From Clostridia bacterium (GTDB lineage: Bacteria > Bacillota > Clostridia > Oscillospirales > CAG-272): a stretch of DNA of 64,000 nucleotides. Below the pieces are notes generated by a model. It worked only from the letters and a program-made list of their open reading frames with translations. It ran no database searches and was not told the origin of the DNA. Of this stretch, positions 1-64,000 are shown piece by piece. The stretch's first letter is position 1, and every line of letters begins with the position of its first letter. A program made the position numbers and the translations under genes. The stretch is taken from positions 6,412 through 70,411 of the forward strand of contig JAFTYE010000004.1 of NCBI GenBank assembly GCA_017464805.1, written 5' to 3'.

Positions 1-172
1 TGCCCCCTTCCGTGTAGGAAAAGCCCTCGGGCAGTTCCGTCGTTTTTTCTTTGCGCCGTTCTTTCGCCTTTTTCTCCGTATGGGGCGACCCGTGTGTCGC
101 GGAAGATGCCTTTCCCTTAAAAAAAGAGTGCCCCCGTGTACCCTGCGGCGATGTTTGCTTTGGTGTGTTCAT
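1..172 (-). CDS. N-terminal part of an unidentified protein; gene runs off the left edge
   Basis: ATG at 172-170 with a GGGGGG Shine-Dalgarno 6 nt upstream. Frame is open to base 1 (MNTPKQTSPQGTRGHSFFKGKASSATHGSPHTEKKAKERRKEK...). Too short for the ORF track; no family recognised. Confidence 0.3.
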   Translation of the reverse strand, partial: MNTPKQTSPQGTRGHSFFKGKASSATHGSPHTEKKAKERRKEKTTELPEGFSYTEGG

Positions 173-224
173 GATTTTCCCCCCTTATTCCTATATTCTA
201 TGCACTGCTTAACGCCGAATATAC

Positions 225-265
225 AAAAAAGCCCCCACGGGGATCCGTGGGGGAACGGCTTTTTG
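225..265 (-). terminator. GC-rich hairpin CCCCCACGG-GGAT-CCGTGGGGG flanked by A6 and T5; terminator-like, mainly on the minus strand
   Basis: Perfect 9-bp stem at 232-253. On the minus strand it is followed directly by CTTTTTT. Confidence 0.4.
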
Positions 266-493
266 CGGCAGGTCGCCTCGGGGAGAAGTCCGAAAAGCCG
301 TGGGGGCCGCGCACGGTACCGCATCCTGTCCCTTTTTGTGTATTGCGCGGCGGCGTGACGCGGGGTGATGATGCCGCGTCCGTCACCCCCCAATAACAGG
401 GTATGCCGCACGGGGGGAAACGTGCCTTTGGGAGAAATTCCCCTGCATAACGTACCCCCTGCGTGACAGATACTGCCCCCACGGGGGTAAGCT

Positions 494-1270
494 ATGTATC
501 GGAATAAAGTAGAAATTTGCGGTGTCAACACCGCGGAGCTTCGGGTACTGTCGGATGAGGAGAAGCGGGAGCTGCTTCTGCGTTCCCACAACGGGGATCG
601 TGCCGCGCGCGCGGAGCTGATTTGTGGCAATCTGCGGCTTGTGCTCAGCATCGTGGGGCGGTTTTCCTCGCGCCGCGAGAATTTAGACGATCTGTTTCAG
701 GTCGGGTGTATCGGTCTGATCAAGGCCATTGACAATTTCAACGTGACGCTGGAAGTGAAATTCAGCACCTACGCCGTTCCCATGATCATCGGAGAGGTAC
801 GGCGATATTTGCGGGACAACAATTCCATTCGGGTCAGTCGTTCCATGCGCGATCTGGCTTACCGTGCCCTGCAGGTGCGGGATGAGCTTTCCCGCCGTAC
901 CATGCGGGAGGCAACGGTGGAGGAGATCGCGTCGTTGCTTGGCGAAGAAAAGCGCGCGGTTTCCGCCGCCATGGAGGCGATTGTGGAGCCGGTGTCCCTG
1001 TACGAATCGGTCTACAATGACGGGGAGGATTCGGTCTTCGTGATTGACCAGCTCTGCGACCGCGACAGCGGTGACGACAGCTGGATCGAAGACATTTCGC
1101 TGCGCGAGGCGATGAAGCGGCTTGGCGAGCGGGAGCGTTCCATTATTGAAATGCGGTTTTTTCGAGGAAAAACACAGATGGAGATCGCCTCCATGATTGG
1201 CATCAGCCAGGCGCAGGTGTCTCGACTCGAGAAGGGGGCGCTCGAAAAAATGCGGCGGGAGATGGTTTAA
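494..1270 (+). CDS. sigG: Sporulation sigma factor SigG (forespore RNA polymerase sigma-G)
   Basis: N-terminus NKVEICGVNTAELRVL, then GNLRLVLSIV, DDLFQVGCIGLIKAIDNF, KFSTYAVPMIIGEVRRYLRDNNSIRVSRS and ISQAQVSRLEK closely parallel B. subtilis SigG rather than SigF or SigE. Confidence 0.9.
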   Translation: MYRNKVEICGVNTAELRVLSDEEKRELLLRSHNGDRAARAELICGNLRLVLSIVGRFSSRRENLDDLFQVGCIGLIKAIDNFNVTLEVKFSTYAVPMIIGEVRRYLRDNNSIRVSRSMRDLAYRALQVRDELSRRTMREATVEEIASLLGEEKRAVSAAMEAIVEPVSLYESVYNDGEDSVFVIDQLCDRDSGDDSWIEDISLREAMKRLGERERSIIEMRFFRGKTQMEIASMIGISQAQVSRLEKGALEKMRREMV

Positions 1271-1305
1271 AAAAGGTTACTTTTATACGGTTTTGGGAAA
1301 ATGAC

Positions 1306-1334
1306 TTGCTTTTTTTCGAAATATGTGGTACAAT
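1306..1334 (+). promoter_or_regulatory. Sigma-A type promoter for the permease gene
   Basis: TTGCTT (1306-1311), 17-nt spacer, TGg-TACAAT (1329-1334). Confidence 0.55.
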
Positions 1335-1432
1335 GGGTGAACTTTACTCCGGCTCGCGAAAGCCATGGTAGGACTGCTTGTTCGACTGCCATCTTTTATC
1401 ATCTATCATCATAAAGGAATGGAGACAATTTT

Positions 1433-2857
1433 ATGGAAAAGCTGACGAGAAAGTATGGTCTGTTTACTGCTATTTGCCTGGTGGTCGGTACCGTTATCGG
1501 CTCCGGTGTGTTCTTTAAGGCACAGGACGTTTTGAACAAGACAGGCGGCAACATGCCTATCGGCATTGCCGCGTGGGTGATCACGGGCTTGATCATGGTC
1601 TTCTGCTCCGCGCAGTTTGCCGTGATGGCGACCAAGTATGAGCGTGTCAATGGTATCGTAGACTATGCGGAAGCGACCTGCGGTAAAAGCTATGCTTACT
1701 ATTTGGCGTGGTTTATAGCAAATGTTTACTACCCCGCTATGACCTCGGTGCTTGCCTGGGTATCGGCAAGATACTTTGGTGTCATCTTCGGTTGGGATAT
1801 CACCGGCGGTCGCGTGATGGTATTCGCTTGCTTCTTTCTTGTTCTCTCTTATACGATCAATGCCCTTTCACCGAAGCTGGCCGGTAAGCTTCAGGTCAGT
1901 GCTACGGTGATCAAACTCATCCCGATTGCCCTGATGGCCGTGATCGGTACGACAGTCGGTTTTGTCAGCGGCACGCTGACCGAAAACTTCGTCACTGTGG
2001 TAGGCGAGGCGGTCGGCGGTACCACCGGCAGCGGTCTGTTTGCGGCCGTTGTGGCTACCGTCTTCGCCTATGAGGGCTGGATCGTTGCCACCTCGATCAA
2101 CGCCGAGCTCAAGGATCCCAAAAAGAATCTTCCCATCGCGTTGGTTGTCGGCTCTTTGATCGTGGTCGCCGCGTACGTGCTCTACTACATCGGCGTAGCG
2201 GGCGGCGCGTCCAACGAGGTGCTGATGACCGAGGGTGCTACCACCGCCTTCCGCAATATCTTCGGCGGCGTGGGCGGCCTGCTTCTCAATGTTTGTATCG
2301 TCATTTCCTGCCTTGGCACGCTCAACGGCCTGATGCTGGCCACCACCCGCGGCATGTACGCGATCGGCATTCGTGGAGAGGGCCCTAATCCCAAGCTGTT
2401 CTCCCGGGTGGATAAGTCCACTAATGTAACCTCCAACTCCGCGATTTGGGGTCTGTTCGTGTGTGCGGCCTGGCTGCTCTACTTCTACGGTGCCAACCTG
2501 ACTGAGGGCTGGTTCGGTCCGTTTAACTTTGATTCCTCCGAGCTTCCCATCGTGACCATCTACGCCTTTTATATCCCCATGTTCATTGTGTGGATGGTGA
2601 AGGAAAAGGATCTGGGCATTATGAAGAGATTCGTCTTGCCGCTTCTGTCTATTATTGCCTGCGGGTTTATGATCTTTGCCGCCGTTTACGCACACGGCTA
2701 CACGCCCTTCATGGCCGCAAAGGGAGAGGGGAAGTTCTCCTGCCCCGTGATCTTCTATCTGATCGTTTTCGCGGTGGTCATCTTGATCGGCTGTTTCTGC
2801 AATCGCTCCGCGAAAAGCGATCCGATCGCCGAAGGCGAAGATGTAGCCGAGGAATGA
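1433..2857 (+). CDS. APC-family amino acid permease
   Basis: 474 aa with about 12 predicted TM segments. N-terminal FTAICLVVGTVIGSGVFFK motif is typical of APC/amino-acid-polyamine transporters. Confidence 0.85.
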   Translation: MEKLTRKYGLFTAICLVVGTVIGSGVFFKAQDVLNKTGGNMPIGIAAWVITGLIMVFCSAQFAVMATKYERVNGIVDYAEATCGKSYAYYLAWFIANVYYPAMTSVLAWVSARYFGVIFGWDITGGRVMVFACFFLVLSYTINALSPKLAGKLQVSATVIKLIPIALMAVIGTTVGFVSGTLTENFVTVVGEAVGGTTGSGLFAAVVATVFAYEGWIVATSINAELKDPKKNLPIALVVGSLIVVAAYVLYYIGVAGGASNEVLMTEGATTAFRNIFGGVGGLLLNVCIVISCLGTLNGLMLATTRGMYAIGIRGEGPNPKLFSRVDKSTNVTSNSAIWGLFVCAAWLLYFYGANLTEGWFGPFNFDSSELPIVTIYAFYIPMFIVWMVKEKDLGIMKRFVLPLLSIIACGFMIFAAVYAHGYTPFMAAKGEGKFSCPVIFYLIVFAVVILIGCFCNRSAKSDPIAEGEDVAEE

Positions 2858-2877
2858 ACCCGAAAGTCTATCATGAA

Positions 2878-2919
2878 AAGAGCCTGCAACAAGAAGCTTG
2901 CCGCGGGCTCTTTTCCTTT
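2878..2919 (+). terminator. Intrinsic terminator after the permease gene
   Basis: Stem AAGAGCCTGC / GCGGGCTCTT followed by a T-rich run. Confidence 0.55.
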
Positions 2920-2955
2920 GAAGAGATCGGATAAGCGCGAATTCGGTCACGTGTG

Positions 2956-2984
2956 TTGACAAATTCCCCCGAAAGTGTTAAAAT
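2956..2984 (+). promoter_or_regulatory. Sigma-A promoter of the glycan-precursor operon
   Basis: TTGACA (2956-2961), 17-nt spacer, TAAAAT (2979-2984). Confidence 0.65.
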
Positions 2985-3029
2985 AAACGGGTAAGGTAAC
3001 TCCCGATACCATTTGAAACAAAAAAGAGA

Positions 3030-4235
3030 GTGAACACTATGGATATCAAACCGTTTCCCCACAAGCTGTGGCTCTCCAGTCCCACCATGCATGGGGAAGA
3101 GTTGCAATATATCACCGAGGCGTACCAAACCAACTGGATGTCCACGGTAGGGGAAAACATCACCCAGACAGAGCGGCTTTCTGCCGAGTACGTCGGATGC
3201 CGTTATGCAGTCGGCCTGGCTTCGGGTACGGCGGCCCTACATCTGGCCGTGAAGCTGGCGGGTGTTCGTCGGGGAGAGCGCGTTTTCTGCTCGGACATGA
3301 CCTTTGCCGCCACGGTCAATCCCGTGGTGTACGAGGGTGGCATTCCTGTATTTATCGACAGCGAGCGGGACACGTGGAATATGGATCCCGTGGCACTGGA
3401 ACGCGCCTTCCTCCTATATCCCGATGTGCGGGTCGTGGTGGTGGCCAACCTGTACGGCACCCCCGCGGGGCTGGATAAAATCCGCCGCATTTGTGATGAC
3501 CATGGTGCCACGATGATCGAGGACGCGGCCGAATCACTCGGTGCGACCCTCTGCGGCAAGCAGACCGGCAGCTTCGGCCACTTTAACGTCATCTCCTTCA
3601 ACGGTAACAAGATCATCACCGGCTCCTCGGGCGGCATGCTGCTGACCGATGACCGTGACGCGGCGGATCGCGCGCGCAAATGGTCTACCCAAAGTCGTGA
3701 AAATGCCCCGTGGTATCAGCATACGGAGCTTGGATACAACTATCGCATGAGCAACGTGATCGCCGGCGTGGTGCGCGGACAGTATGCACATCTTAACGAG
3801 CATATCGCCGGGAAAAGGGCGATCTATATGCGTTATAAGGAGGGGCTGGCGGACCTTCCTGTGACCATGAACCCCTATGATTCCGCCGTCGCAGAGCCGA
3901 ATTTCTGGCTCTCCTGTTTGCTCATCGACGGACAGGCCATGTGCCGTGAGACGCGAAGCGATACACAGGCAAGCTATGTGTCGGAGAAGGGTAAGTCCTG
4001 TCCCGCCGAGATCCTGGAGATGCTTTCCGCCTACAACGCGGAGGGCAGACCGATCTGGAAGCCCATGCACATGCAGCCCGTGTTCCGCGAAAATCCCTTC
4101 GTCACGGCACAGGCGGAAGCCGCCCCCGTGGACGAGGATATTTTTGCAAGAGGCCTTTGTCTTCCCTCGGATAACAAAATGACGCCGGCAGAGCAGGACG
4201 CGGTGATCGAGCTGATTAAGCGTTGCTTTGCATAA
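3030..4235 (+). CDS. DegT/DnrJ/EryC1/StrS-family PLP-dependent sugar aminotransferase
   Basis: Family-typical N-terminus (SSPTMHGEELQYITEAYQTNWMS, GLASGTAALHLA) and SFNGNKIITGSSGGML lysine region. GTG at 3030; alternative ATG at 3039. Confidence 0.85.
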   Translation: MNTMDIKPFPHKLWLSSPTMHGEELQYITEAYQTNWMSTVGENITQTERLSAEYVGCRYAVGLASGTAALHLAVKLAGVRRGERVFCSDMTFAATVNPVVYEGGIPVFIDSERDTWNMDPVALERAFLLYPDVRVVVVANLYGTPAGLDKIRRICDDHGATMIEDAAESLGATLCGKQTGSFGHFNVISFNGNKIITGSSGGMLLTDDRDAADRARKWSTQSRENAPWYQHTELGYNYRMSNVIAGVVRGQYAHLNEHIAGKRAIYMRYKEGLADLPVTMNPYDSAVAEPNFWLSCLLIDGQAMCRETRSDTQASYVSEKGKSCPAEILEMLSAYNAEGRPIWKPMHMQPVFRENPFVTAQAEAAPVDEDIFARGLCLPSDNKMTPAEQDAVIELIKRCFA

Positions 4236-4254
4236 CTGTCTACTGGAGAACGGG

Positions 4255-4944
4255 ATGTATAACAAATTTTTTAAGCGGCTTTTTGATTGGCTTTTGTCCC
4301 TGATTGCCATTTTGCTTCTTTCCCCGCTTTTGCTGCTTTTGACGCTCGCGGGGGCGATTGCGATGGGGGGCAATCCCTTTTTCGTACAGAAGCGTCCGGG
4401 TAAGGATGAGCGGATCTTTTGTATGATCAAATTCCGTAGCATGACCGACCACCGTGACAAAAAAACGGGCAGGCTTCTGTCCGATGAGGAACGACTGACG
4501 CGCTACGGTCGCTTTTTGCGTGCCACCTCACTTGATGAGCTGCCCGAGCTTTTTAATATTTTCGCAGGGCAGATGTCCTTCGTTGGCCCACGCCCTATGC
4601 TGGTGCGGGATATGGTGTTCATGACACCTGCGCAACGTGGGCGGCACAGCGTGCGTCCGGGCTTGACCGGCCTTGCCCAGGCAAACGGCCGCAACAGCGT
4701 CACCTGGGAAAAAAAGCTGGCGTTCGATCTTGAATACGTAGAGCATATTACCCTGTGGGGAGATGTGAAGATCCTGTTCAAAACGGTGTTTTCCGTGCTG
4801 AAGCGAGAGGGAATTGCCGAGGAGGGAATGGCCACAGCCGCCGACCTCGGTGATTATCTGCTTTATAAGGGGGAGATCACCCAAGAGGAGTATGACCGTG
4901 GTCAGGCTGAGGCCGGGACACTTTTGAAGCAAAAGAACCCATAA
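4255..4944 (+). CDS. Small PglC/WbaP-type polyprenyl-phosphate sugar-phosphate transferase (bacterial sugar transferase family)
   Basis: FKRLFDWLLSLIAILLLSPLLL membrane hairpin, KFRSM, DELPELFNIFAGQMSFVGPRP motifs. GGAG 7 nt before the ATG at 4255 (track ORF starts at 4228). Confidence 0.85.
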   Translation: MYNKFFKRLFDWLLSLIAILLLSPLLLLLTLAGAIAMGGNPFFVQKRPGKDERIFCMIKFRSMTDHRDKKTGRLLSDEERLTRYGRFLRATSLDELPELFNIFAGQMSFVGPRPMLVRDMVFMTPAQRGRHSVRPGLTGLAQANGRNSVTWEKKLAFDLEYVEHITLWGDVKILFKTVFSVLKREGIAEEGMATAADLGDYLLYKGEITQEEYDRGQAEAGTLLKQKNP

Positions 4945-4981
4945 GGGCATAAATATGTGTCGCTTGAAGGGAGAATCGCAA

Positions 4982-6136
4982 ATGAACAGAGAAGAACAAC
5001 CTTTTTTGCGTCGCTCATGGGCCGAGGTAAATCTGTCACAGCTTGCCGTCAATATGCGGCTGTGCCGCGCCCGACTGCCGAAGACGGCCAAGCTGATGGC
5101 GGTGGTCAAGGCCGATGCCTACGGCCACGGTCATGTGCCTGTTTCGCGGTGCCTCGAGGAGGCAGGGGCGGATGCCTTCGCCGTTGCCACGGTAAATGAG
5201 GCGATCGAGCTTCGTTTGGCGGGAATCACGCGGGACATTCTGATCCTCGGGTACACCCCTGTGTCCGAATGGGAAAAGCTCGCCTCACACGACCTGATTC
5301 AAACGCTTGTTTCCGAGGACTACGCCCACGCCCTGTGGGAAGCCTGTCATAAGCCCCTGCGTTGCCAGTTCGCCATCGACACGGGCATGAATCGCATCGG
5401 TCTGCCTGCCGATGACCCCGAGCATACCGAGGCCTGCATCCGCCGTTTTGCAAAATGCTTTGCGATCACCGGCATATTTACGCACCTCTGTGTCGCGGAT
5501 GGGGAGGACGAGGCCTCCCGTGCCTTCACGCGCGAGCAGATCGGCAAATTCGAGTTCCTTGCCGACCGCCTGTCCGACCTTGCCATGCCCTACGTGCACT
5601 GCCTCAATTCGGCGGGTGGATTGTACCACACCACGATGGAAAACGGCTTTGCGCGCCTCGGCATCGTGCTGTACGGGCTCAAGCCCGACCGCGAAAATAC
5701 CTTGCCCGATGGGGTGGCCCCCGCTCTTTCCTGGAAAAGCGTGGTGGCCATGATCAAAACGGTCAAGGCGGGAGAAACCGTCGGTTACGGCAGAGCTGGG
5801 AAAACAACAAGAGAGACTCGCATCGCCACCGTGCCAACGGGATACGCGGACGGATACAGCCGCGCCCTTTCCGGCAAGGGATACGTGCTTTTGCACGGCC
5901 GACGCGCGCCCATCGTCGGTCGCGTGTGCATGGATATGATGATGCTGGATGTGACCGATATTCCCGATGCGTGCGTGGGGGACGAGGTTACGCTGATCGG
6001 CTGTGACGGAAAAGAACGCATCACTGCCGACGATATGGCAGATATGATCGGTACGATCGGCTACGAGGTGGTCTGCGCCATCTCGGGCCGCGTGCCACGC
6101 ATATATACAAAAAACATAAAGGAAGTACATACATGA
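4982..6136 (+). CDS. alr: Alanine racemase
   Basis: PLP-lysine motif AVVKADAYGHG and C-terminal VGRVCMDMMMLDV motif. SD AAGGGAGA lies before the ATG at 4982. Confidence 0.9.
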   Translation: MNREEQPFLRRSWAEVNLSQLAVNMRLCRARLPKTAKLMAVVKADAYGHGHVPVSRCLEEAGADAFAVATVNEAIELRLAGITRDILILGYTPVSEWEKLASHDLIQTLVSEDYAHALWEACHKPLRCQFAIDTGMNRIGLPADDPEHTEACIRRFAKCFAITGIFTHLCVADGEDEASRAFTREQIGKFEFLADRLSDLAMPYVHCLNSAGGLYHTTMENGFARLGIVLYGLKPDRENTLPDGVAPALSWKSVVAMIKTVKAGETVGYGRAGKTTRETRIATVPTGYADGYSRALSGKGYVLLHGRRAPIVGRVCMDMMMLDVTDIPDACVGDEVTLIGCDGKERITADDMADMIGTIGYEVVCAISGRVPRIYTKNIKEVHT

Positions 6137-7305
6137 CAGCAGAACAAGCATTTGAAAAAATCTACGGAAGGGCACCGGCCTATACCGCCTTCACGCCCTA
6201 CCGTGTTTGCCCCCTGGGCGCGCATGTGGACAACCACCTCGGCCCGATCACGGGCTTTGCCATCGACAAGGGCATTCACATCGCTTACGGGCCGAAGCAG
6301 AACGGCGTGGTCGAGGTACACTCCCTGCAATTCGAGGGTCGCGCACAATGGCACGTGGCCACCGCACCCTCCGAAAAGCAGAACGACTGGGCAGACCATC
6401 TGCGCGGCGTGTGTATTGCGCTCAACGATCGCTACCCCCTGCGCGTCGGTCTTTGCGCGGTGCTGGCGGGAGAGCTGCCGATCGGCGGCCTGTCCTCCTC
6501 TGCTGCCGTGATCCTGACCTTCCTCTCCGCCCTTTGCCGCATGAACGGCATCTCCCTTACCGAGCGGGAAATGATCACCATTTCACAGGAGGCGGAAAAC
6601 CGCTACGTGGGTGTTTCCTGCGGTAAGCTCGATCAGAGCTGCGAGGTTTATTGCAAGAAGGATCACCTTCTGTACATGGACATGCTGGACGACAGCTATG
6701 AGCTTATTCCCGCCACACCCGATATGAAGCCCTACAAGATCGCCATCTTTTTCAGCGGGCTGGAAAGAAGCCTGGCGGGAAGCAAGTACAACATGCGCGT
6801 GGACGAAGCGCGTGCCGCCGCCTATGCCCTGAAGGCCTATGCGGGGGTAGAGTACGGCAAATTCCGCGAAACCTATCTGCGCGACCTGCCGCGCGAGGTG
6901 TTTGACACCTACGCATCCCGTCTGCCCGAACCCTGGGAAAGACGCGCCCGCCACTATTACAATGAATGTGACCGTGTTCGGCTGGGTGCCGAGGCATGGC
7001 GGCGCGGCGATATCGAGGAGTTTGGTCGCCTGTCCTTTGCAAGCGGCAAAAGCTCGATCGAGCTGTGGGAGACCGGTAGCCCTGAGCTGATCGCCCTGTA
7101 CGATATCATGACAAGGACCGAGGGCATCTACGGCGGCCGCTTCTCGGGTGCGGGCTTCAAGGGCTGCTGTATGGCGCTTATCGATCCCGCCTACGAGGAG
7201 AGTATCTGCCAAACGATGGAGTGGGAATACCTCAAACAGTTCCCGCATCTTTCGGGCAAATATTCCGCGCACATCTGCGCGAGTGCCGATGGGGTGAAGC
7301 TATGA
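6133..7305 (+). CDS. GHMP-family sugar-1-kinase, galactokinase-like but with a non-canonical signature
   Basis: GHMP ATP motif GELPIGGLSSSAAV. The N-terminal motif YRVCPLGAHVDNHLG replaces the GalK signature GRVNLIGEHTDY. ATGA overlap with alr. Confidence 0.75.
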   Translation: MTAEQAFEKIYGRAPAYTAFTPYRVCPLGAHVDNHLGPITGFAIDKGIHIAYGPKQNGVVEVHSLQFEGRAQWHVATAPSEKQNDWADHLRGVCIALNDRYPLRVGLCAVLAGELPIGGLSSSAAVILTFLSALCRMNGISLTEREMITISQEAENRYVGVSCGKLDQSCEVYCKKDHLLYMDMLDDSYELIPATPDMKPYKIAIFFSGLERSLAGSKYNMRVDEARAAAYALKAYAGVEYGKFRETYLRDLPREVFDTYASRLPEPWERRARHYYNECDRVRLGAEAWRRGDIEEFGRLSFASGKSSIELWETGSPELIALYDIMTRTEGIYGGRFSGAGFKGCCMALIDPAYEESICQTMEWEYLKQFPHLSGKYSAHICASADGVKL

Positions 7306-8039
7306 AATGTCTGATTCTTGCCGCGGGCTATGCGACTCGCCTGTATCCCTTGACCGAAAATTTCCCCAAGCCCCTTCTGACCGTAGGGGATAAGACCATT
7401 CTTGATTGGCTGATCGACGATATCGACGAGGCAGGCCTCATCGACGAATACGTCGTCATTTCCAACCACAAATTCGCCCACCACTTCGATGCTTGGGCCA
7501 AGACCAAGCCCCAACGTATCACGGTCTTGGACGACGGCACGGATAGCAACGAGACCCGCCTCGGTGCCGTGAAGGATATCGAATTTGCCATCGATCAGCT
7601 CGGAATCGCGGATGACATGTTGGTCATCGCGGGTGATAACGTGCTGGATTTCAGCCTCACGAAGTTCCTGCGCTATGCCGTGGATAAAAAGACCTCCTGC
7701 ATCATGCGCTACTACGAGGCAGAAAAGGCACGCCTCTCGAAGAGCGGCGTGGTCGAGATCGACGAAAACGACCTCGTTCTCTCCATGCAGGAAAAGCCGA
7801 AGGAACCCCGTTCCACCTGGTGCTGTCCCCCCTTCTATTTTTACACGAAGGAGGATGCCCACCGCATTCCCGATGCCATCGCGGTAGGATGCGGCACGGA
7901 TGCCCCCGGCAGCTATATCGCGTGGCTGTGCACACAGACCCACGTGCATGCCATGGAAATGCCCGGCAAACGCTATGACATCGGAAACCTGGAAAGCTAC
8001 GAGGCCGTGCAAAAGGCCTATCGGGGTATCACGAAATGA
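7302..8039 (+). CDS. Sugar-1-phosphate nucleotidyltransferase (NTP-transferase fold)
   Basis: MKCLILAAGYATRLYPLTENFPKPLL is a variant of the G-x-G-T-R-L NTP-transferase motif. ATGA overlap with the kinase stop. Confidence 0.8.
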   Translation: MKCLILAAGYATRLYPLTENFPKPLLTVGDKTILDWLIDDIDEAGLIDEYVVISNHKFAHHFDAWAKTKPQRITVLDDGTDSNETRLGAVKDIEFAIDQLGIADDMLVIAGDNVLDFSLTKFLRYAVDKKTSCIMRYYEAEKARLSKSGVVEIDENDLVLSMQEKPKEPRSTWCCPPFYFYTKEDAHRIPDAIAVGCGTDAPGSYIAWLCTQTHVHAMEMPGKRYDIGNLESYEAVQKAYRGITK

Positions 8040-8413
8040 TGCGACCCCACCACATTGCCATCCTCTCGTCGGATAAGGAGGCCTCGCTCGCCTTTTACCG
8101 CACCCTTGGCTTTTCCCTGACTGAAACGGTTAACCGCCCTGCGTGCGGGGACGAGATCTGCTTTCTTTCGGGAAATGGCATGACTCTTGAGCTGTTCATT
8201 GCGGCGGGACGACCCCCGCACGTCAGCGACCCGGAGGCCTACGGTGTGCGCCATCTTGCCTTTGCCTGCACGGATTTGGACGCGCTTCGCGCTTCGCTTC
8301 TTGTGGCGGGCTACCTGCCCGAGCCGCTTCGTCGCGACAGCCGCACAGGAGAGCGCATGTTCTTTGTCAAGGACCCCGACGGTCTGCCTATGGAATTGCG
8401 TGAACAGATATAA
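8036..8413 (+). CDS. VOC/glyoxalase-family protein
   Basis: 125 aa. HHIAILSSDKEASLAFYRTLGF ... GVRHLAFACTDLD ... FFVKDPDGLPMEL is the typical paired beta-alpha-beta-beta-beta pattern. ATGA overlap with the upstream gene. Confidence 0.75.
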   Translation: MMRPHHIAILSSDKEASLAFYRTLGFSLTETVNRPACGDEICFLSGNGMTLELFIAAGRPPHVSDPEAYGVRHLAFACTDLDALRASLLVAGYLPEPLRRDSRTGERMFFVKDPDGLPMELREQI

Positions 8414-8414
8414 C

Positions 8415-8466
8415 AGAACGGCGGAATGCAAAGCATTCCGCCGTTCTTGTTTTTCTTTCCCCCTCA
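8415..8466 (+). terminator. Intrinsic terminator ending the aminotransferase-to-VOC operon
   Basis: 15-bp perfect stem AGAACGGCGGAATGC-AAA-GCATTCCGCCGTTCT followed by TGTTTTT. Confidence 0.85.
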
Positions 8467-8494
8467 TACAATAAAAGGGAAAAGGAGGGATCTT

Positions 8495-9616
8495 ATGAAC
8501 GTAATCGTTGTCCTCGGTACCCGTCCCGAGGCGATCAAAATGTGTCCTGTTATCCGCGCCCTGCAAAGAAAAGAGGGTGTTTCCGTGTCGGTCGTGCTGT
8601 CGGGTCAGCACAGGGAGATGGCCGCCGCAGTGTTGCCCGAATTTTCCGTTTCGGCAGACCATGACCTTGCCATCATGAAGGAGGGGCAAAGCGTGTTGGA
8701 TATCACGCGCGGTGTGCTGGATCGCCTGCCCGCCCTTCTCCGAAAGCAAGGTCCACGCGCTGTGTTGGTGCACGGGGACACCACCACCGCCTTTGCCGCC
8801 GCGCTCTCGGCCTTCTCGCTGGGCATTCCCATCGCGCATGTGGAGGCAGGGCTTCGCACCTACTGCCCCACGCGCCCGTTTCCCGAGGAATTTAACCGCC
8901 GCGCCATCGCCGCCATGGCGGCGTGGCACTTCGCCCCCACCCCACGCGCACGGGAAAACCTCTTGCGTGAGGGGATCGCGGAGGATCGCGTTTTTTGCGT
9001 GGGGAATACGGTGGTGGATGCTCTTCGATGTACGGTGCGCGCGGATTACGAAAACGCGCTCCTGTCTGCCGCGCCGCGCCTTGTTTTGTTTACCTGTCAC
9101 CGTAGGGAAACGGGGGAAGGGGAGCTGCGCGGCCTTCTTTGCGCTCTGCGCCGCCTCACGGCGGCCTTTCCCGATCTGGCCGTGCTGTACCCCGTCCATC
9201 CGCGCGTATCGCGCGTGGTATACGAAGAGCTGGCGGGTGTAGAGCGCGTGCATCTGCTTCCGCCGCTGGAAACGGCAGACTGCCACAATGTCATGGCGCG
9301 GGCCACCCTGATCCTGACCGATTCTGGCGGGATGCAGGAGGAGGCCTGCGCCCTCGGCATCCCCACTCTGGTGCTTCGACGGGAGACCGAGCGGCCCGAG
9401 GGGGTGGATGCGGGGCTTTTGCGCCTTGTCGGCACGGACGGTGAGACTTTGTTCCGAGAGGCGGCAGAACTGCTTTCCTCTCCCCTCGCCTATGCCGCCA
9501 TGCGCGGCGGGGAAAACCCCTACGGCGACGGCCGTGCCTCCGAACGGATCGCGGATGTTTTGTGCCAAGCTCTTGCCGAATGCAACACACGGGTACCGCT
9601 TACGCTCGGTTTATAA
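8495..9616 (+). CDS. wecB: UDP-N-acetylglucosamine 2-epimerase (non-hydrolysing)
   Basis: MNVIVVLGTRPEAIKMCPV, VLVHGDTTTAFA, HVEAGLRT, DSGGMQEEA motifs. SD AAGGAGGG lies before the ATG at 8495. Confidence 0.9.
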   Translation: MNVIVVLGTRPEAIKMCPVIRALQRKEGVSVSVVLSGQHREMAAAVLPEFSVSADHDLAIMKEGQSVLDITRGVLDRLPALLRKQGPRAVLVHGDTTTAFAAALSAFSLGIPIAHVEAGLRTYCPTRPFPEEFNRRAIAAMAAWHFAPTPRARENLLREGIAEDRVFCVGNTVVDALRCTVRADYENALLSAAPRLVLFTCHRRETGEGELRGLLCALRRLTAAFPDLAVLYPVHPRVSRVVYEELAGVERVHLLPPLETADCHNVMARATLILTDSGGMQEEACALGIPTLVLRRETERPEGVDAGLLRLVGTDGETLFREAAELLSSPLAYAAMRGGENPYGDGRASERIADVLCQALAECNTRVPLTLGL

Positions 9617-10171
9617 GAAAATAGGGCGTAACTGCTTACCCTGCCGCGCGGCGGCCAGTGCCTTTCCGAGAAGTGAAAAATCCGCCACAAGAGAGGAAGG
9701 CTTTTTCTCTGGATCGTCCTGGTGCATGGGAACGAAATATACGCCCTTTCGCATCGAAAGGATCGCCAGGTTGGAAAGATTGGCGGAAAGCGCGTCGTTA
9801 GTCGCCAAGGCAAGAAGCAGGGGACGCTCGGTCCGCAGATGTGCCTTGGCCGCCATGGTCACGGGCGTGTCGGTGATGCCGTGGGCCATCTTGGCCAGCG
9901 TGTTGCCCGTGCAGGGCGCGATGATGAGGAGATCAAGCGGTGTTTTCGGCCCGAGCGGCTCGGCATCCACAATGCTGTGGATGACCGTGCGACCGCAGAT
10001 CTCTTCCACCTCGCGGATGAAATCCGCGGCAAGGTAAAAGCGCGTGTCGATCGAAAAGACGTTGTCCGACACAATGGGCTGTACGTCCTCGCCCGCACGG
10101 ATCAGCTTGCGAAGCTCGACCAGCGAGGCGGAAAGGGTGCAAAACGACCCGCAAAAGGCATATCCGATCAT
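9611..10171 (-). CDS. spoVFB: Dipicolinate synthase subunit B
   Basis: Flavoprotein-like. MIGYAFCGSFCT ... IAPCTGNTLAKMAHGITDTPV closely matches SpoVFB/DpaB. Confidence 0.9.
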   Translation of the reverse strand: MIGYAFCGSFCTLSASLVELRKLIRAGEDVQPIVSDNVFSIDTRFYLAADFIREVEEICGRTVIHSIVDAEPLGPKTPLDLLIIAPCTGNTLAKMAHGITDTPVTMAAKAHLRTERPLLLALATNDALSANLSNLAILSMRKGVYFVPMHQDDPEKKPSSLVADFSLLGKALAAARQGKQLRPIFL

Positions 10172-11019
10172 ACGATGTCCCCCTTCCTCACGGCAAGGAT
10201 CCGCGAGATCTCCTCAAACAGATAGCGTGCCGCACTCTCGGGCGAATATTTCCCGGGGAGTGCCGCCGAGGGGGGTAGGATGACCCCCGCCTCGGCCGCG
10301 GCGGTAGCGTCGATCGCCCCGCCGCCCAGGTCGTAAAAGTAGGTGCCGCGTGCAGGCATTCTTGCCCCGTGCGGAAACAGCATGGCGGGTACGGTGGAGA
10401 ACACTGCCCGCACCGTGGGGAGAACTTCGGGTGCCTCGCCCTCCTTGATCGGATAGACAAGAGCCCCCATCCCCGCCGCGCGTTCCCGTGCGGCGGGGGA
10501 ACGCGCGTAAAGCGAAACGCGCGCCCCCATCGCACGAAGCAGGGTGAGCGCGTGCATGGCGATGCGCCCTGCACCAAGGATGGCCACGTGCGTGCCCGTA
10601 AGCGTCACGGGCAAATCCAGTGCTGCCATGGCGACCGCCGCCTCCGCTGTGGCGATCGCATTTTTGCGAATCAGCTCCTCGCCCGCGTAATAGTCGATGA
10701 TCTGTACGTCCGCGTCGGCCGCTGCCGCGCGCACTGCGGGGGTCAGCTTGCCGCCAAGGAACAGGCAGTCGTGCTCCGCCGCCGCAAAGATCTCGGAAAG
10801 GGTAGGGGGCGTGATCCCCGCCGCCGCGGTCGGATGAACACCGTTGCGTGAGGCGGGAAGCGGCAGGATGACGACCTCGGCATCCTCTACGGCGACGGCA
10901 AGATTGGGGCAATCCTCTTGCCCCTGTGTACAAAAGCGAACGACGGTCGCGTCCGCCGATTCGAAAAGGCGAGCCAGCGCGAGCATTCGCGCATCTCCGC
11001 CGATAAGTGTGATCTTCAT
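10168..11019 (-). CDS. spoVFA: Dipicolinate synthase subunit A
   Basis: Starts MKITLIGGDARM. Rossmann motif VAILGAGRIAM. ATGA overlap with spoVFB. The track ORF (to 11349) is an upstream over-extension through the divergent promoter region. Confidence 0.85.
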   Translation of the reverse strand: MKITLIGGDARMLALARLFESADATVVRFCTQGQEDCPNLAVAVEDAEVVILPLPASRNGVHPTAAAGITPPTLSEIFAAAEHDCLFLGGKLTPAVRAAAADADVQIIDYYAGEELIRKNAIATAEAAVAMAALDLPVTLTGTHVAILGAGRIAMHALTLLRAMGARVSLYARSPAARERAAGMGALVYPIKEGEAPEVLPTVRAVFSTVPAMLFPHGARMPARGTYFYDLGGGAIDATAAAEAGVILPPSAALPGKYSPESAARYLFEEISRILAVRKGDIV

Positions 11020-11086
11020 ACTTGCACCGATGCGGTACAGTACAGTATATGAGTTCGAGCCAATTTGGGCTAGCCGATTTTGACGC

Positions 11087-11115
11087 TTTACAAAGCTGCC
11101 CTTTCGTGGTATACT
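11087..11115 (+). promoter_or_regulatory. Sigma-A promoter of the SDR gene
   Basis: TTTACA (11087-11092), 17-nt spacer, TGg-TATACT (11110-11115). Confidence 0.6.
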
Positions 11116-11143
11116 AAAAGAAAAATCCCACGGAGGAATTTTC

Positions 11144-11908
11144 ATGTCTTTGGCCATCATCACGGGTGCGTCCTCGGGTATCGGACGCGAATTCGCAAAA
11201 AGGATCAAGGAAACGGGACAGGCAGATCGCTTTCTTCTCATTGCGCGGCGGCGTGAAAAGCTCGCTGACCTCGCCGCCGAGCTGGGCGAGGGAACAGAGA
11301 TCCTTGCCGCCGACCTCGCTACGCCCGAAGGGATCAAGGCGGTGCGCACCTACCTTGAGGAAAACAAGCCGCGAGTGCGTTATCTCATCAACGCGGCGGG
11401 CTACGGCGTGTTCGGTGACTATACGCAGGTAAGCGAAAAGGATACCATCGGCATGATCGACCTCAACGTCAAGGCACTGGTGCTGATATCGCACATGGTC
11501 ATTCCGTATATGGAGCGCGGCTCCAATCTGCTTGAGGTCGGCTCGGCCTCGGTCTTCACCCCCTTGCCCGGCTTCAATATCTACGCGTCAGGCAAGGCGT
11601 TCGTCTATCATTATTCGCAGGCGCTTGCCTACGAGGTCAAGGAAAAGGGCATTGCCGTGACCGTCTTTTGCCCCGGTTGGGTCAGGACCGACTTTTTCGA
11701 CCGCGCGGAGAACGAAAGATCCGCAGGGCCGAGGAATAAAAAGCCCATGCTCTCGGTCGAGTATGTCGTGGCCTGCGCGATGCGCGCCATGGAAAAGCGT
11801 AAGCTCCTGTGTACCTGCAACTGGTACACGAAAATGCAGCACCTGCTTTCCAAAATCGCCCCCAACCCCTGGCTCATTCGCATGTGGATCTCTATGTGTA
11901 AAAAGTAA
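11144..11908 (+). CDS. Short-chain dehydrogenase/reductase (SDR) family oxidoreductase
   Basis: TGASSGIG cofactor motif; catalytic Y-x-x-x-K (YASGKAF). Confidence 0.85.
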   Translation: MSLAIITGASSGIGREFAKRIKETGQADRFLLIARRREKLADLAAELGEGTEILAADLATPEGIKAVRTYLEENKPRVRYLINAAGYGVFGDYTQVSEKDTIGMIDLNVKALVLISHMVIPYMERGSNLLEVGSASVFTPLPGFNIYASGKAFVYHYSQALAYEVKEKGIAVTVFCPGWVRTDFFDRAENERSAGPRNKKPMLSVEYVVACAMRAMEKRKLLCTCNWYTKMQHLLSKIAPNPWLIRMWISMCKK

Positions 11909-11910
11909 AA

Positions 11911-11941
11911 CAACCGCCCCGAACATCGTTCAGGGCGGTTG
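11911..11941. terminator. Bidirectional intrinsic terminator
   Basis: CAACCGCCC-loop-GGGCGGTTG with an A-run before and a T-run after. Sits between convergent genes. Confidence 0.8.
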
Positions 11942-11950
11942 CTTTTTATT

Positions 11951-13765
11951 TTACCACGGCCGCATGCCGCCGGGTCGGCCACCGCCGCCCATGCCGCCGC
12001 CGGGTCGGTCGCCGCCGGGCATGCCACCCATGCCGTCCATACCGCCATTCGAGCCGTACAGGAGAGAGGTCATCTCTACTGTGCCAAGGATTGTACCGCC
12101 TTCGGCTGTACCATTCGCGGCGTAGCCATTTTCATCGGCTCCACTTACCGTTCCGCCGACCAGCAAGGTATAGGTGCCGCTATCCGTGATTCCCGCCGCT
12201 GTGATGACCGCCGAGGAGTAGCTCTTTTTCGGGGTAAAGGAGGCCAGTACCTTGCCGTTCTCGTTTACAAGGGCGATCGGCGTGCCCGCCGCCTGCGTGG
12301 AAAAGGACAGGAGCATCGCACCCTGGTTTTTTGCCGCCGTAAAGCCGGTGGCCATACCGACCGAGCCGAGCGCGATCACCATGCCGCCCGACACCGAGGC
12401 ACCCGTGCCGTAGTCCAGGGCACCGTTGCCGCCGTTTGTCGGTCCCGATACCAGTGTCACGCCGCCCGTCACGGTAAGGGTGCCGTTGGAGTCCAAACCG
12501 TCACCCCCCGCTTCCACAAGGGCATAGCCCCCCGTGATCGACAGGGTCGCGGCGCTTTCCATTCCGCCCACGCCGGGCATACCGCCGCCGCTTCCGTCGG
12601 TGGCGTTGTAGCCGTCATCCGAGGCAACGATATGCAGCCTGCCGCCCGATATCACAATATCCTTGGCTTCTAGCCCCTCATAGCTTGTAAGGACCGAAAG
12701 CTCGCCGCCCTCGATCGACAGGGCGTTTTCGGCATGCACGCCGTCATCCCCCGCCGAAAGCGTCACGGTGCCGCCCGCTATGCGGATGCTGTTATCCGCG
12801 TGCAGGGCATCTTCGGTTGCGGTGACGGTGATCAAACCGCCCTCAATCAGGAGATCCCCCGTGCATTTGATGCCCTTTTGCGAGACGGTTGAGGAAGAGT
12901 AGCTGCTTCCTGTCGCAAGGGTCAGTATGCCGCCTGTGATACGGACGAGCTTTTCCGCCTGAATGGCATCGTTTTCGGCCGTTACCGTAATCTCGCCGTC
13001 CTCAATATACACAAACCCTCGTCCCGAATCCTCGGCGTTGTCCGAGCGGATGCCGTCAGAGCCCGCCATCAGCGAGAGCGTGCCGCCCGCGATCTTGACG
13101 CAGTCCTTGCCCTCGAGTGCCGCGCTCGGTGCGCTCACGGTCAGATGGCCGCCCGTGATGACCAGATCATCCTTGGACACCACGCCGTGCTTGGCAAGCG
13201 CCGTGACAGAAAGGGCGCCTGTGCCGTTTACGGTGAGGTCGGCGCGGCTGAATATCACCCCGTCAGGGGTGCTGTTCCCGTCCGTGAGGGTGTAGACCGC
13301 GCCGTCTGCCAGCAAGTTTTCTGTGCCTGTCGCCATCGTCAAAAAGACCTTATCCGCCTCGCGGATATACAGGGCGGGGCGGTCGTTTGAGGTGAGGGAA
13401 AGCCCGCACAGAACCAGTTGAATTTTGGCGGTGTCGGGTGCGTCCACGGTGACCGAGCCGACTCCTACGCCTGAGAGCAGGTAGGTGCCCTCGGCATGCA
13501 CGGTCACGGTGTTGCCCGACACGCTCGCGCCACTTCCCGACACGCTTGCGCCGCTGTTCGAAAAGACGATGATGGTTGCGCCCGCGACGATATAGTCGTG
13601 TTGCTTATCGCGGCTTGAAAATTCGAAATCGTAGCCCCCCGTGTTCTCGAAGGAGGAGCCCACATCGGTCGGCTCGTAGCCCTCACCCTCGCTGCCCCCC
13701 GAGCAGGCGCACAGGGAAAGAAGCAGCGACAGGGTCAGCAGCAGGGGGAGGATCCTTTTTTTCAT
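11951..13765 (-). CDS. Lipoprotein built of parallel beta-helix-type repeats (Cthe_2159-like carbohydrate-binding domain family) with a Gly/Met/Pro/Arg-rich C-terminal tail
   Basis: Signal peptide plus lipobox-like LSLCAC. Many repeats of the type ITGGTLTxxAGxDGIxSDN / GGxVTLSAGDDGVHAEN. Tail is GGMDGMGGMPGGDRPGGGMGGGGRPGGMRPW. Confidence 0.7.
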   Translation of the reverse strand: MKKRILPLLLTLSLLLSLCACSGGSEGEGYEPTDVGSSFENTGGYDFEFSSRDKQHDYIVAGATIIVFSNSGASVSGSGASVSGNTVTVHAEGTYLLSGVGVGSVTVDAPDTAKIQLVLCGLSLTSNDRPALYIREADKVFLTMATGTENLLADGAVYTLTDGNSTPDGVIFSRADLTVNGTGALSVTALAKHGVVSKDDLVITGGHLTVSAPSAALEGKDCVKIAGGTLSLMAGSDGIRSDNAEDSGRGFVYIEDGEITVTAENDAIQAEKLVRITGGILTLATGSSYSSSTVSQKGIKCTGDLLIEGGLITVTATEDALHADNSIRIAGGTVTLSAGDDGVHAENALSIEGGELSVLTSYEGLEAKDIVISGGRLHIVASDDGYNATDGSGGGMPGVGGMESAATLSITGGYALVEAGGDGLDSNGTLTVTGGVTLVSGPTNGGNGALDYGTGASVSGGMVIALGSVGMATGFTAAKNQGAMLLSFSTQAAGTPIALVNENGKVLASFTPKKSYSSAVITAAGITDSGTYTLLVGGTVSGADENGYAANGTAEGGTILGTVEMTSLLYGSNGGMDGMGGMPGGDRPGGGMGGGGRPGGMRPW

Positions 13766-13766
13766 C

Positions 13767-14441
13767 TTACAACTCCTCGCCGCTTTGGGTTGCCTCGGTC
13801 AAGGAAATTTCCAGATTGCCGTTGCGGCAACGGAGCTTGTCGATCAGCTCCTTACTCTTGTTTTTGTCCTTCAGCTCCAGACGATAGCGTAGCTTGTACA
13901 GGCTGCCCATGCCCGTAGTCTTGACGCTCGCGAGCGTCACGCGGCGCGCATATTCGGCAAACAGGTCATCAAACGCATCGTAGTAGGAAAGCGACTCGGG
14001 CACGGTGATGCGAAGCTCCCATTCACGCTCGCTTGCCATCGGCACAAGCGAAAGAATTAGGTAGGCCGCTGCCGTGATGACGGCAAACAGGAGCGCGGCC
14101 ATCACGTAGCCCGCGCCGCAGGCAAGCCCCGCCGTCATGACGAGGAAGATCGCCGCGATCTCTTTGGCGCGACCGGGAACGGAACGGAAGCGAACGAGCG
14201 AAAACGCGCCCGCCACGGCGATGCCCGTGCCCACGTTACCGTTGACCATGAGAATGACGGTCGCCACGATGGGCGGGAGCAGGATAAGGGACATGAGAAA
14301 ACTCTTGGTCACGCGGGAGCGGAGCGTCGCCGCCACCGCCACAACGATACCGCAGGCAAAGGCGATGCCCACCGCAATCAGATAGGTCTTGGGTGAAACG
14401 GCGAACATGCCGCTCTCTGTCGCAAAAATATTGTCAAACAT
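13767..14441 (-). CDS. DUF4956-family multi-pass membrane protein
   Basis: TM-rich N-half with VGTGIAVAGAFSLVRFRS motif and a soluble C-terminal domain. The ATG at 14441 overlaps the upstream stop (TGATG). Confidence 0.7.
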   Translation of the reverse strand: MFDNIFATESGMFAVSPKTYLIAVGIAFACGIVVAVAATLRSRVTKSFLMSLILLPPIVATVILMVNGNVGTGIAVAGAFSLVRFRSVPGRAKEIAAIFLVMTAGLACGAGYVMAALLFAVITAAAYLILSLVPMASEREWELRITVPESLSYYDAFDDLFAEYARRVTLASVKTTGMGSLYKLRYRLELKDKNKSKELIDKLRCRNGNLEISLTEATQSGEEL

Positions 14442-15142
14442 CAATCGTTCTTCCTTTCTTGTTTCAGTATGTCCAGATAGGCGGTTTTGTATTTGGAAAA
14501 CCTCGTCGGGTAGATGTGTAGCTCGTCCAGCAGGTGGGAAAGGAACAGGGGCATGCCCCCCTCGGTTTTGATCTCGGCAATTACCTTGTCAGGTGGCAGA
14601 ATGATCTTGCCCTCCGTTCCCTCGGTCAGAAAGGGACTCTCCGTGCGATAGCGCACCGCCGAGTCAAAGGTCAGGCGAACGGCGGGAAAGTCCCGCAAAA
14701 AATAGGCATCCCGTTCGTAGGCAAGCAGGACGCGGGGCTGTGGCCTCTCCCACACTCGCATGGCATGGTCGATCTCGTCCATGATCTGTCCCTCGGTCGG
14801 CTTCGAGCCGCCTGCCAGATAGGTATGTGCCGCCGCGTAGGGTGTTTGCACGCGCCGCTTGTAGACGATGCCCTTGTATTTTTTCTTAATCTCGAAAAAG
14901 ACGGGATCGCCCCCCCGCGGTCTGCCGTAGCTGCGGATACGGAGCTTTTCGCGATATACCCCGCCGTCCATCGATGCACGGATGATGCGGAAATCGGAGG
15001 TGTCGAGATACTCACTGGCTATCGTGTTGTGCGGATAGGCGTCGGGCGTGATCCGCTCGCTAAGGCGGGAGAGCAGATGAGCCTGCTCATCGGGAGAGAG
15101 CAGATATTTCTTCTCCTCGCGACAGAATATGTAGATCGGCAA
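14441..15142 (-). CDS. VTC-domain (polyphosphate-polymerase-like, CYTH/triphosphate-tunnel fold) protein
   Basis: REEKKYLLS start, REKLRIRSY, FFEIKKKYKGIVYKRR and AEIKTEGG beta-strand charge patterns typical of bacterial VTC-domain proteins. TTG start with a GGGGGT SD. Confidence 0.7.
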   Translation of the reverse strand: MPIYIFCREEKKYLLSPDEQAHLLSRLSERITPDAYPHNTIASEYLDTSDFRIIRASMDGGVYREKLRIRSYGRPRGGDPVFFEIKKKYKGIVYKRRVQTPYAAAHTYLAGGSKPTEGQIMDEIDHAMRVWERPQPRVLLAYERDAYFLRDFPAVRLTFDSAVRYRTESPFLTEGTEGKIILPPDKVIAEIKTEGGMPLFLSHLLDELHIYPTRFSKYKTAYLDILKQERKND

Positions 15143-15180
15143 GCAGACACCCCCTTTTGCAAATCTTGTGTTTTGCCCCT

Positions 15181-15186
15181 ATTGTA
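15181..15186 (-). promoter_or_regulatory. Extended -10 element (TGgTACAAT) of the VTC operon promoter
   Basis: TATGGTACAAT read on the minus strand, about 35 nt upstream of the TTG start. The -35 element is weak. Confidence 0.45.
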
Positions 15187-15242
15187 CCATAAAATTTCCA
15201 TTTTTGTGCGACGATTTTGTGAAAATATGTGGGTTTTGGCGT

Positions 15243-15271
15243 GAAAAAAGGGAAAGCATTTCTGCTTTCCC
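15243..15271 (-). terminator. Intrinsic terminator of the symporter gene
   Basis: GGGAAAGCA-GAAA-TGCTTTCCC followed by TTTTTT on the minus strand. Confidence 0.8.
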
Positions 15272-15286
15272 TTTTGCGGTTTGTTA

Positions 15287-16738
15287 TTAGTCCTCGTCGT
15301 ACGCGGAGAGCATGGGGGCGAGATCCGCGCCGTTCTTGCGGGCGTAGTAGTTCTTTATGATCTTAACGAGCAGACCACTGAGGATGAAGAGTGCGATCAG
15401 GTTCGGGATCGCCATCAAGGCGTTGGTCATGTCGGAGATCAGCCATACAAAATCCGCACCCAGGTTGTCACCGAAGAAGAAGGTGAGCAGGGAAACGCCG
15501 ACGATCATAGCCAAGTAAATGATGTTGAAGGCCAGCTTGGCACCGTTCTGATGCTTCTTGAACAGGTATTGCGAGGCCTTGGCACCGTAAACGGCCCAGG
15601 CAAGAACCGTGGAGAAGGCGAACAGGGGCAGAATGATGCTGTACGCAACCGTACCGATCGTGCCGAAGGTCTTGGTGAAGGCACCCATGGCAACCTGTGC
15701 GGCACTACCGAATCCGTCCGCACCCACAAGACCTGAGGTCAGAACGAACAGGGCGGTCAGCGTACAGACCACGAAGGTGTCGATGAACACCTCGAAGATG
15801 CCCCACAGACCCTGCTCAACAGGCTCCTTGGTATCGGCGGTGGCATGTGCGATGGGGGCGGAGCCGAGGCCTGCCTCGTTCGAGAAGATGCCGCGGGCAA
15901 AGCCGTAACGCATGGCCTGCGCGATCACGTAGCCCATGACACCGCTACCGACCGACTTGAAGGAGAAGGCACCGGCAAAGATAGAAGCGAATGCCGCGGG
16001 AACGGCGGTGATGTTGATGATGATCATGATGACGGTCATGATGATGAAGAAGATAATCATCACGGGCATGACCAGGGAGGATACCTTACCGATTCGCTGG
16101 ATACCGCCGATGACGACAAGGCCGGTGATGGCGGCAATGATGAGTGCGGTCACCCATGTAGGGATGCTAAAGGCGGTCTGCCAGGTGGACTGAATGGTGT
16201 CCGCCTGCACCGAGCCCATACCGATAGCGGCAAGGATCGTGAAGATGGCGAAGAGAACGGCAAGCCATTTCTGCTTTGTGCCGTGCTCGATGTACTGCAT
16301 GGGGCCGCCGATGTACTCGCCCTTATTGTCCTTTTTGCGGAAATAAAGACCCAGGGTGATCTCGGCAAACTTGGTGAACATGCCGAAGAAGGCAGAGACC
16401 CACATCCAGAACACGGCACCGGGACCGCCGGAAATGATGGCGGTGGTAACACCAACGATGTTACCCGTTCCGACCGTGCCCGACACGGCGGTGGCAAATG
16501 CCTCAAAGGGCGTGATGGCATTGGGATCGGTCTTCTTTTCCTTTTTTTTCATTTGCTTCACAGTACCGCCGACCGTGTGCTCCATGCATGCGCCGAACTT
16601 TCTGACCTGGAAGAATTTGCTCCTCACAGACAGGAAGATACCGCTGACAAGGATCAGGATGATCATGGGGATGCCCCACAGGATGTTACCGTCGACCCAG
16701 TTTAATGTGTTGTAAAGTGCTTCCATAAAGTCCTCCAA
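15287..16738 (-). CDS. Alanine/glycine:cation symporter (AGCS family, sodium:alanine symporter)
   Basis: 483 aa, polytopic. Family-typical ITPFEAFATAVSGTVGTGNIVGV and FSNEAGLGSAPIAHA motifs. Confidence 0.9.
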   Translation of the reverse strand: MEDFMEALYNTLNWVDGNILWGIPMIILILVSGIFLSVRSKFFQVRKFGACMEHTVGGTVKQMKKKEKKTDPNAITPFEAFATAVSGTVGTGNIVGVTTAIISGGPGAVFWMWVSAFFGMFTKFAEITLGLYFRKKDNKGEYIGGPMQYIEHGTKQKWLAVLFAIFTILAAIGMGSVQADTIQSTWQTAFSIPTWVTALIIAAITGLVVIGGIQRIGKVSSLVMPVMIIFFIIMTVIMIIINITAVPAAFASIFAGAFSFKSVGSGVMGYVIAQAMRYGFARGIFSNEAGLGSAPIAHATADTKEPVEQGLWGIFEVFIDTFVVCTLTALFVLTSGLVGADGFGSAAQVAMGAFTKTFGTIGTVAYSIILPLFAFSTVLAWAVYGAKASQYLFKKHQNGAKLAFNIIYLAMIVGVSLLTFFFGDNLGADFVWLISDMTNALMAIPNLIALFILSGLLVKIIKNYYARKNGADLAPMLSAYDED

Positions 16739-16769
16739 AAAAATTTTTTGATAACCTTCGCTGATAAAT

Positions 16770-16970
16770 AAAAAAAGTTGAACCGAAGCTCAACTTAATA
16801 CAAACAGTAGCATTTTATCATACAAAACGTAAAATGCTTTCTGTCCTTTTACTTGAGAGATTAGATCTCGCGACCCTTGCCCCTTCAGTACTCAATCCGG
16901 TTGAGATTCTCCAGAACGCCGTCCACGCACAGTCCCCTTTCGGTTTCAGCACGCTTCACCCGGCCATATT
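16770..16970 (-). promoter_or_regulatory. Glycine riboswitch leader: one full aptamer, a degenerate upstream partner and terminator hairpins
   Basis: Minus strand reads CTGGAGAA...ACTGAAGGGGCAA...CTCTCAAGTAAAAGGACAG (16916-16841), matching the glycine aptamer core. An upstream remnant reads ACCGAAAGGGGAC...GGAC (16966-16915). Downstream hairpins lie at 16838-16809 and 16797-16778, the latter followed by T7. Confidence 0.8.
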
Positions 16971-16987
16971 TTATTTTCAACGCGGTC

Positions 16988-17016
16988 ATTATACCATGTC
17001 TTGCGGCAAATTGCAA
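16988..17016 (-). promoter_or_regulatory. Sigma-A promoter driving the glycine riboswitch and symporter
   Basis: TTGCAA (17016-17011), 17-nt spacer, TGg-TATAAT (16993-16988), read on the minus strand. Confidence 0.7.
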
Positions 17017-17065
17017 CCCTTTTTGCAAAAAAATTTTTTTCATTGTCATTTTGGTGCAAATCCCC

Positions 17066-17099
17066 TTGCAAATTTCGGAGAAATTGTATATAATATACA
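17066..17099 (+). promoter_or_regulatory. Sigma-A promoter of the DtxR-like gene with an overlapping 7-1-7 perfect palindrome (candidate operator)
   Basis: TTGCAA (17066-17071), 17-nt spacer, TATAAT (17089-17094). Palindrome TGTATAT-A-ATATACA at 17085-17099. Confidence 0.65.
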
Positions 17100-17130
17100 T
17101 GACGAAGCAACCAAAACGGAGGTGAGAAGG

Positions 17131-17490
17131 GTGCATCTGCAGGAATCTGGCGAAATGTATCTGGAGGCGATCTATATCCTGTCCGAGGGTGGGCGGGCCG
17201 TGCGCGCCGTAGATGTAGGCGAATACCGCGGCTACTCCAAGCCCAGCGTCAGCCGCGCCGTCGGGCTTTTGAAAAAGGGCGGCTACGTGGAGACGGACGA
17301 GGATGGCTTTCTGCACCTGACACATGAGGGTCGCGCCGTGGCCGAAAAGATGTTTGAGCGGCACACCACCATTACCGAACTACTCGTTCACCTGGGCGTT
17401 GCGCGCGAGGTCGCGGAGGAGGACGCTTGCCGCATCGAGCATGCCATCAGCGACGAGACCTTTGCTGCCATCAAGCGGTTCATTAAATAA
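17131..17490 (+). CDS. DtxR/MntR-family metal-dependent transcriptional repressor (short form, no SH3 domain)
   Basis: GTG start after a GGAGGTGAGAAGG SD. SGEMYLEAIYIL, SKPSVSRAVGLLKKGGYV (wHTH) and RHTTITELLV helices are typical of DtxR-family proteins. The track ORF start (16834) runs through two promoters and is rejected. Confidence 0.8.
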   Translation: MHLQESGEMYLEAIYILSEGGRAVRAVDVGEYRGYSKPSVSRAVGLLKKGGYVETDEDGFLHLTHEGRAVAEKMFERHTTITELLVHLGVAREVAEEDACRIEHAISDETFAAIKRFIK

Positions 17491-17510
17491 ACAGGAAACA
17501 GGAACATCAA

Positions 17511-17541
17511 TCGGCAGGGCATGGGCCCTGCCGACTTTTTT
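17511..17541 (+). terminator. Intrinsic terminator after the DtxR-like gene
   Basis: TCGGCAGGGC-ATGG-GCCCTGCCGA followed by CTTTTTT. Confidence 0.85.
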
Positions 17542-17662
17542 GAGTGGTTTGGGGACAAGTGCATGCCTACTGTCGCAGGGGGAGGTGCCAACTTTTACGA
17601 GGCACAGAGGGTGTACACAGGAGAATTGTCAGCGAAGCTGATCGAAAGGGCCGTTTTTCAAA

Positions 17663-17698
17663 AATTCCCTGTGCGGAGCAGGGAATTTTTTCGTTTTT
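17663..17698. terminator. Second, bidirectional terminator-like hairpin
   Basis: AATTCCCTG-TGCGGAG-CAGGGAATT with TTTTTCGTTTTT after it (+ strand) and TTTTTG after it (- strand). Confidence 0.6.
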
Positions 17699-17702
17699 CC
17701 TA

Positions 17703-17741
17703 TTGACAAGAGGCACGAATGCGAGTATAATTGTATACAAT
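17703..17741 (+). promoter_or_regulatory. Sigma-A promoter of the citrate-synthase operon with an abutting 12-bp perfect palindrome (candidate GntR operator)
   Basis: TTGACA (17703-17708), 17-nt spacer, TATAAT (17726-17731). ATTGTATACAAT at 17730-17741. Confidence 0.7.
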
Positions 17742-17800
17742 CATACAGAGATACCCTCATACCCGTGTACCACCATACCCTTATACGAAAGGAAAAAAGC

Positions 17801-19162
17801 ATGTTAGAGATATCCGAAAAGACCAACCTGCTCGAGCAGAAGAGCTATAAGTATTCGCTCCAGGATGTGGCCGAGCCGAATCTATATCGCGACATCTACC
17901 CCTATTCGGATGTGCCGCGCGTGGCGTTCAACCATCGTCGCGTGCCGATCGGTATGCCGCGCGAGATCTGGATCACCGACACCTCCTTCCGCGACGGGCA
18001 GCAGTCGGTTGAGCCCTACACGGTCGAGCAGATTGTGGAGCTTTTCAAGATGCTCTCCCGCCTCGGCGGCCCGTACGGCATCATCCGCCAGACCGAGTTC
18101 TTCGTGTACAGCGAAAAGGATCGCCGCGCGATCGAGAAGTGTCAGGAGCTGGGGCTGAAATTCCCCGAGATCACCACTTGGATCCGCGCCAGCCGCGAGG
18201 ATTTTCGTCTCGTGCGCGATCTCGGCATCCGCGAAACGGGCATTCTGGTGTCCTGCAGTGACTACCACATTTTCAAGAAAATGAAGATGACCCGCCGTCA
18301 GTGCATGGATCACTACTTGGCCGCCGTTTCCGACGCCTTTGAGGCGGGGGTCATGCCCCGTTGTCACCTCGAGGATGTGACGCGCGCGGACTTCTACGGC
18401 TTCGTTGTGCCCTTTGTCAACGAGCTGATGCAAATGTCCGAGGACGCGGGCATTCCCGTCAAGATCCGTGCCTGCGACACCATGGGCTACGGCGTGCCGT
18501 ATACCGAGGTTGCCCTGCCGCGAAGCGTGCCCGGCATCATCTACGGCTTGCAGCACTATTCCGACGTGCCCAGCGAAATGCTGGAATGGCACGGCCATAA
18601 CGACTTCTACAAATCGGTCGCCAACGCCACCGCTGCCTGGCTGTACGGCGCATCGGCCGTCAACTGCTCCCTGCTAGGTATCGGTGAGCGCACGGGTAAT
18701 ATCCCGCTAGAGGCCATGGTCTTTGAGTATGCCTCCTTGCGCGGTTCGCTGGACGGCATGGATACCACCGCCATCACCGATATCGCCAACTATTTCAAGC
18801 ACGAAATGGGCTACCGCGTGCCTCCCATGACCCCCTTTGTCGGCAAAAACTTCAACGTCACCCGTGCGGGCATCCACGCGGACGGACTGTTAAAGGATCA
18901 AGAGATCTACAATATTTTCGACACCGAAAAGCTGCTCGGTCGCCGTCCCTCGGTCATGATCAGCAAGACCTCGGGTCTTGCGGGCATCGCCTACTGGATC
19001 AACGAATACTACGAGCTGCCGCCCGAGCGTGCCGTGGATAAGCACTCCAAGCTTGTCGTGAACCTCAAAAAGTGGATTGATGAGGAGTACGAGGCCGGCA
19101 GACAGACCGCTATCTCCCCCATCGAGCTGGATGAAAAGATCCACGCATTCGGGGGCATATAA
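17801..19162 (+). CDS. Re-face citrate synthase (homocitrate/2-isopropylmalate synthase-related, HMGL-like fold)
   Basis: ITDTSFRDGQQS HMGL-like motif and HGHNDFY metal site, about 453 aa. Sits directly upstream of aconitase and isocitrate dehydrogenase, as in clostridial Re-citrate synthase loci. Start at MLEISEK after GAAAGGAAAAAAGC. Confidence 0.75.
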   Translation: MLEISEKTNLLEQKSYKYSLQDVAEPNLYRDIYPYSDVPRVAFNHRRVPIGMPREIWITDTSFRDGQQSVEPYTVEQIVELFKMLSRLGGPYGIIRQTEFFVYSEKDRRAIEKCQELGLKFPEITTWIRASREDFRLVRDLGIRETGILVSCSDYHIFKKMKMTRRQCMDHYLAAVSDAFEAGVMPRCHLEDVTRADFYGFVVPFVNELMQMSEDAGIPVKIRACDTMGYGVPYTEVALPRSVPGIIYGLQHYSDVPSEMLEWHGHNDFYKSVANATAAWLYGASAVNCSLLGIGERTGNIPLEAMVFEYASLRGSLDGMDTTAITDIANYFKHEMGYRVPPMTPFVGKNFNVTRAGIHADGLLKDQEIYNIFDTEKLLGRRPSVMISKTSGLAGIAYWINEYYELPPERAVDKHSKLVVNLKKWIDEEYEAGRQTAISPIELDEKIHAFGGI

Positions 19163-19177
19163 GAAAAGGAGAATGAC

Positions 19178-19822
19178 ATGGAACAGCATAAGACGATATC
19201 GCTTGCCGATCAGGTATTTGAACGGCTGGAGGGCGAAATTCTGGGCGGCAAGTACCAGCAGGGCGATGTGCTCACCGAGGCACGCCTGACCGAGGATCTG
19301 GGCGTCAGCCGTACCCCTGTACGGGAGGCCCTGCGCCGCCTGGAGCAGGAGCACATTGTGGAGCTTTCCCCGCGCGGCATCGTCATTCTGGGTGTGACCG
19401 AAAAGGACATTCAGGACATTTACGCCGTGCGTATGCAGATCGAGGGAATGGCCGCGGCACGTGCTGCCGAGAGTGACAACGCCGAGCGACTTGCTGAATT
19501 AAAGGAAGCCCTGGAGCTGCAGGAATACTACGTGGGACGCCACGATGCGGAGCGCATCCGTTATATGGACAACCGCTTCCATGAGCTGCTCTACCGTATG
19601 AGCGGTAGCGGCGTTCTGTACGATACCCTGCTTCCACTCCATAAAAAGGCACAGAAGTTCCGCAAGGCGTCCGTGCAGAACGAGAGCCGCGCGGAGCAGT
19701 CCGCACGCGAGCACCGAGAGATTTTTGAGGCCGTCCTCGCCCACGATCCCGTGGCGGCGGAAAAGGCCATGCAAGAGCACGTCCGCCGCGCAGGCGATCA
19801 CATCATGAAGAAAAGAGGCTAA
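19178..19822 (+). CDS. GntR-family transcriptional regulator (FadR/FCD subfamily)
   Basis: N-terminal wHTH (LTEARLTEDLGVSRTPVREALRRLEQE) plus an all-helical FCD-type C-domain. Confidence 0.85.
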   Translation: MEQHKTISLADQVFERLEGEILGGKYQQGDVLTEARLTEDLGVSRTPVREALRRLEQEHIVELSPRGIVILGVTEKDIQDIYAVRMQIEGMAAARAAESDNAERLAELKEALELQEYYVGRHDAERIRYMDNRFHELLYRMSGSGVLYDTLLPLHKKAQKFRKASVQNESRAEQSAREHREIFEAVLAHDPVAAEKAMQEHVRRAGDHIMKKRG

Positions 19823-19824
19823 TC

Positions 19825-21759
19825 ATGGGACTTACCATTGCGGAAAAAATCATCCAAGCACATCTTATCGAGGGGGATATGACCGTTCGCGGTGGCGACA
19901 TTGCCCTTCGCATCGACCAAACGCTCACGCAGGACGCGACGGGTACCATGGCGTATCTTGAGCTTGAAGCCATGGGCATCGACCGCGTGCGTACCGAGCG
20001 TAGCGTGGCCTATATCGATCACAACACCCTGCAATCCGGCTTTGAGAACGCGGACGATCACCGCTACATCCAGTCGGTTGCCGAAAAATACGGTATCTAT
20101 TTCTCTCGCCCCGGTAACGGCATCTGCCACCAGGTGCATCTGGAACGCTTCGGTGTCCCCGGCAAGACCCTGATCGGCTCGGACAGCCACACCCCCACGG
20201 GTGGCGGCATCGGCATGCTGGCCTTCGGTGCGGGCGGTATGGATGTGGCCGTCGCCATGGGCGGCGGCGCATACCACATCACCATGCCCAAAATGATCAG
20301 GATCAACCTCACGGGCAAGCTGAACCCCTTCGTTACCGCCAAGGACGTGAGCCTGGAGGCACTTCGCATCCTGTCTGTGAAGGGCGGTGTCGGTGCGATC
20401 GTCGAATGGGGCGGCGAGGGTGTTTTGACCCTTTCGGTGCCCGAGCGTGCTACCATCACCAACATGGGCGCGGAGCTGGGTGCCACCACCTCGATCTTCC
20501 CTTCGGACGAGGTCACGCGCGCATTCCTTGCCGCCGAGGGCAGGGAAGAGGTCTACACTCCCCTCGCCTCGGACGAGGATGCCGTCTACGACCGCGTCAT
20601 TGACATCGATCTTTCGACTCTCGAACCCCTGATCGCCTGCCCCCATATGCCCGACAATGTGGTCAAGGTCAGCAGCTTGAAGGGAACGAAGGTCGATCAG
20701 GTCTGCATCGGCTCCTGTACCAACTCCTCGCTGTACGATATGTTGAAGGTGGCCGCGCTCCTTCGCGGCAAGACCGTTGCAAAGACCGTCAGCCTGTCCA
20801 TCTCCCCCGGCTCGAAGCAGGTGCTTGCCATGCTGTCGGAATGCGGCGCGTTGACCGATATGCTCTCTGCGGGTGCGCGCGTGCTGGAATGCGCGTGCGG
20901 TCCCTGCATCGGCATGGGCTTCTCCCCGAATTCGGGCGGCGTCAGCCTGCGTACCTTCAACCGCAACTTTGAGGGCCGCAGCGGCACGAAGGATGCCAAG
21001 GTCTACCTCGTTTCTCCCGAATGTGCGGTAGCCGCCGCGCTGACGGGTGAGATCACCGACCCCCGCTTGCTTGGCGACGCTCCTGTGGTCGAGATGCCCG
21101 CAAAGTTCCGCATCGACGACTCGGCTATTCTGCCCCCTGCCCCCGCCGATAAGGCCAAGGATGTGGAGGTGCTTCGCGGCCCGAATATCAAGGAATTCCC
21201 GAGGTGTCGCCCGCAGGAAGATACCCTGTCGGCCGAGCTGGTGCTCAAGGTTGGCGATAACATCACCACCGACCACATCATGCCCGCCGGCGCGAAGATC
21301 CTGCCCTACCGTTCCAATATTCCCTACCTGTCCAAATTCTGCTTCGCTGTGTGCGACGAAAGCTTCCCTGAGCGCGCGCTTGCCGCAGGGGACGGCATCG
21401 TGCTGGGCGGCAGTAACTACGGCCAGGGCTCCTCGCGTGAGCACGCGGCACTCGTGCCGCTCTACCTTGGCGTGCGCGCCGTGGTCGCCAAGAGCTTCGC
21501 GCGTATCCACGCCGCCAATCTCATCAATGCGGGCATCATGCCCCTGACCCTTACCAACCCCGATGACTACGACAAGCTGTCGCAGGGCGACCGCCTCCGC
21601 ATCGACGGCGTACACGCGGGACTTGTATCGGGGGAGATGACGCTGGTTGATGAAACGAACGGCGCGCGCGTGCCGCTGACTTGCCGGTTCACCGAACGGC
21701 AGGCGGAAATGCTCCGCCTTGGCGGTCTGCTCGCCTACACCAAGGAGAAAGGGGAATAA
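19825..21759 (+). CDS. Aconitate hydratase
   Basis: 644 aa. Fe-S ligand motifs GSDSHT, IGSCTN and CGPCIG. Swivel-domain motif GSNYGQGSSREHAA. Confidence 0.9.
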   Translation: MGLTIAEKIIQAHLIEGDMTVRGGDIALRIDQTLTQDATGTMAYLELEAMGIDRVRTERSVAYIDHNTLQSGFENADDHRYIQSVAEKYGIYFSRPGNGICHQVHLERFGVPGKTLIGSDSHTPTGGGIGMLAFGAGGMDVAVAMGGGAYHITMPKMIRINLTGKLNPFVTAKDVSLEALRILSVKGGVGAIVEWGGEGVLTLSVPERATITNMGAELGATTSIFPSDEVTRAFLAAEGREEVYTPLASDEDAVYDRVIDIDLSTLEPLIACPHMPDNVVKVSSLKGTKVDQVCIGSCTNSSLYDMLKVAALLRGKTVAKTVSLSISPGSKQVLAMLSECGALTDMLSAGARVLECACGPCIGMGFSPNSGGVSLRTFNRNFEGRSGTKDAKVYLVSPECAVAAALTGEITDPRLLGDAPVVEMPAKFRIDDSAILPPAPADKAKDVEVLRGPNIKEFPRCRPQEDTLSAELVLKVGDNITTDHIMPAGAKILPYRSNIPYLSKFCFAVCDESFPERALAAGDGIVLGGSNYGQGSSREHAALVPLYLGVRAVVAKSFARIHAANLINAGIMPLTLTNPDDYDKLSQGDRLRIDGVHAGLVSGEMTLVDETNGARVPLTCRFTERQAEMLRLGGLLAYTKEKGE

Positions 21760-21760
21760 T

Positions 21761-22906
21761 ATGCTCACCGAACAAATCGAATCCGCTGTCGCGTCCTTCC
21801 GCGCACTTCTTGTCGAACAGATCGCCCGTACGGGGGAAATGGAAAAGGCACCCCCTGCGAAGGACTACAAAAATATGGAAAAGATCCGCGTCGGCCTTGT
21901 GGACGGCGACGGCATCGGCCCCATCATCATGCGCGAGGCAAAGCGCGTGCTTGCCTGTGTGCTGGCCGATCAGGTAGCCTTCGGTCGCGTGGAGCTGGTG
22001 GACATCGCAGGCTTGACTCTTGAAAATCGCATCGAAAAGGGAAAGGCCATTCCCGACGATGTGCTGGCGGCTATCAAATCCTGTGACGTGCTACTGAAGG
22101 GCCCGACCACCACCCCCAAGGGTGGCACCATGGAAAGCGCGAACGTCGCCATGCGGCGCGAGCTGGACCTATATGCCAATGTCCGTCCCGTCGCCCTGCC
22201 CGGACAGGGCATCGACTGGACTTTCTTCCGCGAGAATACCGAGGGTGAGTACGTGCTCGGCAGTCGCGGTGTGGAAATTCCCGGCAAGCTCGCCATGGAC
22301 TTTAAGGTCACCACCGTGGCAGGCACACGCCGTATCGCGCGCGCCGCATTCGAGTACGCGAGGAACAACGGCAAAAAGAGCGTGGCGATCGTCACCAAGG
22401 CGAACATTATGAAAAAGACCGACGGCAGCTTCTCGGCGATCTGTCATGAGATCGCCGCCGAATATCCCGAGATCACAGCCGAGGATTGGTACATCGACAT
22501 CATGACTGCCAACCTCGTCAACGAGAAGATTCGCTCGCGTTTTGAGGTGTTTTTGCTCCCCAACCTCTACGGCGACATCATCACCGACGAGGCTGCCCAG
22601 ATCCAGGGCGGTGTAGGCACGGCAGGCTCGGCAAACATCGGCGACCGCTATGCCATGTTTGAGGCGATCCACGGCTCTGCGCCCCGTATGATCGAGGAAG
22701 GGATCGGCGAGTACGCCAACCCCGAAAGCATCCTGCGTGCCGCCGTCATGCTGCTCTCGCACATCGGTCTGCAAGAGGAAGCCGACCGCCTAAAAAATGC
22801 CCTTGACACCTGCGCCGCCGAGCGGCGCGTATTCGTCACGGGTGACCGCGACGGTGCCACTTGCGCCGCCTATGCGGATTACGTGATGGAGACATTGAAC
22901 AAATGA
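21761..22906 (+). CDS. Isocitrate dehydrogenase (isocitrate/isopropylmalate dehydrogenase family, probably NAD(P)-dependent IDH)
   Basis: VDGDGIGPIIM, FRENTEGEY, NLYGDIITDEAAQIQGGVG and FEAIHGSAP motifs. Operon context with aconitase. Confidence 0.8.
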   Translation: MLTEQIESAVASFRALLVEQIARTGEMEKAPPAKDYKNMEKIRVGLVDGDGIGPIIMREAKRVLACVLADQVAFGRVELVDIAGLTLENRIEKGKAIPDDVLAAIKSCDVLLKGPTTTPKGGTMESANVAMRRELDLYANVRPVALPGQGIDWTFFRENTEGEYVLGSRGVEIPGKLAMDFKVTTVAGTRRIARAAFEYARNNGKKSVAIVTKANIMKKTDGSFSAICHEIAAEYPEITAEDWYIDIMTANLVNEKIRSRFEVFLLPNLYGDIITDEAAQIQGGVGTAGSANIGDRYAMFEAIHGSAPRMIEEGIGEYANPESILRAAVMLLSHIGLQEEADRLKNALDTCAAERRVFVTGDRDGATCAAYADYVMETLNK

Positions 22907-22911
22907 GAAAA

Positions 22912-22940
22912 AGGCTGGCGCATTGCGTCAGCCTTTTTTG
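22912..22940. terminator. Bidirectional intrinsic terminator
   Basis: AGGCTG-loop-CAGCCT flanked by A5 and T6, between convergent operons. Confidence 0.75.
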
Positions 22941-22944
22941 TTTC

Positions 22945-23316
22945 TTAAATTTCTGCTATAACCTCGACTTCGACGAGGGCACCCTTGGGGAGTGCCTTGG
23001 CCGCCACGCAGCTACGTGCGGGCTTTTCGGTGAAATATTTGCCGTAGACCTCGTTAAAGGCGGCAAAATCTGCCATATCGGCAAGGAAACAGGTCGTTTT
23101 GATCGCTTTTTCGTAGGACGAACCGGCGGCGGCGAGTACCTCGCCGAGGTTTTTCATCACCTGCTCGGTCTGGCAGACGATGCACTCACCCATTAGGTTG
23201 CCCGTGGCGGGGTCAAGGGCGATCTGCCCCGAGGTATAGACCAGGTTGCCGACTACTACGGCCTGCGAATACGGGCCAATGGCGGCGGGCGCTTTGTCGG
23301 TTGCAATTTTTTTCAT
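22945..23316 (-). CDS. ridA: RidA (YjgF/YER057c/UK114) family reactive enamine/imine deaminase
   Basis: 123 aa. APAAIGPYSQAV, VYTSGQI, ARSCV and LPKGALVEVE are family motifs. Confidence 0.9.
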   Translation of the reverse strand: MKKIATDKAPAAIGPYSQAVVVGNLVYTSGQIALDPATGNLMGECIVCQTEQVMKNLGEVLAAAGSSYEKAIKTTCFLADMADFAAFNEVYGKYFTEKPARSCVAAKALPKGALVEVEVIAEI

Positions 23317-23327
23317 GATCTTCTCCT

Positions 23328-24521
23328 TTATAACAGCTTAAACCCGAAATCGAGAAGTGCCTTCTTGATCTCGGCAATATGCTCGTAGTTTCTCGTTTCC
23401 AGAACGATGCGCAGATAACAACCGTTGACATCCGAGCCCTCGTTCGCGCGCTCGTGGTGGACGGAGATGACGTTGCCGCCCATGTCCGCGATGATGCGGG
23501 ATACGTTCTTAAGCTGACCGGGCTTGTCTACCAGTTCGATCATCAGCTGGCAGGTACGGCCTGACATTTGTAGACCGCGCTGGATCACGCGGGAGAGGAT
23601 GGTCACGTCGATGTTGCCGCCCGAAAGCAGGCAGACCGTCTTTTTCCCGGCGGTAGGAACCTTGCCGAACATGGCCGCCGCGACCGCCACCGCACCCGCG
23701 CCCTCGGTCATCAGCTTGTGCTGCTCCATCAGGGCAAGGATCGCCGCCGCGATCTCATCGTCGGACACGGTCACGATCTCGTCCACGTACTGACGGCAGA
23801 GCTCGTAGGTCAGATCCCCCGGCTTCTTCACCGCAATACCGTCTGCGATGGTGGAAACGGCAGAAAGCTCTCGGATCTCTCCGCTCTCGACCGAATTTTT
23901 CATCGAGGGTGCGCCGGAGGCCTGCACGCCGTAGACCTTGACGTTCGGGTTGATGGTTTTGATGGTGTAGGCGATGCCCGAGATCAGGCCGCCGCCGCCG
24001 ATCGGCACGACCACCGCATCCAGATCGGGCAGCTGCTCCGCGATTTCCAAGGCGATCGTTCCTTGACCGGCGATCACATCCTCGTCGTTAAAGGGGTGAA
24101 TGAAGGTGTAGCCCTTCTCGTCGCGCAGTTCAAGCGCGCGGCGGTAGGCATCGTCGTACACGCCCTCCACCAGGCAGACCTCCGCACCGTAGCTCTTGGT
24201 CGCCTCAACCTTGGAGATGGGCGCACCGTCAGGCAGGCAGATGACCGCCTTGATGCCGTTCTTCTGCGCCGAGAGGGCAACGCCCTGTGCGTGGTTGCCT
24301 GCGGAGCAGGCGATGACGCCGCGCGCCTTTTCCTCGTCCGACAGGCGGGACATTTTGTAGTAGGAGCCGCGCACCTTAAAGGAGCCCGTGATCTGCAGGT
24401 TCTCCGCCTTCAGATACAGCTCCGCCCCCGGCACCAGCTTGGGTGCGTAGATCATGTCCGTTTCGCGGATGACCTGCTTTAGGGCGTAGCTTGCGCGGTA
24501 AACGTTGTCAAGTGTCAGCAT
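23328..24521 (-). CDS. ilvA: Threonine ammonia-lyase (biosynthetic-type with a single ACT-like domain)
   Basis: PLP-lysine motif ITGSFKVRG, SAGNHAQGVA, glycine loop GGGGLISG, C-terminal ACT-like domain. The ATG at 24521 with a GAGGA SD is preferred over the GTG at 24536. Confidence 0.9.
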   Translation of the reverse strand: MLTLDNVYRASYALKQVIRETDMIYAPKLVPGAELYLKAENLQITGSFKVRGSYYKMSRLSDEEKARGVIACSAGNHAQGVALSAQKNGIKAVICLPDGAPISKVEATKSYGAEVCLVEGVYDDAYRRALELRDEKGYTFIHPFNDEDVIAGQGTIALEIAEQLPDLDAVVVPIGGGGLISGIAYTIKTINPNVKVYGVQASGAPSMKNSVESGEIRELSAVSTIADGIAVKKPGDLTYELCRQYVDEIVTVSDDEIAAAILALMEQHKLMTEGAGAVAVAAAMFGKVPTAGKKTVCLLSGGNIDVTILSRVIQRGLQMSGRTCQLMIELVDKPGQLKNVSRIIADMGGNVISVHHERANEGSDVNGCYLRIVLETRNYEHIAEIKKALLDFGFKLL

Positions 24522-24532
24522 AGCGTTTTTCC

Positions 24533-25699
24533 TCACATAAGACTTTCAATAAACTGCTCCGCAGAGCGGGCGGAACGGTATCCGCGTGCCAGCGCGAACG
24601 CCTCTGCCTCGCGTTCCAGCTCGGCCTTGTCCTTTTTTACGCCGCGCCGTGCGGCCAGTTCGTTGACGATTTCCAGATACAGGCTCTTTTCGGGCTTGGC
24701 AAACAACACGCGCAGACCGAATCGCTCGGAAAGCGAAAGCGTTTCCTGCACGGTGTCGTTGCGGTGGATGTCCCCACCCTCACGCTCGGAGAAGGTCTCC
24801 TTCACCATGTGGCGGCGGTTGCTCGTCGCGTAGATAACTGCGTTGGCTGCCCGTGCACAGGCCGATCCTTCCAGCGTGGCTTTGAGCATACTGAAGCTGT
24901 CGTCGTTCTGATTAAAGGACAGGTCGTCGACAAAAATGATGAATTTCAAGGGGTTTTCGCTGATCTCGTCCATGACGCGCGGCAGCAGCAGGAGCTGATT
25001 TTTCCGTAGCTCAATCAGGCGAAGGCCGCGGTCAAAGTACGCGTTGACGATCGCCTTGACCGTCGAGGATTTGCCCGTGCCCGCGTCGCCGTACAGCAGG
25101 GCGTTGGTTGCCGAGCGACCGTCAAGAAAGGCCAGCGTGTTTTCGATCACGCGCTCCCGCTCCTCGCGGTAGCCCACAAAGCGGTCAAGCGAGATGCGGT
25201 CGGCCGAGGCAATAGGCAGGATCTCGCCCTCCTCTCCGACCGAAAACATGGCCGAGGAGGTAAAGATGCCGTAGCCGTACTTCCCGATATCCGCAACACG
25301 CTTGTCATATTCCGCGACAAGGTCGATTTCGTGCGATTCAAACTGTGGGGCGTCGTCGCCCATCCCGAAATTCGCAGGGGTAAGGGAGGCAAGGGCAGAG
25401 AGCGTGGCAAGCTCCGCGTGCGCGGCACGCGCCACGTTCGGGTTGACGGCCTGCATGTTGCCCATCGCCTTGACGTATACGTTCTCGTCCGAGAACACCG
25501 CGTGCCGTACACATTCGGAAAGACTGCCGCCGCCGCAGTAGATCTCGTGTACGAGAGCACCGTAAGCGCGGTGCTTCGCAAAGGAGCCGTCCTCTGCCTC
25601 GCAGAAGGCGGCAAGTGCCTCAAAAAGCGGTTTTTTGTGCAGACCGCCGAACACAGCAAAGGCACATATTTTCCGGTAGATTTCAAGCAGCTTCATCAT
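24533..25699 (-). CDS. DUF815-type AAA/P-loop ATPase of unknown function
   Basis: Walker A LLYGDAGTGKSS and Walker B FIIFVDDLSF. Overall layout is typical of DUF815 proteins. The start follows the leuB stop directly (TAAATG). Confidence 0.7.
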   Translation of the reverse strand: MMKLLEIYRKICAFAVFGGLHKKPLFEALAAFCEAEDGSFAKHRAYGALVHEIYCGGGSLSECVRHAVFSDENVYVKAMGNMQAVNPNVARAAHAELATLSALASLTPANFGMGDDAPQFESHEIDLVAEYDKRVADIGKYGYGIFTSSAMFSVGEEGEILPIASADRISLDRFVGYREERERVIENTLAFLDGRSATNALLYGDAGTGKSSTVKAIVNAYFDRGLRLIELRKNQLLLLPRVMDEISENPLKFIIFVDDLSFNQNDDSFSMLKATLEGSACARAANAVIYATSNRRHMVKETFSEREGGDIHRNDTVQETLSLSERFGLRVLFAKPEKSLYLEIVNELAARRGVKKDKAELEREAEAFALARGYRSARSAEQFIESLM

Positions 25700-26767
25700 T
25701 TACAGCCGTTCTATAATTCTGTCGGTCATTTCGGTGGTGGAAAGGGCAGGTGCACCGTGCGCGATATCCGCCGTGCGGTAGCCCTCGTTCAAAACGCGAT
25801 CCACCGCCTGCACGATGCAGTCGGATTCCTTTGCAAGATCAAAGGAGTAGAGCAGCATCATCGCGGCGGAAAGGATAGTGGCGATGGGGTTGGCTTTGCC
25901 CGTGCCCGCAATGTCGGGGGCAGAGCCGTGAATCGGCTCGTACAGGCCGCGCTTGGTGTTGCCGAGCGAGGCGGAGGGCAGCATGCCGATCGACCCCGTG
26001 ATCTGTGACGCCTCATCCGAGAGGATGTCGCCGAACATATTGGAGGTCACGATCACGTCAAACTGCGCGGGGTTGCGGACAAGCTGCATGGCGGCGTTAT
26101 CCACCAGCATATCCACGCATTCCACGTCGGGATATTCGGATGCCATCTCGTGTACGATCTTGCGCCACAGGCGCGAGGTGTCTAGCACGTTCGCCTTGTC
26201 GATGCTGGTCAGCTTCTTGTTCCGTTTTCTTGCCGTTTCGAAGGCCACGCGCGCAATGCGCTCGATCTCCATGCGGCTGTAACATTCGGTGTCGTAGGCC
26301 TCCTCGCCCCATTTTCCCTCGCGCATACCGCGCTCGCCAAAGTAAATACCGCCCGTCAGCTCGCGTACGATCATGATGTCAAAGCCGTTTTCCACGATAT
26401 CCGCGCGCAGGGGGCAATCCTCCTTCAAGGCAGGGTAGAGCTTCGCGGGGCGCAGGTTGGTAAACAGCTCCATTGCCGCGCGAATGCCGAGAAGTGCCTT
26501 TTCGGGACGCATGTTACCGGGCAGGGTGTCCCATTTCGGGCCGCCGACCGCGCCAAGCAGCACGCTGTCCGACGAAAGACAGCCTTTTACCGTCTCCTCG
26601 GGCAGAGGAACGCCGCAGGCATCCAAGGCCGCACCGCCGATCAGGTAGGGGGTAAAGATGAATTCATGACCGTATTTTTCGCCTACCGCGCGAAGAACGC
26701 GCACGGCACTGTCCACGATCTCGGGGCCGATGCCGTCGCCCCGCAACAAACCAATCTTATATTGCAT
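25700..26767 (-). CDS. leuB: 3-isopropylmalate dehydrogenase
   Basis: [20 protein letters not shown] and [19 protein letters not shown] motifs. Confidence 0.93.
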
Positions 26768-26776
26768 AGCGTCACC

Positions 26777-27271
26777 TTACTTGATCTCGCCTGCACGGAT
26801 GGATTCCACCAAGCCGCCCGAGGCGATGATTTTTTGAATAAAGGCAGGGAAGGGCTGGGTCGCAAACTGCGTACCCGTCGTGCGGTCGTACAGAATGCCT
26901 GCGTCCAGATCCGCCTCTACGGTGTGACCGCTCTCAATCGCCTCGGCCGCCTCGGGACATTCCACGATGGCAAGGCCGATGTTGATGGCATTGCGGTAGA
27001 AGATGCGCGCAAAGCTCTTGGCAATGACGAGCGAGATGCCGCTCTCCTTGATGGCGATGGGGGCGTGCTCACGCGAGGAGCCGCAACCGAAGTTGGCACC
27101 CGCCACCATGATGTCACCCGCCTTGACCTTCTTCACGAAGTCGCGGTCAAGATCCTCCATGCAGTGGGAGGCAAGCTCCTTTTTGTCGATGGTGTTGAGA
27201 TAACGCGCGGGAATGATGACGTCGGTATCGACGTTATCGCCGTATTTGATAACCGTTCCTGTAAATTTCAT
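26777..27271 (-). CDS. leuD: 3-isopropylmalate dehydratase small subunit
   Basis: [25 protein letters not shown] and [14 protein letters not shown]. The track ORF (to 27454) over-extends into leuC. Confidence 0.9.
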
Positions 27272-27275
27272 ATCC

Positions 27276-28544
27276 TCACTCCTTTGCGAACTTGCGCGGG
27301 TCGGCAATATAGCCGGCAATGGCGGAGGCCGCCGCAACGGCGGGGCTGGCCAGATAGACCTCGGAGGAAACATCCCCCATACGGCCGATAAAGTTGCGGT
27401 TGGTGGTTGCCACGGCACGCTCGCCCGCCGCCAAAATACCCATGTAGCCACCAAGGCAGGGACCGCAGGTGGGGGTGGATACGACGCAGCCCGCCTCGAT
27501 AAAGTCGCGGAGCAGGCCGTTTTCCATGGCCTTTAAGTAAATGTCCTGGGTGGCGGGGATAATGATGGCACGCACGTTTTTCGCCACCTTCCTGCCGCGG
27601 ATGATCTCGGCCGCCTCGGCCAGATCCTTGTAATGGCCGTTGGTGCAGGAGCCGATGACTACCTGGTCGATCTTCACCTCACCCACCTCGTCGATGGTTT
27701 TGGTGTTTTCGGGCAGGTGCGGGAAGGCAACCGTCGGCAGAATTTCCGACAGATCGATCTCGTAGGTCTCGTCGTACACGGCATCCGCGTCCGCTTCAAA
27801 GGCCACGATCTCACGGTCGGAGCGTTCCTTCACATAGGCAACCGTGACGTCGTCCACGGGGAAGATGCCGTTCTTCGCACCCGCCTCGATGGCCATGTTG
27901 CAGATGGTCAGGCGGTCGAAGATCGAAAGGGAAGAAACGCCCTCGCCCGTAAATTCCATGGAGCGGTAGAGCGCGCCGTCCACACCGATCTTGCCGATGA
28001 TGTGTAAAATCACGTCCTTGCCGGACACGTAGGGGTTCAGCTTGCCGCGAAGCACGAATTTGATCGCGGAGGGAACCTTGAACCAGGTCTTGCCCGTCGC
28101 CATGGCACAGGCCATGTCGGTCGAGCCGACACCGGTGGAAAACGCGCCGAGCGCGCCGTAGGTACAGGTATGGGAATCTGCGCCGATCACCACGTCACCC
28201 GGCACTACCAGTCCCTTTTCGGGGAGCAGGGCGTGCTCGATGCCCATGCGACCCACGTCGTAGAAATGGGTCACCTCGTGCTCGTTGCAGAAGTCGCGGC
28301 ACATCTTACACTGTACCGCCGCCTTGATGTCCTTGTTGGGGGCAAAGTGATCCATCACCATGGTCACGCGCTCGCGGTCGTACACATCCTTCGCGCCGAT
28401 GCGCTCGAATTCGCGAATCGCCACGGGAGAGGTGATGTCGTTGCCCAGCACGCGGTCAAGGTTGACAAGGATTAACTGTCCCGCCTCCACGCGGTCAAGC
28501 CCCGCGTGGGAGGCAAGGATCTTTTGTGTCATCGTCATTGCCAT
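27276..28544 (-). CDS. leuC: 3-isopropylmalate dehydratase large subunit
   Basis: Aconitase-family motifs GADSHT, IGSCTNG and CGPCLG. Confidence 0.93.
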
Positions 28545-28559
28545 AACGAATTAAACTCC

Positions 28560-30221
28560 TTACTGGTTGATAAGTGCGCCGCGGTCGGCGGAGCTGACCA
28601 TGGCGGCATAACGCTTCAGGTAGCCCGTGAGGTTTTCCTTGCGATTGATCGGCATTTCGGCCTTGCGCTTGGCAAGCTCCTCGTCGGATACCTTTAACTC
28701 AATGCGGTATTCGGGAATGTTGATGGAGATGATGTCGCCCTCCTTGACATAGGCGATCGCGCCGCCGCGCGCCGCCTCGGGAGACACGTGGCCGATGGAC
28801 GCACCGCGGGTCGCGCCCGAGAAACGGCCGTCCGTGATCAGGGCCACATCCTTGTCCAGCCCCATGCCCGCGATCGCGGAGGTGGGGGAGAGCATCTCTC
28901 TCATGCCGGGACCGCCGCTCGGCCCCTCGTAGCGGATGACCACCACGTCACCCTTCTTGATCTTGCCGGCGTAGATGGCGGCAATGGTCTCCTCCTCGCT
29001 TTCAAACACGCGGGCAGGCCCCTCGTGCACCAGCATCTCGGGGGCGACGGCCGAACGCTTGACCACACAGCCGTCGGGGGCCAGGTTGCCGCGCAGTACG
29101 GCAATGCCGCCCGTTTTGCTGTACGGATTGGACGTGGGGCGAATGACCTCCTCGTCAAGATTGGCGGCAGAGGCGATGTTTTCCGCCATCGTTTTGCCCG
29201 TGCAGGTCATGACTGAGGTGTCGATCAGACCAAGACTCTCCAGTTCCTTCAAAACGGCGTATACGCCGCCTGCCTCGTTCAGATCCTCCATATAGGTCGG
29301 ACCGGCGGGGGCGAGATGACAAAGGTTTGGGGTCTTTTCGCTGATGCGGTTGACTTCGTCGAGGTCGAATTTTACGCCGCACTCGTTTGCGATTGCGGGC
29401 AGATGGAGCATGCTGTTGGTGGAGCAGCCCAGTGCCATGTCGGCGGTGACGGCGTTTTTGATGGCCGCTTCCGTCATGATGTCGCGCGGGCGAATGTTTT
29501 TCTTCACCAGCTCCATCACCTGCATGCCCGCATGCTTGGCCAGCTCGATACGCGCGGAATAGACGGCAGGGATCGTGCCGTTGCCGCGCAGACCCATACC
29601 GAGAACCTCGGTCAGGCAGTTCATGGAGTTGGCGGTATACATGCCGGAGCAGGAGCCGCAGGTCGGGCAGACCTTTTCTTCAAATTCGCACAGCTTTGCT
29701 TCGTCGATCTTGCCGGCAGAATAGGCACCGACCGCCTCGAACATGCTGGAAAGGCTGCGCTTTTTGCCGCCCACGCGGCCGGCGAGCATCGGCCCGCCGG
29801 ACACGAAAACGGTCGGAATATTCAGCCGTGCCGCCGCCATTAGGAGACCGGGCACGTTTTTGTCGCAGTTCGGGATCATCACCAGACCGTCAAAGCCGTG
29901 CGCCATGACCATGGCCTCAGTCGAATCGGCGATCAGATCGCGGGTCACGAGCGAATATTTCATACCCACATGTCCCATGGCAATGCCGTCGCAGACGCAG
30001 ATGGCGGGGAACATGATGGGCGTACCGCCCGCCATGGCCACCCCGCGCTTGACCGCGTCGGTGATCTTATCGAGATTCATATGCCCCGGCACGATCTCGT
30101 TGTAGGAGCTGACAATGCCGATCAGCGGCCGTGCCATCTCCTCCTCGGTCAGACCGAGCGCGTGATACAGCGAACGGTGGGGCGCGTTGTGGAAGCCGTC
30201 CACTACCTTTTCTTTCATCAT
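28560..30221 (-). CDS. ilvD: Dihydroxy-acid dehydratase
   Basis: [34 protein letters not shown] and TDGRFSG motifs. Confidence 0.95.
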
Positions 30222-30248
30222 GGTGATGTCCTCTTTTTTCGGTTTTTA

Positions 30249-31286
<1,038 letters not shown>

Positions 31287-31305
31287 TTACAAATTAAAAT
31301 CAAAA

Positions 31306-31800
31306 TCAGTGACCGAGCAGTGTTTTTTCTCCGCGGTCGAGGGCTACAACGCCCGTGCGGCACATTTCCAGCACGCCGAAGGGCATCATCAACTTGATAA
31401 AGGCATCGATCTTGGTCGGCTCGCCCGTGATCTCAATACACATGGCATCTGCCGTGTAATCGATGACCTTGGCACGGTAGACCTCCACCGCTGACAGAAT
31501 GTCCGCGCGTGTGTCAGCCGCGTTGCGTACCTTGATCAGCATCAGAACGCGCTTAATGGTTTCGCTTTCCATCATCTCCACCTTTTTTACGTTGTGGAGC
31601 TTGTGAAGCTGGCTCACCACCTGCTCGCACAGGTGCGCGTCGCCCGTCAGGGTGATGGTGATACGGGAATAGGCGGGAGATTCGGTCTCGCCTACCGTCA
31701 AGGCGTCGATGTTGAAGCCGCGACGGGTAAACATACTGGTTACGCGCGTCAGCACGCCGTATTTGTTTTCTACGTAGACCGCGATGTGAAAGGTGTTCAT
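31306..31800 (-). CDS. ilvN: Acetolactate synthase small (regulatory) subunit
   Basis: ACT domain VENKYGVLTRVTSMFTRRGFNIDALTVG. ATGA overlap with ilvB. Confidence 0.93.
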   Translation of the reverse strand: MNTFHIAVYVENKYGVLTRVTSMFTRRGFNIDALTVGETESPAYSRITITLTGDAHLCEQVVSQLHKLHNVKKVEMMESETIKRVLMLIKVRNAADTRADILSAVEVYRAKVIDYTADAMCIEITGEPTKIDAFIKLMMPFGVLEMCRTGVVALDRGEKTLLGH

Positions 31801-33485
31801 GCCTGCTCCTCCTTTGCCGTGATGATGTCGTCAATGGAGCCGCCCGGCGGTAGCATCGGAAGCACAAATTCGTCTTGGTCGATCAGCGTGTCGATGACAA
31901 CGGGGCCGTTTGCTACCAGTGCCGTGTCAAACGCCGATGCAAACTCCTCCCTCGTGGTCGCACGAAGGCCGATCGCGCCGAACGCCTCGGCGAGCTTGAC
32001 GAAATCGGTTTTGCGAGCAAGCACCGTGTTCGAATAGCGACGTCCGAAGAAAAGCGTCTGCCATTGCCGCACCATGCCCAGCACGCCATTGTTCATCAGC
32101 ACCACCACGACAGGGATGTTGTAGGATACGGCGGTTGCCAGCTCGTGCAGGTTCATGCCGAAGCTGCCGTCACCCGTGATCAGCACGGTCGGGGAATTCG
32201 AGCCCACCTGTGCGCCGATCGCGGCACCAAGACCAAAGCCCATCGTGCCAAGGCCGCCGCTGGAAACGAAGCGGCGCGGGCGATCAAAGGAGGCGTATTG
32301 CGCCGTCCACATCTGATGCTGACCGACATCGGTGGCAATCACCGTTCCCGCAGGCTTCTTTTCATTGATGATATCAAAGACCGCGTGCGGGGGCAGGGGA
32401 GCCTTGTTTCTTCTCTCTGCCTCGGCGTCGATCTGTTTTTCCTTTTCTTTCAGAGCCTCTACCTGCTCGCACCATGCGGGACGCGTTGTTGCCTCACAGG
32501 CCGAAGCGATCCGCGCAAAGGTGTCACCGAGATCCGCACAAATTCCAAAATCTACCTGTACGTTTTTGTTGATTTCCGCGTAGTCGGGGTCGATTTGCAG
32601 AATCTTCGCGCCGCGCGCGTACTTCTGCACATTGCCCGTCGCGCGGTCGGAGAAGCGCACGCCAAGTGCTACGATCAGGTCAGCCTCCTTCTGTGCCATG
32701 GAGGACGCGTAATGCCCGTGCATACCCTGCATGCCAAGGAAGCGGGGGCACTTGTCCGAGATGGCTGAAAGTCCCATGAAGGTACATCCGATGTAGGCGT
32801 CGATCTTTTCGGCAAAGGCCACCACGTCCGCACCCATACCAAGACCTGCCGCACCGCCGCCGATATACAGGTAGGGACGCTTCGCCTCACTGATCATGCG
32901 GATTGCCTCGGCGATCTCTTCGTCGCTTGCTTTTGGCAGGGGCGCTTTTTCCACCACCGCCTGCGGGACGTACTCTGCCGTGGCGATCTGCACGTCCTTT
33001 GGCACGTCGATTAGCACGGGGCCGGGACGGCCTGATTTGGCGATCGAGAATGCCTCGCGGATCGTGTCCGCCAGATCGTCTACCGAGGAAACGAAGTAGT
33101 TATGCTTGGTGATGGGCATGGTGATGCCTGTGATGTCTACCTCCTGAAAGCTGTCCTTACCGATCAGGGAGCAGGGCACATTTCCCGTGATGGCTACCAT
33201 GGGAACGGAGTCCAGCATGGCCGTTGCGATGCCCGTGACCAGATTGGTGGCACCGGGGCCGGAGGTGGCGATGCACACGCCTACCTTGCCCGTTGCACGG
33301 GAGTAGCCATCCGCTGCATGGGAAGCCCCCTGCTCGTGCGCCGTCAGGACATGGTTGATCTTGTCTTGATACTTATAGAGGGCGTCGTAGATGTTGAGCA
33401 CCTGTCCGCCCGGATATCCGAAAACGTCGGTAACGCCCTGCTCGATGAGGGTGTTCACGATGATTTCCGCACCTGTCATTTTCAT
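31797..33485 (-). CDS. ilvB: Acetolactate synthase large subunit (biosynthetic, ThDP-dependent)
   Basis: MKMTGAEIIVNTLIEQGV..., GYPGG, and ThDP motif GDGSFGMNLHELATA...NN. Confidence 0.95.
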   Translation of the reverse strand: MKMTGAEIIVNTLIEQGVTDVFGYPGGQVLNIYDALYKYQDKINHVLTAHEQGASHAADGYSRATGKVGVCIATSGPGATNLVTGIATAMLDSVPMVAITGNVPCSLIGKDSFQEVDITGITMPITKHNYFVSSVDDLADTIREAFSIAKSGRPGPVLIDVPKDVQIATAEYVPQAVVEKAPLPKASDEEIAEAIRMISEAKRPYLYIGGGAAGLGMGADVVAFAEKIDAYIGCTFMGLSAISDKCPRFLGMQGMHGHYASSMAQKEADLIVALGVRFSDRATGNVQKYARGAKILQIDPDYAEINKNVQVDFGICADLGDTFARIASACEATTRPAWCEQVEALKEKEKQIDAEAERRNKAPLPPHAVFDIINEKKPAGTVIATDVGQHQMWTAQYASFDRPRRFVSSGGLGTMGFGLGAAIGAQVGSNSPTVLITGDGSFGMNLHELATAVSYNIPVVVVLMNNGVLGMVRQWQTLFFGRRYSNTVLARKTDFVKLAEAFGAIGLRATTREEFASAFDTALVANGPVVIDTLIDQDEFVLPMLPPGGSIDDIITAKEEQA

Positions 33486-33499
33486 AAAAATCTTTCCTT

Positions 33500-35170
33500 T
33501 TATTTATTGTCATCCTGCAGCATGCGGTTGACCGCGCTGCAAAGTGCCTTGATCGAGGCGGTCATGATGTCGCTGTCGATGCCCGCACCCCAATAGGTCT
33601 TTTCGTTGTGGCGGATACTGACGTAGGAGGCCGCGTTCGCGGTGGACTTGCCCTCCAGCGCGTGCTGGGTATAGCCCTCCAGCTCGTAGGCTGCGCCGCT
33701 GACCTCTTGTAAGGCGTTTGCCACGGCATCCAGCCGGCCGTTGCCGTAGGACACGACCGCCTTTTCCTCCTCGCCGAAGCGGATGACGCATGCGGCGCGC
33801 CGCCGTTGGCCCTCCTGGGTGAAGTCGGCATGCAGTACGTCCACGCGGTCGGATACGTTGACGAAATCACGCATAAAGATCTCGTACACCTCGGCGGGTT
33901 GCAGCTCGCGGTGGCCGTGATCCGAAATGCTCTTAATGTGGTAGCCGAAGGCCTCGCGCATCTTGGGGGGAAGAACGTGGTTGAACTGCGTTTCCATAAT
34001 ATACCCGATGCCGCCCTTGCCCGACTGGGAGTTGATGCGGATGACGTCCGCCTCATATACGCGCCCGATGTCGGTCGGGTCGATGGGTAGATAGGGGACG
34101 TTCCACACACCGCCCTTTTCCGCGCGCCACTTCATGCCCTTGGCGATGGCGTCCTGGTGCGAGCCGGAGAAGGCCGCGAACACCAGCGCGCCACTGTACG
34201 GCTGACGTTCGTACACGTGCATGCGGGTAACCTTTTCGTAAATTTCGGTGATGGCGGGCAGGTCGGAGAAGTCAAGTCCCGGATCCACGCCCTGCGCGTA
34301 CATGTTCAAGGCCAGCGTGACGATGTCCACGTTGCCCGTGCGCTCGCCGTTGCCGAACAACGTACCCTCGATGCGGTCGCCGCCTGCGAGCAGACCCATT
34401 TCGCTGTCTGCCACGGCACAGCCGCGGTCGTTGTGCGGATGCAGGGAGATGACCACGTTTTCACGGTTGATGAGATTTTTATCCATATATTCCACCTGCG
34501 CCGCATAGACGTGGGGCATGGAATGGGATACCGTGACGGGGAGGTTGATGATGACCTTGTCCTCGGGGGTGGGCTGCCAGATCGAAAGCACCGCATTGCA
34601 GATCTCGGCGGCAAACTCGGGCTCCGTGCCCGTAAAGCTCTCGGGCGAATATTCGAAGGAAATATGCCCCGACTTCTCCTTTTCGCGGTATTCGCGGCAG
34701 AGCTTCGCGCCAAAGACCGCGATATCCACGATCTCCTCCCTGCTGCGGCGGAACACCTGCTCGCGCTGGGCCACCGAGGTGGAGTTGTAGAGATGGACGA
34801 TGGCATGACGCGCGCCGCGGATCGCCTCAAAGGTCTTTTTGATGATATGCTCGCGCGACTGGGTTAGGACCTGGATGGTCACGTCCTCGGGAATGAGATC
34901 GCGCTCAATCAGCGCGCGGCAGAATTCGTATTCGGTCTCGGAGGCGGCAGGGAAGCCCACCTCGATCTCCTTGAAGCCCACCTTGCAAAGTAGGGTGAAG
35001 AATTCCAGTTTTTCCTCCAGACTCATGGGTACAATGAGGGCCTGGTTGCCGTCGCGCAGGTCCACACTGCACCACACGGGCGGCTTCTCGATGGCGTCGC
35101 GCCACATAAAGTCCATGCTCACCCCCTTCGGGATGAAGTATTGCTTTTCGTATTTTTCAAAATTTTTCAT
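33500..35170 (-). CDS. leuA: 2-isopropylmalate synthase (long LeuA type)
   Basis: VWCSVDLRDGNQ, HPHNDRGC, and a C-terminal LeuA dimerisation/regulatory domain. Start MKNFEKY at 35170. The track ORF (to 35374) over-extends into the T-box leader. Confidence 0.92.
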   Translation of the reverse strand: MKNFEKYEKQYFIPKGVSMDFMWRDAIEKPPVWCSVDLRDGNQALIVPMSLEEKLEFFTLLCKVGFKEIEVGFPAASETEYEFCRALIERDLIPEDVTIQVLTQSREHIIKKTFEAIRGARHAIVHLYNSTSVAQREQVFRRSREEIVDIAVFGAKLCREYREKEKSGHISFEYSPESFTGTEPEFAAEICNAVLSIWQPTPEDKVIINLPVTVSHSMPHVYAAQVEYMDKNLINRENVVISLHPHNDRGCAVADSEMGLLAGGDRIEGTLFGNGERTGNVDIVTLALNMYAQGVDPGLDFSDLPAITEIYEKVTRMHVYERQPYSGALVFAAFSGSHQDAIAKGMKWRAEKGGVWNVPYLPIDPTDIGRVYEADVIRINSQSGKGGIGYIMETQFNHVLPPKMREAFGYHIKSISDHGHRELQPAEVYEIFMRDFVNVSDRVDVLHADFTQEGQRRRAACVIRFGEEEKAVVSYGNGRLDAVANALQEVSGAAYELEGYTQHALEGKSTANAASYVSIRHNEKTYWGAGIDSDIMTASIKALCSAVNRMLQDDNK

Positions 35171-35486
35171 CGGTTGTTCCTTTCCGTTTCTGCGCGGTCG
35201 GGAGCAAGAAATAAAAAAGCCCCTCTTACGCAACAGCATCCTACTTTGCATAAAAGAGACGAAGATTATTCTCCGCGGTACCACTCTTTGTTGGTGAAAT
35301 AACTCACCCACTCGATCCCATCCACCAATGGGAATTCTCTGTAACGGGAGAACCCGTCCGAATCTACCGGGCACGCGCCCCTCGGTCGGCGACTCAGGGA
35401 TGAGATATGTTCACATAGCATACCGCCTCACAGCAACCGACGGCTCTCTGAAATGCGCAGTGAATTTGCTTCCCTTCGCAGTCTTT
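35171..35486 (-). promoter_or_regulatory. T-box riboswitch leader, probable Leu (CUC) specifier
   Basis: The minus strand shows an AGAGAG box, a GGUUGCUGUGA distal-loop region and a specifier loop ...GUGAACAUAU-CUC-A immediately 5' of the UCCC helix strand (CUC at 35404-35402). T-box sequence AGAGTGGTACCGCGGAG lies at 35287-35271. Terminator GUCUCUUUUAUGC/GCGUAAGAGGGGC plus U6 lies at 35260-35212. Confidence 0.85.
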
Positions 35487-35492
35487 TTCGTT

Positions 35493-35521
35493 ATTGTAAC
35501 GCAAAATTTCTCTTTTGTCAA
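35493..35521 (-). promoter_or_regulatory. Sigma-A promoter of the leu/ilv super-operon
   Basis: TTGACA (35521-35516), 17-nt spacer, TACAAT (35498-35493). Confidence 0.75.
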
Positions 35522-35550
35522 GAGGAAACGCAGGATTTTTTCAAAAAATT

Positions 35551-35594
35551 CAAAAAAAGGGGAAACGGTGCCCTGTAGGGCAGGGCACCATTCC
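35551..35594 (-). terminator. Intrinsic terminator of ilvE
   Basis: GGTGCCCTG-loop-CAGGGCACC extended by GGAA/TTCC, then CCTTTTTTT on the minus strand. Confidence 0.75.
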
Positions 35595-35596
35595 GA

Positions 35597-36658
35597 TCAA
35601 AGCGCGTATACCCAGCCGTAGGGATCCTCGCGCTTGCCCCATTGTATGCCGGTCAGCGTATCGTAGAGCTTTTGGGTCACCTCACCGATCTTGCCGCCGC
35701 CGACGGTATATTCCTTGTTCTTATAGCAAAGCTGTCCGATGGGGGAGACCACCGCCGCGGTGCCGCAACCCCAGGCTTCTTTCAAACGGCCTTCCTCCAT
35801 GGCGGTCACCAGCTCGTCTACGGGAAGCAGACGCTCATTGACCGTGTAGCCCATGTCGCGCAGCGCCTCGATGCAGGACATACGGGTGATGCCCGGCAGA
35901 ATGGAGCCGGTCAGGGCGGGAGTCACGATCTCGTCACCGATCTTGAACATGACGTTCATCGCGCCCACCTCCTCAATGTACTTGCGCTCCACACCGTCCA
36001 GCCACAGAACCTGGGTGTAGCCCTTCTGTGCGGCGCGCTCGCCCGCACGGGTGGAGGCGGCGTAGTTACCGCCGCACTTGGCGTAGCCCGTGCCGCCACG
36101 CACGGCGCGCACGTCCTCATCCTCGATCATGATCTTAACGGGGTTGATGCCCTCGGCATAGTAGCTACCGCTGGGAGAGGCAATAATCATGAAGGTCACG
36201 TGATGCGGCATGTGAACGCCCAGACTCTCGTCGTTGCCGAACATAAAGGGGCGCAGATACAGCGAGGTGCCGAAGGAGTGAGGGACCCACTTTTCCTCCA
36301 TTTTGACGAACTCGGTCAAAACCTGTATCGCATCCGCCTCGTCGATGGTGGGCAGGCACATCCTCTCGGCCGAGCGGTTCATGCGCCGCACATTCTCGAT
36401 CGGGCGGAACAGCTGTACACCGCCGTCCTCACGGCGGTAGGCCTTCAGCCCCTCAAAGATCTCTGCACCGTAGTGCAGAACGGTGGAGGCGGGGTGCAGG
36501 GGAATTTTGTCGAAGGGTACGATACGGGCATTGTCCCATCCCTTGCCGTATTCCCATTCCATGATGAACATATGGTCGGAGAAAACGCGCCCAAAGCCCA
36601 GCTTGTCCTCTGCGGGCATGGACTTGGGGGTGGTTGTTCTGGTGATCGAGATCTGCAT
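35597..36658 (-). CDS. ilvE: Branched-chain amino acid aminotransferase
   Basis: FGRVFSDHMF, LHYGAEIFEGLKAYR and GTGYAKCGGNYAAS motifs. Start MQISITR at 36658; the track ORF start lies in the -35 box. Confidence 0.92.
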   Translation of the reverse strand: MQISITRTTTPKSMPAEDKLGFGRVFSDHMFIMEWEYGKGWDNARIVPFDKIPLHPASTVLHYGAEIFEGLKAYRREDGGVQLFRPIENVRRMNRSAERMCLPTIDEADAIQVLTEFVKMEEKWVPHSFGTSLYLRPFMFGNDESLGVHMPHHVTFMIIASPSGSYYAEGINPVKIMIEDEDVRAVRGGTGYAKCGGNYAASTRAGERAAQKGYTQVLWLDGVERKYIEEVGAMNVMFKIGDEIVTPALTGSILPGITRMSCIEALRDMGYTVNERLLPVDELVTAMEEGRLKEAWGCGTAAVVSPIGQLCYKNKEYTVGGGKIGEVTQKLYDTLTGIQWGKREDPYGWVYAL

Positions 36659-36704
36659 GATGCTACTCCTTCGCGCGGTGCGCGTGTTTTGAAATTTGTA
36701 AAAT

Positions 36705-36733
36705 ATTATAGTACAACCAACCCGCCAAGTCAA
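36705..36733 (-). promoter_or_regulatory. Sigma-A promoter of ilvE
   Basis: TTGACT (36733-36728), 17-nt spacer, TATAAT (36710-36705). Confidence 0.7.
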
Positions 36734-36813
36734 GAGATTTTTTGTATCTTTGCGAAAAAAACCGAAAAAATCCGTCTTTTTCTCCCGTCCCCGTAAAATT
36801 TTATCAAAACCCC

Positions 36814-36842
36814 TTGACTTTATCGCTTTAATGTGCTAAAAT
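36814..36842 (+). promoter_or_regulatory. Sigma-A promoter of the his operon
   Basis: TTGACT (36814-36819), 17-nt spacer, TGc-TAAAAT (36837-36842). Confidence 0.7.
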
Positions 36843-36875
36843 GATGAGCAAAATCCTGACAAAAAGGGGTAAGTT

Positions 36876-37178
36876 ATGGAAAAAATGAGCGAAGCGGCCA
36901 TGCACCGTCTGTTTTCGGCGGTTCTTTGCCTTCAAAGCGAGGAGGAATGCGCCGCGTTCTTTGAGGATATTTGTACGATGCGCGAGGTGCAGGATCTGTC
37001 CCAGCGGCTGGAGGTAGCTCGGCTTCTCCACGAGGGCAAAAACTACCTGGAGGTTTCGCGCGAAACGGGTGCCAGCACGGCCACCATCTGTCGCGTGAAC
37101 AAATGCCTGCATCACGGCAGCGGCGGCTACCGCGCTGTCCTCGCGCGCGCGGCAACGGAAGGAGGGGAAGAGGCATGA
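36876..37178 (+). CDS. yerC: YerC/YecD-family TrpR-like DNA-binding protein (candidate histidine-operon regulator, HisR-type)
   Basis: 100 aa. FFEDICTMREVQDLSQRLEVARLL and SRETGASTATICRVNKCL (HTH) are typical of the YerC/YecD family. ATGA overlap with hisZ. Confidence 0.8.
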   Translation: MEKMSEAAMHRLFSAVLCLQSEEECAAFFEDICTMREVQDLSQRLEVARLLHEGKNYLEVSRETGASTATICRVNKCLHHGSGGYRAVLARAATEGGEEA

Positions 37179-38278
37179 GCGTTATGTCCAAGAGTGAGGT
37201 GACCACCTCCGCCCTGCGCGATCTGTATGCCTCTTACGGCTACGCGCAGTATCGTATGCGCAAGTTTGAGGAATATGAGCTTTACGTGCGCAACAAGAGC
37301 TTTCTGATCTCCGACCATATGATCACCTTCACCGACCGCGAGGGACGGCTGATGGCCCTGAAGCCCGACGTGACCCTTTCCATCGTCAAAAGCGCGAAGG
37401 ACAGCGAAGGGGTAGAGAAGGTCTACTACCATGAGAGCGTGTACCGCGTGGACAAGGGAAGCGACAGCTTCCATGAGATCACACAGGTGGGGCTGGAATG
37501 TATCGGCGACGTGGATGAATACTGTGTGGGTGAGGTGTTGCTCCTTGCACAAAAGAGCCTCTCTCGCATCAGCGAGGATTACGTGCTGGATATCTCCCAC
37601 CTCGGCATCCTCTCCGATCTGCTGGACGGGGCGGGGCTGTCTGCCGAGGAGGAGGGCAAGCTGCTTGCCTGCATTGGGGAAAAGAATTCCCACGGCATTG
37701 CTACCATCTGCCGCGAAAACGGCGTGGATGAGAGCAAGGCTGCCGCTCTTTGCCGCCTTGCCACCCTGTACGGCGAGGCCGATTCCGTGCTTCCCGTGCT
37801 TGCTTCCATGCCGCTCGGTGAGGGCGGGCGTGCCGCGCTGGCCGCACTTTCCCGCGCGTTGAACGCGCTTTCGGGCACCGACGCGCGCGGCCGCGTGCGG
37901 GTGGATTTTTCGGTCGTTAATGACATGAATTATTACAGCGGCATCGTCTTTCGCGGCTTTGTCGCGGGCGTGCCCGCGGGTGTGCTTTCTGGCGGCGAAT
38001 ACGACTATTTGCTCCGCAAAATGGGAAAGCGCGGCGGCGCGATCGGCTTTGCCGTATACCCCGACCTACTGGACACCGTGGCCGACACGCGCTCCGCGTA
38101 TGACGTAGACGCGGTCGTTCTGTACGACACAAACACCGACCACGCTGCCTTGCGCGCGGCGGTCGATCGGCTGATCGAAGAGGGCAAGCGTGTGCTGGCG
38201 GCGCGCGCCCTACCTGAGAAAAAGACATATCGTGAATGCTACCGCCTGACGGAAGGAGGTGAGCCGGTTCATGCTTAA
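37175..38278 (+). CDS. hisZ: ATP phosphoribosyltransferase regulatory subunit
   Basis: HisRS-like catalytic-core paralogue (LRDLYASYGYAQYRMRKFEEYELY, LMALKPDVT) placed directly before a short-form hisG. Confidence 0.88.
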   Translation: MSVMSKSEVTTSALRDLYASYGYAQYRMRKFEEYELYVRNKSFLISDHMITFTDREGRLMALKPDVTLSIVKSAKDSEGVEKVYYHESVYRVDKGSDSFHEITQVGLECIGDVDEYCVGEVLLLAQKSLSRISEDYVLDISHLGILSDLLDGAGLSAEEEGKLLACIGEKNSHGIATICRENGVDESKAAALCRLATLYGEADSVLPVLASMPLGEGGRAALAALSRALNALSGTDARGRVRVDFSVVNDMNYYSGIVFRGFVAGVPAGVLSGGEYDYLLRKMGKRGGAIGFAVYPDLLDTVADTRSAYDVDAVVLYDTNTDHAALRAAVDRLIEEGKRVLAARALPEKKTYRECYRLTEGGEPVHA

Positions 38279-38900
38279 TATCGCTTTACCGAAGGGACGG
38301 CTGGGCGAGCGCGTCTATTCGATGTTTGAGAAGGCAGGCTTTGCCTGCCCCTCGATCCGTGAAAACAACCGTAGGCTGATCTTTGAGAACGAGGAATGCG
38401 GCGTGCGTTACTTCTGGGTCAAGCCCTCGGATGTGGCCATCTACGTGGAGCGCGGCGCGGCCGACATCGGCGTGGCGGGCAAGGATATTTTGCTCGAATA
38501 CCGCCCCGACGTTTACGAGCTGCTCGACCTCAACACGGGCAAGTGTCGCATGGCGGTTGCCGCCAAAAAGGACTTCCGTGACGATCCCGCGCGCCGTTTG
38601 CGCGTGGCCACCAAGTTCGGCCATATCGCGGAGGGCTACTACGCCTCGCTCGGCCGCGAGATCGACATCATCCACTTAAACGGCTCCATCGAGATTGCCC
38701 CGATCCTCGGTCTTTCCGACGTGATCGTGGATATTGTGGAGACCGGCACCACCTTGAAGGAAAACGACCTGGCGGTGATGGAGGAGATCGTGCCCATCAG
38801 CGCACGCCTGATCGCCAACAAAGCCAACTTCAAATTCAAATGCGAGCCGATCGAACGCTTGCTTGCAAGCCTGCGGGAGCAGGTGGAGGAAACCAAATGA
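38271..38900 (+). CDS. hisG: ATP phosphoribosyltransferase, short form
   Basis: MLNIALPKGRL, GAADIGVAGKD and ETGTTLKEN motifs. About 209 aa, lacking the C-terminal regulatory domain. Confidence 0.93.
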   Translation: MLNIALPKGRLGERVYSMFEKAGFACPSIRENNRRLIFENEECGVRYFWVKPSDVAIYVERGAADIGVAGKDILLEYRPDVYELLDLNTGKCRMAVAAKKDFRDDPARRLRVATKFGHIAEGYYASLGREIDIIHLNGSIEIAPILGLSDVIVDIVETGTTLKENDLAVMEEIVPISARLIANKANFKFKCEPIERLLASLREQVEETK

Positions 38901-40177
38901 TCAAAATACTCAAATACGGTGAGGTGGCAAACGAGGATATCTTCGCGCGTGCCGTACCTGCCGTGAACGTAGAGGCCACCGTTGTCGATATCATCGCCAA
39001 TGTGCGCGCGAACGGAGATGCCGCCGTGCTGGAATACTGCCGCCGCTTTGACGGCGCGGAGCTGTTTACCCTGGCGGTCAGCGAGGCTGAGATCGACGAG
39101 GCCATGGCCTCAGTCGAGCCAAAGTTCCTTGAAATTCTCGAAAATGCTGCAAAAAACATCCGCGCCTTCCACGAAAAGCAGGTGCGCAACAGTTTTATTG
39201 TGAACAACGAAAACGGCATCGTCATCGGGCAGAAGATCATCCCCGTTGACCGTGCGGGTCTGTACGTCCCGGGCGGCACGGCGGCCTACCCCTCGACGGT
39301 GCTCATGGATGCCATCCCCGCCAAGATCGCGGGTTGCCGCGAGGTGGTGATGGTCAGCCCCCCGAACAAGGAAGGGAAGATCAACCCGGTGATCCTTGCC
39401 GCCGCGCGTGTGGCGGGCATTGACCGCATCTTCAAGGTCGGTGGCGCACAGGCCATCGCCGCCCTTGCCTACGGCACCGAAAGCATCCCGAAGGTCGATA
39501 AGATCGTCGGCCCGGGCAATGCCTTTGTCGCGGAGGCGAAGAAGCAGGTTTTTGGTGCCGTATCCATCGACATGATCGCGGGGCCGAGCGAAATTCTCGT
39601 GCTTGCCGACGGCAAAAGTAACCCCCGTCACGTTGCGGCTGACCTGCTCTCGCAGGCGGAGCACGACAAGATGGCCAGTGCGGTGCTGGTCACCGATTGC
39701 GCGAAATTTGCCGAGGCGGTTTCCGCCGAGATCGAGCGGCAGATCCCCGCGCTCACCCGCGCCGAGATCGCGCGCGAGTCGATCGACAAAAACGGCAAGA
39801 TCATCGTCGCACCCGACCTCTCGGTCGCCATCGACATTGCCAACGAGATCGCGCCCGAGCATCTCGAACTGTGCGTCGATAACCCCTTCGACTATCTGGA
39901 TGCCATCCGTCACGCGGGCTCAATCTTCATGGGCCGCAACTGTCCCGAGGCACTCGGCGACTACTTCGCAGGCCCGAACCACACCCTGCCCACCAGCGGC
40001 ACGGCGAAATTTTCCAGTCCTCTGTCGGTGGACGATTTCATCAAAAAGACCCAGTACACCTACTACACAAGGGATGCCCTTGCAAGGGTAGCCTCGGACA
40101 TTGCCTTCTTTGCCGAAAAGGAAGGCCTGTCCGCCCACGCCAAAAGTGCGACCGTGCGCTTTGAGGAGGAAACATGA
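38897..40177 (+). CDS. hisD: Histidinol dehydrogenase
   Basis: IDMIAGPSEILV, QAEHD and GDYFAGPNHTLPT motifs. ATGA overlap with hisG. Confidence 0.93.
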   Translation: MIKILKYGEVANEDIFARAVPAVNVEATVVDIIANVRANGDAAVLEYCRRFDGAELFTLAVSEAEIDEAMASVEPKFLEILENAAKNIRAFHEKQVRNSFIVNNENGIVIGQKIIPVDRAGLYVPGGTAAYPSTVLMDAIPAKIAGCREVVMVSPPNKEGKINPVILAAARVAGIDRIFKVGGAQAIAALAYGTESIPKVDKIVGPGNAFVAEAKKQVFGAVSIDMIAGPSEILVLADGKSNPRHVAADLLSQAEHDKMASAVLVTDCAKFAEAVSAEIERQIPALTRAEIARESIDKNGKIIVAPDLSVAIDIANEIAPEHLELCVDNPFDYLDAIRHAGSIFMGRNCPEALGDYFAGPNHTLPTSGTAKFSSPLSVDDFIKKTQYTYYTRDALARVASDIAFFAEKEGLSAHAKSATVRFEEET

Positions 40178-41238
40178 GCCGCTTTGCAGGGAAAACTCTC
40201 GAAAATCTGATGCCCTACACTCCCGGCGAGCAGCCGCGGGATATGCAGTACATCAAGCTCAACACCAATGAGTCGCCCTTCCCGCCTTCGGGCAAGGCAC
40301 AAGCGGCGGCGGCTTCAGTCGCCGCGCGGCTCCAACTTTACCCCGACCCCACCTGTCGCGCCCTGCACGAGGCGTATGCCGCGAGCGTGGGTGTGCCCGC
40401 CGACTGCGTGCTGGCCACCAACGGCTCGGATGAGATCCTCAACTTCGCCTTTATGGCCTTTTGTGACGAAAACACCCCTGCTGCCTTCGCGGACATCACC
40501 TACGGCTTTTACGAGGTGTTTGCCCAGCTGAACCGTGTGCCTTACCGCAAAATCCCCTTGAACGAGGACTTTACCCTGCCGATCGAGGCGTTTTGTAAAA
40601 ACGACGCGACCCTGTTCATTGCCAATCCCAACGCCCCCACGGGCATTGCCCTGCCGGCTTCGGAGATCGAGCGCATCTTGCAGGCGAACCCCGACCGCGT
40701 GGTGCTGGTCGATGAGGCGTATGTGGACTTCGGCGGGGAGAGCTGTATCCCGCTGGTTGCACAATATGACAACCTGCTCGTCACCCAGACCTTTTCCAAA
40801 TCCCGCTCCATGGCGGGCGCGCGCCTCGGCTTTGGCGTAGGAAATCCCGCGCTGATCGCCGACCTCAATATCATCAAATATTCAACCAACCCCTATAACA
40901 TCAACTCGATGACCATGGCCGCAGGCCTCGGCGTGCTGGCCGATGAGTCATATACGCGCGCAAACTGCGAAACGGTCATCGAAAACCGCGAGTATCTGGC
41001 GGCGGAGCTTGCCAGAATGGGCTTCATCGTTTTGCCCTCGCGCACCAATTTCGTCTTTGCAAAGCACCCGCGTATGGACGGCGAGGAGATCTACCGCTAC
41101 CTGCGCGAGCGGGGCATTCTGGTTCGCCACTTTACATCTCCCCGTATCGCCGACTACAACCGCATCACGATCGGCGCGCGCGCGGATATGGAAACGCTGG
41201 TAAATACCCTGCAAAAAATTCTGGAGGAAACGACATGA
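40174..41238 (+). CDS. hisC: Histidinol-phosphate aminotransferase
   Basis: KLNTNESPFPPS, and TFSKSRSMAGARLG carrying the PLP lysine. Confidence 0.92.
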   Translation: MSRFAGKTLENLMPYTPGEQPRDMQYIKLNTNESPFPPSGKAQAAAASVAARLQLYPDPTCRALHEAYAASVGVPADCVLATNGSDEILNFAFMAFCDENTPAAFADITYGFYEVFAQLNRVPYRKIPLNEDFTLPIEAFCKNDATLFIANPNAPTGIALPASEIERILQANPDRVVLVDEAYVDFGGESCIPLVAQYDNLLVTQTFSKSRSMAGARLGFGVGNPALIADLNIIKYSTNPYNINSMTMAAGLGVLADESYTRANCETVIENREYLAAELARMGFIVLPSRTNFVFAKHPRMDGEEIYRYLRERGILVRHFTSPRIADYNRITIGARADMETLVNTLQKILEETT

Positions 41239-41822
41239 GAATATCCGAGATCAAGCGTAAAAGCGCGGAGACAGATATCAACCTTTCCCTGAACATAGAC
41301 GGAAGCGGCAAGGTCGACGTGAAGACCGGCTGCGGCTTCCTTGACCACATGCTGACCCTCTTTGCCTCGCATGGTCGCTTTGACCTGACCGTGTCCTGCG
41401 TAGGGGACGTGCAGGTGGACGACCACCACACTGTCGAGGACGTGGGCATCTGCCTTGGCCGTGCCTTCCGTGAGGCGCTGGGCGAGAAGCGCGGCATCGT
41501 CCGTTACGGCTCCATGGCCCTGCCGATGGACGAGAGCCTCATTCTTGCCGCCGTGGATCTGTCCGGCCGTGCCTACCTCGGCTACGATCTTACCATCCCT
41601 GCCGAAAAGGTCGGTAGCTTTGACACCGAGCTTGGTGAGGAATTCTGGTTTGCCTTCGTGCGCGAGGCGGGTGCCACCCTGCATGTGCGTCAGTTGGCGG
41701 GAAAAAACTCTCACCATTTGCTGGAGGGCTCCTTCAAAGCGGTCGCCCGCGCACTCCGTGCTGCCGTCGCGATCGATCCCGCCCTCGGTGGAGAGATTCC
41801 GTCCACGAAGGGGGCTCTCTGA
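41235..41822 (+). CDS. hisB: Imidazoleglycerol-phosphate dehydratase
   Basis: RKSAETDI, GFLDHML and DDHHTVEDVGI motifs. Confidence 0.93.
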   Translation: MRISEIKRKSAETDINLSLNIDGSGKVDVKTGCGFLDHMLTLFASHGRFDLTVSCVGDVQVDDHHTVEDVGICLGRAFREALGEKRGIVRYGSMALPMDESLILAAVDLSGRAYLGYDLTIPAEKVGSFDTELGEEFWFAFVREAGATLHVRQLAGKNSHHLLEGSFKAVARALRAAVAIDPALGGEIPSTKGAL

Positions 41823-42439
41823 TGATCGCCATTGTGGATTACGGCGTTGGAAATTTGTTTTCCCTGCGCTCCTCTCTTGTCGCCGTAGGGGCAGAGGTAG
41901 TCGTTACGGACGACCCGTGTGTTCTGCGCGCGGCAGATAAGATCATTTTGCCGGGCGTCGGCGCGTTTGAGGATGCCGCCCGCAAGCTCCGCGAAAGCGG
42001 CCTTGATACCGTGGTCATCGAGGAAGCCAAAAAGGGGAAACCTCTGCTTGGCATCTGCCTCGGTATGCAGATGCTCTTTGACCGTAGCTACGAGTACGGT
42101 GAGCACCGCGGCCTTGGTCTCGTCCCCGGCTCGGTGCGTCCGATCGCGGATGTGATCCCTGCGGATCTGAAAATCCCGCACATCGGCTGGAACGCTCTGC
42201 ATTTCGGGGGGAAAAAGCACCCTCTGTTCCGCTACCTCAACGAAGGGGATCATGTGTATTTCGTGCATTCTTATTATGCGGCGGAATGCGAGGAAAGCGT
42301 CATTGCCACCGCCGAATACGGTGCGCCCTTGACGGCGGCCGTCGCACGCGGCAACGTCATGGGATGCCAGTTCCATCCCGAAAAAAGCGGCCGCGTGGGC
42401 CTATCCATTTTGCGTGCCTTTGCGGAAACGGAGGAATGA
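41822..42439 (+). CDS. hisH: Imidazole glycerol phosphate synthase, glutaminase subunit
   Basis: IAIVDYGVGNLFS, GICLGMQ and the HSY catalytic triad context. Confidence 0.93.
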   Translation: MIAIVDYGVGNLFSLRSSLVAVGAEVVVTDDPCVLRAADKIILPGVGAFEDAARKLRESGLDTVVIEEAKKGKPLLGICLGMQMLFDRSYEYGEHRGLGLVPGSVRPIADVIPADLKIPHIGWNALHFGGKKHPLFRYLNEGDHVYFVHSYYAAECEESVIATAEYGAPLTAAVARGNVMGCQFHPEKSGRVGLSILRAFAETEE

Positions 42440-42442
42440 AAT

Positions 42443-43159
42443 ATGTATATTTTTCCTGCCATTGACCTCTTTGAGGGCAAGGCTGTGCGTCTGTATAAGG
42501 GCGACTACGACAAAATGACCGTTTACCACAACGACCCTACCTGCGTGGCGCGTGATTTCGCCGTTGCCGGGGCAAGCTATCTGCACCTGGTGGACCTGGA
42601 GGGGGCAAAAACGGGTGTAACGCCCAATCTCGATACCATTCGCGCTATTCTTGCCTCGGCAGATTTGTTCACCGAGGTCGGGGGCGGTATCCGTTCCATG
42701 GAAACGGTCAAAACCTATCTGGATGCGGGTGTGTCTCGTGTCATCCTCGGCACCGCCGCCGTCACCGACCGTGAATTTCTTCTGCGCGCGGCCGATGCCT
42801 ACGGAGATAAGATCGCCGTCGGCGCGGATATAAAGGACGGCAAGATCGCCATTCGCGGCTGGCGCGAGGTGGCTGACCTCACGGTCGAGGATTTCTGCCG
42901 CGACCTGCAATCGATCGGCATTTCTTGCGTCATCTGTACCGACATTTCCAAGGACGGTGCTATGATGGGCGCGAACCATGACCTCTACCGTGACCTGTCG
43001 GTGCGCTTTTCGATGAATTTCATTGCCTCGGGTGGCGTGTCCTCAATCGGGGACGTTGCCCGCCTTTCCGGCATGGGACTGTACGGCGCGATTATCGGCA
43101 AGGCCTATTATACGGGTGCCATTGACCTGCGCGAGGCGATCGAGGTGGCAAAAGCATGA
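42443..43159 (+). CDS. hisA: ProFAR isomerase
   Basis: IFPAIDLFEGKAVRL and GGGIRS motifs. Confidence 0.92.
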   Translation: MYIFPAIDLFEGKAVRLYKGDYDKMTVYHNDPTCVARDFAVAGASYLHLVDLEGAKTGVTPNLDTIRAILASADLFTEVGGGIRSMETVKTYLDAGVSRVILGTAAVTDREFLLRAADAYGDKIAVGADIKDGKIAIRGWREVADLTVEDFCRDLQSIGISCVICTDISKDGAMMGANHDLYRDLSVRFSMNFIASGGVSSIGDVARLSGMGLYGAIIGKAYYTGAIDLREAIEVAKA

Positions 43160-43917
43160 TTACAAAGAGAATTATCCCTTGCCTGGACGTCAAAAACGGC
43201 CGCGTGGTCAAGGGCGTGAATTTTGAAGGACTGAACGATGTTTCCGGCCCTGTGGAGCTTGCGAAATTTTACAGCGACTGCGGTGCCGACGAGCTGGTCT
43301 TTTACGACATCACCGCCTCCGCCGAGGGGCGTGCCCTGTTTACCGATATCCTGACCGAGGTTGCCTCCGAGATCTTTATCCCCCTGACCGTGGGCGGCGG
43401 CATCAACTCGCTTTCGGACTTTGACCGCGTGCTCAAATGCGGCGCGGATAAGGTCAGCGTCAACTCGGGCGCGATCCGCAACCGGGATCTCGTGCGTGAG
43501 GCCGCCAAGCGTTACGGTGACCAGTGCGTGGTCCTCTCCGTGGATGTCAAGCGAGTGAACGGCGTGTTCCGCGTGTTCGCCAAGGGAGGACGGGAGAACA
43601 CGGGCATGGAGGCCATCGAATGGATCCGCCGCTGTGTCGGTGAGGGCGCGGGCGAGGTCGTGGTCAACTCCATCGACACCGACGGCGTGAAAAACGGCTT
43701 TGACCTGCCGATGCTGAAGGCGGTCTGCGATGCGGTTTCGGTTCCCGTCATCGCCTCGGGCGGTGCGGGCAGTATCCGCCATTTTGTGGATCTCTTTTCC
43801 ACGCTTCCGCAAGTGGACGCGGGGCTTGCCGCCTCGATCTTCCACTTCCGCGAGGTCGCTATTGAGGAATTGAAGCAAGAGCTGCGCGCGCACGACATTC
43901 CCGTGCGGCTGGGGTGA
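43156..43917 (+). CDS. hisF: Imidazole glycerol phosphate synthase, cyclase subunit
   Basis: KRIIPCLDVKNGRVVKG, DELVFYDITAS and PVIASGGAG motifs. Confidence 0.95.
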   Translation: MITKRIIPCLDVKNGRVVKGVNFEGLNDVSGPVELAKFYSDCGADELVFYDITASAEGRALFTDILTEVASEIFIPLTVGGGINSLSDFDRVLKCGADKVSVNSGAIRNRDLVREAAKRYGDQCVVLSVDVKRVNGVFRVFAKGGRENTGMEAIEWIRRCVGEGAGEVVVNSIDTDGVKNGFDLPMLKAVCDAVSVPVIASGGAGSIRHFVDLFSTLPQVDAGLAASIFHFREVAIEELKQELRAHDIPVRLG

Positions 43918-43920
43918 GTT

Positions 43921-44214
43921 ATGGGTGTGTTGAATGTCATCCTGTACTGCCTCTGCAACACCCTGCGCCTGGCCGTGGGACTTGCCGAGACCCTGATCGT
44001 CCTTCGTGCGCTCCTTTCCTGGTTTCCCATCGACGAGGAGAGCCTTATTCCGCGTCTGCTGTATGCCCTGACCGAGCCGATCATCATGCCCGTGCGGGCG
44101 ATCCTATCTCGCTTCGGCATGGACGGGGATAGCTCGCTCATTGACTTCTCTCCTCTCATAACCATGCTTCTTTTGATGTTTATCGGCATGTTTTTGCCCG
44201 AAATAACCTTGTAA
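43921..44214 (+). CDS. yggT: YggT-family membrane protein
   Basis: 97 aa with two TM segments. LLSWFP and EPIIMPVR motifs are typical of the YggT family. Confidence 0.8.
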   Translation: MGVLNVILYCLCNTLRLAVGLAETLIVLRALLSWFPIDEESLIPRLLYALTEPIIMPVRAILSRFGMDGDSSLIDFSPLITMLLLMFIGMFLPEITL

Positions 44215-44224
44215 GGAAGAAATT

Positions 44225-44749
44225 ATGCGTTCTTTTCTAAAATCCAAATGGGCACCGCTTGTGCTCGCCCTTATCGCGGTCATCCTTGACCAGATCACCA
44301 AGGCCCTGGCGGTCGCGTACCTCAAACCCATCTCGACCTTCCCGATCATCGAGGGGGTTTTTCATCTCACCTACCGCATCAACTACGGAGCGGCGTTTTC
44401 CATGTTCGAGGATCAGCCGTGGGTGTTTATGACCGTGTCCACGGTCGCCATCCTTGGCATTCTTGTGTACTATTTTTGGGACAAAAAGCTCACCCCCGCC
44501 ATCCGTTACCCCCTCTGCATGATCGTGGGCGGCGGCATCGGCAACATGATCGACCGCATCTTCGTCGGGTACGTGGTGGACTTTTTCGACGCGCGCTTTA
44601 TCAACTTCGCTGTTTTCAACGTGGCCGACTGCTTCGTGACGGTCGGGGCGTTTCTGTTGTTCTTTGTGATTCTTCTCGATACCATCCGTGAGGAACGCGC
44701 CAAAAAGAAAAAAGGAGAAGTAGCCGATGACGACTCTCTCCGTTCGTGA
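44225..44749 (+). CDS. lspA: Lipoprotein signal peptidase (signal peptidase II)
   Basis: DQITK, YGAAFS, GGGIGNMIDR and FNVADCF motifs. Confidence 0.93.
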   Translation: MRSFLKSKWAPLVLALIAVILDQITKALAVAYLKPISTFPIIEGVFHLTYRINYGAAFSMFEDQPWVFMTVSTVAILGILVYYFWDKKLTPAIRYPLCMIVGGGIGNMIDRIFVGYVVDFFDARFINFAVFNVADCFVTVGAFLLFFVILLDTIREERAKKKKGEVADDDSLRS

Positions 44750-45668
44750 GGAGGACGGCGGCCTTCGCCTTGACAGCTTTCTTTCGGTCGCGGCGGATAT
44801 CTCCCGCTCGGCCGCCGTGCGACTGATCGAGGGCGGTAACGTTCTGCTCAATGGCGCACCTGCCGACAAAAAAGCCCGCCTTTCGGCAGGCGACGAGGTG
44901 TCCTACGAGATCCCCGCCCCCCGCGAAACGGGGGTAGAAGCACAGGACATTCCACTTCGCGTGCTCTACGAGGATGACGACCTGCTTGTCATCGATAAGC
45001 CGAGCGGTATGGTGGTTCACCCCGCTGCGGGCAACGAGGAAGGCACATTGGTCAACGCCCTGCTTCATCATTGCGGGGACAGTCTTTCGGGGGTGGGCGG
45101 CGAGCTTCGTCCCGGTATCGTCCACCGTATCGACAAGGATACAAGCGGCCTGATCGCCGTTGCCAAAAACGACGCGGCCCACCGCTCCCTTGCCGCCCAG
45201 CTCGAGGATCGCAGCATGCACCGCATCTACCACGCGCTGGTGAACGGCGGCTTCTCGGAGGACGAGGGAACGATTGACCTCCCTATTGGCCGCCACCCGA
45301 AGGATCGTAAGAAAATGGCCGTTTTGCGCGAGGGGCAGGGGAATGCCCGCCGCGCCGTTACCCATTATCGTGTGCTGGCCCGCTACGGGGCGGTCAGCTA
45401 TCTTGCCCTGCGGCTGGAAACCGGGCGCACTCACCAGATCCGCGTGCATATGGCGGCTAAAGGACACCCGCTCCTCGGGGATACCGTCTACGGCGGCGGT
45501 CACACCGCCTTTGAAAAAAAGCATGCCGCCCTGCTCTCGGGGCAGTGTCTGCATGCCAAGGAGCTGACCTTCGTTCACCCGCGAACGGGGGATTCCGTGA
45601 CCGTCACCTCCGAGCTGCCGCCCGACTTTGTGCGGTTGCTTACCATTCTCGAGGCGCAAAATACCTAA
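44727..45668 (+). CDS. rluD: RluA/RluD-family 23S rRNA pseudouridine synthase
   Basis: S4-like N-domain, catalytic HRIDKDTSGL, and GRTHQIRVHM. Confidence 0.9.
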   Translation: MTTLSVREEDGGLRLDSFLSVAADISRSAAVRLIEGGNVLLNGAPADKKARLSAGDEVSYEIPAPRETGVEAQDIPLRVLYEDDDLLVIDKPSGMVVHPAAGNEEGTLVNALLHHCGDSLSGVGGELRPGIVHRIDKDTSGLIAVAKNDAAHRSLAAQLEDRSMHRIYHALVNGGFSEDEGTIDLPIGRHPKDRKKMAVLREGQGNARRAVTHYRVLARYGAVSYLALRLETGRTHQIRVHMAAKGHPLLGDTVYGGGHTAFEKKHAALLSGQCLHAKELTFVHPRTGDSVTVTSELPPDFVRLLTILEAQNT

Positions 45669-45672
45669 AAAA

Positions 45673-45699
45673 GTCGGGGGATGCGTAGCATCCCCCGAC
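45673..45699. terminator. Hairpin between convergent genes. It has a T-tract only on the minus strand, so it mainly terminates the small Cys-rich gene.
   Basis: GTCGGGGGATGC-GTA-GCATCCCCCGAC, a perfect 12-bp stem. The minus strand continues TTTTTT. Confidence 0.8.
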
Positions 45700-45701
45700 C
45701 T

Positions 45702-45944
45702 TCAGACACGCTTAAAGCCAAGCGTGTGTAACAAGTCCGCTGTGTCGGTCAAATCGCACAGGCGAATCAGATCGTCCACGGTCAGCTCGTCCGCGCAGTC
45801 CGCGCAGAAATACCGTCCGTTTCCGTAAAATGCCTCGCCGTCCTCGATCGGCTCGTCACAGATCTCGCAGACGGCCGTGTCGCGCCCGTCCCATCGCTCG
45901 GGACAGGCAGACGGACAAAGGGCAAGGGAACAATTCTGACACAT
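45702..45944 (-). CDS. Small (80 aa) cysteine-rich protein with zinc-ribbon-like CxxC pairs; function unknown
   Basis: MCQNCSLALCPSACPERW...CEICDEPIEDGEAFYGNGRYFCADCADELTVDDL... SD GAAAGGAAAG before the ATG at 45944. The track start at 46076 lies inside the -35 box of its own promoter. Confidence 0.6.
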   Translation of the reverse strand: MCQNCSLALCPSACPERWDGRDTAVCEICDEPIEDGEAFYGNGRYFCADCADELTVDDLIRLCDLTDTADLLHTLGFKRV

Positions 45945-46047
45945 ATCTTTCCTTTCGGGAAAGCACAGGGATGCCTTTGGCTGACCCCTCGGCGCGATTG
46001 CTCTCGGTGTATTCGTCCCCTTTGGTGAAGTCTTCGGGGACGGTTGC

Positions 46048-46076
46048 ATTATACCACGTCCTTTTCCGTATGTCAA
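46048..46076 (-). promoter_or_regulatory. Consensus sigma-A promoter of the small Cys-rich gene
   Basis: TTGACA (46076-46071), 17-nt spacer, TGg-TATAAT (46053-46048). Confidence 0.75.
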
Positions 46077-46116
46077 GGAGAAATAGTAAAAATTACGAAT
46101 TTTTTAAGAGGAAACT

Positions 46117-48051
46117 ATGATCGTATTAAGTGCCACAGGGCTTTCGCTCTCCTTTGGGGATACGCCCGTTTTACGTGACGTGTCCTTTTCGGTAAACGAG
46201 GGGGATCGTCTCGGCATCATCGGCGTCAACGGCGCGGGCAAAACGACCCTGCTTCGCCTGATCACGGGCGAGGCAGAGCCGTCGGAGGGCTCGGTCTTTT
46301 TGTCGCGCGATAAGAGCGTGGGCGTTCTCTATCAGAACACGGCCGAAATGGCACTGAAAGGAGAAGAAACACTCCTTGACCACATGATCTCCGCCTTTCC
46401 CGAGCTTCTTGCGCAGGAGGAGGAGATCACCGCGCGCGAGACGGAGCTTTCCCGCTTGTCCGAGGCAGGGGACGAGGCCGCGGCCATCCGCGTGGGGGCT
46501 GCGCTTGAGGAGGCGCACCGCCGCTATGCCGCGGGCGGGGGGCTTGAATTCCGCGGCCGATGCCGCGCCATGCTGCTTCGCATGGGTTTTACGGAAAGTG
46601 AGCTGTCGCTTCCCGTGTCCGCCCTTTCGGGCGGTCAGAACACGCGCCTCGCGCTCTCGCGGCTCCTCTGCCGTGAGCCGGATATCCTTATGCTCGATGA
46701 GCCGACCAACCACCTGGATATTGCCGCGCTCACTTGGTTAGAGGACTTTCTCGTGTCCTATCCCAAAACGGTGCTGCTCATCTCGCACGACCGTTATTTC
46801 CTTGACCGTGTGACCACGAAGACCCTGCACATCGAGCATACCCGCGCGCGCCTGTATCCCGGCAACTATACCAAGGCAAAGCAGCTGCGCGAGGAAGAAA
46901 ATGCCTCGACCGAAAAACGATACAAGCAGCAGCAAAAGGACATCGCCAAAATCGAGGCGAACATCGCCTTCCAACGCCGTTGCGGACAGGAACATAACTT
47001 CGTCACCATCCGCGCCAAGCAAAAGCAGCTTGACCGCATGGAAAAGGTGGAGCTCGCCCCGCCATCCCCGAAGGACATTCGTCTTTCCTTTCGCGAAAGC
47101 GAACTGCCATCGGGCAACGATGTGTTGACGGCGAAGGCACTCTCCTTCTCGTTCGGCGAAAAGCCGCTGATCGAGGGAATGGACTTTCTCATCCGCCGCG
47201 GTGAGCGTGTTTTGTTCCTCGGGCAGAACGGTTGCGGAAAATCTACTCTGATGAAGCTACTGGTCGGGCGGCTCTCGCCGCGCTCCGGCAGGCTGGACAC
47301 GGGTGCGAATGTCAAGATCGGCTACTATGACCAGGAAAACGATACTCTGGATGAACGAAACACCGTTTTTTCCGAGCTCCGCGAAACCTATCCGCATAAG
47401 ACCGATTTCGAGCTTCGCTCGGCACTTGCACTTTTTTTGTTCGGTGCAGAGGAAATGGTCAAGCCCGTGTCGGTGTTAAGCGGCGGAGAGCGTGCCCGCC
47501 TTACCCTTGCCAAGCTGGTGCTCACCGAGATCAACCTGTTGGTTCTGGACGAGCCGACCAACCACCTGGACATCGGCTCACGCGAGGTGCTGGAGGAGGC
47601 CATCCTCGGCTTTGGAGGTACGGTGGTGGCCGTGTCGCACGACCGTTACTTCATCAACCGCGTGGCCACGCGCCTTGTGGAGCTTGACCCCGCCGTGCCG
47701 CATGGCTGCCGCGATTATCCGCTCTCCGAGGGAGAGGATGGCTATGCCTGTTACCGCCGCATGCGCGAGGAACGAGAAGCCGCCGCGACCGCCGAGAAGA
47801 AGGCCACCCCCGTCTCCGAGGGCAAGCTACTCTACGAGCAGGCCAAGCGCGAGAATGCCGAGCGTCGCTCGCAGGAGCGTCGCCGCTCCGCCGCAGAGAA
47901 GAAGATCCCCCTTCTCGAAGTGGAGCTGGAGGAGCTGCAAAAGGAGCTGTTCGGCTCTGCCGCGACGAACTACGTCCGTGCCGCCGAGATCGAGGCACGC
48001 CGCGCCGAGATCGAAGAGGAGCTGCTCTCGCTCTATGAGCTGACCATGTGA
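46117..48051 (+). CDS. ABC-F family ATPase (two ABC domains, no TM domain, charged coiled-coil C-terminal extension)
   Basis: Two Walker A motifs (GVNGAGKTT, GQNGCGKST), two LSGG signatures, and an EERE/RRSQERRR-rich tail. Confidence 0.9.
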   Translation: MIVLSATGLSLSFGDTPVLRDVSFSVNEGDRLGIIGVNGAGKTTLLRLITGEAEPSEGSVFLSRDKSVGVLYQNTAEMALKGEETLLDHMISAFPELLAQEEEITARETELSRLSEAGDEAAAIRVGAALEEAHRRYAAGGGLEFRGRCRAMLLRMGFTESELSLPVSALSGGQNTRLALSRLLCREPDILMLDEPTNHLDIAALTWLEDFLVSYPKTVLLISHDRYFLDRVTTKTLHIEHTRARLYPGNYTKAKQLREEENASTEKRYKQQQKDIAKIEANIAFQRRCGQEHNFVTIRAKQKQLDRMEKVELAPPSPKDIRLSFRESELPSGNDVLTAKALSFSFGEKPLIEGMDFLIRRGERVLFLGQNGCGKSTLMKLLVGRLSPRSGRLDTGANVKIGYYDQENDTLDERNTVFSELRETYPHKTDFELRSALALFLFGAEEMVKPVSVLSGGERARLTLAKLVLTEINLLVLDEPTNHLDIGSREVLEEAILGFGGTVVAVSHDRYFINRVATRLVELDPAVPHGCRDYPLSEGEDGYACYRRMREEREAAATAEKKATPVSEGKLLYEQAKRENAERRSQERRRSAAEKKIPLLEVELEELQKELFGSAATNYVRAAEIEARRAEIEEELLSLYELTM

Positions 48052-48137
48052 GGCCATATAGAAAGGAAGGAAAAGCACCCTTCCTTTCGTTTTATGCTTG
48101 CGCGAAAAAATTTTTCGAAAAAATTTTGGAAAAACTA

Positions 48138-48166
48138 TTGACAAAACAGGATCCGTCTGCTATACT
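48138..48166 (+). promoter_or_regulatory. Consensus sigma-A promoter with no CDS downstream
   Basis: TTGACA (48138-48143), 17-nt spacer, TATACT (48161-48166). Confidence 0.7.
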
Positions 48167-48172
48167 GTTAGT

Positions 48173-48935
48173 ACAAGAGATACAAAAATCTTGAAAGCGA
48201 GGTACTAAAAATGGTCAAAATCACCAAGTACAGTACTCCGCGGTGTATGCGCTGACCTTTCGAAAGGTCCCCGCTAATGAAAGTGAACAAGGCGCATAGA
48301 CCGCGAAAAAGAAGGAAGTCGGTTTGTGTGCCTTTTTTGATCGCAAAATATGCAAGCCTATCCGTCCCTGCGTGTGTAGAGGAAAGAAGGAACAGAAGGA
48401 ATACGCACGAGTCCCGCGTCACCGTCGGTGACCGATACGCAAGGGCGGCAGTCCATCTCAGGGGAGATGAGGGTTGTTCCGCGCAAATCCAAAAAGGAGG
48501 ACACTCCCATGTACACGTGAGTGCCGCACAAGACCCCAAATCAAACCGGAGGTCAGTCCAATGAACAGTGAGAAATTTCACTAAACCTTTATAATAGAAT
48601 ACACAAAGAAAGAAGGGGTCGCTAAGAAAATTCTTGCTTCTTACCGCTTTGTCCGTCGGTGGCTGCCACCTAATGGCTGATGCCGAAAGGCAAACAACAA
48701 GCAACGCTTTTAAGCAATAGTCTGACGATTCCGAACGTTCTGAATTCAGGAAATTGAGGTATAGTCCAATGGCATAAGAAGACGGTCGTAACCCAAACAA
48801 GTAAGAAAGGAGGGCAAAAAACCTAATGAAGCCCCAAACTTTCCGTACGCGAAACGGTTACAAAACCACCGCCATCTCCGTGCTCATGGAATGGGTATAA
48901 CGCCGAAGAACACTTCGGCGTTATTTTTTTGTCTT
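48173..48935 (+). ncRNA. Candidate large (about 760 nt) highly structured non-coding RNA; family unassigned
   Basis: Bounded by the promoter above and a strong terminator. No credible ORF. GC is visibly lower than in flanking CDS. Nested long-range helices, a GNRA hairpin and purine-rich loops are described in the findings. Confidence 0.6.
48899..48935 (+). terminator. Intrinsic terminator closing the non-coding unit
   Basis: AACGCCGAAG-AACA-CTTCGGCGTT followed by ATTTTTTTGTCTTTTTT. Confidence 0.85.
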
Positions 48936-49006
48936 TTTTGCCCGAGATCCCGCCACGCTCCGCGTGGCGCCGCTTTGCGGTTCGACTGCGGCCGCTGACA
49001 CCGAAG

Positions 49007-49093
49007 GTGTCATTCTGAGCGCGGCGCAGCGAAGTCGAACCCGCAGGGCGATGCGGAGCATCGGAATTCGGCGGCCTACGCTCGGGATGACAC
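49007..49093 (+). repeat. 87-nt imperfect inverted repeat (REP-like long hairpin) whose mismatches are G-U pairs only on the + strand
   Basis: GTGTCATTCTGAGCG (49007-49021) pairs with CGCTCGGGATGACAC (49079-49093): 15 pairs, two of them T-G. Confidence 0.5.
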
Positions 49094-49146
49094 GGGTGCA
49101 GACGCGGTCGGTTTCTGCAAGAAACGTAAGCCCCCTCCCGAGGGGG

Positions 49147-49181
49147 GCTAAAAACCACCCTTGGTCACGACCAAGGGTGGT
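49147..49181 (-). terminator. Intrinsic terminator of mnmG
   Basis: ACCACCCTTGGTC-GTG-ACCAAGGGTGGT followed by TTTT on the minus strand. A second hairpin GCCCCCTC/GGGGGGGC lies at 49130-49148. Confidence 0.85.
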
Positions 49182-49186
49182 TAGTT

Positions 49187-51076
49187 TTATTCTCTCCCAT
49201 ACCGCTCTTTCAGATAAATCAGCAGGACGGTGATGTCGGCGGGGTTGACGCCGCTGATGCGGGCGGCCTGGCCGACATTCAGGGGACGGATGGCCGCCAG
49301 CTTCTCGGCCGCCTCGATGCGAAGCCCTTTCAGGGACAGGTAATCGATGTCGGCGGGGAGCTTCTTGCTTTCGAGCTTCGCCGTGCGCTCGGCTTCTGCC
49401 TTTTCACGGTGGATATAGCCCTCGTATTTCACCTGCACCTCAACCGTCGTGCGGACGGCACGGGGCAGGTCGGGGCGGCTCCGGTCGATTGCGGCAAGAG
49501 AAGCATAGCTGACCTCGGGGCGGCGGAGAAGCTCCGCGAGGTGCACGCCGGTGGTGAGCGGGGTCGAGCCAAGCGAGGTGAGCAGGGCATTGACCTGCTC
49601 CGAGGGCGGCACGGTTGCCTTTTCCAGGCGCGCGATCTCGTCCTCAATCTGTTTCCGTTTCTCACAGAAAGCGGCATAACGCTCGGAGGAAAGAAGCCCC
49701 ACACGGTGGCCGACATCCGACAGGCGCAGGTCGGCGTTGTCCTGTCGGAGAAGAAGCCTGTATTCGGAGCGCGAGGTCATCATGCGGTAGGGCTCATCCG
49801 TGCCCTTGGTGACCAGATCGTCGATCAGCGTGCCGATGTACGAGGACGAGCGTGACAGGATCATCGGCTCCTCGCCTTTTTCGGCCAGCGCGGCGTTGAT
49901 GCCGGCGACAAGCCCCTGTGCGGCGGCCTCCTCGTAGCCCGAGGTGCCGTTGAACTGCCCTGCGCCGTAAAGCCCCTCGATATCCTTGAAGGCGAGGGTG
50001 GGGTAGAGCGAGAGTGGGTCGATGCAATCGTATTCGATGGCGTAGCCGTAGCGCATGATCTCGGCGCGCTCAAAGCCGGGCAGCGAACGGATCATCTCGT
50101 GCTGTACGTCCGCGGGCATGGAAGTCGAGAAGCCGCTGATGTACATTTCCTCGCTTGCCGTGCCCGTTGGCTCCACGAAAAGCTGATGTCGTTCCTTGTC
50201 TGCAAAGCGCACGATCTTGGTTTCGATCGAGGGGCAGTAGCGCGGGCCTGTGCCCGTGATGTTGCCCGAATACATGGCACTGCGGTCAAGGTTGCTTCGG
50301 ATGATATCGTGGGTATTTTTGTTCGTGTACACGATATGGCAGGAGATCTGTTCGCGCTTGCCGAACTCCTTCTCGTCCGTGCGGACGGAGAAGGGAACGG
50401 TGTTCTCCTCGCCGCGCTGCTCCTCCAGTACCGACAGATCGATCGAACGGCGCGAAACGCGCGCAGGCGTTCCCGTCTTGAAGCGCATCATCTTCACGCC
50501 CGCCGCGGCAAGCGAGGCCGACAGGGCGTTTGCGGGAAGCATCCCGTCAGGGCCAGAGGGCGCAACGTAAGATCCGATGAACACAGCACCAGAAAGATAC
50601 GTGCCCGTGGCAAGGATCACGCGGGAGGCGCGCCACTCCTCGCCAAGGGCGGTGCGAACGCCGCACACGCGGCGGCCGTTTTCGGCATCCTCGAATAAAA
50701 TGTCGGTGATCTCCGTCTGCACAAGACGCAGATTCGGCTCGTGCTCGATCGTTTCCTTCATGAGCTGACGGTAAAGCATGCGGTCGGCCTGCACGCGGCG
50801 CGCATGCACCGCCGCGCCCTTGCCGAGATTCAGCGTGCGGGATTGCAGGGTCACGCGGTCGGTAGCATAGCCCATCTCGCCGCCCAGTGCGTCGATCTCA
50901 TAGACCAGATGCCCTTTTCCGCTTCCCCCGATGGAGGGGTTGCAGGGCATGTTGGCAATAGCGTCCAGCGATAGGGTAAAGAGAACGGTCGGCACACCCA
51001 TGCGCGAGGCGGCCAAGGCGGCCTCAACGCCCGCATGACCCGCGCCGATAACGGCGATCTTGGTGGAAAGCTCCAT
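49187..51076 (-). CDS. mnmG: tRNA uridine-5-carboxymethylaminomethyl(34) synthesis enzyme MnmG (GidA)
   Basis: FAD motif VIGAGHAGVEAA, NPSIGGSGKGHLVYEIDALGG, 629 aa. Confidence 0.95.
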   Translation of the reverse strand: MELSTKIAVIGAGHAGVEAALAASRMGVPTVLFTLSLDAIANMPCNPSIGGSGKGHLVYEIDALGGEMGYATDRVTLQSRTLNLGKGAAVHARRVQADRMLYRQLMKETIEHEPNLRLVQTEITDILFEDAENGRRVCGVRTALGEEWRASRVILATGTYLSGAVFIGSYVAPSGPDGMLPANALSASLAAAGVKMMRFKTGTPARVSRRSIDLSVLEEQRGEENTVPFSVRTDEKEFGKREQISCHIVYTNKNTHDIIRSNLDRSAMYSGNITGTGPRYCPSIETKIVRFADKERHQLFVEPTGTASEEMYISGFSTSMPADVQHEMIRSLPGFERAEIMRYGYAIEYDCIDPLSLYPTLAFKDIEGLYGAGQFNGTSGYEEAAAQGLVAGINAALAEKGEEPMILSRSSSYIGTLIDDLVTKGTDEPYRMMTSRSEYRLLLRQDNADLRLSDVGHRVGLLSSERYAAFCEKRKQIEDEIARLEKATVPPSEQVNALLTSLGSTPLTTGVHLAELLRRPEVSYASLAAIDRSRPDLPRAVRTTVEVQVKYEGYIHREKAEAERTAKLESKKLPADIDYLSLKGLRIEAAEKLAAIRPLNVGQAARISGVNPADITVLLIYLKERYGRE

Positions 51077-51137
51077 GCCTTTTCCTTTCTTACTCGTAAA
51101 GTAGTTGAGCGACCTGCTTTCACAGGTCGCTCTCGTG

Positions 51138-53018
51138 TTACGCCTCGGCGGCTTCCTCGTTCTGCACGGCGTCGGCCATGCGGCGGTTCTCCTCGATCGG
51201 AGAGGGACGGCGGAAGCCCGCGGGCGGACGGCGCATCTGCTTCAGAATCGCGCTCTTCATGCGGCTGTGAGTTGTGTAGCCCGCCGCCTCGGCACGGGCG
51301 TACCACATGGTAGCCGTTTCCTCATTCAGCGGCACACCGTAGCCGAATTCGTAGTGACAACCGAGCGCACTCATGGCGCGTGCATTGCCAAGGCCTGCGG
51401 CCAGACGGCGGAATTGCAGAGAAAGAACGGTATCGCCCTCCTCCCCGCGCGAAAGCACGGCACAGGATGCGGCGTATACGCGCTGGCCGACCTTCTTTCT
51501 GCGGCGCGCGGTATTCTCGGCGATGATCTCATCGGCACGGGAAACCCCCCGCTTCTTGGCGCGGGCCAGGTACTCGTTTGCCTTGGCGTAGTCGTAGGAA
51601 AGTCCGCCCTCACCGCGCAGGTGGCAAACAGCCAGGTTCAACTCGGCGGTGCCGTTGCCCTGCTCGGCCGCCATCTTGTAATAGCGGACGGCGCGGCGCA
51701 TATCTACGTCACAACCCTTGCCGTTCTGGTAGCAATAGCCCAGGTTGCACTGTGCACCGGGGTGGCCGCACTCGGCGGCGATCTCGTAGTATTTCAGGGC
51801 ATCCTCGTAGTTGCCCTTTTCGTAGGCCTCTACGCCGTGGTTGTAAAGCTCGGTCATGTCGCCGCGGATGGCGTTGACCTTCTTGATGGCCTCGCCGTAG
51901 CCCTGCGTGGCGGATTTCTTGTACCAATCCATCGCGGCCTGAATGTCGCGGTCGACCATCTGGGCGTTGAAATAGCAGCCTGCCACGATGAACTGTGCGC
52001 GTGCGTGACCGTTTTCGGCGGCGGTCAGGTAGCACTCAAAGGCGCGTGCCTCGTCCTTTTCCACGCCGCGACCGTAGCGATAGCAGTCACCGAGGTTGAG
52101 CCAGGCGGTGTCGTATCCGCCGCGTGCGGCAAGGCCGTACCAGACGGCGGCGGCCGCCTCGTCCTGCGGCACACCCTGTCCCTTTTCACAGCAAACGCCC
52201 AGGTTGTTCTGCGCGTGGGCGTAGCCGTCCTTGGCCGCCAAACTGTACATCAGCGCGGCAACAGTGTACTTGCCCTCTGCATACGCGCGATAGCCAAGCT
52301 CAAAGCGCTCCTCGTTGCGGTACTTCACATCCATCTGGGGCGGCACCTCGGAGAATACGTGGCCGCCAAGCTGGCCGATCATGCGGTCAGCAGCACGGAT
52401 GCCGCCGTTGTAGGCGATCTCCGCATAATACTTTTCAAAAGCGGGGTTCTTGCGTACCCCGCGGCCCTCGTGATACAGCTTGGCCAGGCTGTAAGCGGCC
52501 TCAAAGTCGCCGTCCTCGCTCGCCAGCGTGTACCAGTAGGCGGCGCGGATGGGATTTTCGGGAATGCCCTCACCCGTCGAGTAGCAGTCGCCCACCATGC
52601 GGCGCGCACCAGCGACGCCCAGCTCCGCCGCGATGCGAAGCCAGAAATAGGCGCGGTCAGCCTCGGGCATACCGAGATACCGCTCACGCAGGCAGAAGGC
52701 CAGGTGGTATGCCGCCTCGGCATGGCCCTGCTCCGCGGCCAGACGGTAGTAGACCGTCGCACGCGAGGGGCTAAGCTCCACCCCGTCACCAAACTCATAG
52801 CAACGGCCTAGCTGATACTGTGCGGGCGCGTAGCCGTACTCGGCCGCGCGGCGATACGCCTCTGCCTTCTCGGGCAGCTGCGTGTCGGGAATTCCCTCGG
52901 CAATAGCAAAAAGAACCTCTACGTCACGAAGCGGCAACGTGCAATCCTGCGCGCAAAAGGGGCATTTCTGAATATTCCCCGCGCTGTGCCATTCACTGCC
53001 GCAATTTTTACATTTCAT
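51138..53018 (-). CDS. Large Sel1-like repeat (SLR/TPR-type) protein with an N-terminal CxxC...CxxC zinc ribbon
   Basis: MKCKNCGSEW...CPFC, then more than 12 repeats of the pattern A..W(Y)..AAEQG...AQ..LG.CY..G.GV..D. Confidence 0.8.
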   Translation of the reverse strand: MKCKNCGSEWHSAGNIQKCPFCAQDCTLPLRDVEVLFAIAEGIPDTQLPEKAEAYRRAAEYGYAPAQYQLGRCYEFGDGVELSPSRATVYYRLAAEQGHAEAAYHLAFCLRERYLGMPEADRAYFWLRIAAELGVAGARRMVGDCYSTGEGIPENPIRAAYWYTLASEDGDFEAAYSLAKLYHEGRGVRKNPAFEKYYAEIAYNGGIRAADRMIGQLGGHVFSEVPPQMDVKYRNEERFELGYRAYAEGKYTVAALMYSLAAKDGYAHAQNNLGVCCEKGQGVPQDEAAAAVWYGLAARGGYDTAWLNLGDCYRYGRGVEKDEARAFECYLTAAENGHARAQFIVAGCYFNAQMVDRDIQAAMDWYKKSATQGYGEAIKKVNAIRGDMTELYNHGVEAYEKGNYEDALKYYEIAAECGHPGAQCNLGYCYQNGKGCDVDMRRAVRYYKMAAEQGNGTAELNLAVCHLRGEGGLSYDYAKANEYLARAKKRGVSRADEIIAENTARRRKKVGQRVYAASCAVLSRGEEGDTVLSLQFRRLAAGLGNARAMSALGCHYEFGYGVPLNEETATMWYARAEAAGYTTHSRMKSAILKQMRRPPAGFRRPSPIEENRRMADAVQNEEAAEA

Positions 53019-53077
53019 GCGAATACCTCCGCCAATTATTCAAAAGTTGTTTCAAAGTGATATACCCGTTCTATTAT

Positions 53078-53105
53078 ATTGTAACATGAAAACGGATTTT
53101 GTCAA
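53078..53105 (-). promoter_or_regulatory. Sigma-A promoter of the Sel1-repeat gene
   Basis: TTGACA (53105-53100), 16-nt spacer, TGt-TACAAT (53083-53078). Confidence 0.65.
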
Positions 53106-53213
53106 GTACCCGAGCATGGGAAAGGCATAAAATTTCACGCCCTCCTTTCACCGTTTTTTGCGCACGCAGTGCTGCAATATCTTCTCTTTTTACTTGAAAT
53201 ATTTCCCTTTTGC

Positions 53214-53242
53214 TTGACTTTGTTCGAAAAAGGTGCTATCAT
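53214..53242 (+). promoter_or_regulatory. Sigma-A promoter of the MATE-HD operon
   Basis: TTGACT (53214-53219), 17-nt spacer, TGc-TATCAT (53237-53242). Confidence 0.6.
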
Positions 53243-53277
53243 ACCCTCGAAAGCATCGGTTATTTTGAGGTTATGAA

Positions 53278-54681
53278 ATGAGTACCGTTCACATAAAAAA
53301 GAGAACAGAGGTGGATATGACGGAAGGGAAGCTGCTTCCCAAGATCCTGACCTTCGCCCTGCCTGTTCTTCTCTCCAACGTCCTGCAATGCTTGTATAAC
53401 GCCGCCGACATCATTGTGGTCGGCCGTTTTGCCAGCGACCTGGCCCTTGCCGCCGTGGGTGCAACCACCTCGGTCATCAACCTCGTCATCAATCTGTTTA
53501 TCGCCATCTCCGCCGGTGTCAGCGTGACCGTGGCCACCGCCGTCGGCGCACGTAACCATGAGCGCGCGCAAAAGCTGGTGCACTCGGCCATTTTGCTGGC
53601 GATCGTGTTCGGCTCGGCCGTTACCGTGGGAAGCATCTTTCTCACCCGCCCGCTCCTTGAAATGATGGACACCCCCACCGACATCATCGATATGTCCGCC
53701 GACTATATGCGGATCTTCCTCGGCGGTGCGGTCTTTAATCTCGTTTACAACTTTGGCGCGGCGATTTTGCGCGCCTCGGGCGACTCCCGCCGCCCGCTCT
53801 ACTACTTGACCATCGCGGGCATCACCAACGTTTTTCTGAACTTCTTCTTCGTGATCGTGTGCGACATGACTGCCGCGGGCGTTGCGCTGGCCACCACCAT
53901 CGCGCAGGCCATCTCGGCCATCCTCGTCGTCATTCGCTTGCTCCGTCACGAGGGGGATTGCCGTCTTTCCTTCAAAAAGCTCCGTTTCTTCGGAAGCGAA
54001 ACCAAGGACATCCTTCGCATGGGTCTGCCCGGCAGCGTGCAGAGTCTGGTCTTCAGCCTCTCCAACACCATGATCCAGGCATCCGTCAACTCCTTTCATA
54101 ACAGCCAGCTCGTCGCGGGCAACTCCGCCGCCCTGAATGTGGAAAGCTTCGTCTACAATGGCATGAACGCGATGTACACCACCGCCGTTACCGCCGTCGG
54201 TCAGAACGTCGGCGCGGGCAAATACGACCGTATCGGAAAGGTCATGCGCTACTGTGTGGCCACGGTCATCTGCATCGGACTTGTGCTGGGTGGGGCGTCC
54301 TACCTGTTTGCCGAGCCGCTGCTTGGCGTGTACCTGCCCAAATCACCCGATGCCGTGCAGTACGGCGTGATCCGACTCTCCATTATCGGATTTACCTACT
54401 TTGTGTGCGGCATTATGGATACGCTCGTCGGTTGCCAACGTGGTATGGGCACTACTCTTGTGCCGATGATCGCCTCGGTCAGCGGCGTGTGCGGCATCCG
54501 GATTGTATGGATCATGACCGTGTTCGCGTACTTCCGCACGCTGGAGTCGCTTTACCTCTCCTACCCCGCCACCTGGATCTTTACCGCCATCCTGCAGTTT
54601 GTTCTGTATACGGTGGTCAAAAGACGCATGGTGCGCCGTGCAACCTCTTATTCAACCGAAAAAGAAAGGATTCCCGCATGA
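53278..54681 (+). CDS. MATE-family efflux transporter
   Basis: 467 aa, 12 TM. N-terminal LLPKILTFALPVLLSNVLQCLYNAADIIVVGR is typical of the MATE/NorM family. Confidence 0.9.
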   Translation: MSTVHIKKRTEVDMTEGKLLPKILTFALPVLLSNVLQCLYNAADIIVVGRFASDLALAAVGATTSVINLVINLFIAISAGVSVTVATAVGARNHERAQKLVHSAILLAIVFGSAVTVGSIFLTRPLLEMMDTPTDIIDMSADYMRIFLGGAVFNLVYNFGAAILRASGDSRRPLYYLTIAGITNVFLNFFFVIVCDMTAAGVALATTIAQAISAILVVIRLLRHEGDCRLSFKKLRFFGSETKDILRMGLPGSVQSLVFSLSNTMIQASVNSFHNSQLVAGNSAALNVESFVYNGMNAMYTTAVTAVGQNVGAGKYDRIGKVMRYCVATVICIGLVLGGASYLFAEPLLGVYLPKSPDAVQYGVIRLSIIGFTYFVCGIMDTLVGCQRGMGTTLVPMIASVSGVCGIRIVWIMTVFAYFRTLESLYLSYPATWIFTAILQFVLYTVVKRRMVRRATSYSTEKERIPA

Positions 54682-55259
54682 CACCGAGAGAAGAATTTTT
54701 GGAAATTTACCGCAAGCATATCACGCGCGAGGGTGCGGATAAGCTGCTCGAGTACTTGTGCTCCCCGTCCTCGGACTTCTTCACAGCCCCCGCCAGCACC
54801 CGTTATCACGGCTCGCGCGAGGGAGGGCTTTGCGAACACAGCGTCAACGTCTACCATTGCCTGCGCGACTACCTCGCCCGCCCAGAAATGAAGGAAAAAT
54901 ACGGCCTTTCCTTTTCGGACGAAACGGTTGCCGTGGCCGCCCTGCTTCATGACCTGTGTAAGGTCAACTGCTATAAGGTCAGCCAACGTAACGTCAAGGA
55001 TGCGGACGGCCGCTGGAAGAGCGTGCCCTACTACGAGTTTGACGATCAGCTGCCCTACGGACACGGCGAAAAGTCAGTCTACATCGTCAGCGGCTACATG
55101 CGCCTGTCGCGTGAAGAGGCCTTCGCCATCCGCTATCACATGGGCTTTTCTACGGAAATGGACGCGCGCAATGTCGGCGCGGCCTTCGCCGCCTACCCTC
55201 TCGCCATGGCACTCTACATTGCGGATATGGAAGCGACCTATCTGGTAGATGATAAATAA
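54678..55259 (+). CDS. HD-domain phosphohydrolase
   Basis: STRYHGSREGGLCEHS and LLHDLCK (H...HD motif). ATGA overlap with the MATE stop. The track ORF start at 54405 is rejected. Confidence 0.75.
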   Translation: MTPREEFLEIYRKHITREGADKLLEYLCSPSSDFFTAPASTRYHGSREGGLCEHSVNVYHCLRDYLARPEMKEKYGLSFSDETVAVAALLHDLCKVNCYKVSQRNVKDADGRWKSVPYYEFDDQLPYGHGEKSVYIVSGYMRLSREEAFAIRYHMGFSTEMDARNVGAAFAAYPLAMALYIADMEATYLVDDK

Positions 55260-55261
55260 AA

Positions 55262-55304
55262 ACAAAAAGGCAGGCATCGCCACGCGGTGCCTGCCTTTTT
55301 GTTT
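55262..55304. terminator. Bidirectional intrinsic terminator
   Basis: GGCAGGCA-loop-TGCCTGCC flanked by A-rich and T-rich runs, between convergent genes. Confidence 0.8.
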
Positions 55305-55317
55305 TGCGCAGGGCGGC

Positions 55318-55482
55318 TTACTCGCCGTCCTTTTTGTTTTTCTTCGGTCTGTTGGTGAGGTAGTTGAGCAAAACAATGGAGCAGATGACAATGCCCATCA
55401 CGATCATGATGCCCAGCATACCCGTGCCCATATAGTGGAGATTGTTGATAAATTCCATAGGCTTGAACTGAAGGTCTTGCAT
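55318..55482 (-). CDS. 54-aa single-TM protein, OadG-like small subunit candidate (not in the ORF track)
   Basis: GGAGGTAGAAAAC SD, then ATG at 55482. Sequence MQDLQFKPMEFINNLHYMGTGMLGIMIVMGIVICSIVLLNYLTNRPKKNKKDGE. Starts 17 nt after the oadB-like stop. Confidence 0.5.
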   Translation of the reverse strand: MQDLQFKPMEFINNLHYMGTGMLGIMIVMGIVICSIVLLNYLTNRPKKNKKDGE

Positions 55483-55498
55483 GTTTTCTACCTCCTAA

Positions 55499-56599
55499 TT
55501 ACAGAAAGAAATTGAGGATCAGACCGCCCGCGATCACAGAGGCGACCTGGCCGGATACATTAACGCCGATAGAGTGCATGAGCAGGAAGTTTTGCGGATC
55601 CTCCTCCAGGCCCATCTTATGCACGATACGACCAGACATGGGGAATGCGGAAATGCCTGCCGCACCGATCATGGGGTTGATCTTCTTCTTGGAGAAGAGG
55701 TTGAGCAGCTTGGCAAACAGCACACCGCCTGCGGTATCCACGATGAAAGCGATAAGTCCAAGACCCATGATTAAGAGGGTATCGACCTTCAAGAAACTCT
55801 CTGCCTGCATCTGGTAAGCAATGGTCAGACCCAGGAACAGGGTGATGAGGTTAGCCAGTACCTTCTGTGCGGTCTCGGACAGCGAATCCAGCACACCGCA
55901 CTCGCGGAGCAGGTTGCCGAACATCAGGAAACCGACAAGCGACACCGCGTTCGGGGCGAACATGCCCACGATCAAAGTGGTGACGATGGGGAAGAGGATG
56001 CGGGTCAGCTTGGACACGTTGGCCGCCTTGTATTCCATGCGGATGCGGCGTTCCTTCTTGGTCGTCAGCAGGCGGATCACGGGCGGCTGGATGATCGGCA
56101 CCAGAGCCATGTAAGAGTAGGCGGCGACCATGATTGCACCGAGGTATTTGGAATTGAGGACGTTTGCCACGGCGATAGCGGTCGGGCCGTCTGCCGCGCC
56201 GATGATGGCGATGGAGGCGGCATCCTTGATGTTGGGGAAGAAGACCGAGGCAAGGCAAAGGGTAAAGAAGATACCGAACTGCGCCGCCGCACCGAAGATC
56301 ATCAGCTTCGGGTTGGAAAGCAAGGGACCGAAGTCGATCATTGCGCCGATACCGATAAAGAGGAGCAGGGGGAACAGCTCGTTGGCAATACCCGCATTGA
56401 AGAGGGTGGCAAGCGGTCCGTGCTCCATCGCGGCATCCGCACCGGGAATGTTGACGAGAATGGCACCAAAGCCCATAGGCAAAAGGAGCGACGGCTCCAT
56501 CTCCTTGTGAATGGCAAGGAAGATAAGGATCGCGCCGATCAGCCACATCACGGGCTGTCGCCAGTCAAGCTCTGCAAAGTTTTGAATGAGTACGTCCAT
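55499..56599 (-). CDS. Sodium-ion-translocating decarboxylase beta subunit (OadB/GcdB/MmdB family)
   Basis: 366 aa, polytopic. MGFGAILVNIP, IGAADGPTAI and GAAGISAFPMSGR motifs are typical of the OadB family. Confidence 0.88.
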   Translation of the reverse strand: MDVLIQNFAELDWRQPVMWLIGAILIFLAIHKEMEPSLLLPMGFGAILVNIPGADAAMEHGPLATLFNAGIANELFPLLLFIGIGAMIDFGPLLSNPKLMIFGAAAQFGIFFTLCLASVFFPNIKDAASIAIIGAADGPTAIAVANVLNSKYLGAIMVAAYSYMALVPIIQPPVIRLLTTKKERRIRMEYKAANVSKLTRILFPIVTTLIVGMFAPNAVSLVGFLMFGNLLRECGVLDSLSETAQKVLANLITLFLGLTIAYQMQAESFLKVDTLLIMGLGLIAFIVDTAGGVLFAKLLNLFSKKKINPMIGAAGISAFPMSGRIVHKMGLEEDPQNFLLMHSIGVNVSGQVASVIAGGLILNFFL

Positions 56600-56636
56600 G
56601 TTCGGGATCTCCTGTCAAAGTTTTCATACGGAAGTG

Positions 56637-56665
56637 ATTATACCACGAAACTTACAAAAATGCAA
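56637..56665 (-). promoter_or_regulatory. Sigma-A promoter of the oadB-like gene
   Basis: TTGCAT (56665-56660), 17-nt spacer, TGg-TATAAT (56642-56637). Confidence 0.7.
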
Positions 56666-56774
56666 TAGAGAAATCGGAATATTTTAATATTTTGTGACCG
56701 ATAGCCGCGCCCGGCATATTCCGGCGGCTTTTTCTCATACGCTTATAAAAGCAAAGCAAAAGGAGAGAACGCGT

Positions 56775-58325
56775 ATGTCGGGACTCGGCCGCTATTTGAA
56801 AAATGCCATCGTGCTCGTGGGGGCATCGCTGTTTATGCGAAGCGTGTCCCTCTTTTTCAACGCCTACGTCAGCCAAAAAATAGGCGCGGAGGGAATGGGT
56901 CTGTTTTCACTGGTCATGAGCGTGTACGGCTTCGCCGTCACCTTTGCCACCTCGGGCATCAACCTCGCCGTCACTCGTCTGTGCGCCGAGGCGATCGGGG
57001 AGGGAAACAAAGGGGAGGTGCGCGCTATTCTGCGCCGCTCGGTTCTGCATGCCCTTTTTTTCGGGGGAACGGCCTCGGTCGTGCTCTTTGCCTTCGCCTC
57101 GCCGATCGGCACGAGCCTCTTGGGCGACGCGCGCACCGTCCCATCGCTCCGCTTGCTTGCCGTCAGCATGGTCCCGATCGCGCTCTCCTCGGTCTTCTCG
57201 GGTTACTTCACCGCCATGCGCCGCGTCAGTCGCAACGCGGCCACCCAGCTTTTTGAGCAGGGGACGCGCATTTTCTTCACCGTCTACGGTCTGCTGGCCC
57301 TTGCCCCCGCAGGGTTGACCTATGCCTGCCTCGCTCTTGTCGGCGGCTCGGCGATTGCGGAATTTCTTTCCTTTTTCTTCTTGTTCATCCAATACCTCCT
57401 TGACCGCCGAAAACACCTGAAAGGCACCCCGTGTGTTGCAAGGCGGAGCCTTTGGGGGCGCATTCTGCACATTTCGCTCCCCGTGGCAGTCTCTACCTAC
57501 GTGCGCTCGGGACTGGTCACGGTCGAGCATATCCTCATTCCCCTGTGTCTGTCGCTTGGCGGCGCGCCGCGTGCCGAGTCGCTTGCCGCCTACGGCATGC
57601 TACACAGCATGGCCATCCCCGTGATTCTGTATCCCACGGCCATCTCCTCTGCCTTCTCGGGCCTGCTCGTCCCGGAGATGGCTGAGGCACAGGCGCGCGG
57701 GGAAACGATGCGCGTGCGCTACATGACCGAGCGCGCCTTGGGCGCGACGCTCCTTTTTTCCATGCTCTCGGCGGGGGTGCTCTGCGCCTGCGCGTCCGAG
57801 ATCGGGGTGTTGTTCTACAATAGCACCGAGGCAGGGCGATACATCCGCCTCATGGCCCCCGTGGCGGTTATCATGTACCTCGATACCACAGTGGACTCCA
57901 TCCTCAAGGGGCTTGGCTATCAGGTCTACTCAATGGGGGTCAACATCAGCGACTCGGCCCTGTCCATTCTGCTGGTCGTGCTGCTGCTGCCGCGCATGGG
58001 CGCGGTGGGCTACGTCCCCGTTGTCTGCCTTGCAGAGCTTTACAATTTTTCGTTGAGCCTTGTGCGCCTGCACCGCGCCGTTCCTTTTCGCACACCACTT
58101 GTGCGGATCCTCCTTTGCCCCTTCCTTTCGGTCGTGGGGGCCACGACGCTGGTGCGCCTTTTTCTGCCCGCCGCAGGCGGTGTGGGCAGCTTGATCTTTC
58201 ATATCGTGGCGATCCTTGTCCTGTATATCGGATTTTTGTGCCTGTTCGGTACGGTTGGACGGAGTGAGGCAAAATGGCTGTCGGATGCCCTGTCGCCGAG
58301 AAAAAGGACTTTGGCACAAAAATAA
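56775..58325 (+). CDS. spoVB: Stage V sporulation protein B-type MOP-superfamily flippase
   Basis: 516 aa, about 14 TM. The N-terminal pattern LKNAIVLVGASLFMRSVSLFFNAYVSQKIGAEGMGLF parallels B. subtilis SpoVB. SD AAAGGAGAG before the ATG at 56775. Confidence 0.75.
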   Translation: MSGLGRYLKNAIVLVGASLFMRSVSLFFNAYVSQKIGAEGMGLFSLVMSVYGFAVTFATSGINLAVTRLCAEAIGEGNKGEVRAILRRSVLHALFFGGTASVVLFAFASPIGTSLLGDARTVPSLRLLAVSMVPIALSSVFSGYFTAMRRVSRNAATQLFEQGTRIFFTVYGLLALAPAGLTYACLALVGGSAIAEFLSFFFLFIQYLLDRRKHLKGTPCVARRSLWGRILHISLPVAVSTYVRSGLVTVEHILIPLCLSLGGAPRAESLAAYGMLHSMAIPVILYPTAISSAFSGLLVPEMAEAQARGETMRVRYMTERALGATLLFSMLSAGVLCACASEIGVLFYNSTEAGRYIRLMAPVAVIMYLDTTVDSILKGLGYQVYSMGVNISDSALSILLVVLLLPRMGAVGYVPVVCLAELYNFSLSLVRLHRAVPFRTPLVRILLCPFLSVVGATTLVRLFLPAAGGVGSLIFHIVAILVLYIGFLCLFGTVGRSEAKWLSDALSPRKRTLAQK

Positions 58326-58447
58326 CACTCTTTTGTAAAACTTACTTTTTTGCAAGCGGGCAAGGATTTCCTCTTCCTTTGTTGCAGTTTTTATGATATA
58401 ATCGTACTATAGTTGAACAAAAACAACGCAGGAAAGGGGGCTCGGAT

Positions 58448-58918
58448 ATGACAAGCTGTTGCTTTACGGGACATCGGCAGATTCCCATGACGGAGTTCGG
58501 CCCCCTAACGCAGCATCTTGACAGCACACTGGAGACCTTGTACGGCGAGGGCTGTCGCCGCTTTTACGCGGGGGGCGCGATGGGCTTTGACACACTGGCC
58601 GCCTCGCGCGTGCTGATTCTGCGGAAAAGGTATCCCGACGTGCGGCTCTATCTGCTTTTGCCCTGCCGCCATCAGGCGCGGGGCTGGCCGCCGCAGGAGG
58701 TCGCTCGCTATGAGGATGTTCTGTCCCGCTCGGACGGCTTTCGCTATGTTTTTGAGGAATATTCCCCCACCGCCATGACGGCGCGCAACCACGCCCTTGT
58801 CGAGGCGGCAGAGGTGTGCGTTGCCTACGTGCGGCGCACGGCCAGCGGATCGGGTCAGACCGTCCGCGCGGCCGAGGAAAAGGGGATTCCCGTCCTCAAC
58901 CTTGCCAACCGATTTTGA
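58448..58918 (+). CDS. SLOG-fold protein (YpsA/DUF1273-like)
   Basis: CCFTGHR start, GGAMGFDTLAA, and C-terminal SGSGQTV, as in YpsA-family SLOG proteins. Confidence 0.7.
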   Translation: MTSCCFTGHRQIPMTEFGPLTQHLDSTLETLYGEGCRRFYAGGAMGFDTLAASRVLILRKRYPDVRLYLLLPCRHQARGWPPQEVARYEDVLSRSDGFRYVFEEYSPTAMTARNHALVEAAEVCVAYVRRTASGSGQTVRAAEEKGIPVLNLANRF

Positions 58919-58953
58919 TATGAGCTTATCACTCCGAAACAAGAGGTGAAGAT

Positions 58954-60270
58954 ATGAAACAGACCTTTCGCGGCGGTGTCCGCCTAAACGAGCACAAGAA
59001 CACCGATCACTGCATGACGGTGCGCTTGCCCTCCCCGAAACGGGTCTATATTCCGCTTTCCCAGCATATCGGTGCGCCCTGCACACCGCTGGTTAAGCCG
59101 GGTGACCACGTGCTTCGCGGTCAGCTGATCGGCGAGGTCGGGACAGGCCTCGGTGCGCCCGTGCATGCCAGCATTTCCGGCACGGTTGTCGAGCTTCGTA
59201 CCCGTCACAACGCCCTCGGCACGGTGGTCACCGACGTTGTCATTGACAACGACTTCCTTGACACACCCGCCGAGACCATGCACCCTGCTAGCACACCCCC
59301 CGAAACCTGGACGTCGGAGAAGATCATCGCCGCCGTACGGGATGCGGGCATTGCGGGTATGGGCGGCGCGTCCTTCCCGACCCACGCGAAGATGACCTCC
59401 GCGCTCGGCAAGGTGGACACCCTGCTCATCAACTGCGCGGAATGCGAGCCCTATATCACTGCCAACCACCGCCTGTTGCTCGAGGACCCCATGACCGTGT
59501 TGCGGGGCACGCGCCTCCTTGTTCGCGCCCTCGGCCTATCAAGCGGCACTTTCGTGATTGAGGATAACAAGCAAAACGCCATCGACCTGCTTCGCATCCT
59601 GTGCGACGCTTCCTTCCCCGAACTGAAGGTGGCTGCCGTTCGGACAAAATACCCGCAGGGGGATGAGCGTCAGCTCATCTACGCCGTCACAAAGCGCGAG
59701 CTTCCCTCCGGCAAGCTGCCCGCCGATATCGGCTGTGTGGTCTTTAACCCCGCTACGGCGGCGGCCGCCTACCGTGCCGTCACGGGCGGTATGCCCCTGA
59801 TCGCTCGCATTGTGACCGTGGACGGCGACTGCGTGAAGGAACCGAAAAATCTGCTCGTTCCCATCGGCACGCCCTTTCGAGATCTTGTTGATGCCTGCGG
59901 CGGCCTGATCAAGGAGCCCAAATCCCTGATCTCGGGCGGCCCGATGATGGGAGCTGCCCAGTGGAATCCGGACGAGCCCGTCACCAAGGGGACGAATGCG
60001 ATCCTGGTTCTGTCCGCGGACGCGACCAAGCCCTACGCAGGCGAGCATGAGTGCATTCGTTGCGGCCGTTGCGTGGGCGCGTGCCCGATGCACCTGATGC
60101 CCAACTACATCGCCGCTTATACCAAGCGAGGCGACTACGAAAGTGCCAAGGAGTACGGGGCTATGAACTGTGTGGAATGCGGCTCCTGCTCCTATATCTG
60201 CCCCGCCGACGTGCCGATCGTGCAGTATGTCCGCCGCGCCAAAAACGCCCTGCGGCAAAAGAAAGCGTAA
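58954..60270 (+). CDS. rnfC: Rnf electron-transport complex subunit C
   Basis: GGASFPTH NADH/FMN region, and two 4Fe-4S motifs CIRCGRCVGACP and CVECGSCSYICP. Confidence 0.93.
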   Translation: MKQTFRGGVRLNEHKNTDHCMTVRLPSPKRVYIPLSQHIGAPCTPLVKPGDHVLRGQLIGEVGTGLGAPVHASISGTVVELRTRHNALGTVVTDVVIDNDFLDTPAETMHPASTPPETWTSEKIIAAVRDAGIAGMGGASFPTHAKMTSALGKVDTLLINCAECEPYITANHRLLLEDPMTVLRGTRLLVRALGLSSGTFVIEDNKQNAIDLLRILCDASFPELKVAAVRTKYPQGDERQLIYAVTKRELPSGKLPADIGCVVFNPATAAAAYRAVTGGMPLIARIVTVDGDCVKEPKNLLVPIGTPFRDLVDACGGLIKEPKSLISGGPMMGAAQWNPDEPVTKGTNAILVLSADATKPYAGEHECIRCGRCVGACPMHLMPNYIAAYTKRGDYESAKEYGAMNCVECGSCSYICPADVPIVQYVRRAKNALRQKKA

Positions 60271-60283
60271 AGGAGGGAACACC

Positions 60284-61330
60284 ATGGAATATACCAAGCA
60301 AAACGACGTAGAAAACGGCGTGTACGATATGCCCGAGGGTGCGCCATCCTTTCCCGCCCTTCTGACCGTTTCTCCCTCCCCGCACCAAAAAACCCGCATC
60401 CATGTGCCGCGTATGATGATCGACGTACTCATCGCCCTGCTCCCTGCCTACGTGTTCGGTGTGGTTTGGTTCGGGCTGCGTGCGCTTCTCGTCGGTGTGG
60501 TATCGGTGGTTGCCTGCATTATCTCCGAGCTCGTCTTTGAGAAAATCCTGCGCCGCCCCGTCACGGTCATGGACGGCTCTGCCGCTGTTACGGGCCTGCT
60601 TCTGGCCATGAACGTGCCCGTCACCATCCCGATCCCATACCTCGTGATTGCGGATATTTTCGCCATCGTGGTGGTCAAGTGCCTTTTCGGCGGACTTGGC
60701 AAAAATATCGTCAACCCCGCGCTTGCCGCGCGTGTCTTTCTGTTTGTGTCCTTCCCCTCGGCCATGGCGAGCTTTGCCCGCCCCGCAGGCTTCCTTTCCG
60801 CAGATGCCGTGACGGGCGCGACCCCCCTTGCCGCCATCAAGGAGGCGGGGAGCATCGAGGGCATTGACCTTCTCAATCTTCTCCTCGGAAAAACGGGTGG
60901 TTGCATCGGTGAGGTGTCGGCCGTACTCCTGTTGCTCGGCGGTCTGTATCTTCTTTGCCGCCGTGTCATTTCCTGGCAGATCCCCGTTGCTTACCTCGGC
61001 ACGGTCGCGCTGATCGCGCTCGTCTTCCCGCGCGCGAACGGTGGCCTTGCGATGGTACCGATCGAGCTGCTTTCGGGTGGTCTGATGCTCGGTGCGCTCT
61101 TTATGGCAACTGACTACGCCACCTCTCCCGTCACCTCCGTGGGGCGGCTGATCTATGGCGTGTTGTGCGGTCTTGTGACGATGTTCATTCGTTACTTTGG
61201 TGCATATCCGGAGGGTGTTTCCTTCGCCATCCTGATCGCCAACCTCTTTGTCTACTACCTCGACCGTTATACCAAGCCCACCCTCTTCGGTGGCAAGAAA
61301 AAGCTGCTTGGGGGAGGTAAAAAGTTATGA
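60284..61330 (+). CDS. rnfD: Rnf complex subunit D
   Basis: NqrB/RnfD-family membrane protein. DAVTGATPL region and FMATDYATSP FMN-attachment motif. ATG at 60284 after AAGGAGGG. Confidence 0.92.
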   Translation: MEYTKQNDVENGVYDMPEGAPSFPALLTVSPSPHQKTRIHVPRMMIDVLIALLPAYVFGVVWFGLRALLVGVVSVVACIISELVFEKILRRPVTVMDGSAAVTGLLLAMNVPVTIPIPYLVIADIFAIVVVKCLFGGLGKNIVNPALAARVFLFVSFPSAMASFARPAGFLSADAVTGATPLAAIKEAGSIEGIDLLNLLLGKTGGCIGEVSAVLLLLGGLYLLCRRVISWQIPVAYLGTVALIALVFPRANGGLAMVPIELLSGGLMLGALFMATDYATSPVTSVGRLIYGVLCGLVTMFIRYFGAYPEGVSFAILIANLFVYYLDRYTKPTLFGGKKKLLGGGKKL

Positions 61331-61869
61331 AAATGAAGTATTACCTCAAGGTCACCCTGTCTCTGCTGCTCATCTGCATGGCCGTTGCAGGCCTCTTGGC
61401 GGCCGTGAATGCCCTAACCGTGGATATCATCGCCGCGAACGCGCAAAAGGAGCGCGAAAAGGCGGTTGGGGAGATTTTCTCCGATATGACCTCTATGCAG
61501 GATGCGGAGGGCGAGTGGCTTAACGGTGTCAACACCGTCTACGCTGTTTATCAAAACGACGTATGGATCGGTTACGCCGTGGACCTCGACAGCCGTGGCT
61601 ATGGCGGAGAGATCAACATGATCGTCGGCATCGGCACGGATGGCACCGTGTGCGGTGTGCGTGTCATTTCGCACAGTGAGACCCCCGGCCTCGGTAGCCG
61701 CGCGACCCTGTCGGATTACCTCGATAACTTCATCGGCGTGGGGGAACGTCTCACCGTTAAGGAGGACGTGGACGCCATCTCGGGTGCCACCATCTCGTCC
61801 AAGGCGGTCGTCGACGGCATCAACCTTGCGCTATCACTCGGACTGGGAGGTGTAGAGGCTCATGAATAA
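61327..61869 (+). CDS. rnfG: Rnf complex subunit G
   Basis: Single TM plus an FMN-binding domain with DAISGATISSKAV. Confidence 0.9.
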   Translation: MKMKYYLKVTLSLLLICMAVAGLLAAVNALTVDIIAANAQKEREKAVGEIFSDMTSMQDAEGEWLNGVNTVYAVYQNDVWIGYAVDLDSRGYGGEINMIVGIGTDGTVCGVRVISHSETPGLGSRATLSDYLDNFIGVGERLTVKEDVDAISGATISSKAVVDGINLALSLGLGGVEAHE

Positions 61870-62518
61870 GAAATTTTACATCGAGCACCTCAAGGAAGGC
61901 CTGCTCACGAACAACCCCACCTTCGTCCAGCTGCTCGGTATGTGTCCGACACTGGCGGTTACCACCTCGGTATCCAATTCCATCGGCATGGGCTTGTCTG
62001 CCACGGCAGTTTTGATGTTCTCCAACCTGTTTATCTCCCTGCTTCGCAAATTCATTCCCAAGCAGGTGCGTATCGCCGCGTACATCGTCATCATCTCGGG
62101 CTTTGTGACGGCCATCGAGCTTCTGCTTCATGCCTTCCTGCCCTCGCTGTACGCCTCGCTTGGCCTGTTTATCCCGCTGATTGTGGTCAACTGTATCATC
62201 CTTGCGCGTGCCGAGGCATTCGCCTCCAAGAACGGCCCTCTGCGCTCGCTTTGGGACGGTCTTGCAATGGGCCTTGGCTTTACCTTCGCCCTCATCCTGA
62301 TCGGCTCGGTGCGCGAGATCCTCGGCGCGGGCTCCATCCTCGGTTATGACCTGACCTTCGGTGTCTGGCAGCCCGCCCTGCTCTTCATCATGCCTGCGGG
62401 TGCGTTTATCACGCTCGGCTGTATCATTGCCGCCGTGACCGCCCTGCGCCGCGCGGCCGATGCCCGCGTAAAGGCCAAGGAAAAGACCGCAAGGGTAACA
62501 GGAAAGGAGGAGGAATGA
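61862..62518 (+). CDS. rnfE: Rnf complex subunit E
   Basis: NPTFVQLLGMCPTLAVT motif of RnfE/NqrD. Confidence 0.92.
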   Translation: MNKKFYIEHLKEGLLTNNPTFVQLLGMCPTLAVTTSVSNSIGMGLSATAVLMFSNLFISLLRKFIPKQVRIAAYIVIISGFVTAIELLLHAFLPSLYASLGLFIPLIVVNCIILARAEAFASKNGPLRSLWDGLAMGLGFTFALILIGSVREILGAGSILGYDLTFGVWQPALLFIMPAGAFITLGCIIAAVTALRRAADARVKAKEKTARVTGKEEE

Positions 62519-62519
62519 T

Positions 62520-63095
62520 ATGGAGATTTTTGCTCTGATGCTCTCGGCCGTTTTGATCGAGAACTTCATCTTCTCCCGCTTTATGGGCTGTTGCCCTTTC
62601 CTCGGCGTGTCGGAAAAGCCCTCCACCGCCGTCGGTATGGGTATGGCGGTCGTGTTCGTCATGACCCTGTCCTCCGCCCTGACCTGGGCGATCTACTACC
62701 TCATCCTTGTGCCCTTCCACCTCGAATACCTGCAAACCATCGCCTTCATCCTGGCCATCGCGGCACTGGTGCAGTTTATCGAGCTGTTTCTGCGGCGTTT
62801 CGTGCCCGCTCTGTACGGGGCACTAGGCATCTATCTGCCACTCATCACCACCAACTGTGCCGTGCTCGGCGCAGCCCTGATCAACATTCAACAGGGGTAT
62901 TCCTTCCTCGAATCGGTGATCTTCGGCTGTTCCGCAGGACTCGGCTTCACCCTTGCCATCGTGATCTTCGCGGGCGTGCGGCAGAAGATGACCTTCTGCA
63001 ACCCGCCGCGCGCATTCCGTGGCTTCCCGCTGACCCTGATCGCTGCAGGCCTTGCCGCCATGGCGTTCTCGGGCTTCTCCGGACTTTCGATGTAA
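62520..63095 (+). CDS. rnfA: Rnf complex subunit A
   Basis: ENFIFSRFMGCCPFLGVS motif of RnfA/NqrE. Confidence 0.92.
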   Translation: MEIFALMLSAVLIENFIFSRFMGCCPFLGVSEKPSTAVGMGMAVVFVMTLSSALTWAIYYLILVPFHLEYLQTIAFILAIAALVQFIELFLRRFVPALYGALGIYLPLITTNCAVLGAALINIQQGYSFLESVIFGCSAGLGFTLAIVIFAGVRQKMTFCNPPRAFRGFPLTLIAAGLAAMAFSGFSGLSM

Positions 63096-63110
63096 GGGGA
63101 GGGATGTGCT

Positions 63111-63923
63111 GTGCAACTGATGGATATTCTGACCCCCATTCTCTGGTTCGCTTTGCTTGGCGGTGTGTTCGGGCTGTTGCTCGCCATCGCCGCGCGCGTG
63201 TTTGCCGTCAAGACCGACCCCCGCATCCCGCAGATGGAGGAGGCCCTTCCCGGTGCCAACTGCGGCGGCTGCGGATATAGCGGTTGCTCCGCCTATGCGG
63301 AGGCAATTGCCAAGGGTGAGGCCGAGGTTAACCTCTGTGCCGTGGGCGGCACGCCCGTCGCCCAAAGGCTGGCCGCCGTCATGGGCGTGGAGGCAGGGGA
63401 GATCGTTCCCCACCGCGCCGTGATCCTGTGCTCGGCAGAGAAGAGCGAGGCTACCATGAAGTACCTCTACGAGGGCGCGCGTGACTGCGTCAGTGCCACC
63501 CGTCTCGGCGCGGGAGAACGCCTGTGCGAGAAGGGCTGCATCGGCCTTGGCAGTTGTGCTGCCGTCTGTGCCTTCGGCGCGATCAAGATGAAGAACGGCC
63601 TTGCCTGGGTAGACCCCGAGCTTTGTACCGGCTGCGGGACCTGCTTTAAGGCCTGCCCCAAGCATATCATTCGTATGGTGCCTGTTAAGAATAACTACGT
63701 CGTCAGCTGCTCCTCAACCGAGAACGGCAAGCTGACCCGTCTGGCCTGTACCAAGGGGTGCATCGGCTGTCGCATCTGTGAAAAGAAGTGCGAGGTCGGT
63801 GCCATCACCGTCACCGATAACCTCGCCTCGATCAATTACGACCTCTGCACCAACTGCGGTGCCTGCGCCACAGCCTGCCCGCGCCACATCATTGTGACCG
63901 TGGGGAAGGTAGAGCTTGTGTAA
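63111..63923 (+). CDS. rnfB: Rnf complex subunit B (polyferredoxin)
   Basis: N-terminal TM, CGGCGYSGC cluster, and several CxxCxxCxxxCP ferredoxin motifs. GTG at 63111 or ATG at 63120. Confidence 0.92.
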   Translation: MQLMDILTPILWFALLGGVFGLLLAIAARVFAVKTDPRIPQMEEALPGANCGGCGYSGCSAYAEAIAKGEAEVNLCAVGGTPVAQRLAAVMGVEAGEIVPHRAVILCSAEKSEATMKYLYEGARDCVSATRLGAGERLCEKGCIGLGSCAAVCAFGAIKMKNGLAWVDPELCTGCGTCFKACPKHIIRMVPVKNNYVVSCSSTENGKLTRLACTKGCIGCRICEKKCEVGAITVTDNLASINYDLCTNCGACATACPRHIIVTVGKVELV

Positions 63924-63935
63924 GTCTGTGTGAAT

Positions 63936-63967
63936 AAAAAGCGGAGAGCATCGCTCTCCGCTTTTTA
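63936..63967 (+). terminator. Intrinsic terminator of the rnf operon
   Basis: AGCGGAGAGC-ATC-GCTCTCCGCT followed by TTTTTA. Confidence 0.85.
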
Positions 63968-64000
63968 TTGGTTCAGCTTTCGTGGTGTATCAACCAATCC

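Follow-up and report, generated by a model that had tools for sequence, protein, structure and literature searches.

The window analysed here is a stretch of 64,000 nucleotides from an uncultured Clostridia bacterium, in which an ABC-F gene and mnmG are separated by a gap that gene callers either leave blank or, in relatives, cover with a spurious 188-residue minus-strand ORF. Predictions from the sequence support an independently transcribed unit of approximately 760 nt (about 48173-48931) on the plus strand of this gap. A terminator at 48061-48097 (plus strand), identified by terminator scan, divides the ABC-F gene from the unit; in L086, one of the related loci described below, its stem has another sequence and the hairpin is preserved. 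The promoter region (48103-48166, plus strand) comprises UP-element-like phased A/T tracts (48103-48137) with a tandem 13-nt A/T repeat, a -35 element TTGACA (48138-43) and a -10 element TATACT (48161-66), the 17-nt spacer ending in TGC. We recovered in this way the sigma-A-type promoter that the first-pass annotation had placed at 48138-48166, with a TG extension and an 11/12 match, and transcription is predicted to start at about 48173 (plus strand). The -35, -10 and TG elements and the length of the spacer are unchanged in all six loci compared, and the sequence of the spacer drifts. The unit is closed, as had been proposed, by a final terminator, T2 (48897-48931, plus strand; stem-loop at 48897-48924), in which a 4-nt loop caps a 12-bp stem and seven U's (U7) follow; its stem is unchanged in 6/6 loci and its loop varies. 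The interior has a GC content of 0.40-0.53, versus 0.60-0.66 in the flanks, and the plus strand holds no conserved frame of at least 30 amino acids, both in agreement with the earlier description of a GC-poor region devoid of long ORFs.

Both strands of the unit fold better than shuffled sequences (z = -4.2 for the plus and -6.3 for the minus strand), so that the two cannot be told apart by folding energy alone. Both U runs and all of the Shine-Dalgarno (SD)-ATG sites described below are found on the plus strand only, and no promoter-like site was identified on the minus strand within 47800-49400. We rejected a minus-strand ORF of 210/228 residues: in L091, which is 90% identical at the nucleotide level, it is broken into fragments of 97, 70 and 63 residues, and its homologues are set apart by single-base indels.

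We identified the unit in five other species-level relatives (L091, L086, L087-89, L092 and L093), each time immediately 3' of the same ABC-F gene, so that the conservation outside the source genome that was anticipated for it is borne out. The comparison set thus consists of six loci, the window included, in two subclades. Within the close subclade, nucleotide identities to the window are 0.90/0.83/0.84 for the unit, versus 0.81/0.83/0.83 for the ABC-F gene; by this measure, the conservation of the unit equals or exceeds that of its neighbour, and it includes long blocks that are 100% identical among species whose ABC-F genes diverge by 17-19%. More distant ABC-F relatives at 70-77% identity (L090, L096-98, L100 and L101) have different genes directly 3', restricting the unit to the two subclades. 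The best ABC-F matches among GTDB species representatives had only approximately 60% identity, and neither synteny nor nucleotide similarity to the gap, and an nhmmer search with the element across all 101 fetched loci recovered the syntenic copies alone. We found no match to the unit by BLASTN against phages and plasmids, nor in JGI metagenomes, which were searched with the aligned peptides and with a DNA pattern of two blocks, and viral contigs yielded a single 21-nt match (L099) in otherwise unrelated sequence. In the sequences searched, the unit is seen solely among uncultured Clostridia of a single narrow lineage.

Similarity between loci stops directly after the T2 U run. The DNA between T2 and mnmG is variable among relatives; that of L086 and L087 contains HTH genes of the XRE type. 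This variation could point to an insertion hot spot on the mnmG side, and to the unit being what remains of former genes or of a mobile element in decay, with its SD-ATG sites as relics of gene starts; the 21-nt block shared with the phage contig, which is there the start of an ordinary phage gene, would fit the same idea. We consider this highly improbable, and largely refuted by the conservation of the unit at or above the level of a neighbouring housekeeping gene, by compensatory changes in its helices and by starts and stops that are maintained rather than eroded. The variable DNA, moreover, begins only past T2, and the phage and plasmid collections gave no match.

At the 5' end of the unit, we identified an arrangement typical of attenuators: an SD-led short ORF that overlaps a switch region, and an antiterminator and a terminator that share an arm, with a U run after the terminator. 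The leader ORF, sORF1 (48211-48255, plus strand), has a GAGGT motif 7 nt before its ATG and encodes MVKITKYSTPRCMR followed by a stop; its start and SD are present in 6/6 loci, and its length in the outer subclade is 28-30 codons. The N-terminus M-x-[KR]-I-T-K-[YF] is conserved, with only third-position synonymous changes in codons 4-6 between the subclades, and in every one of the six loci exactly 28 nt separate the ATG from the 5' arm of the antiterminator. The antiterminator (48239-48305, plus strand), identified as an inverted repeat, by folding and by pairing across loci, has 14-nt arms (48239-52 and 48292-305) that are 93% complementary; it is 95.2% paired across the six loci, versus 19-56% in slid controls, with double changes in two pairs (U-A to C-G, and C-G to U-A). 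The attenuator terminator, T1 (48289-48338, plus strand), has a stem of 48289-304 with 48318-334 and a U6 run (48333-38). It is 97.9% paired, versus 21-59% in slid controls, is followed by five to seven U's in every locus, and takes its 5' arm from the antiterminator, making the two helices mutually exclusive. Folding further predicts a helix, P1 (48197-206 with 48231-241, plus strand; -13.7 kcal/mol), that would pair the SD of sORF1 to its codons 7-10 and whose 3' arm shares 3 nt with the antiterminator; L092 and L093 have at this position an SD/AUG-masking helix of unlike sequence. Across all loci, the folding energies are -10 to -14 kcal/mol for P1, -27 to -34 for the antiterminator and -22.6 to -25 for T1.

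The helices CGCGGT/ACCGCG and TATGCGC/GCGCATA, noted before, are therefore real, but the multi-way junction they were thought to form represents one of the two states in a switch between terminator and antiterminator, and the hairpin that they enclose (48254-69) is present but confined to the subclade of the window. A further 5' hairpin, CAAGA/UCUUG, was discarded, being absent from L091 and L087. The stop codon of sORF1 lies past the antiterminator arm in the subclade of the window, whereas in the outer subclade it falls on the arm of the terminator, implying that uninterrupted translation would have opposite effects in the two. We found in the sORF1 leader neither a run of regulatory codons nor a known stalling motif. 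Its x-[KR]-I-T-K-[YF] segment is loosely compatible with the chloramphenicol context rule of a penultimate Ala, Ser or Thr (bioRxiv 10.1101/2021.06.17.448903), through the Thr penultimate to Lys6, as very many peptides would be.

Downstream of T1, we identified two structured core domains. In domain B (48362-48469, plus strand), recognised by covariance model and by pair changes on both sides, two stacked closing helices (48362-67/48443-48 and 48369-75/48435-41) are followed by a purine-rich internal region and by hairpins at 48415-23/48427-34 and 48454-59/48464-69. The covariance model aligned the entire domain in L092 (23.4 bits, E = 0.008), the domain is 99.3% paired, and both sides have changed in 10 of its 27 pairs; shuffled sequences gave 3.0 +/- 1.3 such pairs (0/500 reaching ten) and slid controls 0-2. 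As there are only six loci in two subclades, covariation in the unit leans mostly on one or two divergent sequences, which were aligned with models fitted to the proposed structure. Three helices paired by eye in the first-pass annotation (CCGTCC..GCG/CGC..GGGCGG, GTCAC/GTGAC and CATCTC/GAGATG) all have compensatory changes. A fourth, the CGTGTG/CGCACG hairpin (48371-48409), did not hold, with three G-U pairs and a mismatch in L086/L087; the register that covaries there is the longer UGCGUGU/AUACGCA.

Domain D (48613-48692, plus strand) consists of a GAAG.GGU/ACC.GCUU helix, a GGUGG/CCACC hairpin and a tetraloop hairpin (48681-92). Its covariance model aligned L093 with 44.5 bits and L092 with 15.7 bits, and it is 90.5% paired; support is moderate, since just two pairs have changed on both sides. 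The stem of the tetraloop hairpin, first described as TGCC-GAAA-GGCA, covaries, and its loop alternates between GAAA, UUCG and CUCG. In 5/6 loci, the GGTGG/CCACC hairpin keeps its stem unchanged while its loop varies, but changes in the 5' arm break two pairs in L091, and the proposed GTGA...TCAC hairpin (48568-81) is present in the subclade of the window only. A long-range pairing of 48463-78 with 48864-79 was rejected, being lost in L092. The unit nevertheless contains conserved secondary structure supported by covariation, as is general among large structured RNAs.

The distal part of the unit additionally contains very short frames with canonical translation signals. Mini-ORF2 (48496-48520, plus strand) reads ATG TAC ACG TGA, 8 nt after a GGAGG that could form a small hairpin (GGAG-GACA-CUCC); it encodes MYT or MYR and a stop in 6/6 loci, the stop being retained through a TGA/TAA swap. 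Mini-ORF3 (48548-48584, plus strand), with GGAGG, 8 nt, ATG and seven codons in total, is a member of a repeated module GGAGG-N3-GTCCAATG, of which L092 has an additional copy encoding MNN and a stop. The SD and ATG of mini-ORF3 are present in 6/6 loci, followed by seven codons in five loci, among which the peptide differs, and by two codons in L092. In mini-ORF4 (48756-48777, plus strand; GAGGT, 8 nt, ATG GCA TAA), none of the six loci deviates from the block GAGGTA..GTCCAATGGCATA, and the stop TAA is replaced by TAG in L087. In total, and besides sORF5 described below, four SD-ATG sites with 7-9 nt spacing are conserved in 6/6 loci, versus 0.044 expected (0/5000 shuffles reaching four), and the stops of the conserved frames survive TGA/TAA/TAG changes in every locus. 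The most strongly conserved short blocks of the unit are SD-ATG sites at canonical spacing, suggesting ribosomes as its partner.

The frames of two to seven codons might themselves be effectors rather than regulators, acting on translation once the attenuator is read through, by peptidyl-tRNA drop-off or ribosome titration in analogy to the bar minigenes of phage lambda. The conservation of SD, ATG and stop but not of the encoded peptides, the repetition of the GGAGG-N3 module and its additional copy in L092, and a strong promoter followed by a leader of translation-sensing type are consistent with this. We nonetheless give it little probability, since it leaves unexplained domain B and the purifying selection on the 24-residue peptide encoded by sORF5; the last sense codons are neither consistently rare nor common to the loci.

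The last frame, sORF5 (48803-48900, plus strand; ATG at 48826, stop TAA at 48898-900), has an extended SD, AGAAAGGAGGG, and 24 codons encoding MKPQTFRTRNGYKTTAISVLMEWV; its stop codon falls within the 5' arm of T2. Substitutions at the three codon positions, counted as minima, number 4/3/15 (P about 9e-4); variation is purely synonymous in nine codons and 19/24 residues are invariant, a pattern by which sORF5 is under purifying selection and evolves as a protein gene. The peptide is mostly polar and basic, with only approximately 9 apolar residues, and had no match by tblastn against plasmids, nor in PDB, Pfam or NCBIfam. The SD of sORF5 pairs with codons 2-7 of its own frame, in masking helices that are 100% and 95.8% paired and include one C-G to U-A double change. 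The sORF5 domain as a whole is 93% paired, versus 30-46% for slid controls, and a further predicted pairing joins mini-ORF4 to the 3' codons of the frame. Changes on both sides of a pair are no more numerous here than in slid controls, the helices lying in invariant or coding sequence, and we regard structure in this domain (domain E) as moderately supported by the alignment, along with that in domain D.

These frames bear directly on the first-pass interpretation of the unit as a large non-coding RNA. Its denial of any credible CDS in the gap fails where short frames are concerned, given sORF5 and the four further SD-ATG sites, and codon-periodic substitution is the very observation that it had named in advance as contradicting a non-coding unit. 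What stands of that interpretation is an independent, conserved plus-strand unit with covarying helices, and what falls is its freedom from ORFs and its likeness to OLE, ROOL and GOLLD. A purely non-coding RNA of that type, with short frames arising as accidents of purine-rich sequence, would agree with the size of approximately 760 nt, with folding better than shuffled sequences, with the covarying helices and with the lack of a long conserved ORF. It is quite improbable in view of the synonymous and codon-periodic changes in sORF5, of conserved SD-ATG sites with preserved stops far beyond chance expectation, and of the large-RNA models of Rfam, which remain unmatched even at E <=10.

We propose, with a probability of about one half, that the unit is a regulated, highly structured mRNA for a conserved 24-residue protein, possibly with a second function at the RNA level. 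By default, P1 and T1 would form, and most transcripts would stop at approximately 48338. A ribosome held within the first ~7 codons of sORF1 would open P1 and release the antiterminator arm, allowing RNA polymerase to read on into the distal 590 nt. A candidate signal for such stalling is a translation inhibitor or another translation stress. In the full-length RNA, sORF5 would be shut in a long hairpin, closed by the pairing of the mini-ORF4 start region with the 3' codons of sORF5 and of the sORF5 SD with codons 2-7. Ribosomes on the mini-ORFs, above all on mini-ORF4, would melt this closure and turn on synthesis of the peptide, by a putative translational coupling. Counting against the model, the sORF1 leader lacks a run of regulatory codons, and its stop is placed differently relative to the switch in the two subclades.

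Regulation of a 24-codon gene should require far less than a leader of 650 nt that includes a covarying three-way junction, and this excess hints at an RNA function outside the structured-mRNA model. The functional product might accordingly be domains B and D and the invariant GUCCAAUG blocks, as a protein-binding or base-pairing regulatory RNA that carries the peptide as secondary cargo, as RNAIII does delta-haemolysin. We view this as a tentative possibility, to which the strong covariation of domain B, the long identical blocks maintained despite divergence of the ABC-F genes, a UP-element-type promoter of the strength usual for abundant RNAs and a T2 stem that is invariant, unlike those of ordinary terminators, lend weight. 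Against it, there is no identifiable partner or target and no Rfam relative, GGA motifs are not enriched, and the best conserved short blocks point to ribosomes; it is in any case compatible with, rather than exclusive of, a structured mRNA. We also entertain, as an unlikely option, a translation-stress device of an undescribed type, in which a nascent-peptide-sensing attenuator releases an abundant RNA that acts back on the ribosome. Its start-stop minigenes, structured core and 24-residue basic peptide might be the products, titrating initiating ribosomes or particular tRNAs, or the peptide might bind the translation machinery. Were this true, it would be no accident that the unit always directly follows the gene of a housekeeping translation factor of the ABC-F type.

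A gap that looks free of ORFs can therefore conceal a composite unit, here made up of a putative switch that senses ribosomes, an RNA domain with covariation and a gene below the length recognised by gene callers. Should the structured-mRNA model be true, the unit would bring to light a family of small proteins that is new, a leader-peptide attenuator that unusually governs an RNA rather than an enzyme gene, and natural, conserved minigenes of two to seven codons, the biological use of which is poorly understood. The generality of these conclusions is limited by the confinement of the unit to one lineage of uncultured gut Clostridia.

Finally, we compared the unit with known systems. Searches of Rfam with 48000-49250 and with the L092 homologue gave no family match at gathering score or at E <=10, the output consisting of chance terminator-like and A/T-tract matches only, in keeping with the first-pass annotation, which saw in it no hallmark of RNase P, tmRNA, SRP, 6S, T-box or group II domain V. 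Its suggested placement with OLE, ROOL and GOLLD found no covariance-model match, HEARO and raiA likewise gave none, and size is the sole likeness to that class specifically. These RNAs resemble the unit in being large and intergenic with several conserved helices, and differ in that the unit has translated-looking frames and is found in one narrow lineage. It presumably also lacks their usual gene associations. Large non-coding RNAs generally have no conserved reading frames, whereas the unit has the codon-periodic sORF5 and five conserved SD-start sites, that of sORF5 included.

With the CsrB/RsmZ sponges the unit shares a purine-rich composition and repeated G-rich motifs, but its repeated motif is a full SD with an ATG at ribosomal spacing. 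The approximately eleven GGA motifs emphasised at first are not an enrichment (11 observed versus 12.5 in shuffles), and those of the large purine loop of domain B are lost in L086/L087; we rejected a CsrA-sponge reading on these grounds. The bar minigenes of phage lambda, in which a strong SD and an ATG are followed by just 1-2 sense codons and a stop, and which inhibit translation by peptidyl-tRNA drop-off, are matched, in form only, by mini-ORF4 (MA-stop) and mini-ORF2 (MYT-stop) in 6/6 loci. The hok/mok-type systems are structurally locked small-ORF mRNAs that encode a hydrophobic membrane toxin. The unit has a locally masked SD, a long-range closing helix and an upstream short frame for the putative coupling in common with them, and differs in that its peptide is not a hydrophobic membrane toxin and no antisense promoter or RNA was found; the hydrophobic toxin and overlapping antisense gene that characterise type I toxin-antitoxin systems are thus both missing from it.

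RNAIII/hld, SR1/SR1P and SgrS/SgrT are dual-function RNAs encoding peptides of approximately 25-45 residues. They are alike to the unit in their strong promoter, terminator end, several hundred structured nucleotides and small peptide; the unit differs in having its sORF at the 3' end, several mini-ORFs and no sequence or Rfam relation to them. A translated small ORF inside a structured RNA, one mark of this class, is recognised in the unit by evolutionary signature only.

Leader-peptide attenuators are found in the trp/his type of leader and, in drug-inducible form, before the erm, cat and ABC-F resistance genes of Firmicutes. The sORF1 leader may resemble that of cat-86, for which a literature search yielded no leader sequence to compare. 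The unit differs from these systems in what lies downstream of the switch: in place of an enzyme or resistance gene, it has a structured RNA of 590 nt that carries the mini-ORFs and a gene of 24 codons. It is like them in its SD-led short ORF, its alternative helices with a common arm, its U run and its fixed distance between start and switch, and, as in nascent-peptide arrest leaders, it is the N-terminal peptide rather than a run of codons that is conserved.

The unit lies between an ABC-F gene (46117-48051, + strand) and mnmG (49187-51076, - strand), and its predicted transcript of ~760 nt (~48173-48931) would be read from the + strand. Both ends recognised in the first-pass annotation were upheld. 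The promoter (48138-48166, +; TTGACA and TATACT, separated by a 17-nt spacer whose last bases are TGC) matches the consensus at 11 of 12 positions, with the -35 box, -10 box, TG and spacer length invariant among the six loci compared and the spacer sequence differing; the final terminator, T2, is canonical (hairpin 48897-48924, then T7). The low GC content noted for the gap was also confirmed (0.40-0.53; flanking genes, 0.60-0.66), and its + strand is A-rich. Compared with dinucleotide shuffles, both the predicted transcript (z = -4.2) and its complement (z = -6.3) fold better, so that folding energy alone cannot choose the strand. Rfam searches of the gap returned nothing at the gathering score, and at E <= 10 only terminator-like or A/T-tract chance matches.

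Among GTDB species representatives, ABC-F proteins were at most ~60% identical, without synteny and without similarity to the gap. Closer ABC-F homologues were taken as a ladder from a protein search and their contigs (L0xx) fetched. We identified the unit directly 3' of ABC-F in a close subclade (L091, L086 and L087-89; ABC-F proteins 88-90% identical to that of the window) and in an outer subclade (L092 and L093; 78%), and not at this position in L090, L096-98, L100 and L101 (70-77%). Within the close subclade, identity to the window is 0.90/0.83/0.84 for the unit and 0.81/0.83/0.83 for the ABC-F coding sequence, indicating, at the sequence level, that the unit is conserved as much as this coding sequence or more. 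In the outer subclade, conserved islands are interspersed with unalignable stretches. Similarity between loci stops right after the U run of T2, and the DNA beyond differs among relatives and includes XRE-type HTH genes. No copy of the unit was found in the phage, plasmid, viral-contig and JGI metagenome collections searched, and that it is the relic of a mobile element seems very improbable. Just upstream of ABC-F, an 80-residue ORF without a Pfam match (45702-45944, -) is called in most fetched relatives, among them L090, L093, L095, L098 and L101, and including several without the RNA unit.

Among the short frames is sORF5 (48826-48900, +), whose 24 codons encode MKPQTFRTRNGYKTTAISVLMEWV behind an extended Shine-Dalgarno sequence, AGAAAGGAGGG. 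All six loci retain it, and 19 of its 24 residues never vary among them; minimum substitutions at the three codon positions number 4, 3 and 15 (chance of at least 15 of 22 changes at third positions, ~9e-4), and nine codons vary synonymously only. The peptide has no relative in Pfam, NCBIfam or PDB. The unit had been proposed as an ORF-free, purely non-coding RNA, and codon-periodic substitution was the outcome named in that proposal as refuting it; we consider this reading improbable. The absence of credible coding sequence did hold for ORFs of at least 30 codons, none of which survives comparison with relatives, and did not hold for short frames. A long minus-strand frame across the unit was rejected as a gene, with neither frame nor length conserved. 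Public gene calls place a minus-strand protein of 180-188 residues over the unit (L087:6380-6946, 188 residues; L088:5492-6052; L089:3950-4492, -), most likely false calls favoured by the purine-rich + strand.

Four more sites carry GGAGG or GAGGT 7-9 nt before an ATG (shuffle mean 0.044; 0/5000 shuffles reach four), and all were found in 6/6 loci. The short frames are sORF1 (48211-48255, +; 14 codons in the window, 28-30 in the outer subclade), mini-ORF2 (48509-20, +; MYT or MYR, then stop), mini-ORF3 (48561-84, +; 7 codons, 2 in L092) and mini-ORF4 (48769-77, +; MA, then stop). Their starts are conserved and their stops are retained across TGA/TAA/TAG changes, while the mini-ORF3 peptides are not conserved; the module GGAGG-N3-GTCCAATG has an extra copy in L092. 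That the minigenes themselves are the effectors is unlikely, if marginally less so than a purely non-coding RNA. GGA triplets, of which roughly eleven were noted earlier, are not enriched (11 observed, 12.5 expected). A promoter-like site lies inside mini-ORF3 (GTGAGA-16-TATAAT, 10/12 match, 48568-48595, +); its -10 box is retained within the window's subclade, with TACAAT in L086, reads GATAAT in L092 and is missing from L093. A viral contig (L099:4541-4561) shares an exact 21-nt block, GAGGTATAGTCCAATGGCATA, for which ~0.3 chance matches are expected on a rough estimate; there, in unrelated DNA, an ordinary small Cys-rich gene uses the block as its ribosome-binding site and start.

The 5' end of the unit is, on sequence comparison and modelled folding, an attenuator. 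The first helices reported there (48239-52 with 48292-305) proved real and form an antiterminator whose 3' arm doubles as the 5' arm of an attenuator terminator, T1 (48289-304 with 48318-334, then U6). In the window, the predicted P1 helix masking the sORF1 Shine-Dalgarno folds at -13.7 kcal/mol, the antiterminator at -34.0 and T1 at about -23, so that P1 and T1 together roughly balance the antiterminator. All three are present with similar energies in 6/6 loci, and the leader ATG always lies exactly 28 nt upstream of the antiterminator arm. In the six-locus alignment, pairing reaches 97.9% for T1 and 95.2% for the antiterminator (slid controls, 19-59%); where the shared arm goes from AGACC to AAGCC, the antiterminator arm follows with GGUGU to GGCUU, and the U-rich terminator arm tolerates the change. 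Between the subclades, conservation is lost in the stretch separating the two antiterminator arms, which favours a ribosome-dependent switch over a ligand pocket. The first seven sORF1 residues, M-x-[KR]-I-T-K-[YF], are conserved, with only synonymous third-position differences between subclades in codons 4-6. The sORF1 stop is placed inconsistently: in the window's subclade it comes after the antiterminator arm, in L092 and L093 it falls on the terminator arm. Chloramphenicol-induced arrest follows a context rule (bioRxiv 10.1101/2021.06.17.448903), which the leader Thr penultimate to Lys6 fits; as the rule is permissive, this match is a lead only.

A covariance model for 48358-48476, built from four close sequences with helices read from sequence, aligned L092 over its full length (23.4 bits, E = 0.008). 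In domain B (48362-48469), 99.3% of alignment cells pair and 10 of 27 pairs are altered on both sides (shuffles 3.0 +/- 1.3, 0/500 reaching this; slid controls 0-2). A CGTGTG/CGCACG hairpin drawn earlier found no support here, and a longer closing helix did. Support for the modelled structure of domain D (48613-48692) is weaker, with 90.5% pairing and two pairs altered on both sides; its proposed GNRA hairpin (48681-92) has a covarying stem and a loop that swaps between GAAA, UUCG and CUCG. Domain B, by its size and its covariation, suggests the main rival explanation, that the RNA has a function of its own, which we hold to be possible if doubtful.

The sORF5 domain (48764-48897; RNAalifold consensus model) is 93.1% paired, against 30-46% in slid controls. 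In the model its Shine-Dalgarno, SD5, is masked by pairing with codons 2-7 in two helices (100% and 95.8% paired), where one C-G pair is replaced by U-A in each of the two outer loci. The helix that closes the modelled domain joins the mini-ORF4 start region to the final codons of sORF5. The alignments used for these domains are fitted to the models and include one or two divergent sequences, and in L093 a shifted 5' arm was chosen by the model.

The DNA between T2 and mnmG differs among close relatives (L086:6830-7830; L087:6840-8450), holding two short, divergently oriented XRE-type HTH genes in L086, and an HTH gene and a 228-residue ORF without a Pfam match in L087; by sequence, this flank resembles the insertion hot spots found at tRNA and tmRNA gene ends. 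GC-rich nested inverted repeats at 48946-49100 in the window (e.g. 49007-36 with 49064-93, 48979-90 with 49030-41; including GTCATTCTGAGCG...CGAAGTCGAACC) occur there in one copy, are ~83% identical in L086 and are missing from L087, L091 and L092; placed between T2 and the mnmG terminator, they resemble a small insertion or a repeat element. A perfect 14-bp hairpin at the mnmG 3' end (49153-49182), with T-rich sequence on either side, is kept in L086, L087, L088 and L091 even where the T2-side DNA differs, and may be a bidirectional terminator. Two independent Logan contigs (L083, L084) both end in the T2 hairpin loop (window 48909), where the perfect 12-bp palindrome probably broke the assembly. 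Elsewhere in the window, a T-box leader (102.7 bits, 35252-35488, -) and a glycine riboswitch aptamer (57.6 bits, 16831-16924, -) score above the Rfam gathering threshold.

The reading that best fits the sequences and modelled structures is that the unit would be a small-protein mRNA that is regulated and structurally locked. Its strong promoter would drive the leader, and the position of the ribosome on sORF1 would choose between T1 and read-through. Further downstream, the RNA would hold the gene for a peptide, its ribosome-binding site very strong yet masked, and ribosomes on the upstream short frames, mini-ORF4 above all, would be placed to open the sORF5 lock; we infer both this coupling step and the stalling signal. 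The unit matches no Rfam family and, carrying reading frames, falls outside the class of large ornate non-coding RNAs. It is unusual in its composite architecture and conserved natural minigenes, within a narrow phylogenetic range. In outline it is similar to RNAIII and other dual-function RNAs, and in its predicted workings to both leader-peptide attenuators and locked small-ORF mRNAs, the two being joined here in one.
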